Below, in pieces: positions 1 through 29,653 of a stretch of DNA of 29,653 nucleotides (positions are counted from its first letter, which is position 1; each line of letters starts with the position of its first letter). A model generated the notes under the pieces. That model saw only the letters and a list, made by a program, of their open reading frames with translations, did no database searches and had not been told where the DNA came from. The translations under genes and the position numbers were made by a program. The stretch covers positions 1 through 29,653 of the forward strand of contig JANRKO010000091.1 of the NCBI GenBank assembly GCA_033763455.1. The letters are read 5' to 3'. Source of the DNA: Polyangiaceae bacterium. Lineage in GTDB: Bacteria > Myxococcota_A > Polyangia > Polyangiales > Polyangiaceae.

Positions 1-139
1 CGAATGCCGGCGACAAACCGCCGAGCACACCCAAGCGCTGGGCGTGGATGTTGAAACATGTATTTTCTGCCGACCTTGATATCTGTCCTCGTTGTGGGGG
101 TGCCATGCGTTGGAGTGATGCTGCTACGACTACGGAAGA
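1..139 (+). mobile_element. 3' fragment of an IS91/ISCR-like (Y2) transposase, cut by the window edge and truncated at ~140
   Basis: Frame from nt 3 reads NAGDKPPSTPKRWAWMLKHVFSADLDICPRCGGAMRWSDAATTTED. This matches the WA-L-x-VF-xx-D-xxx-CPxCGGxMR C-terminal Zn-ribbon of IS91-like transposases. The frame then runs through antisense msrA sequence to TAA at 192-194. Not in the ORF track. Confidence 0.75.
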
Positions 140-405
140 CAAAAGCAGCCTCCGGCTAACACCGCGGTTTCTAGCTTCGATTCGGGTCCCTTAAGCGCGT
201 CGGGGAGCGTTGAGCCGGCACGAGAATTTGCGCCGGCGTGAGGAGCGGAGGCGTCCTTGGAAGCGACGGCCTTTGCTTCAGCGCGCACCGGTTGGCTGCG
301 TGGGGGCGAGGCGCATGCGACCACACCGAACCACACACCACACAGGCACCCACCCAGCCAAAGCACGGAAATCCAAGGCGAGCGACCGAACGGGAGGGGA
401 TCCAT
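140..405 (-). pseudogene. msrA: 5' fragment of peptide-methionine (S)-S-oxide reductase with a signal/lipoprotein-like N-terminus
   Basis: From ATG 405: MDPLPF...VVACASPP...KLETAVLAGGCF. The MsrA signature GGCFW breaks inside the Trp codon (tg|t) at ~140 and stops 3 codons later. Confidence 0.75.
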
Positions 406-554
406 GGTGGCAGTATGCCCGAGGGCGCGGGGAGTTATTGGTACGATGTGGCCGTTAGTCCGGGGGGCTGCTTGCGCCCAGAAACTAAGGAAAATCCAAA
501 CGCTGCGGACACAGAACGTCAAACCCATGGCTGAATGGGCTAGCGTCGTTCTCT

Positions 555-3188
555 ATGGCGATGAGGGGCATGAGCAAGAGCAGGCAGCGAGCAATTTCGG
601 CACGCTGGGGTGACATCTTGGCAATGACAATCGTGGGGGCCTCCACCCTTTTCCTTTTGGGTCCGTGGGTACACGACCAGGGCTCCCACGCTGCTCGAGA
701 GTTGGGCTGGTTGGGCATCATCCCATGGGCGGTTGCTATCGGTGCGCTGTCTGTGCTGACCCTAAGAAATCAAATGCCGCGGCTCACCGCCTTTCTAGGA
801 CTCCGTCATACCTTCTCGTTTCCCCCGGTCTGGGTCGCCGGATTTTTCGGCGCAGCATGTGTCGTAATAGCTTGGGCCTATGGTCTTTCCGCGGGGGGAG
901 CACCAGCAATCGACGGTGAAGAGCGCCTCTGCCTAGTCTGGATTGGAGGTTCACTCTTCGCACTCCCATTGATCGTCGCGGGCGGCCCATTCCTCTTGAA
1001 CTGTGGCCGCAGGGTCTCTGACACCGATGATCCCGACATCACGGGCGGAGATCATGTCGCGGTCCTCGGAGCGAGTGCTTTGGGTACTGACTTTGAGGCG
1101 CTCTGCAACTGGATCTTGAATGACTTACCAGTGGATGACCTCCGACAAGACCGCTTTGGCCATCAGATCGTCGCCCGCAGAATACTAGGTCGTTTTCTCG
1201 ACAGTTCAGTCGAAGCGGAAAGGTCCGTCGCACTGTTAGGCCGCTATGGTTCGGGAAAATCCACGATCATGCGACTGGTCATGGGGCAGGCAGCACCCCG
1301 GCGCGACCTTAAAATAGTCCCCGTATCGCTGTGGCCCTACACCACGGCCGAGGCTGCAGTTCGTGGGGTCATCAACGCACTTGTCAGCGCATTCGCAGAA
1401 GAGGTGAACGTCCTACCGATGCTTGGCCTTTCAAGACGGTATGCCCAGGCGATTCAGGGTTTGAGTCGCGCATCGTGGCTAACGCCGCACCTTGAGCGCA
1501 TTGAGGATCCCGTGGCAGTGCTGCAGCAGCTTGAACAACTTGCTAACGCTATTGGCGTCCGCGTAGTCGTTTGGGTTGAAGACTTTGAGCGCTTTGCCGG
1601 CTGGGATGAAGACGGGGCTCACAAAGAACAGGGCAGCAACGAAGCCAGTCACCTCGGTCCACTCCGTGCACTTCTGCATTGTTTGGACGAGCGAGCCTCT
1701 TTCACAGTGGTGATGGCCGCGACAACCCTAGGGGTTTCCTTTGATCAAGAGAAGCTCGCGCGCCACATCGAGCGGGTTCCCGACCTTCGCTATGCAGACC
1801 TCGGGAACATTCTGCGCTGCTTTCGCAATGGCTGCTTACACATGCTTGGGGATAGGGTCGATCCTGCGAACGCCAAAGCCAGAGCCGAGCTTGCGTTCAG
1901 TGAATCGCAACTTGATGATGCGTCCGCGTACCTTGGCTTTGAAACGGAACCTCCAGCTTCCATTGCCTTGGCCTCGCTCTGCGCAGCACCACGAATCCTG
2001 AAGATGGCTTTACGCGAATGCCACGACCAATGGAAGCGATTAGTTGGGGAAATCGATTTTGACGACCTGTTGGTACTTTCCCTCGTCAAGCACACTGACC
2101 CCGAGGTGTTCGCGCTGATCAGCGATTACGCGGAAACGCCAGGCCCTTCTAAACGGGCTGATCTTTCACGTGTTACAGATCGCATCTACGAGTTAACCGG
2201 CCCTCAACGCGCCCTTTCCCTAAAAGCATTGGTGTCATTCCTCTTTCCGGCACCTGACCAAGTTCAACGGAGACCCCAAGGGGTATCCTTTTATGACCGC
2301 CCATACTGGGGGCGTTTCGTTGATGGTGAGGTCGGGAGCGATCGAGATCAACCGGTGCTCCGAGCGATCAAGAACTTCGATAGCGAGGTGCTTGTAGAGT
2401 ACTTGGGGAAATCGCCCGAGCGCGAGGCGATTAAGCACTTTGGGTACGTTTTCAAAACTGATAAACTGGAAAGATTGCTGCGGAGCCTGATACTTAAGCA
2501 GTTAAGAGATTCCGCCAAGACCTGGCCGGGGCAGCGCCAGTTCGGGCTCGAAGCAATGTGGCTTATCGTCCTCAAGAAGGTTCGGCAGAGCGGCCAAATG
2601 CCGACGTCATTCGAACGCCTAGTGAAGCGCCTCGTGTTCGTATGCACGCGGCGCAACCTGCCACTTGCAGCAGAACTGGTGCGCCATTTTACGCGAACAG
2701 GCGGACAGACGGAGATCCCCGAGATTTTTCTTTCAGCATCCTCGCTCCAGCAGGCGTTTACGGACCACTTCGCACGCGAGTACACGGGCAAGCCAGATCG
2801 ACTTGCGGAAGTGCTTGAACACAGCAGAGAAGGTTTGTTAGCTCGATGTGTGTGGGGGTTCAGTCGAACCCGGAGTAACGACTTCAATGGACTACCATTT
2901 GATGGGTGGGAAGGCTTTGCCCAGACTCTCATCGAGGCCGCCACGCGCTTCCCGGACACTGTCCTGCCACAGGTTGTGCATCTCATCACATCGGCAGCCG
3001 GGTTGGACGAAGATGACCGCACCAGATACGCGCTGAATGGAGAGCTGCTCGATCGATTGTTTCCCGGAACCTTACTCATCTCGCTATTTGCAAGCCATTC
3101 GATTCGCGAATTTGAGGACCCACAGACCCAACTTCGCTTTGTAGCAGCGCAGACGGGCGCGAAGGCCCTTCTCCGTTCATCCCTGTGA
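555..3188 (+). CDS. KAP-family P-loop NTPase with N-terminal transmembrane helices
   Basis: About 4 hydrophobic segments, then D-P-xx-DRFG, Walker A GRYGSGKST, SLWPY, Walker B VVVWVEDFER and PRILK. Start codon uncertain (555-624). Confidence 0.8.
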   Translation: MAMRGMSKSRQRAISARWGDILAMTIVGASTLFLLGPWVHDQGSHAARELGWLGIIPWAVAIGALSVLTLRNQMPRLTAFLGLRHTFSFPPVWVAGFFGAACVVIAWAYGLSAGGAPAIDGEERLCLVWIGGSLFALPLIVAGGPFLLNCGRRVSDTDDPDITGGDHVAVLGASALGTDFEALCNWILNDLPVDDLRQDRFGHQIVARRILGRFLDSSVEAERSVALLGRYGSGKSTIMRLVMGQAAPRRDLKIVPVSLWPYTTAEAAVRGVINALVSAFAEEVNVLPMLGLSRRYAQAIQGLSRASWLTPHLERIEDPVAVLQQLEQLANAIGVRVVVWVEDFERFAGWDEDGAHKEQGSNEASHLGPLRALLHCLDERASFTVVMAATTLGVSFDQEKLARHIERVPDLRYADLGNILRCFRNGCLHMLGDRVDPANAKARAELAFSESQLDDASAYLGFETEPPASIALASLCAAPRILKMALRECHDQWKRLVGEIDFDDLLVLSLVKHTDPEVFALISDYAETPGPSKRADLSRVTDRIYELTGPQRALSLKALVSFLFPAPDQVQRRPQGVSFYDRPYWGRFVDGEVGSDRDQPVLRAIKNFDSEVLVEYLGKSPEREAIKHFGYVFKTDKLERLLRSLILKQLRDSAKTWPGQRQFGLEAMWLIVLKKVRQSGQMPTSFERLVKRLVFVCTRRNLPLAAELVRHFTRTGGQTEIPEIFLSASSLQQAFTDHFAREYTGKPDRLAEVLEHSREGLLARCVWGFSRTRSNDFNGLPFDGWEGFAQTLIEAATRFPDTVLPQVVHLITSAAGLDEDDRTRYALNGELLDRLFPGTLLISLFASHSIREFEDPQTQLRFVAAQTGAKALLRSSL

Positions 3189-3364
3189 AGTCTGCCAGCA
3201 AGGGCTTGGGCGCAACGAACGCTCTACAGACTAGTTGGGTACGTGGGATGATCGACCAACTGCCCGTCCAGCGGCTAGTGGCGGAATATAGGGGCGCTAG
3301 CTGACCGGGCCCCTGAGTCTGATTTTCTCGCTCCAAACGCGCCGCAAATCGGTCACTATGTCGT

Positions 3365-3631
3365 GTGGTCTTTGTGCAATGGCCGGCCTGGTGGCAGTGG
3401 GAACTTGAGTTCGTTCCGCATTTGTTGAAACGCATGGCCGATCGTGACTTCGACGAAGTGGCCCTGCGAATAATGCTGGAACGCGCCCAAGGCTACCATG
3501 CGGATGTCATAGCCGGGCGCTTCGTGATAAGAACACGGCACCGCCGACGAGCATGGGAAGTCATTGTTGAGCCAGACACCGAAGACAAGCTCCTCGTGGT
3601 CGTAACCGCGTATCCAACGAGCAACAAATGA
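3365..3631 (+). CDS. DUF4258-like small protein (putative toxin)
   Basis: 88 aa with HLLKRMADRDF and a C-terminal LLVVVTAYP. ATGA overlap with the next gene. Confidence 0.7.
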   Translation: MVFVQWPAWWQWELEFVPHLLKRMADRDFDEVALRIMLERAQGYHADVIAGRFVIRTRHRRRAWEVIVEPDTEDKLLVVVTAYPTSNK

Positions 3632-3897
3632 AACATCGATACCTCGAAGTTACGTACCGCAAAGGCAAGCCGCTGGCCGCCTACCTCTATCTGCCCCGTG
3701 CTCCATCGGCGAAAGCTGTGCGTACAGAAGACGCCGGCAATGGGATGCGCGTCGACTACGACACCTCGGGAAACCCGATTGGTATCGAAATTACTGCACC
3801 TACCTTGGTCACCCTGGATGCGATCGGTGCAGTCCTCGAACGGGCCGGGCAGCTGCGTTTGCTGCCCGATGAGTGGGCCCCTCTTCACGCGGCATAG
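3628..3897 (+). CDS. DUF2283-like protein (putative antitoxin)
   Basis: AAYLYL...VDYDTSGNPIGIEI motif; translationally coupled to the upstream gene. Confidence 0.8.
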   Translation: MKHRYLEVTYRKGKPLAAYLYLPRAPSAKAVRTEDAGNGMRVDYDTSGNPIGIEITAPTLVTLDAIGAVLERAGQLRLLPDEWAPLHAA

Positions 3898-4008
3898 CGC
3901 TCACCCACCGGCGATCAACGTCCTCGCCACCTCAGATTAAGCGCAAAGCCCCTCCGAGTAGAGGGCTCTCGCTGTTGCCGCAAGGAACTTCCGCCCCACA
4001 CGAGGGCC

Positions 4009-4374
4009 ATGGTATCGCTTGCCTTGATGGGTAAAGATGCGCCGGGGTTCAAGCGTTGCCCAGCTTGCGAGGAGCCAGTTGCCGATTGGCGGTCTCAATG
4101 CGATTGCGGCCACGTTTTCTTCGTCCGAGAAGAAATCGAGGGCAGGCGCGTCAAGAAGAAGGTTCGGAAGGTTCAGAAATCGCCCGACGACCTCGAGAAT
4201 CTGATCGACGCTGTCCAACGGCCACCCAAGGCTTCTGAATCTGGGGGATGCCTCTGGATTCTCGCGCTTGCCGGGGTCGTGATCGTTCTGATCGGAATCG
4301 TGTCGTACCCCCTTGAAACAATAGCTCTCTGCGCCGTCGTCCTCGTGCTTGTCGTAGCCTTGCGCGCCCGTTGA
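4009..4374 (+). CDS. Small Zn-ribbon protein with two C-terminal TM helices
   Basis: CPAC-x9-CDCGHVF, a Lys-rich linker and two hydrophobic segments. True start may be ATG 4027. Confidence 0.55.
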   Translation: MVSLALMGKDAPGFKRCPACEEPVADWRSQCDCGHVFFVREEIEGRRVKKKVRKVQKSPDDLENLIDAVQRPPKASESGGCLWILALAGVVIVLIGIVSYPLETIALCAVVLVLVVALRAR

Positions 4375-4449
4375 CTTCGGGTGATTCCTGAAAGCGCTCG
4401 CGCTGCGCAACGAGAAAACCGATGTCTGGTGGTTCTCGGTAAGGGTCTG

Positions 4450-4474
4450 AGTTGGTTACAAGTCGTAACCAACT
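4450..4474. repeat. Perfect 10-bp inverted repeat (terminator, operator or recombination site)
   Basis: AGTTGGTTAC-AAGTC-GTAACCAACT, located between convergent genes. Confidence 0.7.
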
Positions 4475-4572
4475 GAGCCGGATCAGCGCGCAATCAGGAA
4501 AATCTCCACGCGGCGATTGAGATCCCGATTAACGGCTTGGGCGCTAGTTGGGCTTTTGACAATCCGGCGCCG

Positions 4573-6000
4573 CTATTCGGCAACCTTGGCCAAATAGACC
4601 GTACAGCCGTGGGGCTCAAAAGGGCCCACATCTGGATCGAACGGTTGATCGGAGCGAATGCCTCCCAGGTTAGTGCCGACAACCAGAACCCCCGCCATGC
4701 CTTCCAGGCCCACCAAACGTTGCTGGACAGAGCGGGCCTTCTGCTGAAACGGAATATCTAAGGTTCCAGCAACTTCGCCACTTTTGGTTATCTTCGATAA
4801 AGTCCACTTAAAAGGAACTGGCTCTTCCCACTCGGCCTCAAACCCGAGGACATCTTTTTCGGTCCACTTGTCGAGCTCTAGCCACACATATTCCGAACCA
4901 TTGGGGCGCAAAGGATTCACACTGGCAACTCGACGCGGCAAGCTCGAAGCCTTGATGCTCCAATCGAAACGCACGTGGCCGAAGCCTCCAGAAAACAAAA
5001 GTGAGATCGGGCGCAAAGGGCGGCTGCGTGAGCCCAAAAATGCACGATCAAGCGCAAAGTTGGCCGAGAACGAGGCAAATCTCACAGGATCTTCCTCGAA
5101 GGTATGACGCAACACATCGAACACATCCGGCTCGTCAAAGAAGCGCCAGGCCCCAACAGGCGTTAGCCCGGCACTCGCGGACAACCACGCCGCAGAAGCC
5201 CAACCCGGACCACGCGGCGAATGCGCTTCCAGGTAATCGAACAACACCCAGGACCCACGAGCAGCCCCTTCATCCTCGTCGCTAAAGAAGCCGAGGTGAG
5301 GGCTCTGCTGGAAATTGTGGATCGCTTCGAGCGTTCTATCCGATGGCCCTAGGGTGAGCAGATGAATGTAGTCGGAAAACGCAGCAATCACACCAGAGCC
5401 CGCCCCGGGATCCAACTGATGAGCGACGGCCTGGGCCACGCAAAGCGTCGCCGCTTCCTCGGGGCGCATACTGAGCGGTGCCTCGCAGAAGACACGCCCT
5501 TCGTCGAAAACCGAAAGGGGCCGTTCCGAGAGCACAACGTTGAACGGAGTGGCGTGTTCACTCACGTACAAATCTAGATTCTCGTCAGCCCTCGCCGCTC
5601 CCCGCGGCGGCGGAAGCCCCATCCCGAGCACCACGCGGTCGTAAGCGCTCTCAAGCGCTCCCAAAAACGCTGACCCACGTTTTTGGAACAAAGCCCCAGT
5701 TCCCGACACGCACACTGGACGGCGAAACGAACAAGCGCGCTCGACGGCAGACGGAGGCTCGCGCCAGCTTCTATAAATAGGCTCACCCGTGGGCAGTGTC
5801 GGATCGATGCGCAACTTCGAAGCTTCCACGACGAGCGGGCCGCCCAGCAAAAACGGCCGCGGCTTGGGCGGCGCTGCATGCGCCACGGCTCCTATCCCAA
5901 TGCCGGCTGCGGCGAGCCCAAGGCTGAACCAAGGAATGCGGGATGAAGCTCGGATTTTGCGGTTCACGCTCTCCATCGTCCCCAATTCAATACCCGGCAT
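4573..6000 (-). CDS. Secreted hypothetical protein
   Basis: 475-aa ORF with a signal-like segment (FSLGLAAAGIGIGAVAHA). Start may be ATG 5976. Confidence 0.75.
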   Translation of the reverse strand: MPGIELGTMESVNRKIRASSRIPWFSLGLAAAGIGIGAVAHAAPPKPRPFLLGGPLVVEASKLRIDPTLPTGEPIYRSWREPPSAVERACSFRRPVCVSGTGALFQKRGSAFLGALESAYDRVVLGMGLPPPRGAARADENLDLYVSEHATPFNVVLSERPLSVFDEGRVFCEAPLSMRPEEAATLCVAQAVAHQLDPGAGSGVIAAFSDYIHLLTLGPSDRTLEAIHNFQQSPHLGFFSDEDEGAARGSWVLFDYLEAHSPRGPGWASAAWLSASAGLTPVGAWRFFDEPDVFDVLRHTFEEDPVRFASFSANFALDRAFLGSRSRPLRPISLLFSGGFGHVRFDWSIKASSLPRRVASVNPLRPNGSEYVWLELDKWTEKDVLGFEAEWEEPVPFKWTLSKITKSGEVAGTLDIPFQQKARSVQQRLVGLEGMAGVLVVGTNLGGIRSDQPFDPDVGPFEPHGCTVYLAKVAE

Positions 6001-6074
6001 GCGAGAGATTTGACAGCCTCACTCCCGTCACCTCTATACTGGTGGAGCTTGATTGCGCTCGCGAGAAAACACGG

Positions 6075-6635
6075 ATGACACAACCTTCCTTTGATGCCGC
6101 GGGCGCCCTAGAGTTCGACCTTGCCCGTGGCAGCCTCACCTTCGACGGCAAGGTAGCGGCCCTTGCGGTCCCAACCAGCGCTTTGGATGCGCTTTTCAAG
6201 CGCGCACCGGCAGATATCGTGGAAGGTTTCGGAAAACGGCTCGGCAGCCAAGCAGCTGAGTGTGTGCGAGAGCGCGTGGGGGAGCACAAGCTTTCGCTCA
6301 GCCTTGACGGAGTTACTGAGCACCTGGGTGGTGCCTTCGCACTGTTGGGGCTTGGTAACCTGCAAATGGAGCGTTGGGGCAAGGCATTGGTTGTAAATAT
6401 CAGCGGCATTCCGTTGAAGTCGGCCCACGTTGCTATCGTGCGTTCTGCGCTTGAATCGGCGCTCCTGCACTTATTTGAACGCACCGTAAAGGGTGTTGCC
6501 GTTTCACAAGATGAGTCGAGCGTGAAGCTGTTGGTGGTAGCTCCTGACGTGGCGCCGAAGGTTGAGGCCTGGGTGCAGCAAGGCTTCTCCTGGGGAGAGC
6601 TGCTCGATAAGTTGCATCGTGGGGTGTCGGCATGA
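6075..6635 (+). CDS. Hypothetical protein, possibly V4R/XylR-N-like fold
   Basis: Likely start ATG 6075 (MTQPSFD). FDLARG...FGKRLG...LGLGNLQMERWG pattern. ATGA overlap with the next gene. Confidence 0.6.
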   Translation: MTQPSFDAAGALEFDLARGSLTFDGKVAALAVPTSALDALFKRAPADIVEGFGKRLGSQAAECVRERVGEHKLSLSLDGVTEHLGGAFALLGLGNLQMERWGKALVVNISGIPLKSAHVAIVRSALESALLHLFERTVKGVAVSQDESSVKLLVVAPDVAPKVEAWVQQGFSWGELLDKLHRGVSA

Positions 6636-7492
6636 GTGCACAACAGAAAGTCGCCGCACTGGAGGGGCTATTGGCCAGGATCCAAGCCAATCGCGCGTTG
6701 CCCCGGCTTCCTTACGTTGCAAGCCCTGTGGTGCCAGCCGAAGCCATCCTCGAAGAAGCGCCCGCGCCCGCGGCTTACGTGCCCAGCGCTGTAGAAGCTG
6801 CGCCAGAAGAGATCGAAGCCGATGACGTTGAGCTTTTCGACGACGAGATCGTCGAGGTCACGGTGGACTCCGATCCGTCCGCAGACGCAGCACCACCGGC
6901 CACAGAAACCACAGATTTTGAGCTTAGTTTCTCGGATCCAGCTGACGCCATCTCGGAGCCGTCTCCGAGCGAGGCTGAGGCGAACTCTACGGAGACGGAC
7001 TTCTCGGATGTGAGCACGGCGTTGGAGCCGGCGGCTGCGAGCGATGCGCAGGCTGCCGTGGCGGGCGCTCCAGCTGACGCGCAGGACACCATTGAAGAAG
7101 AAGCCCCAGCTTCCTCCAAGCGGGCCAAGGTCACACCCACATCGATGAGCGAAGCGCTTGCAGAGGCCGCTTCTCAGGCGGAGCGCGAAGTCCCCTTAAA
7201 GACGCCCCCTCCCGAATCGGGTCCCCAAGCCGCAAGTCCCGTGCAAATCCCGGCTGCAGGGCGCTTGCCTACGCTTCCGCCTGAGCCTGCAGAAGAACAA
7301 GCCGAAGTCGCGCAGGCTCCCGCAGAACCGGTCAACACCGCGGCAGCCTTTGCCGCACTCGAACCCGAGGTTGCCACACGGGCCGCAGCCGACGCCAATG
7401 TGTTGCGCATCGTCGGTGCAGCCACAGCGTTCAAGCCCAAGTCATTTCTTGAGCTTTTGGATGCAACACTCGGGCTCAGCCGCGGGGAGTGA
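6632..7492 (+). CDS. Acidic Ala/Pro/Glu-rich, largely disordered hypothetical protein
   Basis: Short amphipathic N-terminal (LEGLLARIQAN) and C-terminal (SFLELLDATLGL) helices around a low-complexity linker. Confidence 0.7.
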   Translation: MSAQQKVAALEGLLARIQANRALPRLPYVASPVVPAEAILEEAPAPAAYVPSAVEAAPEEIEADDVELFDDEIVEVTVDSDPSADAAPPATETTDFELSFSDPADAISEPSPSEAEANSTETDFSDVSTALEPAAASDAQAAVAGAPADAQDTIEEEAPASSKRAKVTPTSMSEALAEAASQAEREVPLKTPPPESGPQAASPVQIPAAGRLPTLPPEPAEEQAEVAQAPAEPVNTAAAFAALEPEVATRAAADANVLRIVGAATAFKPKSFLELLDATLGLSRGE

Positions 7493-7504
7493 GATCGAGG
7501 GCCA

Positions 7505-8476
7505 ATGAAGCTCGCCAGTTTGAAGTCTGGGCGAGACGGCCAGTTAATCGTCGTTAACCGAGATGGCACGCGTTACACGAGCGCGCGAACCGTAGCTCCA
7601 ACGCTACAAGCTGCTCTCGAGGCCTGGCCAACAGCCTCCCTTGCACTCGCCGTACTAAGCCAAGAACTGGAAGCGGGAACCATTGCGAGCTCACCGCTCG
7701 ACATTTCGCAACTGGCGGCGCCGTTACCCCGCGCCTACGAGTGGGTGGATGGCTCAGCCTTCATTCAACATATCCGACTCGTGAGAAAAGCCCGCGGAGC
7801 CGAGCCCCCCGCATCTCTGCTCACGGACCCCTTGGTTTACCAAGGCGGCTCCAGCGTGCTCTTGGGACCCACCGACCCGATTGAGCTCATCGACAGCGCG
7901 CACGGGCTCGATTTCGAGGCGGAAGTTGCCGTGATCCTCGCGGATACGCCCCGCGGCACCACCGTTGCCACAGCCGAAAGCCACGTGGCCCTCTTGCTCT
8001 TGGCTAACGACATTACCTTGAGAGAGCTTGTGCCGAGTGAGCTTGCGAAGGGTTTTGGTTTTTTTGTATCGAAACCTGCTACGGCGTTTTCACCCTTTGC
8101 GGTAACGCCCGATGAGCTAGGGCCCGCTTGGCGCGACGGCCGTGTGCACTTGCGGCTCCGAAGCACCTTGAACGGAACGCTCATGGGAGATCCGGAAGCC
8201 TCCGAAATGCACTTTTCGTTTTACGATCTGATGGCCCACATCACGCAGACTCGAGCGTTTGGTGCAGGCACTATCTTGGGCAGCGGCACCGTATCCAACG
8301 TGGATACGGCACGGGGCGTTTCCTGTTTGGCCGAACGGCGCATGTTGGAGACGCTGGCACACGGAGCTCCAAGAACGCCCTACCTCAAGCCTGGTGATCA
8401 TATCGAGATTGAAATGCTGGATGCCAACGGCGCAAGTGTTTTTGGGCGCATCTCACAGACCGTGGTGAGAAGATGA
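7505..8476 (+). CDS. fahA: Fumarylacetoacetate hydrolase family protein
   Basis: APLPRAYEWVDGSAF, LDFEAEVAV, ANDITLR, SKPATAFSP and GTILGSGTVSN motifs; adjacent to maiA. Confidence 0.88.
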   Translation: MKLASLKSGRDGQLIVVNRDGTRYTSARTVAPTLQAALEAWPTASLALAVLSQELEAGTIASSPLDISQLAAPLPRAYEWVDGSAFIQHIRLVRKARGAEPPASLLTDPLVYQGGSSVLLGPTDPIELIDSAHGLDFEAEVAVILADTPRGTTVATAESHVALLLLANDITLRELVPSELAKGFGFFVSKPATAFSPFAVTPDELGPAWRDGRVHLRLRSTLNGTLMGDPEASEMHFSFYDLMAHITQTRAFGAGTILGSGTVSNVDTARGVSCLAERRMLETLAHGAPRTPYLKPGDHIEIEMLDANGASVFGRISQTVVRR

Positions 8477-9114
8477 AGCTTTTTGGCTATTGGCGCAGCA
8501 GCTGCACTTGGCGGGTGCGGATCGGGCTAAACCTGAAGGGCATTGCCTATGAATATGTTCCGACGCACCTGGTGAGAAATGGAGGCGAACAATTCAGTGA
8601 GGCTTTTCGAAAGCTCAACCCGCACGCGCAGGTGCCGCTCTTGGTAGTCGAAGATCAAACACCGCCTTTTTGCCTGGGTCAAAGCGTGGCAATCTTAGAA
8701 TACTTAGAGGAGCGCTATCCCGAGCCCAGCCTCTTACCGAAAACGCCCGAAGCTCGTGCCCGCTGCCGCCAAATAGCGGAAGTTGTAAACAGCGGCATCC
8801 AGCCGCTGCAGAACCTCAGCGTGCTGAACCGTCTACAGGCCGAAAACGCCGACGCACAAGGTTTCGCGCGACACTTTATCGAACTTGGCCTGCGGAGCCT
8901 GGAAGCGCTGGCGAGCGCCGAAAGCGGGCCATTTTTCCTGGACGAAACACCAACATTCGCTGATCTATTTTTGGTTCCACAGCTGTACAACGCGCGGCGT
9001 TTTCAGATCGATCTCAGGCCGTTTTCGCGCCTCCTGGCGATCGAGCAAGCCTGTGAAGCGTTGCCGGCTTTCCAGGCGGCGCACCCGAGTGTTCAGCCGG
9101 ATGTTGAAGCTTAG
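8473..9114 (+). CDS. maiA: Maleylacetoacetate isomerase (zeta-class GST)
   Basis: YWRSSCTWRVRIGLNLKG, SGIQPLQNL and AAHPSVQPD motifs. Confidence 0.95.
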   Translation: MKLFGYWRSSCTWRVRIGLNLKGIAYEYVPTHLVRNGGEQFSEAFRKLNPHAQVPLLVVEDQTPPFCLGQSVAILEYLEERYPEPSLLPKTPEARARCRQIAEVVNSGIQPLQNLSVLNRLQAENADAQGFARHFIELGLRSLEALASAESGPFFLDETPTFADLFLVPQLYNARRFQIDLRPFSRLLAIEQACEALPAFQAAHPSVQPDVEA

Positions 9115-9184
9115 AACTGCAGGCACCGAGCTGCGCACCCAAACGCGGGTTTTCGCAGCGCGCAACTTGAACTAGCGTAGCCCC

Positions 9185-10462
9185 GTGAGGTCGCGCGCTC
9201 GAAACGCAATTCTTACGGCGAGCCTGGCGGTTGCCAGCGGTTGCCGCCCCGTACCTGACACGACCATTCTCAGCCCCGGGGACTCGGCAAGCAACTACGC
9301 TGCCGAACGTTGTCGTCAGGGTGAAGGCAAAGCGTGTGGGCTGTTGGCCCAACGCTTCTTTGAAGGGGAAGGCGTGCCAAAGGATCGAGCTCGCGCTATG
9401 TTGTACGCTTCCTTGGCTTGCCAGAAGCGAGACCCACTGGGCTGCGGGTATTGGGGTAGCTTCCTAGCTACACGCAAAGACTACGGCGGCAATATGGACC
9501 AGGTAGTTGCCGATCTTGAGCTCGGCTGTTCCCACAATGTGGGGTTTGCCTGCGGCCAGCTCGCAAACATGTTGTGGAGGCATACCACGCTGGCCGGCGG
9601 GCGTGCCCGAGCGCTAGGCCTCGCGGAAAAAAGCTGTCATCTTGGGTTCCCTGCGTTCTGCTACTTGCTGGGAAAGTTCTACGAGGAAGGTGCAGAGGGC
9701 CCTCCTTCACCGGACCGAGCCGTGGAGTGGTTTCGAACCGCGTGTAACCAGGGCTGGCCAGAAGGCTGCGCGGAGGTGGCCTGGTACGGCAAAAAGCCTG
9801 GCTCTGGGGTTTCGGATGAAGAGCGTGTGTGGTCTCAACACGAGGCCTGCAAGGGTGGATTAATGGAAAGTTGCGTCGATGAAGCCCTCGACGCCCTTGA
9901 ACCGAAGGCTACCAGCTGCTCCGAGCTCGTTGCCAAACACGTCGCTGCCGCCTGCACAGCCGGTGTTCTTGACGGTTGTGCTGTGGCGGCCAAGTGCCAG
10001 TTCCTCGGTGGGAAGAACACAGTCGCCATACTGCGCAGTCACTGCACCAGTGGGTCAGCGCTCGGGTGCCTGTACCTTTCTCAACAACTGCGCGATGCTC
10101 CTCAATCGAGCGCACCTCCCTCCGAGTGGCAAGCGCCGCTCAGCAAGATGTGCAGTCTTGCACCGGCTCGCGGTTGGTCGCAGGGTTGCCTCGAATTGGC
10201 AGGCCTACTGCTCGCAAGCGAGAAGAAGGACGACCTACAGCGGGCCGCACAGGCGCTTGGCCAAATGTGCACGGAAGTACCCGCGGCTTGCTTCAAGTTA
10301 GGCCAAATGTACGAACAAGGGCTGCTTTTTGCTCCTGACGTTACAGAAGCCACCCGACACTATGATTTGGCCTGCAAGGGGACTTTCCGCGAAGCTTGCG
10401 AGGCTAGGGATCGACTCAAAATTGCGCCCCGCCCCACAGCCAGCGAGAGCTCACAGAGATAG
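9185..10462 (+). CDS. Sel1-like repeat (Hcp-type, Cys-rich) lipoprotein
   Basis: Lipobox-like ASGC; repeated AC-xx-G-xxx-GC units; GEGVPKDRARA and LGQMYEQG motifs. Confidence 0.85.
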   Translation: MRSRARNAILTASLAVASGCRPVPDTTILSPGDSASNYAAERCRQGEGKACGLLAQRFFEGEGVPKDRARAMLYASLACQKRDPLGCGYWGSFLATRKDYGGNMDQVVADLELGCSHNVGFACGQLANMLWRHTTLAGGRARALGLAEKSCHLGFPAFCYLLGKFYEEGAEGPPSPDRAVEWFRTACNQGWPEGCAEVAWYGKKPGSGVSDEERVWSQHEACKGGLMESCVDEALDALEPKATSCSELVAKHVAAACTAGVLDGCAVAAKCQFLGGKNTVAILRSHCTSGSALGCLYLSQQLRDAPQSSAPPSEWQAPLSKMCSLAPARGWSQGCLELAGLLLASEKKDDLQRAAQALGQMCTEVPAACFKLGQMYEQGLLFAPDVTEATRHYDLACKGTFREACEARDRLKIAPRPTASESSQR

Positions 10463-11461
10463 TAGTAGGCTGCAGCTCACTCCGCCCGAGAAAGAAATCT
10501 GCCCGGTGTCGGTTGCGCGAATTGCACCCAGCGACAGATCATAAGCAACAGCTCCGTGGTGCTGGGCGCCTCGCTTTATGTTTCTCAACAGGGAATCGTA
10601 CAACACAAGCGAAGGGGCAAGGTAGATGGCATCAAACCTTTCCCACTTGGCTCCGGAGCGTCGCGGGAAGTTTCCTTCGATATGTTCGTACCGCAGCGCC
10701 ACCCCTAAGGCTTGAGCGCTCTCATTGGTGACGAGCCATTCCCAAGGGAACACGGCCGCCTCCGCGCCCAGGTGCAAACCATAACCCGTGTTAAATGCGC
10801 CCTCTTTATCGGAACCGCAAACACGCTTCTGACAGCTAACGAAGGTTAACGGCAACGCCATGGCTTGGACACGAGCGCTGCCGAACGTTCGCCCGGCCCC
10901 TACACCGAAACCGAGAGTATTAGACATGGACCCGGCGCTCGTAAAGCGCATGTTAATCGGCACCGAAACGACCCACTGCGTGCGGTTTTCGAAACGCACC
11001 AAGGAACCCGAAATGGGCACACGCAGGCACGTTCGCCGTTCGCCGCGTGCCACTCCAATGTCCAAGACAAGATCCTCACCGTCCACAAACCACTTCAAGG
11101 GAAACCCCGCTACCAGTTTCGTTCGACGCGCGAGCTTCAGGGGAGTCTTGCTCAGATCCCCAGTACGCTCACTCCTGTCGTCGTTCACGCTCACGTTGCC
11201 CGCAAACGCGGTGCTGTCGCAGCCCGCACCGTCCCCGTTGTGAATGGCAATGCTCCTCACCTCGACCCCATCTTGCGCCCTTAAACTCAAAGAAAGCTGT
11301 ACGGCTGTTGGTTGCACAGCCACATCTTCCAGCTTCGCCGAAAGCGGGCCTCGCTCGACGTTGACTGGAAACTCGGGTTGGTAGTGGTTGGCGCAAGCGC
11401 CAGCCAGAAGAGCGAAGCCAAGCCCCAGAAAGCGGAGTCCTCGCGGTGCAGTGTGCGCCAT
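10451..11461 (-). CDS. Hypothetical lipoprotein, possibly with a C-terminal beta-barrel-like region
   Basis: Lipobox LAGAC; amphipathic strands in the C-terminal half. Confidence 0.65.
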   Translation of the reverse strand: MAHTAPRGLRFLGLGFALLAGACANHYQPEFPVNVERGPLSAKLEDVAVQPTAVQLSLSLRAQDGVEVRSIAIHNGDGAGCDSTAFAGNVSVNDDRSERTGDLSKTPLKLARRTKLVAGFPLKWFVDGEDLVLDIGVARGERRTCLRVPISGSLVRFENRTQWVVSVPINMRFTSAGSMSNTLGFGVGAGRTFGSARVQAMALPLTFVSCQKRVCGSDKEGAFNTGYGLHLGAEAAVFPWEWLVTNESAQALGVALRYEHIEGNFPRRSGAKWERFDAIYLAPSLVLYDSLLRNIKRGAQHHGAVAYDLSLGAIRATDTGQISFSGGVSCSLLLSL

Positions 11462-11630
11462 GGTGCGCGCACATCCTCACGGCATCTGTGCGAACTGACA
11501 AGATTTCCCCGACGAAATGTATGGCGGAAACAGCATAATGCTGGCCTTACCCAGGCGCATCGTGGGCCTTTCGCTCGGCTCCCAGAGCGCCGTCCTTGTC
11601 GAGCGCTCCGCCGGCGCTCAGACTACATGT

Positions 11631-12782
11631 ATGAGCCAACTCGAACCGCTCGGCATCCTCGGGCTCGAGGCGCTCCATTACTACGTCCACGATCTGGAGC
11701 GGAGCCGGCGGTTCTATACCGAGAAGCTTGATTTCATGGAGCTCGGAGAAAGCTCCGAATCGTTAACGCGAGAGGGCCGTCAGCGCTCGGTGGCGTTTCA
11801 GGCGGGAAGCTGTGTCGTTATTTGTTCAACACCCCAAGGTGACGGTGGCCGAGCCGCACGTTACTTACGCAAACATCCAGATGGCGTTGGAAGCCTGATC
11901 TTTCGCGTGGCGGACATTCAGAAGACCTTCACGCTTCTCGAAGCACGGGGCGGCACCCCCATCGACGAAATACAAACCTTGGCCACCGCGCAAGGTTCGG
12001 TACGCACATTTGCTATTACCACGCCCTTTGGCGACACCACCTTTCGCTTCATTGAGCGCACGGGAATAACTCAACTTTACCCAGGCCTTTCGCTCTTCAG
12101 CCCACCCCGCGGTGGCCAGAACCGCCTGGGATTTACTCATTTCGATCATATCACTTCCAACTTTCAAACCATGAAGCCAGCGTTGCTCTGGCTCACGCAC
12201 GTGCTTGGGTTCGAGCCCTTCTGGGGAGTCACGTTTCACACCGATGATGTGGCCCTGAACCAAGGCATGAAAGGCTCGGGGCTGCGCTCCAGCGTGATGT
12301 GGGATCCGCACTCAGGCGTCAAATTCGCCTGCAATGAACCGTTTAGGCCCAACTTCAAAGCTTCGCAGATCAACATCTTCAATGAGGAACATCGCGGCGA
12401 TGGGGTACAACACGCTGCGCTCGCTGTTGCAGACATTGTGAGCGCCGTTCGCACCATGCGAGCTCGCGGCGTGGAGTTTATGCCGACACCGGCAGCCTAT
12501 TACGACGCGTTGCCCAAACGTCTAGAAGCGCTCGGCATCCAGAGCATCAGCGAAGATCTGCAAACGCTGAGGGAGCTTGAAATTCTGGTGGATGGCGCCG
12601 GAAAGAGCCAATATTTGCTCCAAATATTCCTTAAAGAATCCTCCGGCCTCTACGCAACGAAGGAAGCTGGGCCGTTCTTTTTCGAAGTCATCCAGCGCAA
12701 GGGAGACGATGGCTTTGGCGCCGGAAATTTCAGGGCACTTTTTGAAAGCATCGAGCGCGTACAGCAAAAGGGCGAAGTGTAA
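11631..12782 (+). CDS. hppD: 4-hydroxyphenylpyruvate dioxygenase
   Basis: FDHITSN, GVQHAAL, YLLQIF and [25 protein letters not shown] motifs. Likely start ATG 11631 (track ORF begins at 11517). Confidence 0.95.
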   Translation: [383 protein letters not shown]

Positions 12783-14002
12783 TGCTAGAACGCATCGTCC
12801 GAGGGATAGTTCCCGCAAAGCACCATACCGCATTGCGAGATGGGAATGGGCGCTTGCTCTATGAACACTGCCATACACGCCAAGGCTTCGATGGCCCGTA
12901 CACCATTAGCTACCATCTAGAGCGGCCGCACATCTGGCGCGCGGTGGATACCGCTGAGCTTGCAGAGCTACGCCTCACAACGCCCCTCGGCTTCCCACTT
13001 GCAGCTCCTGCGGGCTCCGTGCCGTTACGACGCCGGCATTTCCAGAGTGCGAAACTGAGGGAGCAAGGCACCTCACTTGCAGCAAGCACCGCGTTCGCAT
13101 CGACCACTCCACTCGCAGCAAGAAGGCCGCTTCTATTTAACGCCGACATCGTAATCTCGGCGCTATTTCCTCAAGTCTCGGACTCACTGTACTTTTCGAA
13201 CGGCGACGCCGACGATCTCTTCTTCATTCACCAAGGCGCGGGCACGCTCCGTTCGGCGTTGGGTGACCTCGCCTTTCAGAGTGGGGACTATCTTTTCATC
13301 CCACGAGGCTTGTTGCATCGCTTTCTCCTCCCGGAGGGGTTGAGTCAAAGCTGGCTCAGCCTCGAGTGTTTTGGTGCGCTTGGGCTTTTGCCCCAGTGGC
13401 TCAACGCTCATGGTCAATTGCGTATGGGGGCGCCCTATTGCCACCGTGACTTTCAGGAGCCCGTATTCAACGGACCGCGGGATGAGGACATTCGACTCAT
13501 CGTCGTAAAACGCCAAAATCAGTTCGATGCCTTCGCGGCTCCTCACTCACCACTCGACGTCGTGGGTTATGATGGAGCTGTTTACCCCTTTGTGTTCCCC
13601 ATTTCCAAGTTCCAACCTCGAGTTGGCCAGGTACACCTGCCTCCAACCGTTCACGGCACTTTCGCGACTCGCGGCGCACTCATCTGCAGCTTCGTGCCGC
13701 GCCCCGTAGATTTCGACAGAAACGCTGTCCCTTGCCCCTATCCGCACTCCTCGGTGGATGTGGATGAAGTTCTGTTTTACGCGCAGGGCAACTTCACGTC
13801 TCGCCGCGGCATAGAGAGCGGCAGCTTATCTCTGCATCCGGCAGGCATTCCCCACGGCCCGCATCCTGGAGCGTACGAAGCCAGCATTGGCAGCATCCGA
13901 ACCGACGAACTGGCAGTCATGATCGACTGCTCCCAACCGCTCGCGCTTACGTCTTTCGCGCGCGGAATCGAAGACCCAAGGTACGACGCATCGTTTGGAT
14001 AG
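12782..14002 (+). CDS. hmgA: Homogentisate 1,2-dioxygenase
   Basis: PLDVVGYDG, VHLPPTVHGTF, CSFVPR, PYPHSSVDVDEV and LHPAGIPHGPHPG motifs. TAATG coupling to hppD. Confidence 0.95.
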   Translation: MLERIVRGIVPAKHHTALRDGNGRLLYEHCHTRQGFDGPYTISYHLERPHIWRAVDTAELAELRLTTPLGFPLAAPAGSVPLRRRHFQSAKLREQGTSLAASTAFASTTPLAARRPLLFNADIVISALFPQVSDSLYFSNGDADDLFFIHQGAGTLRSALGDLAFQSGDYLFIPRGLLHRFLLPEGLSQSWLSLECFGALGLLPQWLNAHGQLRMGAPYCHRDFQEPVFNGPRDEDIRLIVVKRQNQFDAFAAPHSPLDVVGYDGAVYPFVFPISKFQPRVGQVHLPPTVHGTFATRGALICSFVPRPVDFDRNAVPCPYPHSSVDVDEVLFYAQGNFTSRRGIESGSLSLHPAGIPHGPHPGAYEASIGSIRTDELAVMIDCSQPLALTSFARGIEDPRYDASFG

Positions 14003-14053
14003 GGGCCCTGGCGTACGGGGCGCGAGCATCCCTCCCCGAAGCCGCCCCGTCAC

Positions 14054-14081
14054 TCTAGCCGCGTTTCTAGACGCCGCTAGA
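14054..14081 (+). terminator. Hairpin downstream of hmgA (possible terminator)
   Basis: TCTAGC-C-GCGT-TTCTAG-ACGC-C-GCTAGA; no clear U-tract. Confidence 0.35.
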
Positions 14082-14464
14082 ACGCACCGTGCTAGCTCAG
14101 AAGTGTTAACTGGATTCTCACGTGAGGCTCCTCGGAGACTCCTGCGCCATTGCTGGTGCCTTACTAGAACAATCCGCTCATTCAGCGCGCGACGTGCTTG
14201 AACGTTTAGACTCAGGCTTAAAACCTGCAAACCTGTAATGACCGAATAGTGCAACGCCCAGCTGTACCATTCGGTCATCACTCCTTTGTGATTCCATCTG
14301 GTGTTCACTAATATGGAATTGCTCGACGTTTCTTATTTGGCATTTCAGCGAAAATCCGTTTGCACAAGGGAACGCGCGTGCGCCAATATCAGTGCGTTCA
14401 GATTGCTATCACTGAGCCTTGGCGAGCCCCTGCGGTGCCTCGCCCGTGCTGACTGGAGTATTAC

Positions 14465-15772
14465 ATGGCAAGCGTTCGACTCAGTTGGAGGCGGCATCGC
14501 GGCGTTTGCGCGCCGTCTTATCTATCGCTTTTCTTAGCCGTATTAGCGGGCGGAGTCGCTCAGCAAGGCTGCAGCGGCGAAACGACCGAGCGCGGAGCGC
14601 TGAAGGGGGGAACGGGCGGGAGCACGGCCTCCACGACGGGCGGCACAGCGGTGGGGCTGGGGGGCGCGGCGAGCACAGGCGGAACTGCAGGAAGTCTCCT
14701 TCCCAAGACAGGCGGAAACGGGGGCAATATAGGCGGAGTTGTTTCGGTGGCGTCTGGTGGCTCGCAAAGCGGTGAAAGCGGAGGTTCACGCAACGGAACC
14801 GGCGCGGGCGGTGGCTCACAAGGCGGGGGAGCTACAACCGCTGTCGGAGGTGCCACCACGGGAGTCTCAAGTTCTGCGCCCGGCAACAGCTGTCGCGCTC
14901 TCCCCGAGAACTGCGGCCCACAAGAAACGGAAAACTGCTGCGCCAGTCCATTGCTTCCAGGAGGTATGTTTTATCGCGGCGAAATTACAGACAACGGTGC
15001 GCCAGCAACGTTGAGCCCATTCCATCTCGATCGTTTCGAGGTCACCGTGGGGCGCTATCGTAAGTTTGTAGAGTCTTACGACGCTTGGCGGCAGGCTGGG
15101 CACCCAACGGCTCAAGAAGGAGCGCACCCCAATGCCGCCGGCACCGGCTGGAACCCAGCGTGGAACACCGAACTTGACGTGTTAGCCCCCGATGCTGCAA
15201 CGCTGAAGAAGAACCTGGCGTGCACATCCGGCCAAAACACATGGACGGACGTGCCGGGGGCTCATGAAACGCGACCAGCCGGCTGCGTAAACTGGTACCA
15301 AGCGTTTGCGTTCTGTATTTGGGACGGCGGCTACTTACCAACCGAGGCTGAGTTCAATTTTGCGCAAACGGGCGGCTCGGAGAGGCGTTACCTGCCTTGG
15401 TCATCGCCTCCAAGCGCTCAGCAATATGACCGAAAGTACGCCAGCTACGAGTGTTCCATTGCTGAAAGTGGACTCGAAAGCTGCATTTTCAAAGTGGGGG
15501 CACACCCGTTGGGAGATGGCCGCTTCGGGCAGGCCGATCTTGGGGGCAACATGTGGGAATGGACCTTGGACTACGAGGTTGGATACCCAACACCGTGCCA
15601 AGATTGCACCAGCATGTTGGATCCCGAGGGCCCGATGACAGAAGGTCGCATAATACGTGGGGGCGGCTGGTCTAACGGTTCAAGCGGCATGCGATCGGGG
15701 TACCGTGTTGGCCAAGACCCGCAGAGAGTGCGCGGTTCTGGTATTGGCTTTCGCTGTGCCCACACCCCGTAG
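14465..15772 (+). CDS. FGE-sulfatase (SUMF1/EgtB/PvdO) domain protein with a Gly-rich linker, probable lipoprotein
   Basis: LDRFEVTVGRY, VNWYQAFAFCIWDGGYLPTEAEF, DLGGNMWEW, RGGGW and IGFRCA motifs. Confidence 0.92.
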   Translation: MASVRLSWRRHRGVCAPSYLSLFLAVLAGGVAQQGCSGETTERGALKGGTGGSTASTTGGTAVGLGGAASTGGTAGSLLPKTGGNGGNIGGVVSVASGGSQSGESGGSRNGTGAGGGSQGGGATTAVGGATTGVSSSAPGNSCRALPENCGPQETENCCASPLLPGGMFYRGEITDNGAPATLSPFHLDRFEVTVGRYRKFVESYDAWRQAGHPTAQEGAHPNAAGTGWNPAWNTELDVLAPDAATLKKNLACTSGQNTWTDVPGAHETRPAGCVNWYQAFAFCIWDGGYLPTEAEFNFAQTGGSERRYLPWSSPPSAQQYDRKYASYECSIAESGLESCIFKVGAHPLGDGRFGQADLGGNMWEWTLDYEVGYPTPCQDCTSMLDPEGPMTEGRIIRGGGWSNGSSGMRSGYRVGQDPQRVRGSGIGFRCAHTP

Positions 15773-15848
15773 GGCAGGGCGCATTCTTGCCGGGTATCTT
15801 CACCGACCACAACAACTACTATTGCTATAGCTGCGGGCACTTGAGCTT

Positions 15849-16322
15849 TCACCTATTCGAGGACGTATTGCTAGGCGCCGCAGAAGACGTGGGTGTCTTC
15901 GGCGTGGGAGCGTTGAGTGGCAGCGGCGGCGCACGGTAAATCGGCGTTCCACCGCCGGGATCGGGAACATAGGGGGGCGTGGTGACTCCCCGTTCGACGT
16001 CGACCATCGGTGGAGCGGGAGCAGCACCGCCTGAACCCACTGCGCCACCTGCGCCACCTGCGCCACCTGCGCCACCTGCGCCGCCTGATGCACCAACCCC
16101 CGGAACCGCGCTTTGAATCTCACCACCACACGCCGCAAGCACTGCCGCAACACTGGAAAGAGATAGCCCGTAGAATACCTTCTTGGCTGTTCCCAGGTTC
16201 GCAGGAACACAAAGCGCAGGCCCCTTGGACTGCACAACCCGAGCTTCACTACAAAACGGACAGACTGATTCACTGCGCTCAACGTGTCGGCGGCAGCTCT
16301 GGCAAACAACTAGATCTAACAT
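15849..16322 (-). CDS. Putative radical SAM substrate protein (Zn-ribbon, lipobox, Gly/Pro-rich tail)
   Basis: GAGG RBS; CQSCRRHV...CPFC; LAACGG; (GGA)n linker; PIYRAPP. Lies 89 bp downstream of the co-oriented radical SAM gene. Confidence 0.75.
   Translation of the reverse strand: MLDLVVCQSCRRHVERSESVCPFCSEARVVQSKGPALCVPANLGTAKKVFYGLSLSSVAAVLAACGGEIQSAVPGVGASGGAGGAGGAGGAGGAVGSGGAAPAPPMVDVERGVTTPPYVPDPGGGTPIYRAPPLPLNAPTPKTPTSSAAPSNTSSNR
16041..16085. repeat. 9-bp tandem repeat (4 perfect copies and 1 imperfect) encoding a Gly-Gly-Ala linker
   Basis: (TGCGCCACC)x4 followed by TGCGCCGCC. Confidence 0.95.
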
Positions 16323-16411
16323 GCCGTACCTCTCGGATTCACGGGCTTAACGGATCAAACACTTGGCGATTCCAGCGCTCCAATTTGCTTAAGACTCGCA
16401 AAATGCAGGCT

Positions 16412-17659
16412 CTAGCTAGTGAAGGCATCTTCGACGATCTCAAAACGACCAAAATCAAAGGGCAACCCCGGGGCACGATGGGTTTTCTCCAGCCGCTCTT
16501 TTTTACCTTGTCGGGCCATTTCGAGGGCTCGATGGTGACACAGGGGATTATTCCCGATCTTGCCCAGAAGAACGTGGCTCGTCCAATTGCAGCCACCCTT
16601 ACATACTTCAGCATAGTAGCACGTGCGGCAGTAACCCCACAAGTCCGCAACCGTAAGTTCTCGCGTGAAACGCAAACGCGAAGAACGTTCCCAAATGTTC
16701 AGGAGCCCGTGCTCCAAGATATTGCCACCAGCAAAAGCGGACGTGGGCAACGAGGGGCAACCCTTGATGGTTCCATCCGATTCGATTCCGAGCGACGTCC
16801 GCCCAGCGCCACACGCATACATGTGACCTCGCGGCATGTCGCCGCGGAGCACCTCTTCGAACGGCCCGAAATAGCCTAAATTGTTGCCGGGGTAAAAGCT
16901 CACGCCCCCCGCATCCAAGACTCGCTTGAGCTCCGCAAGGCGCGGGAAAAGCGCTAGCAAATCCACTGGCTGGAGCACCAGATCGCTCGCATCCGCCGCG
17001 CGCCCCATTGGCACCGTGAGCCCTGCTTGCCAGCTATGCGCCCCCACCTCCACCACCAAGCGCACCAATTCATGAAGCTCATGCAGATTCTTTCGATTGA
17101 TCTGAGTATTTACGCTGAACGGCATTTGCTGCTCGCGCAAGGTGGAAAACACCCCCAGCGTTTGTGCGTAGAGGCCGTCTAGATTTCGCAAATCATCGTG
17201 AGTCTTGCCTACGCCGTCCACCGAGATACTCAAGCTACTTAAACCGGCATCCTTTGCCGCCTTTACAAGCTCCTGGCGAATGCCGCGCCCACCGCTCACC
17301 ATCGCCACTTCAATTCCGCGCCTTGCGAGTCGACCCACCACCTCTAGCCAACCGGGATGAAGGTAAGCCTCTCCCCCAATCAATGAGACCTCCTTCACGC
17401 CGAAATCCGCGAGTTGATCGGCCACGTTGAGACACTCTTCGGTGGAAAGTTCGCGCGAACGCGCGTGGCCCGCCCGCGAGCCGCAATGATTGCAAGCCAG
17501 ATCGCAGCGCAATGTGAGCTCCCACACTGCGACAACGGGCCGCCAAAACTCGTCTACGGGGCGCGCGGTGGGTTCAAGATCCGGGGTGCGATCTTCAGCC
17601 GTGAGTATGGGGAGGCGCAGCATCGAAACCAGCATGTGCCGATGGTCTGGATCGCGCAA
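16412..17659 (-). CDS. Radical SAM/SPASM peptide maturase, PlpX-like (splicease / GDL-associated) family
   Basis: VWELTLRCDLACNHCGSRAG, IGGEAYL, NTQIN, GNNLGYFGP, LGIESDGTIKGCPSLP, LWGYCRTCYYAEVCKGGC and GNNPLCHHRAL motifs. Start may be slightly downstream. Confidence 0.88.
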   Translation of the reverse strand: MRDPDHRHMLVSMLRLPILTAEDRTPDLEPTARPVDEFWRPVVAVWELTLRCDLACNHCGSRAGHARSRELSTEECLNVADQLADFGVKEVSLIGGEAYLHPGWLEVVGRLARRGIEVAMVSGGRGIRQELVKAAKDAGLSSLSISVDGVGKTHDDLRNLDGLYAQTLGVFSTLREQQMPFSVNTQINRKNLHELHELVRLVVEVGAHSWQAGLTVPMGRAADASDLVLQPVDLLALFPRLAELKRVLDAGGVSFYPGNNLGYFGPFEEVLRGDMPRGHMYACGAGRTSLGIESDGTIKGCPSLPTSAFAGGNILEHGLLNIWERSSRLRFTRELTVADLWGYCRTCYYAEVCKGGCNWTSHVLLGKIGNNPLCHHRALEMARQGKKERLEKTHRAPGLPFDFGRFEIVEDAFTS

Positions 17660-17948
17660 TGCAGGGTAGTGTTCGTCCTACTCTCTGCCGTGAACTTGAA
17701 TACACGATTCAGCCGGGGCGGACGCAAGCCCGGCTCGCCTCCACCGGGGTAAGGTTCAGCCAGAAATGGTGTACCTTTTTCACAGCAGGGTTCCGCGAGC
17801 GCCTCCGAACCATCAGCAACCTTACTGTAAGATTCCGGGGTCGACTCTCGACCGGCGTGAGGTCAGCCTTTCGTTCATTTTTTCTGGACCTCTTTTGTGT
17901 GCCCGCACCACTATCGCACCGGCCGCCACTCGCGGAGATCTTGGCGTG

Positions 17949-20090
17949 ATGCAGAATTTTCGGAATCTCTGGTTTCAGGCCGAGCTCCGACCTCGAGCAG
18001 CACGGGTCTTTGCACTCTGTATTCTCCTTTTGTTGGGCTCTTTCCACGCTTGCACTGCCAAGGAGAACCGTTCTGGCCCGGGTGCGAGCGGAGGGGGAAC
18101 AGTCGGAAGTGCGAGCGGAGGAAATGCGTCTGACGGGGGTGACGCGAACCGAGACCCAGCTGGAACGTCGAGCGTTGGTGGAACGTCGAGCGTTGGCGGC
18201 GGGAATGCGCTCGGGGGTGTAGTCGGTGGAGGCGGGGTGCCCAGCGACATCGCTGGAGCCGCGGGCAGCTCGGCTGGGAATATGGGCGGAGCCCCCGGAA
18301 ATCCCTTGCCGCCAGTTGAGACGATCTTCCACATGCCGCCCGATGCGAAAGTAATGAACGTCAAGGCTGCCCCCTTCGGCGCCAAGGGCGACGGCAAGAC
18401 GGACGACACAGTGGCGATTCAAGCGGCGATTAAAGCTGCCATTGAGGTCGATCGCTACTCGGCGATCCCGTTCGTGTATTTGCCGGAGGGCACCTACCTG
18501 GTCACTGCGCCGCTCACCAGTCGCATTTTCGCGAGTGGGTTCAGCGATGGTTGGCGTGCCGGCATGATCCTTCTTGGTGAGAACCGGGAGCGCACCATCA
18601 TTCAGTTGGCGGATAACGCGCCTGGTTACGCAGATCCAGCGCTAACTCGGGCAGTGATTGTTACGGGCTCCGAAGGCAGAGCCACCAACACGACGGGCGG
18701 CGGGAATCAAGCATTTCGGCATTCTATCATCAACCTCACGGTAGACGTTGGTGCTGGCAATCCCGGTGCTACCGGGATCGACTACGTTGCCAGCAACCGA
18801 GGCACGATTGAGAACGTCACGATTCGGGCCCCCGCGGGCTCGGGCTATTGTGGGCTCCGCCTAGAACGAGACTGGCCTGGCCCAGCGCTCGTCAAACGCG
18901 TCTTGATTGACGGATTCGCCTACGGCATCCGCACCGATCACTGGCAGTACAGCATGACGTTCGAGGATTTAACCCTGCGCCGCCAGACCACGCTCGGCAT
19001 CCGCAACAAGCAAAATGTGCTCAATTTTCGTCGCCTCGTGAGCGAAAATAGCGTGCCGGTGTTGGACGCGATTCACGACGGTGCGGTCATCACCCTTCTG
19101 GACAGCACGTTCACGGGTGGCGCAGCAGACGGCGCTGCCATCAAATCTCTGGCGCGTCTCTTTATCCGCGATCTCACCTCCACAGGTTACGGAACTGTTG
19201 TCGACGACTTGCGCACGTTGAACCAGGATGTCCCGGGTGCCCCCAGCCCTACGCACGTAGCCGAATATGTCACGGACAAGCCACTCGTGTTCGGCCAAGG
19301 TGCGGCGACATCAATGCGCCTCCCGGTAGAGGAAACGCCTGAGGTGAATGAGCCCGATCTCACGCAATGGGTCAGCGGAGCCACGGGGATTCAAGCAGCC
19401 ATCGATTCCGGGAAGCCTATAGTTTACCTGCCTCAGGGCACTTACTCGTTAACAGCTCCGCTCATTGTGCGCGGATCCGTGCGCAAGATCATTGGGATGA
19501 ATGCGGGGTTGAAGGCCATGAGCGGCACCACCGTGGATCCCCTGATCCGTTTCGAAGATGGCAGCGCGCCTGAGGTGGTGATCGAGCACATGCGGATTGA
19601 CGGAGTCATTGAGCACGCTTCGACGAGAGCGTTAGCGGTCCGCCACGCTGATATCGGAGGATACCGCACGGGGACTGCCGGAAAAACGTTCATCGAAGAC
19701 GTTATTGGCAAAGGCTACAATATTGGAAAAGGCCACACCCTGTGGGCACGGCAGCTCAACGCGGAATTCGGCACTGAACCCTTGATCGTGAACGCGGGAA
19801 CCCTGTGGATCTTTGGCTACAAAACCGAAGAGCAGATGAGCGTCATCGTGAACAACGGGGGCAATGTTGAAGTCTTAGGGGCGCTTTTCTATGCGCTCAA
19901 GCCTGGCACACCCGAGGTTCCCTTGTTGGTGAATGATCGCGGAAAGATATCCGTCACCTACGCCATCAACGGCAGCGTCTATCCAATTCATTTGCGTCAA
20001 CGCCAAGGTGACGTCTGGACCGAGTTGGCCACCAACCAGGTGCCCTTCCGCGGGCCGGCGCTGCTCGTCGGTGACGCGACCGCGCCTTGA
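17949..20090 (+). CDS. Pectate_lyase_3/GH55-like beta-helix glycoside hydrolase lipoprotein
   Basis: NVKAAPFGAKGDGKTDDTVAIQAAI...YLPEGTY, with a second copy GIQAAIDSG...YLPQGTY. Lipobox-like FHAC and a Gly-rich linker. Likely start ATG 17949. Confidence 0.85.
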   Translation: MQNFRNLWFQAELRPRAARVFALCILLLLGSFHACTAKENRSGPGASGGGTVGSASGGNASDGGDANRDPAGTSSVGGTSSVGGGNALGGVVGGGGVPSDIAGAAGSSAGNMGGAPGNPLPPVETIFHMPPDAKVMNVKAAPFGAKGDGKTDDTVAIQAAIKAAIEVDRYSAIPFVYLPEGTYLVTAPLTSRIFASGFSDGWRAGMILLGENRERTIIQLADNAPGYADPALTRAVIVTGSEGRATNTTGGGNQAFRHSIINLTVDVGAGNPGATGIDYVASNRGTIENVTIRAPAGSGYCGLRLERDWPGPALVKRVLIDGFAYGIRTDHWQYSMTFEDLTLRRQTTLGIRNKQNVLNFRRLVSENSVPVLDAIHDGAVITLLDSTFTGGAADGAAIKSLARLFIRDLTSTGYGTVVDDLRTLNQDVPGAPSPTHVAEYVTDKPLVFGQGAATSMRLPVEETPEVNEPDLTQWVSGATGIQAAIDSGKPIVYLPQGTYSLTAPLIVRGSVRKIIGMNAGLKAMSGTTVDPLIRFEDGSAPEVVIEHMRIDGVIEHASTRALAVRHADIGGYRTGTAGKTFIEDVIGKGYNIGKGHTLWARQLNAEFGTEPLIVNAGTLWIFGYKTEEQMSVIVNNGGNVEVLGALFYALKPGTPEVPLLVNDRGKISVTYAINGSVYPIHLRQRQGDVWTELATNQVPFRGPALLVGDATAP
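18161..18196. repeat. 18-bp perfect tandem duplication in a linker (GTSSVG x2)
   Basis: TGGAACGTCGAGCGTTGG x2. Confidence 0.9.
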
Positions 20091-20107
20091 AGCTGGGAGC
20101 CCCGGCT
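20091..20107. terminator. Short hairpin between convergent glycoside hydrolase genes
   Basis: AGCTGGG-AGC-CCCGGCT immediately after the stop codon; no U-tract. Confidence 0.3.
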
Positions 20108-20144
20108 AACGCTCAAGCTGCGGCCCAAATGACGCGGAGGACGC

Positions 20145-21587
20145 CTAGTGACACGCTGCGGCTGCGGCCGCAGGTCCGTAGACCCTAAACTGGCCACTGG
20201 CGTGCAACATTGCGAGGGCATACAGCATGCCGTCGTAGTATCGATACTGCCCCGAGGGCGGCTCCAGGGACCAGAGCGCATCAATGAACGCATCCGCCTC
20301 GCCCTGCGGCAACGCCAACGCACCGAGGGCATTCATGGCTACTAATCCTGGACTGTGATCGCCCGACAGCTTGTTGCCGTCGAGTGCGTATTGGTTTCCG
20401 TACGAAGCAACGCCCTCTTTTTCAAAAAATGCCAACAAGCGTCTCGCGAGCGCTGCCGCCTCTGTGTTCTTTCCCCACCACGCGGCATCAACCGCTAAGT
20501 TGCCAATCACGCGCCATGCGTCGAACCGAAATTCCATGTGGCCCGCGCCGGTAGGCTGGCCATCAAACAAGGCGTAATCAGGTGCTAGCCCCGTCGTAGG
20601 GTGCATGGTCTTGCCGAAAAACGCACGGCTCGTAGTGGCCGCCTCGGCCCAGAACGCGGCATCCTCCACCGAGGGTGCGGATTTCGCCCACACCTCATAA
20701 AACGCGGGCAGATGATACGAAGGATCGGTGAACAGGGCTGCGCTAGCATACGGCGTGAACACCACCATCTTCTCGGTTTTGTTGAACATGTTCATCACGC
20801 TCTCCACCACCCCACCATCCTCCTTATGGAGCATCGTGGTGAGGATATCGCGAGCTGCGGCAGCGTAGTCGACGCCCGTCGAAGAACCCCAGCGCGCGTC
20901 CGCGAACAAGAGCGCTGTCGCAAAATACGCTTCACCATCTGAAGCGGGATTGGGATCGCGCTTCTGCCCATCTTTTCCGCACTGCCACGCAAAGTAGCCC
21001 TTGCGGGGACCTGTCGTGTGCAACATGTGCCGCGAAGCCCAATTCCAAAGACGATCGAAGGCAACTCGCTGATCAAGTTGGAGCGCAATCATCATTCCGT
21101 ACGAAACACCCTCGCTCCGCACGTCGTCATTCGCTACATCCAGGATATAAGCTTCGTCTTGACCCACTTCGTAGTAGACGCGCTGCTGGTCAGTGCCCGC
21201 GAACAAGCTGTCCCACGTTTTTGTTAACTTGGAGGCAATCTCGGCGCTGGTGTGTCCCCGCTCCAAAAACAGATTGCGGCAGGTACTTGCAGCCGAGTTT
21301 CCACTTCCACCTGTGGCCGCGGGGCTGCCACCGGCGCTGGAGTTGCCGCCAAGGCTAGCGTCTGGAGGTGTGCCCCCACTGCCGACACCAACCTTTCCTC
21401 CGGTACCGACGCTGCCACCTACGCCCAAGCTTCCGTTCACGCCGCCGGCCGGCCCAGCTCCCCCGCTGTTGCCCGAGTCGTTGTGGAGGCCCCCGCAATT
21501 TTCCGCTGGCGACCCACCGCCGTTAGAGGAGGCATTGGAGCAGCCAGCGAATATCAACAAAACTGAAAGACGAAGAAGGGAGTGCAC
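20145..21587 (-). CDS. GH8 glycoside hydrolase (Rex/xylanase-like) lipoprotein
   Basis: DVRSEGVSYGMM, GYFAW, PASDGEAYF, TDPSYHLPAFYEVW, FDAWRV and YRYYDGMLY motifs; lipobox FAGC. Confidence 0.92.
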   Translation of the reverse strand: MHSLLRLSVLLIFAGCSNASSNGGGSPAENCGGLHNDSGNSGGAGPAGGVNGSLGVGGSVGTGGKVGVGSGGTPPDASLGGNSSAGGSPAATGGSGNSAASTCRNLFLERGHTSAEIASKLTKTWDSLFAGTDQQRVYYEVGQDEAYILDVANDDVRSEGVSYGMMIALQLDQRVAFDRLWNWASRHMLHTTGPRKGYFAWQCGKDGQKRDPNPASDGEAYFATALLFADARWGSSTGVDYAAAARDILTTMLHKEDGGVVESVMNMFNKTEKMVVFTPYASAALFTDPSYHLPAFYEVWAKSAPSVEDAAFWAEAATTSRAFFGKTMHPTTGLAPDYALFDGQPTGAGHMEFRFDAWRVIGNLAVDAAWWGKNTEAAALARRLLAFFEKEGVASYGNQYALDGNKLSGDHSPGLVAMNALGALALPQGEADAFIDALWSLEPPSGQYRYYDGMLYALAMLHASGQFRVYGPAAAAAACH

Positions 21588-21924
21588 CGCGCTTCGCTAA
21601 CACGCTCGCGCGCCCCGGAGGATAGGAATATGCCCAAAAGATATTCGATTCGGATCACTGGCGTTCAGACATTCCAGATACAGGCGAAGGTTCCGATTGG
21701 ACGGTCGCACAACTTTTGGATCTCTGGCAGAAGCGTGGCGTGCGCATTACTCGCGGAAGGATTGTTTTCGACGACACTGCGCCGCTCGCGTCGATTCGAT
21801 GTGCGTTGCTCCAGTAAAATTCGTGGGTACCCGCGGCCGTCGCAACCTGGGCTTGGATGACCCCAGCTGAAACGTAGCTTCTGAGCCCAGCGCAGCAAGA
21901 CAATCGCCACGCTAACCGTGTACC

Positions 21925-23376
21925 ATGCACATTATGAGCGCGGGCAAGAAGTCAGGTATCGAGGCACCGCCTGAGTCCCCCATTGCGTTTCGCGCTTGTT
22001 CGAACGGGGAGTTCTGCCCGAAGCCGGAAACGGCACTGGATCGCACCGCGCGGCAGGCGTTCTTCAGCCAAGTCGAAGCACGTCATCGCCGGTTGGGGTT
22101 AAGCCGTCGCCAATTCGCGGAGAGTGCTTGCGGAGTCATGGCTGCGCTTTTCGTCATCAATCAGGTGTATGGCTGCGGCAACGCGCGGCGTGGATCAGGT
22201 GGCGCGCAGGCACATGCCGGGAGCGCAGGGTACGGCGTCGATCCGACCATGATGGAGGATCTGGATCTCGCGTGTGAGGCGCTCACGGGACCGGACTTCG
22301 TGATGGACGTGCAGGTGCATCCTGCAACCCCGCTGAACCCGTGGCGCAATGCGCCCTTGCCCAGCACCGCCGAGGATTTCATTCGCACCCTCTTCGTTGA
22401 TAGCGATACCACGGTGGCCTGTCTCTCGGGAGTGCCTGGCGCGCGCGACCTCGGTAGAGACAATGTGGAGGCTAGCGACTACCTCCAGGAGCTTACGGAT
22501 AAACTGGGCAAGCGGCGCCTCATCTATCATGCCAACATCGATCCAACGCGAGGCGCGTCCGAGCTTGCCTACATGCAGGAACTCGCTGGCACATACGACC
22601 TTTCGGCTTGGAAGGTTTACCCGCACGTTGGGCCCTGGCGCCTGGATGATCCGCTGGTTGGATTGCCTTTCCTGGAGCAAGCGCGGCAGCTCAACGTTAA
22701 GCTCATCGCAGCGCACCGAGGGATCGCCGCTGACTCCGGGCTCTTCGATGCTCCCTCATCGCCTGTAGATCTGACGCGTGCCGCAGCTCAAATGCCGGAC
22801 GTCAAATTCCTTGTGTACCACTCGGGCTGGCAGAGCAACATCGACGAAAATCATGCATTTGACCCACAAAACACCAATCCTGGCGGCGTGGATCGCCTCA
22901 TCAAAGGCGTCTTAGACGCGGGCATTGGCTCAACCGGAAACGTATATGCGGAGCTTGGCTCCACCTGGCGCAATTTGATGACGAGCCCGAATGAGGCCGC
23001 ACACGTGTTAGGGAAGCTGCTCAAACACCTGGGCGAAGATCGAATTATTTGGGGCACAGATTCCGTGTTCACAGGTTCACCTCAGGAACAAATCCAGGCA
23101 TTTCGCTTGTTCGAGATCCCGATTCCATTCCAAGAGCTCTACGGCTACCCAGCGCTAACTTCGGCAGTGAAAGCAAAGATCCTTGGCCTAAACGGAGCGG
23201 CGCTTTACGGAATTGATCCTGAAGCAATGCGATGCGCTATCAAGAATGACTTCGTCGAACGCTTAAAGCTAGCTCGGAGGGAGGATCCCGAAAGCGTGCC
23301 AGTGCCGGGAGAAAAACGCTACGGCCCGAAGGATCCAGAAGAATATCGGCGTTTCCTTCGCTGGGAACGCGGCTGA
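21925..23376 (+). CDS. Amidohydrolase_2-family metal-dependent hydrolase
   Basis: DVQVH, WKVYP, AHRG, VYHSG, NVYAELGSTW and IIWGTDS motifs. Confidence 0.9.
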   Translation: MHIMSAGKKSGIEAPPESPIAFRACSNGEFCPKPETALDRTARQAFFSQVEARHRRLGLSRRQFAESACGVMAALFVINQVYGCGNARRGSGGAQAHAGSAGYGVDPTMMEDLDLACEALTGPDFVMDVQVHPATPLNPWRNAPLPSTAEDFIRTLFVDSDTTVACLSGVPGARDLGRDNVEASDYLQELTDKLGKRRLIYHANIDPTRGASELAYMQELAGTYDLSAWKVYPHVGPWRLDDPLVGLPFLEQARQLNVKLIAAHRGIAADSGLFDAPSSPVDLTRAAAQMPDVKFLVYHSGWQSNIDENHAFDPQNTNPGGVDRLIKGVLDAGIGSTGNVYAELGSTWRNLMTSPNEAAHVLGKLLKHLGEDRIIWGTDSVFTGSPQEQIQAFRLFEIPIPFQELYGYPALTSAVKAKILGLNGAALYGIDPEAMRCAIKNDFVERLKLARREDPESVPVPGEKRYGPKDPEEYRRFLRWERG

Positions 23377-23396
23377 CAGCGGCACAACCGTTGCAC

Positions 23397-24281
23397 TCAC
23401 CCCTCCCCAGCCACGCGCCAAACCACCGGCTGCTCCCGCAACCACGTGCGTTGGCGACGAGCAAAAATCCGCGTTGCCTGGACCAGCTTGCTAACAAGCT
23501 CGACTTCGTTCAGTTCAACCCCGAAGGCCAAAGCTTCCTTGATCTGCCGATAGCCCACAGCATTCATGGCGCGGCATTCGGTGTAACCTGCAGCAAGGAG
23601 TGCCTTTACTTCGTCTACCCAACCGCGAGCCAGCATGGTTTCGGTTCGAGCTAAGATCCGTGCGTCGAGCTCTTCGCGCGACCGCTCCACGCCAAGAAGC
23701 TGGGCCTCGTAGCGGGTAGTTTTGAACTGATGTTGCTCCTGCCAAGCGCTCATGGAAATTCCGGTGAGTTGATAGACTTCGAGTGCGCGGCTGACGCGAA
23801 GCACATCATTCGGATTGAGCCGCGCTGCAGCAACTGGATCCACCTTCGCAAGCTCCGCGTGCAAGCTTTGGGCTCCCTCCGCGAGAACTTGTGCTCGATG
23901 ACCCTCACGCAGCGCTTCGTCCCCGCCGGGCATTGGCGAAAGCCCCCAAATCAGGGCTTTTACCCAGAGAAATGTGCCCCCACACACAATGGGGACTCGA
24001 CCGCGACTCCGGATCTCCAGGATGGCTGCGTCCGCCAAACCCGCCCAACGCGCAGCATCCATAGGCTCACCGGGCTCCACAATATCAATCAAATGGTGTG
24101 GAACTCGTTGCCGCTCTTCTGCTGTGGGCTTCGCGGCACCGATGTCAAAGTGGCGATACACCTGCACGCTATCGGCGCTGATGATCTCGCCTCCCTGCTC
24201 TTCGGCCAGGCGCAGCGCAAGGTCGCTCTTGCCAGAGGCAGTTGGGCCAACCACGACTATGAGCTTGCTATTCACGGCCAC
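23397..24281 (-). CDS. miaA: tRNA dimethylallyltransferase
   Basis: GPTASGKS, IISADSVQVY, VPHHLID, GGTFLW and ARRQRTW motifs. Confidence 0.97.
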   Translation of the reverse strand: MAVNSKLIVVVGPTASGKSDLALRLAEEQGGEIISADSVQVYRHFDIGAAKPTAEERQRVPHHLIDIVEPGEPMDAARWAGLADAAILEIRSRGRVPIVCGGTFLWVKALIWGLSPMPGGDEALREGHRAQVLAEGAQSLHAELAKVDPVAAARLNPNDVLRVSRALEVYQLTGISMSAWQEQHQFKTTRYEAQLLGVERSREELDARILARTETMLARGWVDEVKALLAAGYTECRAMNAVGYRQIKEALAFGVELNEVELVSKLVQATRIFARRQRTWLREQPVVWRVAGEG

Positions 24282-26219
24282 TCAGCGCCGCCCCACCTTG
24301 CGCTCCAACTCGTTCCAACCAAGCGTTGTTAAAACTGGACGCCCGTGCGGACAGTGTCCGGCAAAATCCGCCCCGTCTAAGGCCTTGAGCAGCGCCCTCG
24401 CTTCCTGTTCATTCACGGCGTCGCCCGCACGTAAAGAGCCATGGCAAGCCATGGTGGCCAGCGCCAGATCTACCGCATTGGAAAACTCACGGCCCGAAGT
24501 GCGGGAAAGCTCGGCCAAAAGATCGCGAAGCAAACGTTCTGGGCTAGCTCGTTCGAGCAACCTTGGGATCGCATGCACCGCGAGCAAGCGCTCCCCGATG
24601 GGCTTCACGTCGAACCCCACCTCAGCAATCTGAGACTCGAACTTCGAGACGAGATCTACCTCGGTCGAGCTCACCTCCACCGAGATGGGAAAGAGAAGCG
24701 CCTGCGAGGCCACGGTTCGAGCCTGAAAGCTGTGGCGAAGGCGGGTAAAGGTAACGCGTTCAGCGGCTGCGTGTTGATCGAGCACGTAGAGAGCGTCTGG
24801 TCCCTCGCACAAGAGATAGGTTTTCCTAAGCTGCGCAATGAAGCGCAAGCTGGACCATTTGAGTTCGTTCGCCGGCACGATGGCGTTGGGCGCCGAATCT
24901 CTTACAGCGAGGAGCATCGCAGCGCCCCGCGGGGCGGATGCCAAAGGGCCGCCTTCCTGAGTGCGTACTTCCGAATCAACCGGTGTCGAGTCCGTGCGCT
25001 CCGCACGAGCACCCTCGGCGCGAAGATAGCCTGATCCCAACCAGCTTCCGTGCGCTGGTGCTGCGTCGGTGCGGGGCGGCGCTTCACTGTGCGTATCCAG
25101 CGGGATGCCTGGAGGCTGCTCGCCGTCGCGACGCTGCAAAGAGGGAGCACCTGTCGCCACAAGTGCCGGCGCGTTCGTGGCAGCTGGTGCCGATGGACGA
25201 CGGCTAGAAACCCAACCCCGACTTTCCGTGGTGATACCAAAAGCCCGACCGAGGGCGCTCGAAAGAATGTGGTAGAGAGCGTCGGTGAGAGCTCGCGGGT
25301 CAGCGAAACGCACCTCTAGCTTCTGCGGATGTACATTCACATCTACTAGCCGCGGGTTAAGTTCAAGATAGACAACGCCGCGCGGGTAACGGCCTCTTTC
25401 CAGCACACTGCCGTAAGCTTGCGCTACCGTTACCGAAAGCGCGCGATCTCGAATCATGCGACCATTTAAGATCAGTCGCAGGCCTTGGGCCCCAGACCGA
25501 GCCTCTTCAGGTGGGCTCAAAAACGCTTCGACGTGGAGGGGCCCGCGTTCACCATCACAACGCGCAAGGCCTCGAATATCGAGCACCTGCTCGACACGCT
25601 CTTTTCGAGTTGTCACCCGCAGCCACTCACGCACTTTTCGCTCATCGCGATAGAAGACGAACGTGATACCTGGATGGGCGAGCGCCAGACCCTCCAAAAC
25701 CTCGGAAACGTGTCCCGCTTCTGTACCGGAGGCTCGCAAGAATTTTCTCCGTGCGGGCACGTTAAAGAACAGCTCCCGCACCTCAATCGTAGTTCCCACG
25801 GGGCAGCCCACCGGCTTCACTTGAACTGGCTCGGTGCCTTCGATTCGCACCTCGGTGCCCACATCCGAATTCCGCGCGCGCGTGACTAACTTAAAGCGAC
25901 TCACCGAAGCAATGCTCGGCAATGCTTCGCCCCGGAAGCCAAAGCTTGAAAGCTCGTTCAGATCTTCGATGCTCTTCAGTTTGCTGGTGGCGTGCCGCTC
26001 GGTGCAGAGGCGTGCATCGGCTTCGTCCATGCCCGAGCCATCATCTTGCACGCGCAGCAACGTGATGCCGCCGGCCACAATGCTGACCTCACACCGAGTG
26101 GCGCCCGCATCGATCGAATTTTCGACCAATTCTTTGATGGCACTCGCAGGCCGTTCCACCACCTCGCCGGCCGCGATTTGGCTAGCCAACGCTGTCGATA
26201 GCACCTGGATCTTTGCCAC
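24282..26219 (-). CDS. mutL: DNA mismatch repair protein MutL
   Basis: IAAGEVVERPAS, ELVENSIDAGA, GFRGEALPSI, DVNVHPQK, DQHAAAER and CPHGRP motifs. Confidence 0.98.
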   Translation of the reverse strand: MAKIQVLSTALASQIAAGEVVERPASAIKELVENSIDAGATRCEVSIVAGGITLLRVQDDGSGMDEADARLCTERHATSKLKSIEDLNELSSFGFRGEALPSIASVSRFKLVTRARNSDVGTEVRIEGTEPVQVKPVGCPVGTTIEVRELFFNVPARRKFLRASGTEAGHVSEVLEGLALAHPGITFVFYRDERKVREWLRVTTRKERVEQVLDIRGLARCDGERGPLHVEAFLSPPEEARSGAQGLRLILNGRMIRDRALSVTVAQAYGSVLERGRYPRGVVYLELNPRLVDVNVHPQKLEVRFADPRALTDALYHILSSALGRAFGITTESRGWVSSRRPSAPAATNAPALVATGAPSLQRRDGEQPPGIPLDTHSEAPPRTDAAPAHGSWLGSGYLRAEGARAERTDSTPVDSEVRTQEGGPLASAPRGAAMLLAVRDSAPNAIVPANELKWSSLRFIAQLRKTYLLCEGPDALYVLDQHAAAERVTFTRLRHSFQARTVASQALLFPISVEVSSTEVDLVSKFESQIAEVGFDVKPIGERLLAVHAIPRLLERASPERLLRDLLAELSRTSGREFSNAVDLALATMACHGSLRAGDAVNEQEARALLKALDGADFAGHCPHGRPVLTTLGWNELERKVGRR

Positions 26220-26543
26220 GACAGGAGACTAGCCCCGCCCGTGCAGAGCACGAAAGGCGTGCGCCTGAGCTGGGTCCCTTTCGGTCACCCCAGGGTACTT
26301 CGCATGCTAAGTATCTCTCAGTTCGCGGAAAGGGACCTCGGCGGTTGCAACGCGATTTGCTACGGAGGGCTCCAGGCTGGATATGCTCCCCCCGGGGCTG
26401 GGGAACCCAGCACTTTGGGGGGAGACGCGCCGCGAGAGCGGCGCGGAGGGGGGCAACTTGCCGGCGATTCGCACGTACGGATTTGGTGTCCCGCGCGACC
26501 ACGGTAATTCTCGGATGAGGCGTGGGGTGTTCTACTCGGGCGA

Positions 26544-28736
26544 ATGCTCTTTGGTCTCGTCGCACTGACCGTTTTGTTGGTTGCCTGGCGAGCAGAACGG
26601 GTTGGGCCAAGTACGGAGCCGTCGCCCGCCTGTCAGCAACCACGGCGCCGCGATTTCTTACTCTGTGGCGCGCTGCTCATGTTGGGCAACGTAACAGCAC
26701 TCGTGATGATGCCTCCCTTCGTGCGGCAAGTCTTCGCCCAGGGCGATGCGTACACCCACGCCCACGTCATAGCCGAGCTTGCCCGTTCTGGCTTTAGCAC
26801 GGGCTGGTTGGACTCCTACCAAGGAGGCTTTCCGCTTGGCCACCACTACCCACCACTTGGGTGGCTGGCTGGGGCTTCGCTAGTCTGGCTCGGGTTGGAT
26901 GCCACCCGTGCTATGGCGCTCGTGGGAGGCGGCTGCTGGCTCGCGACACAACTATTGGTATTCGGGTTTGCAGCACGTGCAGGAGCGCGTCTAGTTAACG
27001 CCGGTATCGGAGCTTTTGCTCTCGGTATTGTGTCCCCCTACAATGGCTTCGTGGGGGGCCTGGATACCTTTTGGGTAACTGGCCTTTTTGCGCAATCTGT
27101 GGGTGTTTGTTTGTCCGTCTGGATGGCAGGGGTTGTCATCACCTCGCGCACCGCCGCTTCCGCGCTACTCGTTGCACCGCTCGCGATGGCTGGGCACCCG
27201 CAGGTATGCGTGTCCGCCCTGGGCGTGCTCGGCCTCGTAGCGCTCACTTCGGGTAACTCACGCACAAGACGCAACGCACTCGGGGCCACGCTGGGCGCTC
27301 TCATCGCAGGCGCTGCGCTCTATGGGCAGGGCATTTTTACCCTGAACCCGCCGTTTGGGTGGCCAGCCTTGAAGCAATGGGCGCGCATTGGGTTTGGAAC
27401 ACGCCACTTGAGCGCGTGGCTCCTCGACGGAGAACTCTTGGACCTCCATCGGGCGCCTTGGCTCAGCTCATTAACGTTCGGCGCGCTGCTGATTTCGTCC
27501 TTGTTCTGGCGCAATCGGCTCGCGCGGATGGGCCTTGCTGCCTTTGTGCTCACACTGACCGTGGCGTGCATCGGCCCCTTGCTGGATTCTGGACCGTTCA
27601 CGCGCGTGCTTCTGGAGTTCGCTCAACCGCTCAGAGCTCTCGCCGTTGTTCCCGTTATGGTGAGCGTACTCATCGTCATCGCCCTCGAACTCTCAGCGCC
27701 ACCACTCAGGTCGATTTTCCTGGGAGGGCGAGCCCATTCCCGGATCCATGCAACCCTCTCTCGATGGGCGGCACCGAGCTTTGCCTTCATCTGGTTGGTT
27801 CCGTGTTTGGTCAACACGTGGCAACGCTTCGAGCCCATCCGCGCGGTGCTTGCCAGGATCTCCGACAGAAGTTCCTGCGCGGAAAAGACCCCTGAGGATT
27901 TCGACGCCGTGATGCAAAAGCTGCCGGGCCTTTCGGGTGGTCGGCTCTGGGTGAAGCCAACCGATCGAACGCTCCATCGCTGCGCAGAATCGGTGCCCTA
28001 TGAAATAGCGAGCGGCGTGCCGATTGCCGCAACCAACGCCGTGGGTGCACACGTGGGCGTATTGTGGGCCGCTTATCATAGCTTCGAGCCGCAAGCAGAT
28101 GATGCATGGCTGCAAGCGAAGGCCTTGGGAATTGGCTATGTTTTGCTTGAAAAACCGCTCCTGTCTCCACACTACAGGAGGCTCGCAGGGGGGCGCGACC
28201 TGTACCTCTATGCGCTCGAACCAGCTTCATCTGTGCTCGAAGTGGGCTGTGTGTCAGAAGAATGGTCTGGCCCACAGGCACTGGTGGGCAAAGAGGTTAT
28301 GTCAGGTCTTTCGAGCAAACACTCGGCACACCTTCTCAATCCTGACAAGCTCGTACGGCTCGCGTTCACGGCTGCCCCCTTCAGAAAGACGCCAATACGC
28401 GATGAATGCAACACTTCGGGCGCAAGTGTGCGGTTGATGCACCAGGCCCCAGGGCACATTCTTGGGCAAATCGAAGCCCCCACGAAACCTGTAGTGGTGG
28501 TGGCGCATGTGAGCGCCTTCCCTTCCTGGAAAGTCACGCTGGATGGGAAACCAAGTCCTTGGTTCCAGGTTGCTCCGGGATTTGTGGCTGTGTCGGTTTC
28601 CCCTGGCAAGCATCTTGTGGAATTTCGCGGAGGTACCCTCCCCTACTATCCTGCACTTCTCGGCGGCGCCGCCGCGCTGCTTTTGGGCTTAGCGTGGTTC
28701 GAACACAGATGGCGCCCCCGAAGCACCAGCCCTTAG
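26544..28736 (+). CDS. Polytopic membrane protein, YfhO / PTPS-related GT-C-like family
   Basis: GDAYTH, GFPLGHHYPPLG, many TM helices, and C-terminal FPSWKVTLDG...VSVSPGKHLVEF. Start uncertain. Confidence 0.7.
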   Translation: MLFGLVALTVLLVAWRAERVGPSTEPSPACQQPRRRDFLLCGALLMLGNVTALVMMPPFVRQVFAQGDAYTHAHVIAELARSGFSTGWLDSYQGGFPLGHHYPPLGWLAGASLVWLGLDATRAMALVGGGCWLATQLLVFGFAARAGARLVNAGIGAFALGIVSPYNGFVGGLDTFWVTGLFAQSVGVCLSVWMAGVVITSRTAASALLVAPLAMAGHPQVCVSALGVLGLVALTSGNSRTRRNALGATLGALIAGAALYGQGIFTLNPPFGWPALKQWARIGFGTRHLSAWLLDGELLDLHRAPWLSSLTFGALLISSLFWRNRLARMGLAAFVLTLTVACIGPLLDSGPFTRVLLEFAQPLRALAVVPVMVSVLIVIALELSAPPLRSIFLGGRAHSRIHATLSRWAAPSFAFIWLVPCLVNTWQRFEPIRAVLARISDRSSCAEKTPEDFDAVMQKLPGLSGGRLWVKPTDRTLHRCAESVPYEIASGVPIAATNAVGAHVGVLWAAYHSFEPQADDAWLQAKALGIGYVLLEKPLLSPHYRRLAGGRDLYLYALEPASSVLEVGCVSEEWSGPQALVGKEVMSGLSSKHSAHLLNPDKLVRLAFTAAPFRKTPIRDECNTSGASVRLMHQAPGHILGQIEAPTKPVVVVAHVSAFPSWKVTLDGKPSPWFQVAPGFVAVSVSPGKHLVEFRGGTLPYYPALLGGAAALLLGLAWFEHRWRPRSTSP

Positions 28737-29516
28737 GAAAAATCTTCAATACGCCACTCATCGCGCCAGCGCATCGTCAAGCTATCTCCGTTAAACTCAA
28801 GCGGTAGCCACACGTACCGAGAGTCCGCAACATTGTCCTTATTCCAGCGATCCGCGATAGCGATGAACAAGTTCTTCTTGTGTGGATGCGCAAAAATCGA
28901 TGATACCTGAGAATCAAAGGTTGTTCGCTTCGTGTCGCCCACGCACGGGTCCCCTTGGGAAACCCAAGGCCCATGCACCAAGGGAGCGAGTGCGTAATCG
29001 CACGGATTGGGGTTGTACCCGGTGGTGCCAGAAGTAACCAAGAAGTAACGATGCCCAACTTTACAAAAAGCCGGAGCTTCTCGTGTTAACGGCGGCCCCG
29101 GAAAGGGTAGGTGGCTGGAATAGAACCCCGTTACGTCCATGAAATCTGGGGTTAGATCGGCAACAATGAGCTCGGTGTGCACGCGCTCAAAGATAATGTA
29201 CCCCTTGCCGTCGCGCGGATCCTGATAGAGGTCGAAATCCCCCGAATTCATGCCCAGCGGGTGCAACGTTTTCTCAAGCGTAAACGGCCCGACAATAGCG
29301 TCTGCAGTCGCAACCCCCATGTACTGGGTCTCCCAGGCGCCCGGGGCCGCCGTGGTGCCGGCGAACTTGACCCACATGACGAACTTCTTCGTACGCGCAT
29401 TATACAGAACGTGTGGACGATCCATGATGCGCGTGGGGTGCAGCGGATGCGAAGCGTCGCCGTCCACGGCTGGAAGAATCACCCCTTCATCTTTCCAGGT
29501 GTAGAGGTCTTTCGAT
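28733..29516 (-). pseudogene. 3' part of a GH43 glycoside hydrolase (exo-beta-1,3-galactanase-like clade), interrupted at 29516
   Basis: The frame extends upstream of the track start as SKDLYTWKDEGVILP, then continues DRPHVLYN, SGDFDLYQD, REAPA, SGTTGY, ADRW and YVWLP. The N-terminal part is absent. Confidence 0.85.
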
Positions 29517-29653
29517 GTGCGTCACGAAGCTGCAGCTGACCAGCGGGTGCCGGCCTGGAGACGATCCGGGTCGAAGTCTCGTCAGCGGAAATACCGAAAG
29601 GTCGTTGTATCGAGTCTTGCGTCTTGCATCGCGAGGTGCCGGGCGAAGCGTAG
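29517..29653 (+). mobile_element. 5' end (domain I) of a group II intron, cut by the window edge
   Basis: Starts GTGCG exactly where GH43 homology stops. Stems GCTGAC/GTCAGC and GAGAC/GTCTC; GNRA hairpins ACC-GAAA-GGT and GCATC-GCGA-GGTGC; GAGTCTTGCG...CGAAGCGTAG domain Ic-like motif. Confidence 0.8.

Follow-up and report, generated by a model that had tools for sequence, protein, structure and literature searches.

A candidate Tyr-Arg-specific enzyme-substrate pair in a rare subfamily of splicease-like loci of myxobacteria

A 29,653-nucleotide stretch of a Polyangiaceae genome (contig JANRKO010000091.1 of assembly GCA_033763455.1; hereafter the window) carries a radical-SAM (rSAM)/SPASM enzyme gene followed by the gene for a 157-aa partner protein, in which the Tyr of the proposed modification site is followed by Arg (YR) where related partners have Gly (YG). 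The locus is probably a functioning pair of genes that belongs to a rare Tyr-Arg subfamily within the myxobacterial splicease-like systems, the course proposed below being taken as a whole, and we hold with good confidence that enzyme and partner are a functional, co-evolved, YR-specific enzyme-substrate pair. By analogy, the reaction has about an even chance of being tyramine excision. It is suggested more tentatively that the YR-type enzymes would be the first natural spliceases to cut tyramine beside a residue other than Gly (X-Tyr-Arg), with barrel residues 43, 101-103, 131 and 213 setting the specificity for the residue after Tyr (+1). Tyramine splicing installs β-amino-α-keto residues in peptides and proteins, with uses in protease inhibitors and site-specific labelling; the reported sites all require Tyr-Gly, and Gly is reportedly essential for PlpX.

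Locus and partner architecture

The two intact ORFs lie co-oriented on the minus strand, enzyme first (Table 1). This order, as proposed from the sequence alone, was confirmed. The Pfam domains of the enzyme are Radical_SAM (aa 47-201, 75 bits) and SPASM (30.2 bits). No gene for an RRE or PlpY-like (PqqD-like) Y protein was seen among the genes neighbouring the pair, in agreement with the sequence-only reading; binary non-cyanobacterial splicease systems normally have no RRE and need no Y protein (PMC11414181). Neither a sigma-70-like promoter nor an intrinsic terminator was found in 15600-17900, which says little for a myxobacterium. The source genome is metagenome-assembled, in 92 contigs, and also carries a canonical YG pair, on contig C6.

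Table 1. Coordinates of the enzyme and partner genes and their features in the window
Feature	Position	Strand	Basis
rSAM/SPASM enzyme, splicease-like, YR-type subclade, 415 aa	16412..17659	-	ORF, Pfam, NCBIfam
V43 (Tyr in 57/64 YG-linked, Val in 5/5 YR-linked enzymes)	17531..17533	-	alignment
CX3CX2C radical-SAM cluster motif, C52/C56/C59	17483..17506	-	invariant columns, alignment A1
H101-P102-G103 after GGE motif (R-D-D in YG-linked)	17351..17359	-	alignment
L131 (Arg in 55/64 YG-linked, Leu in 5/5 YR-linked)	17267..17269	-	alignment
G213 (Gln in 62/64 YG-linked; Ala in the other 4 YR-linked)	17021..17023	-	alignment
SPASM domain with auxiliary-cluster cysteines	16616..16813	-	PF13186, aa 283-348
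Enzyme-partner gap, 89 nt	16323..16411	-	sequence
Partner/substrate protein, YR-type, 157 aa	15849..16322	-	ORF; zinc-ribbon partner family member
Cys4 zinc ribbon C7/C10/C21/C24, proposed docking leader	16251..16304	-	invariant columns, A2
Lipoprotein-type signal: K-K, hydrophobic stretch, lipobox L-A-A-C65	16128..16193	-	sequence reading
F49-Y50-G51, sole YG dipeptide, in signal peptide	16170..16178	-	sequence; aligns with family A-F-G
Gly/Ala linker, 9-bp tandem repeat, 5.3 copies	16040..16087	-	TRF, period 9
Conserved core block Y118-VPDPGGGTPIYRAPPLPLNAPTP-141	15900..15971	-	comparison with L034
Tyr129 (TAC) + Arg130 (CGT), proposed modification site	15933..15938	-	L034 comparison, contig overlay

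From N- to C-terminus the partner consists of a Cys4 zinc ribbon (C7-x2-C10-R-H-V...C21-P-F-C24), a lipoprotein signal, a Gly/Ala linker and GGGTPIYRAPP. The sequence-only reading had listed CxxC-RHV...CPFC, a lipobox, a Gly linker and GGGTPIYRAPP, together with the codons TAC CGT for Tyr-Arg, and these were confirmed. Its C-x2-C-x-R-H...C-P-F-C ribbon and lipobox Cys are those of the zinc-ribbon partner family, in which C7, C10, R12, C21, F23, C24 and C65 are invariant over 50 aligned partners (A2); no Pfam or NCBIfam family was matched. Contigs of other runs differ in the repeat region, with 9 bases deleted and a back-joint of 45 bases. The tail contains two Tyr, Y118-V and Y129-R, and thus no xYG(A/G)P site; the core reads I-Y-R, not the X-Tyr-Gly of an adjacent-precursor core site. 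The earlier statement that the partner has no YG dipeptide at all was wrong, since F49-Y50-G51 (tac ggg for YG at 16170-16175) lies in the h-region of the signal peptide.

The canonical Tyr-Gly family

Homologues of the enzyme occur in 262/401 genomes of the order. Beside them lie proteins composed of a ribbon, a signal and xYG(A/G)P. Among 69 such partner ORFs, drawn from 45 related loci, 167/174 tail Tyr are followed by Gly, in line with the typical ending ...YGAPP given in the sequence-only reading, and two further tallies gave 296/323 and 190/235. At the aligned site, at least 90% of 50 partners have Y-G, and the window's partner has R in place of the Gly. YG partners carry 1-6 sites each and are often encoded by several tandem genes. 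Partner types with Tyr-Ser (P0135, P0192, P0221, P0076) and Tyr-Ala (P0206, P0104) also occur. Among metagenome contigs, the enzyme query returned 48 loci, the nearest of which, L102, is 66% identical to it in the C-terminal third and is paired with a canonical YG partner.

Authenticity and constraint of Tyr-Arg

A relic locus of the same genus, L034, was compared codon by codon with the window. Over the 24 codons of the core block, 12 are changed synonymously and 4 non-synonymously, and both codons of the site are among the synonymous changes (Tyr TAC in the window and TAT in L034; Arg CGT and CGG). The enzyme fragment of L034 likewise reads HPG at 101-103. The flanks of the window and L034 share only the two gene fragments. 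The G338 locus is a relic in which a 118-aa enzyme stub is fused to the partner C-terminus.

The single base that separates CGT from GGT, in a metagenome-assembled genome of 92 contigs, had raised the option of an error in sequencing or assembly. Across 15933-15938, contigs from runs X1 and X2 show no difference from the window, although both runs consist of contigs only, stem from a single study and may have been the assembly's own source, and no contig spans the whole 2.1 kb. With the CGG codon of the relic in another genome and Arg at the same place in nine other partners, the error option is refuted and its probability is negligible. The pairing recurs in a small number of related genomes with matching changes in the enzyme, and so, as judged by sequence comparison, looks like a natural specificity variant rather than a sequence error.

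Recurrence of the YR type

Nine further partners have the ending P(I/V)YRA(T/V)P, and an enzyme adjoins four of these. The nine are the cluster representatives P0124, P0129, P0147, P0162 and P0176 and the partners of four family genomes (G205, G871, G850, G841), each without YG; with the window's genome, the type is present in 5/383 family genomes searched. The site occurs once per protein, at the extreme C-terminus, and Y-R-A-x-P (Y129, R130, A131, P133) is invariant in six aligned YR-type partners (A3). L138 and L167-L169 have the same single C-terminal P-(I/V)-Y-R-A-x-P site with no YG in the tail, and so does the window's partner. It departs from the other YR partners in reading APP instead of ATP, in a 24-aa C-terminal extension and in its F-Y-G leader: the stretch ...S-L-A-V-M-(T/A)-F-R... 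is replaced by K-K-V-F-Y-G-L-S, F-R being present in 7/9 of the others.

An intact enzyme accompanies a YR partner in G871, G850 and G841. The G205 enzyme contains a stop and has no ATG, GTG or TTG upstream of the rSAM motif. The enzyme query of genome contigs returned 51 loci, with relic L034 the only YR-type one, and in a phylum-wide sample of 401 genomes the YR profile matched solely the window's own genome. Searches of G209 and G275, two genomes of the window's genus, turned up no YR-type match, and the partner query of metagenome contigs gave 604 pattern matches and no relatives. The YR loci are patchy across genomes and prone to decay.

Enzyme family and integrity

The enzyme had been called PlpX-like from the sequence, the PlpX family being related to TIGR04103/TIGR03913. 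These are indeed its two best NCBIfam families, at 451.8 and 409.5 bits, yet both scores lie under the curated cut-offs (725, equivalog, and 591.75, respectively); canonical Polyangia enzymes likewise miss the TIGR04103 cut-off, at 506-519 bits. The enzyme is splicease-like, yet below both curated equivalog cut-offs. It retains 64/64 invariant columns of the family alignment (46 rows), among them the SPASM-side Cys C283, C301, C344, C347, C353, C357 and C374, and 95/99 columns conserved to at least 95%.

Enzyme signature and phylogeny

Five YR-linked enzymes, that of the window included, were compared with 64 YG-linked enzymes. All five differ from at least 80% of the YG-linked enzymes at positions 43, 48, 78, 101, 103, 116, 131 and 213, and share the changes Y43V, R101H, D103G/A, R131L and Q213A/G. 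YG-linked enzymes typically have Y43, R101, D103, M116, R131 and Q213 (R101 and D103 in 60/64 each, against H101 and G/A103 in 5/5 YR-linked). The full pattern V43, H101, G/A103, I/V116, L131, A/G213 is present in 5/5 YR-linked and 0/64 YG-linked enzymes and reads V, H, G, I, L, G in the window. Other rows carry at most three of the seven tabulated signature states, the nearest being L011 (H101, A103, A163); H101 with G103 is also found in two YG-linked enzymes, L061 and L071. Q213 was rejected as a stand-alone marker because L001 (Ala) and L011 (Phe) have no Gln there and yet have YG partners.

On a quick tree the five YR-linked enzymes form one group (SH-aLRT 94; 0/500 label shuffles as low), nested within the YG-linked Polyangia clade. 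Identity between the window's enzyme and the other YR-linked ones is 54-56%, and in BLAST they are not reciprocal best matches. When it was constrained to group with the canonical paralogue of its own genus, the placement was not rejected by the AU test (delta lnL 17, p 0.163), so that descent of the YR type from one ancestor is not proven; a recent duplication within the genus is not favoured by the free tree and not rejected by that test.

The test is thereby compatible with a decaying paralogue, in which the partner has lost its Gly, the enzyme is a drifting orphan that looks intact, and the canonical pair on C6 is the functional one. Such a history would fit the long terminal branch of the window's enzyme (1.0-1.2 substitutions per site; the median is 0.17-0.19), its four deviations at columns conserved to at least 95% (family median 1), the deletion relic that is its sole close orthologue and the lack of a YR-type match in G209 and G275. 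Against it, the N-terminal fragment of the enzyme shows pN 0.17, far below pS 0.74, relative to the relic; the core block has mostly synonymous changes, with Y and R retained; all catalytic cysteines are kept; and identical enzyme substitutions recur alongside YR, with both genes intact in three other genomes. Decay of this kind is quite improbable for the window, and for the YR subfamily a substrate that lost its site is unlikely, although single loci do decay. From the three alternatives first considered (new specificity, lost site, base-call error), the new-specificity pair is therefore favoured, on account of the retention of YR through synonymous turnover, its recurrence in nine partners, the enzyme signature and clade, and the complex model.

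Model of the enzyme-partner complex

The modelled complex reached an ipSAE of 0.68 (median of 3 runs), against 0.00 for the best of 3 controls. The mark applied was reached by 116/157 solved complexes and 2/215 mismatched pairs, counts which hold only approximately here because custom alignments were supplied. The runs share at least 64% of contacts, and the partner pLDDT is at least 66. In the model, the first 22 residues of the partner contact the enzyme at residues 264-270, 279, 348-352 and 376, and partner residues 119-135 are placed in the rSAM barrel, where their contacts include signature positions 43 and 213; positions 101, 103, 116 and 131 are absent from the confident contacts. AlphaFold has likewise put XYG sites in the splicease active site, and no solved splicease structure was reported in the same study (Richter et al., PMC11414181).

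The model also bears on the proposal that the true target is F49-Y50-G51 of the signal peptide, with the YR block serving another role, e.g., as a binding epitope. This is the sole XYG in the partner, and it replaces the family A-F-G at a column where no other aligned partner has Tyr. Residues 49-51 are, however, outside the predicted interface while 119-135 are inside it, none of the other nine YR-type partners contains a YG, and a site in a cleaved signal peptide would never reach the mature product; the proposal is very improbable.

Proposed course and the nature of the reaction

For the favoured YR-specific pair, the following course is suggested. The partner would be synthesised as a pre-prolipoprotein, and in the cytoplasm its N-terminal Cys4 zinc ribbon would dock on the enzyme at its SPASM/bridging region; the partner's disordered C-terminal residues 119-135 (...GGGTPIYRAPP...) would then thread into the radical-SAM barrel. 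The enzyme would act at Tyr129 and, if it works as PlpX does, remove the equivalent of tyramine (C8H9NO, -135 Da), leaving an alpha-keto-beta-amino residue derived from Ile128 joined directly to Arg130. After modification the partner would be exported, the ribbon departing with the signal peptide and Cys65 becoming lipidated, and the Gly/Ala linker would serve as a flexible tether that presents the modified tail, plausibly a ketoamide warhead for binding proteases. On this reading the enzyme is adapted to an Arg after the Tyr: bulky or cationic residues that YG-linked enzymes conserve are exchanged (Y43V, R101H, D103G, R131L, Q213G).

A co-evolved, working pair might instead carry out another radical reaction at or near Tyr129, such as a Tyr-Arg or Tyr-backbone crosslink, C-H functionalisation or epimerisation, with no excision of tyramine. 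The scores under the TIGR04103 and TIGR03913 equivalog cut-offs could be read in this way, as could the eight conserved positions at which every YR-linked enzyme is altered (two lie in the barrel interface of the model), the single extreme C-terminal site (1-6 in YG partners) and the restriction of published spliced sites to XYG. Yet the site context is the same but for the +1 residue, P-(I/V)-Y-x-A-P aligning column by column with xYGAP, the family-invariant columns and SPASM cysteines are all retained, and the YR enzymes nest among YG-linked ones, so that a different reaction is considered rather unlikely.

If tyramine is indeed excised beside Arg, the 'XYG' rule would belong to certain enzyme lineages rather than to the chemistry itself, and the Tyr-Ser and Tyr-Ala partner types would mark more specificity classes. 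A natural lineage co-evolved with Tyr-Arg would enlarge the usable sequence space, point to candidate specificity-determining residues for engineering and yield ketoamide warheads whose P1' residue is cationic. Since YG and YR pairs occur in one genome, they offer a natural experiment on the part of the +1 residue in the reaction. The YR type would be a distinct class within a very widespread, zinc-ribbon-led and probably enzyme-modified lipoprotein family of myxobacteria.

Relation to known systems

XYG is the sole splice motif in PMC11414181, PMC11626197, PMC9811515 and PMC11002830, and no non-Gly splice site was mentioned in titles and abstract openings among the papers listed on spliceases from 2022 on. 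According to PMC10849128, splicease types were catalogued across 189 genera by Scott et al. 2022 (Chem). No paper was found on TIGR04103 or TIGR03913.

The type I systems PlpX/PlpY/PlpA and PcpXYA (Pleurocapsa, TIGR04103) resemble the window in combining rSAM and SPASM, in belonging to the family that scores highest for its enzyme, and in a Tyr in Pro-rich context, as in the splice tags ...PIRPLYGLPI (PMC10533398). They differ in that the window's enzyme scores below their family's cut-off, that the window has no Y/RRE protein, that their leader is of the Nif11/NHLP type and not a zinc ribbon with a lipoprotein signal, and that their +1 residue is Gly, whereas the window has Arg at one site in a 157-aa substrate. 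The type II systems of Rheinheimera (RhaX/RhaA, RcsX/RcsA, RasX/RasA) share the two-component layout with no Y protein and have a leader predicted to bind the enzyme directly (PMC11414181), and their products are ketoamide protease inhibitors (PMC11626197); as described, they differ in their MYG and LYG sites, in a leader that is a helix and not a zinc ribbon, and in not being lipoproteins.

Canonical Polyangia pairs, e.g., that on C6, have the same architecture and gene order, a core block that aligns column by column, and enzymes 54-60% identical to the window's; they differ in the +1 Gly, in site number, in a leader that is mostly A-F-G and in the YG-type residues at the six signature positions. 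The GDL motif peptide-associated maturases (TIGR03913) of a Myxococcaceae clade represent the second-best family of the window's enzyme, and one relative there, L025, scores 590.1 bits against the cut-off of 591.75. That clade is separate on the tree, and its downstream gene encodes ~60-75 aa with a ribbon only and no YG/YR tail.

Clostridial VYAGP-repeat zinc-ribbon systems combine splicease-like enzymes, 33-38% identical to the window's, with disordered ribbon proteins bearing Tyr motifs. They differ in a C-terminal ribbon, in Y-x-G-P repeated 2-11 times, in having no lipoprotein signal and in a distant enzyme lineage. As in the window, Tyr is followed by a residue other than Gly; in these systems it varies (A, M, N, R, F, W), with VYRGP in L122.

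Enzyme-partner pair

An rSAM/SPASM enzyme gene is followed, after an intergenic gap of 89 nt, by the gene of a putative substrate protein, the partner (see the table). The top NCBIfam match of the enzyme was TIGR04103 ('nif11-class peptide radical SAM maturase 3', the PlpX splicease family; 451.8 bits, cut-off 725), followed by TIGR03913 ('GDL motif peptide-associated' maturase; 409.5 bits, cut-off 591.75). The sequence-only reading had called the enzyme PlpX-like, after a family that excises tyramine at XYG sites; the affinity to that family stands, but, because both scores are under their cut-offs, the enzyme is splicease-like and a curated member of neither family. It contains 64/64 invariant columns of the family alignment and retains 95 of 99 columns of at least 95% conservation (deviations A167T, Q213G, A294S and R387K; family median 1, maximum 14), and looks functional. 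As had been read from the DNA, no RRE-like gene was found among the genes neighbouring the pair, and this binary organisation is the norm in non-cyanobacterial splicease systems (PMC11414181). The surroundings consist of unrelated genes (an FGE-sulfatase-domain protein, a pectate-lyase-like protein, a GH8 enzyme and homogentisate dioxygenase). The first of these, SUMF1-like with a Gly/Ser-rich N-terminal part, is convergent with the partner gene; no link between it and the pair was found.

Positions of features in the window
Feature	Position	Strand	Basis
FGE-sulfatase-domain protein, 435 aa	14465-15772	plus	
Partner ORF, 157 aa	15849-16322	minus	ORF reading
Tyr129-Arg130 codons, TAC CGT	15933-15938	minus	codon reading
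Partner Gly/Ala linker	16040-16087	minus	9-bp x 5.3 tandem repeat
rSAM/SPASM enzyme ORF, 415 aa	16412-17659	minus	ORF reading; radical-SAM and SPASM domains

The partner matched no Pfam or NCBIfam family. An N-terminal Cys4 ribbon (C7-x2-C10-R-H-V ... C21-P-F-C24) is followed by K-K and a hydrophobic stretch up to the lipobox L-A-A-C65, the linker and the tail ...PPYVPDPGGGTPIYRAPPLPLNAPTPKTPTSSAAPSNTSSNR, in which P-I-Y-R-A-P-P matches P-(L/A)-Y-G-(A/G)-P-P column by column in a 50-row partner alignment. Partners are termed YR-type or YG-type by the residue after the tail Tyr. The window partner had been described as free of YG dipeptides; F49-Y50-G51 is present, within the signal-peptide h-region. 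Contigs of other runs carry a 9-base deletion (run X4) and a 45-base back-joint (run X1) in the linker repeat, so the linker seems to differ in length among strains. Across all partners, the last aromatic dipeptide of the leader/signal region (window 16128-16193) varies with the core site: F-G occurs in 141, F-A in 80 and F-R in 5 of 331 YG-type partners, F-R in 7 of 9 YR-type partners and F-Y-G in the window partner, which the census script binned wrongly as YG-type. The dipeptide may be a splice-site mimic based on Phe, carried by the leader, or a trait of the clade.

Canonical YG partners in Polyangia

Enzyme homologues at E <= 1e-40 were present in 262 of 401 sampled genomes of the window's order (including unpublished genomes G124, G315 and G397, which entered this tally alone), many with 2-4 copies, and were adjoined by one or several genes of partner-like build. 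Among 69 partner ORFs gathered from 45 loci, leaving out the window locus (L052) and duplicates L056 and L073, Gly followed 167 of 174 tail Tyr, commonly as (L/A/V/P)-Y-G-(A/G)-P; the 6 ORFs without a tail YG comprised 4 clipped by the locus end and 2 Myxococcaceae ribbon-only proteins. Two further sets agree: in 119 ribboned proteins recovered by profile search, Gly came after 296 of 323 Tyr, and in 125 recovered by exhaustive HMMER search, for which the window partner was the query, after 190 of 235; the latter set is skewed toward window relatives. The statement that partners typically end in '...YGAPP' agrees with these tabulations. In public records the partners are named either 'hypothetical protein' or 'zinc ribbon domain-containing protein'. 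The window genome, a 93.7% complete MAG in 92 contigs, also has a canonical pair on contig C6, with an enzyme 57% identical to the window enzyme and partner sites QPLYGAPAP and VALYGAVPAP.

At Myxococcaceae/Archangiaceae loci L013, L025, L027, L028 and L033, enzymes at the TIGR03913 cut-off (L025, 590.1 vs 591.75) were followed by a ribbon-only protein of ~60-75 aa (R-C-P-G-C-x-x-H-I-Y-P-Q...C-P-x-C plus a helix), in which a signal peptide and a YG tail were absent. In some partners the Tyr site (A-I-Y-G-M-T or A-I-Y-S-A-T) is found where an OmpA-like C-terminal domain begins, instead of in a disordered tail, as at locus L001 (2327-3034) and in the 227-aa minus-strand partner of L140 (G354:C2). 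Q213 is also missing from the L001 enzyme.

Support for the Tyr-Arg site

A base-call error (CGT for GGT) had been offered as one explanation and is refuted: at 15933-15938 Logan contigs of X1 (15700-16015) and X2 (15773-15954), runs of one study that may be the source of the assembly, show no difference from the window over the Tyr-Arg site, and the Arg codon is CGG in the closest relative. This relative, locus L034 of the same-genus Polyangiales MAG G338 (also G001; contig C67, 3001-3556), is a relic in which the first ~118 enzyme codons are fused out of frame to the C-terminal ~70 partner codons, with ~1.28 kb missing (window 17285 to 16001). Its flanks showed no synteny with the window, and no remaining enzyme or partner sequence was found elsewhere in the G338 genome. 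PIN/VapC-like and antitoxin-like ORFs lie downstream.

The relic block, FVPDPGGGTRIYRAPPLPLHAPKP, differs from the window over 24 codons by 12 synonymous differences and 4 residue changes (Tyr TAC/TAT, Arg CGT/CGG at the site). Between the two genomes, in which synonymous sites are saturated, N-terminal fragments of the YR-type enzyme had 81/108 identical residues (pN 0.17, pS 0.74), and those of the canonical paralogue 94/111 (pN 0.11, pS 0.63). These comparisons indicate that the YR pair is somewhat faster-evolving than the canonical paralogue yet under clear purifying selection. The Arg is older than the split of the window genome and G338, and YR is neither an error nor a freshly lost site.

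YR-type relatives

No close orthologue of the window partner was found by exhaustive HMMER search (best E 2.3e-9). Five cluster representatives (P0124, P0129, P0147, P0162 and P0176) have a single C-terminal P-(I/V)-Y-R-A-(T/V)-P and no YG; the tail of P0147, ...DDPYDGGGTPIYRAVPNG, closely resembles the window's. Y129, R130, A131 and P133 are invariant in the alignment of these six partners. When genomes were searched with a profile built from the YR-type alignment, the window genome (G000, 130 bits) and G205 (114 bits) were outstanding among 401 genomes of the order, the next match (87.7 bits) being YG-type; among 401 genomes of the phylum, the window's own genome alone matched; and among all 383 genomes available for the family, 7 matched at E <= 1e-24, of which G000, G205, G871, G850 and G841 were YR-type and G870 and G864 YG-type. 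The YR partner is directly preceded by an intact enzyme gene in G871, G850 and G841. The partner and genome matches together mark YR as a subfamily.

The YR-linked enzyme at locus L138 of G205 (contig C113, 227-1504), a genome in which no second family enzyme was found, has an in-frame stop ~20 codons before the conserved R-P-R-V-A-V-W-E domain start and no ATG, GTG or TTG in frame until past the CX3CX2C motif. A pseudogene, a non-canonical start or a sequencing error may account for this. That the window pair is itself a decaying paralogue is improbable but has some support: YR-type loci do break (G338, perhaps G205), and a YR-type match is missing from two same-genus genomes searched.

Other partners have a sole tail site of Tyr-Ser (I-Y-S-A-V-F-P-P or I-Y-S-A-A; P0135, P0192, P0221, P0076, P0148 and P0234) or Tyr-Ala (L-Y-A-A-V or I-Y-A-A-A; P0206, P0104 and P0160), and may represent further +1 specificity classes.

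Enzyme signature and phylogeny

Enzymes were grouped by the neighbour's motif, not their own sequence, into 5 YR-linked and 64 YG-linked. At eight columns (numbered on the window enzyme) all five YR-linked enzymes depart from at least 80% of the YG-linked ones: Y43 (57/64) is V (5/5), I48 is L, D78 is lost, R101 (60/64) is H, D103 (60/64) is G/A, M116 is I/V, R131 (55/64) is L and Q213 (62/64) is A, or G in the window. Other rows have at most three of seven tabulated signature states, the nearest being L011 (H101, A103, A163); L061 and L071 have H101 and G103 only, and V43, H101 and G103 also occur in the L034 stub. The trend in YR-linked enzymes is toward smaller or uncharged residues, as would be expected if the enzymes had come to accommodate a side chain that is long and cationic.

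A quick maximum-likelihood tree was built from 69 enzymes, seven distant rows being omitted. In it the five YR-linked enzymes formed one group (SH-aLRT 94), as did the four non-window rows (SH-aLRT 99), and 0/500 label shuffles needed as few changes as observed. The window branch is long (1.01); the window enzyme shares only 54-56% identity with the other four, among which identity is 70-77%, and BLAST does not return the window and G205 enzymes as mutual best matches. Placement of the window enzyme with its genus's canonical paralogues was not rejected by the AU test (delta lnL 17.0, p 0.163). If the window lineage gained the signature states independently, the signature-site link would be stronger, not weaker.

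Complex prediction and proposed mechanism

The complex was predicted from a 46-row enzyme and a 50-row partner alignment. The ipSAE was 0.68 (median of 0.68, 0.66 and 0.94), against 0.00 for the best of 3 controls; the mark for ipSAE is passed by 116/157 solved complexes and 2/215 mismatched pairs, counts that are rough here given custom alignments. Runs had at least 64% of contacts in common, with partner pLDDT of at least 66. Confident contacts join partner ribbon 1-22 to enzyme 264-270, 279, 348-352 and 376, and the YR block (119-135, 138 and 141) to 42-45, 90-94, 117-121, 140-144, 180-186, 208-213 and 254-260, the radical-SAM barrel interior, including signature positions 43 and 213. The model supports enzyme-partner binding. 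Since PMC11414181 reports that spliceases still lack a solved structure, the passing score is unlikely to reflect training on this family. Peptide complexes of other SPASM enzymes do exist. It is very improbable that F-Y-G (49-51) is the true site, these residues lying outside the predicted interface.

We propose that the ribbon serves as the leader by which the enzyme docks in the cytoplasm, a role supported by the modeled contacts, and that the C-terminal block would enter the barrel, where Tyr129 would be modified. By splicease analogy, the reaction would be tyramine excision, leaving Arg preceded by an alpha-keto-beta-amino residue derived from Ile; that the YR clade performs a different radical chemistry we consider unlikely. 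Putative export and a cut at Cys65 would remove ribbon and signal peptide, giving a predicted disordered lipoprotein of ~92 aa displaying the modified tail. Its role may be protease binding, since other spliceotides have such activity (PMC11626197, PMC9811515).

Comparison with known systems

The window pair, which would work like a binary splicease system, falls within the zinc-ribbon branch that Polyangia contribute to the superfamily; it departs from the curated 'splicease/spliceotide' definition in two defining features, the equivalog score and the XYG core site. The splice motif is XYG in PMC11414181 and in the available parts of PMC11626197, PMC10533398, PMC9811515, PMC10849128, PMC11002830 and PMC5995677; the catalogue of non-XYG sites may be longer, as the catalogue of Scott et al. 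(2022) might list some. Natural variation of the +1 residue is seen in a more distant Clostridial branch with VYAGP repeats, in which A, M, N, R, F or W comes after Tyr.
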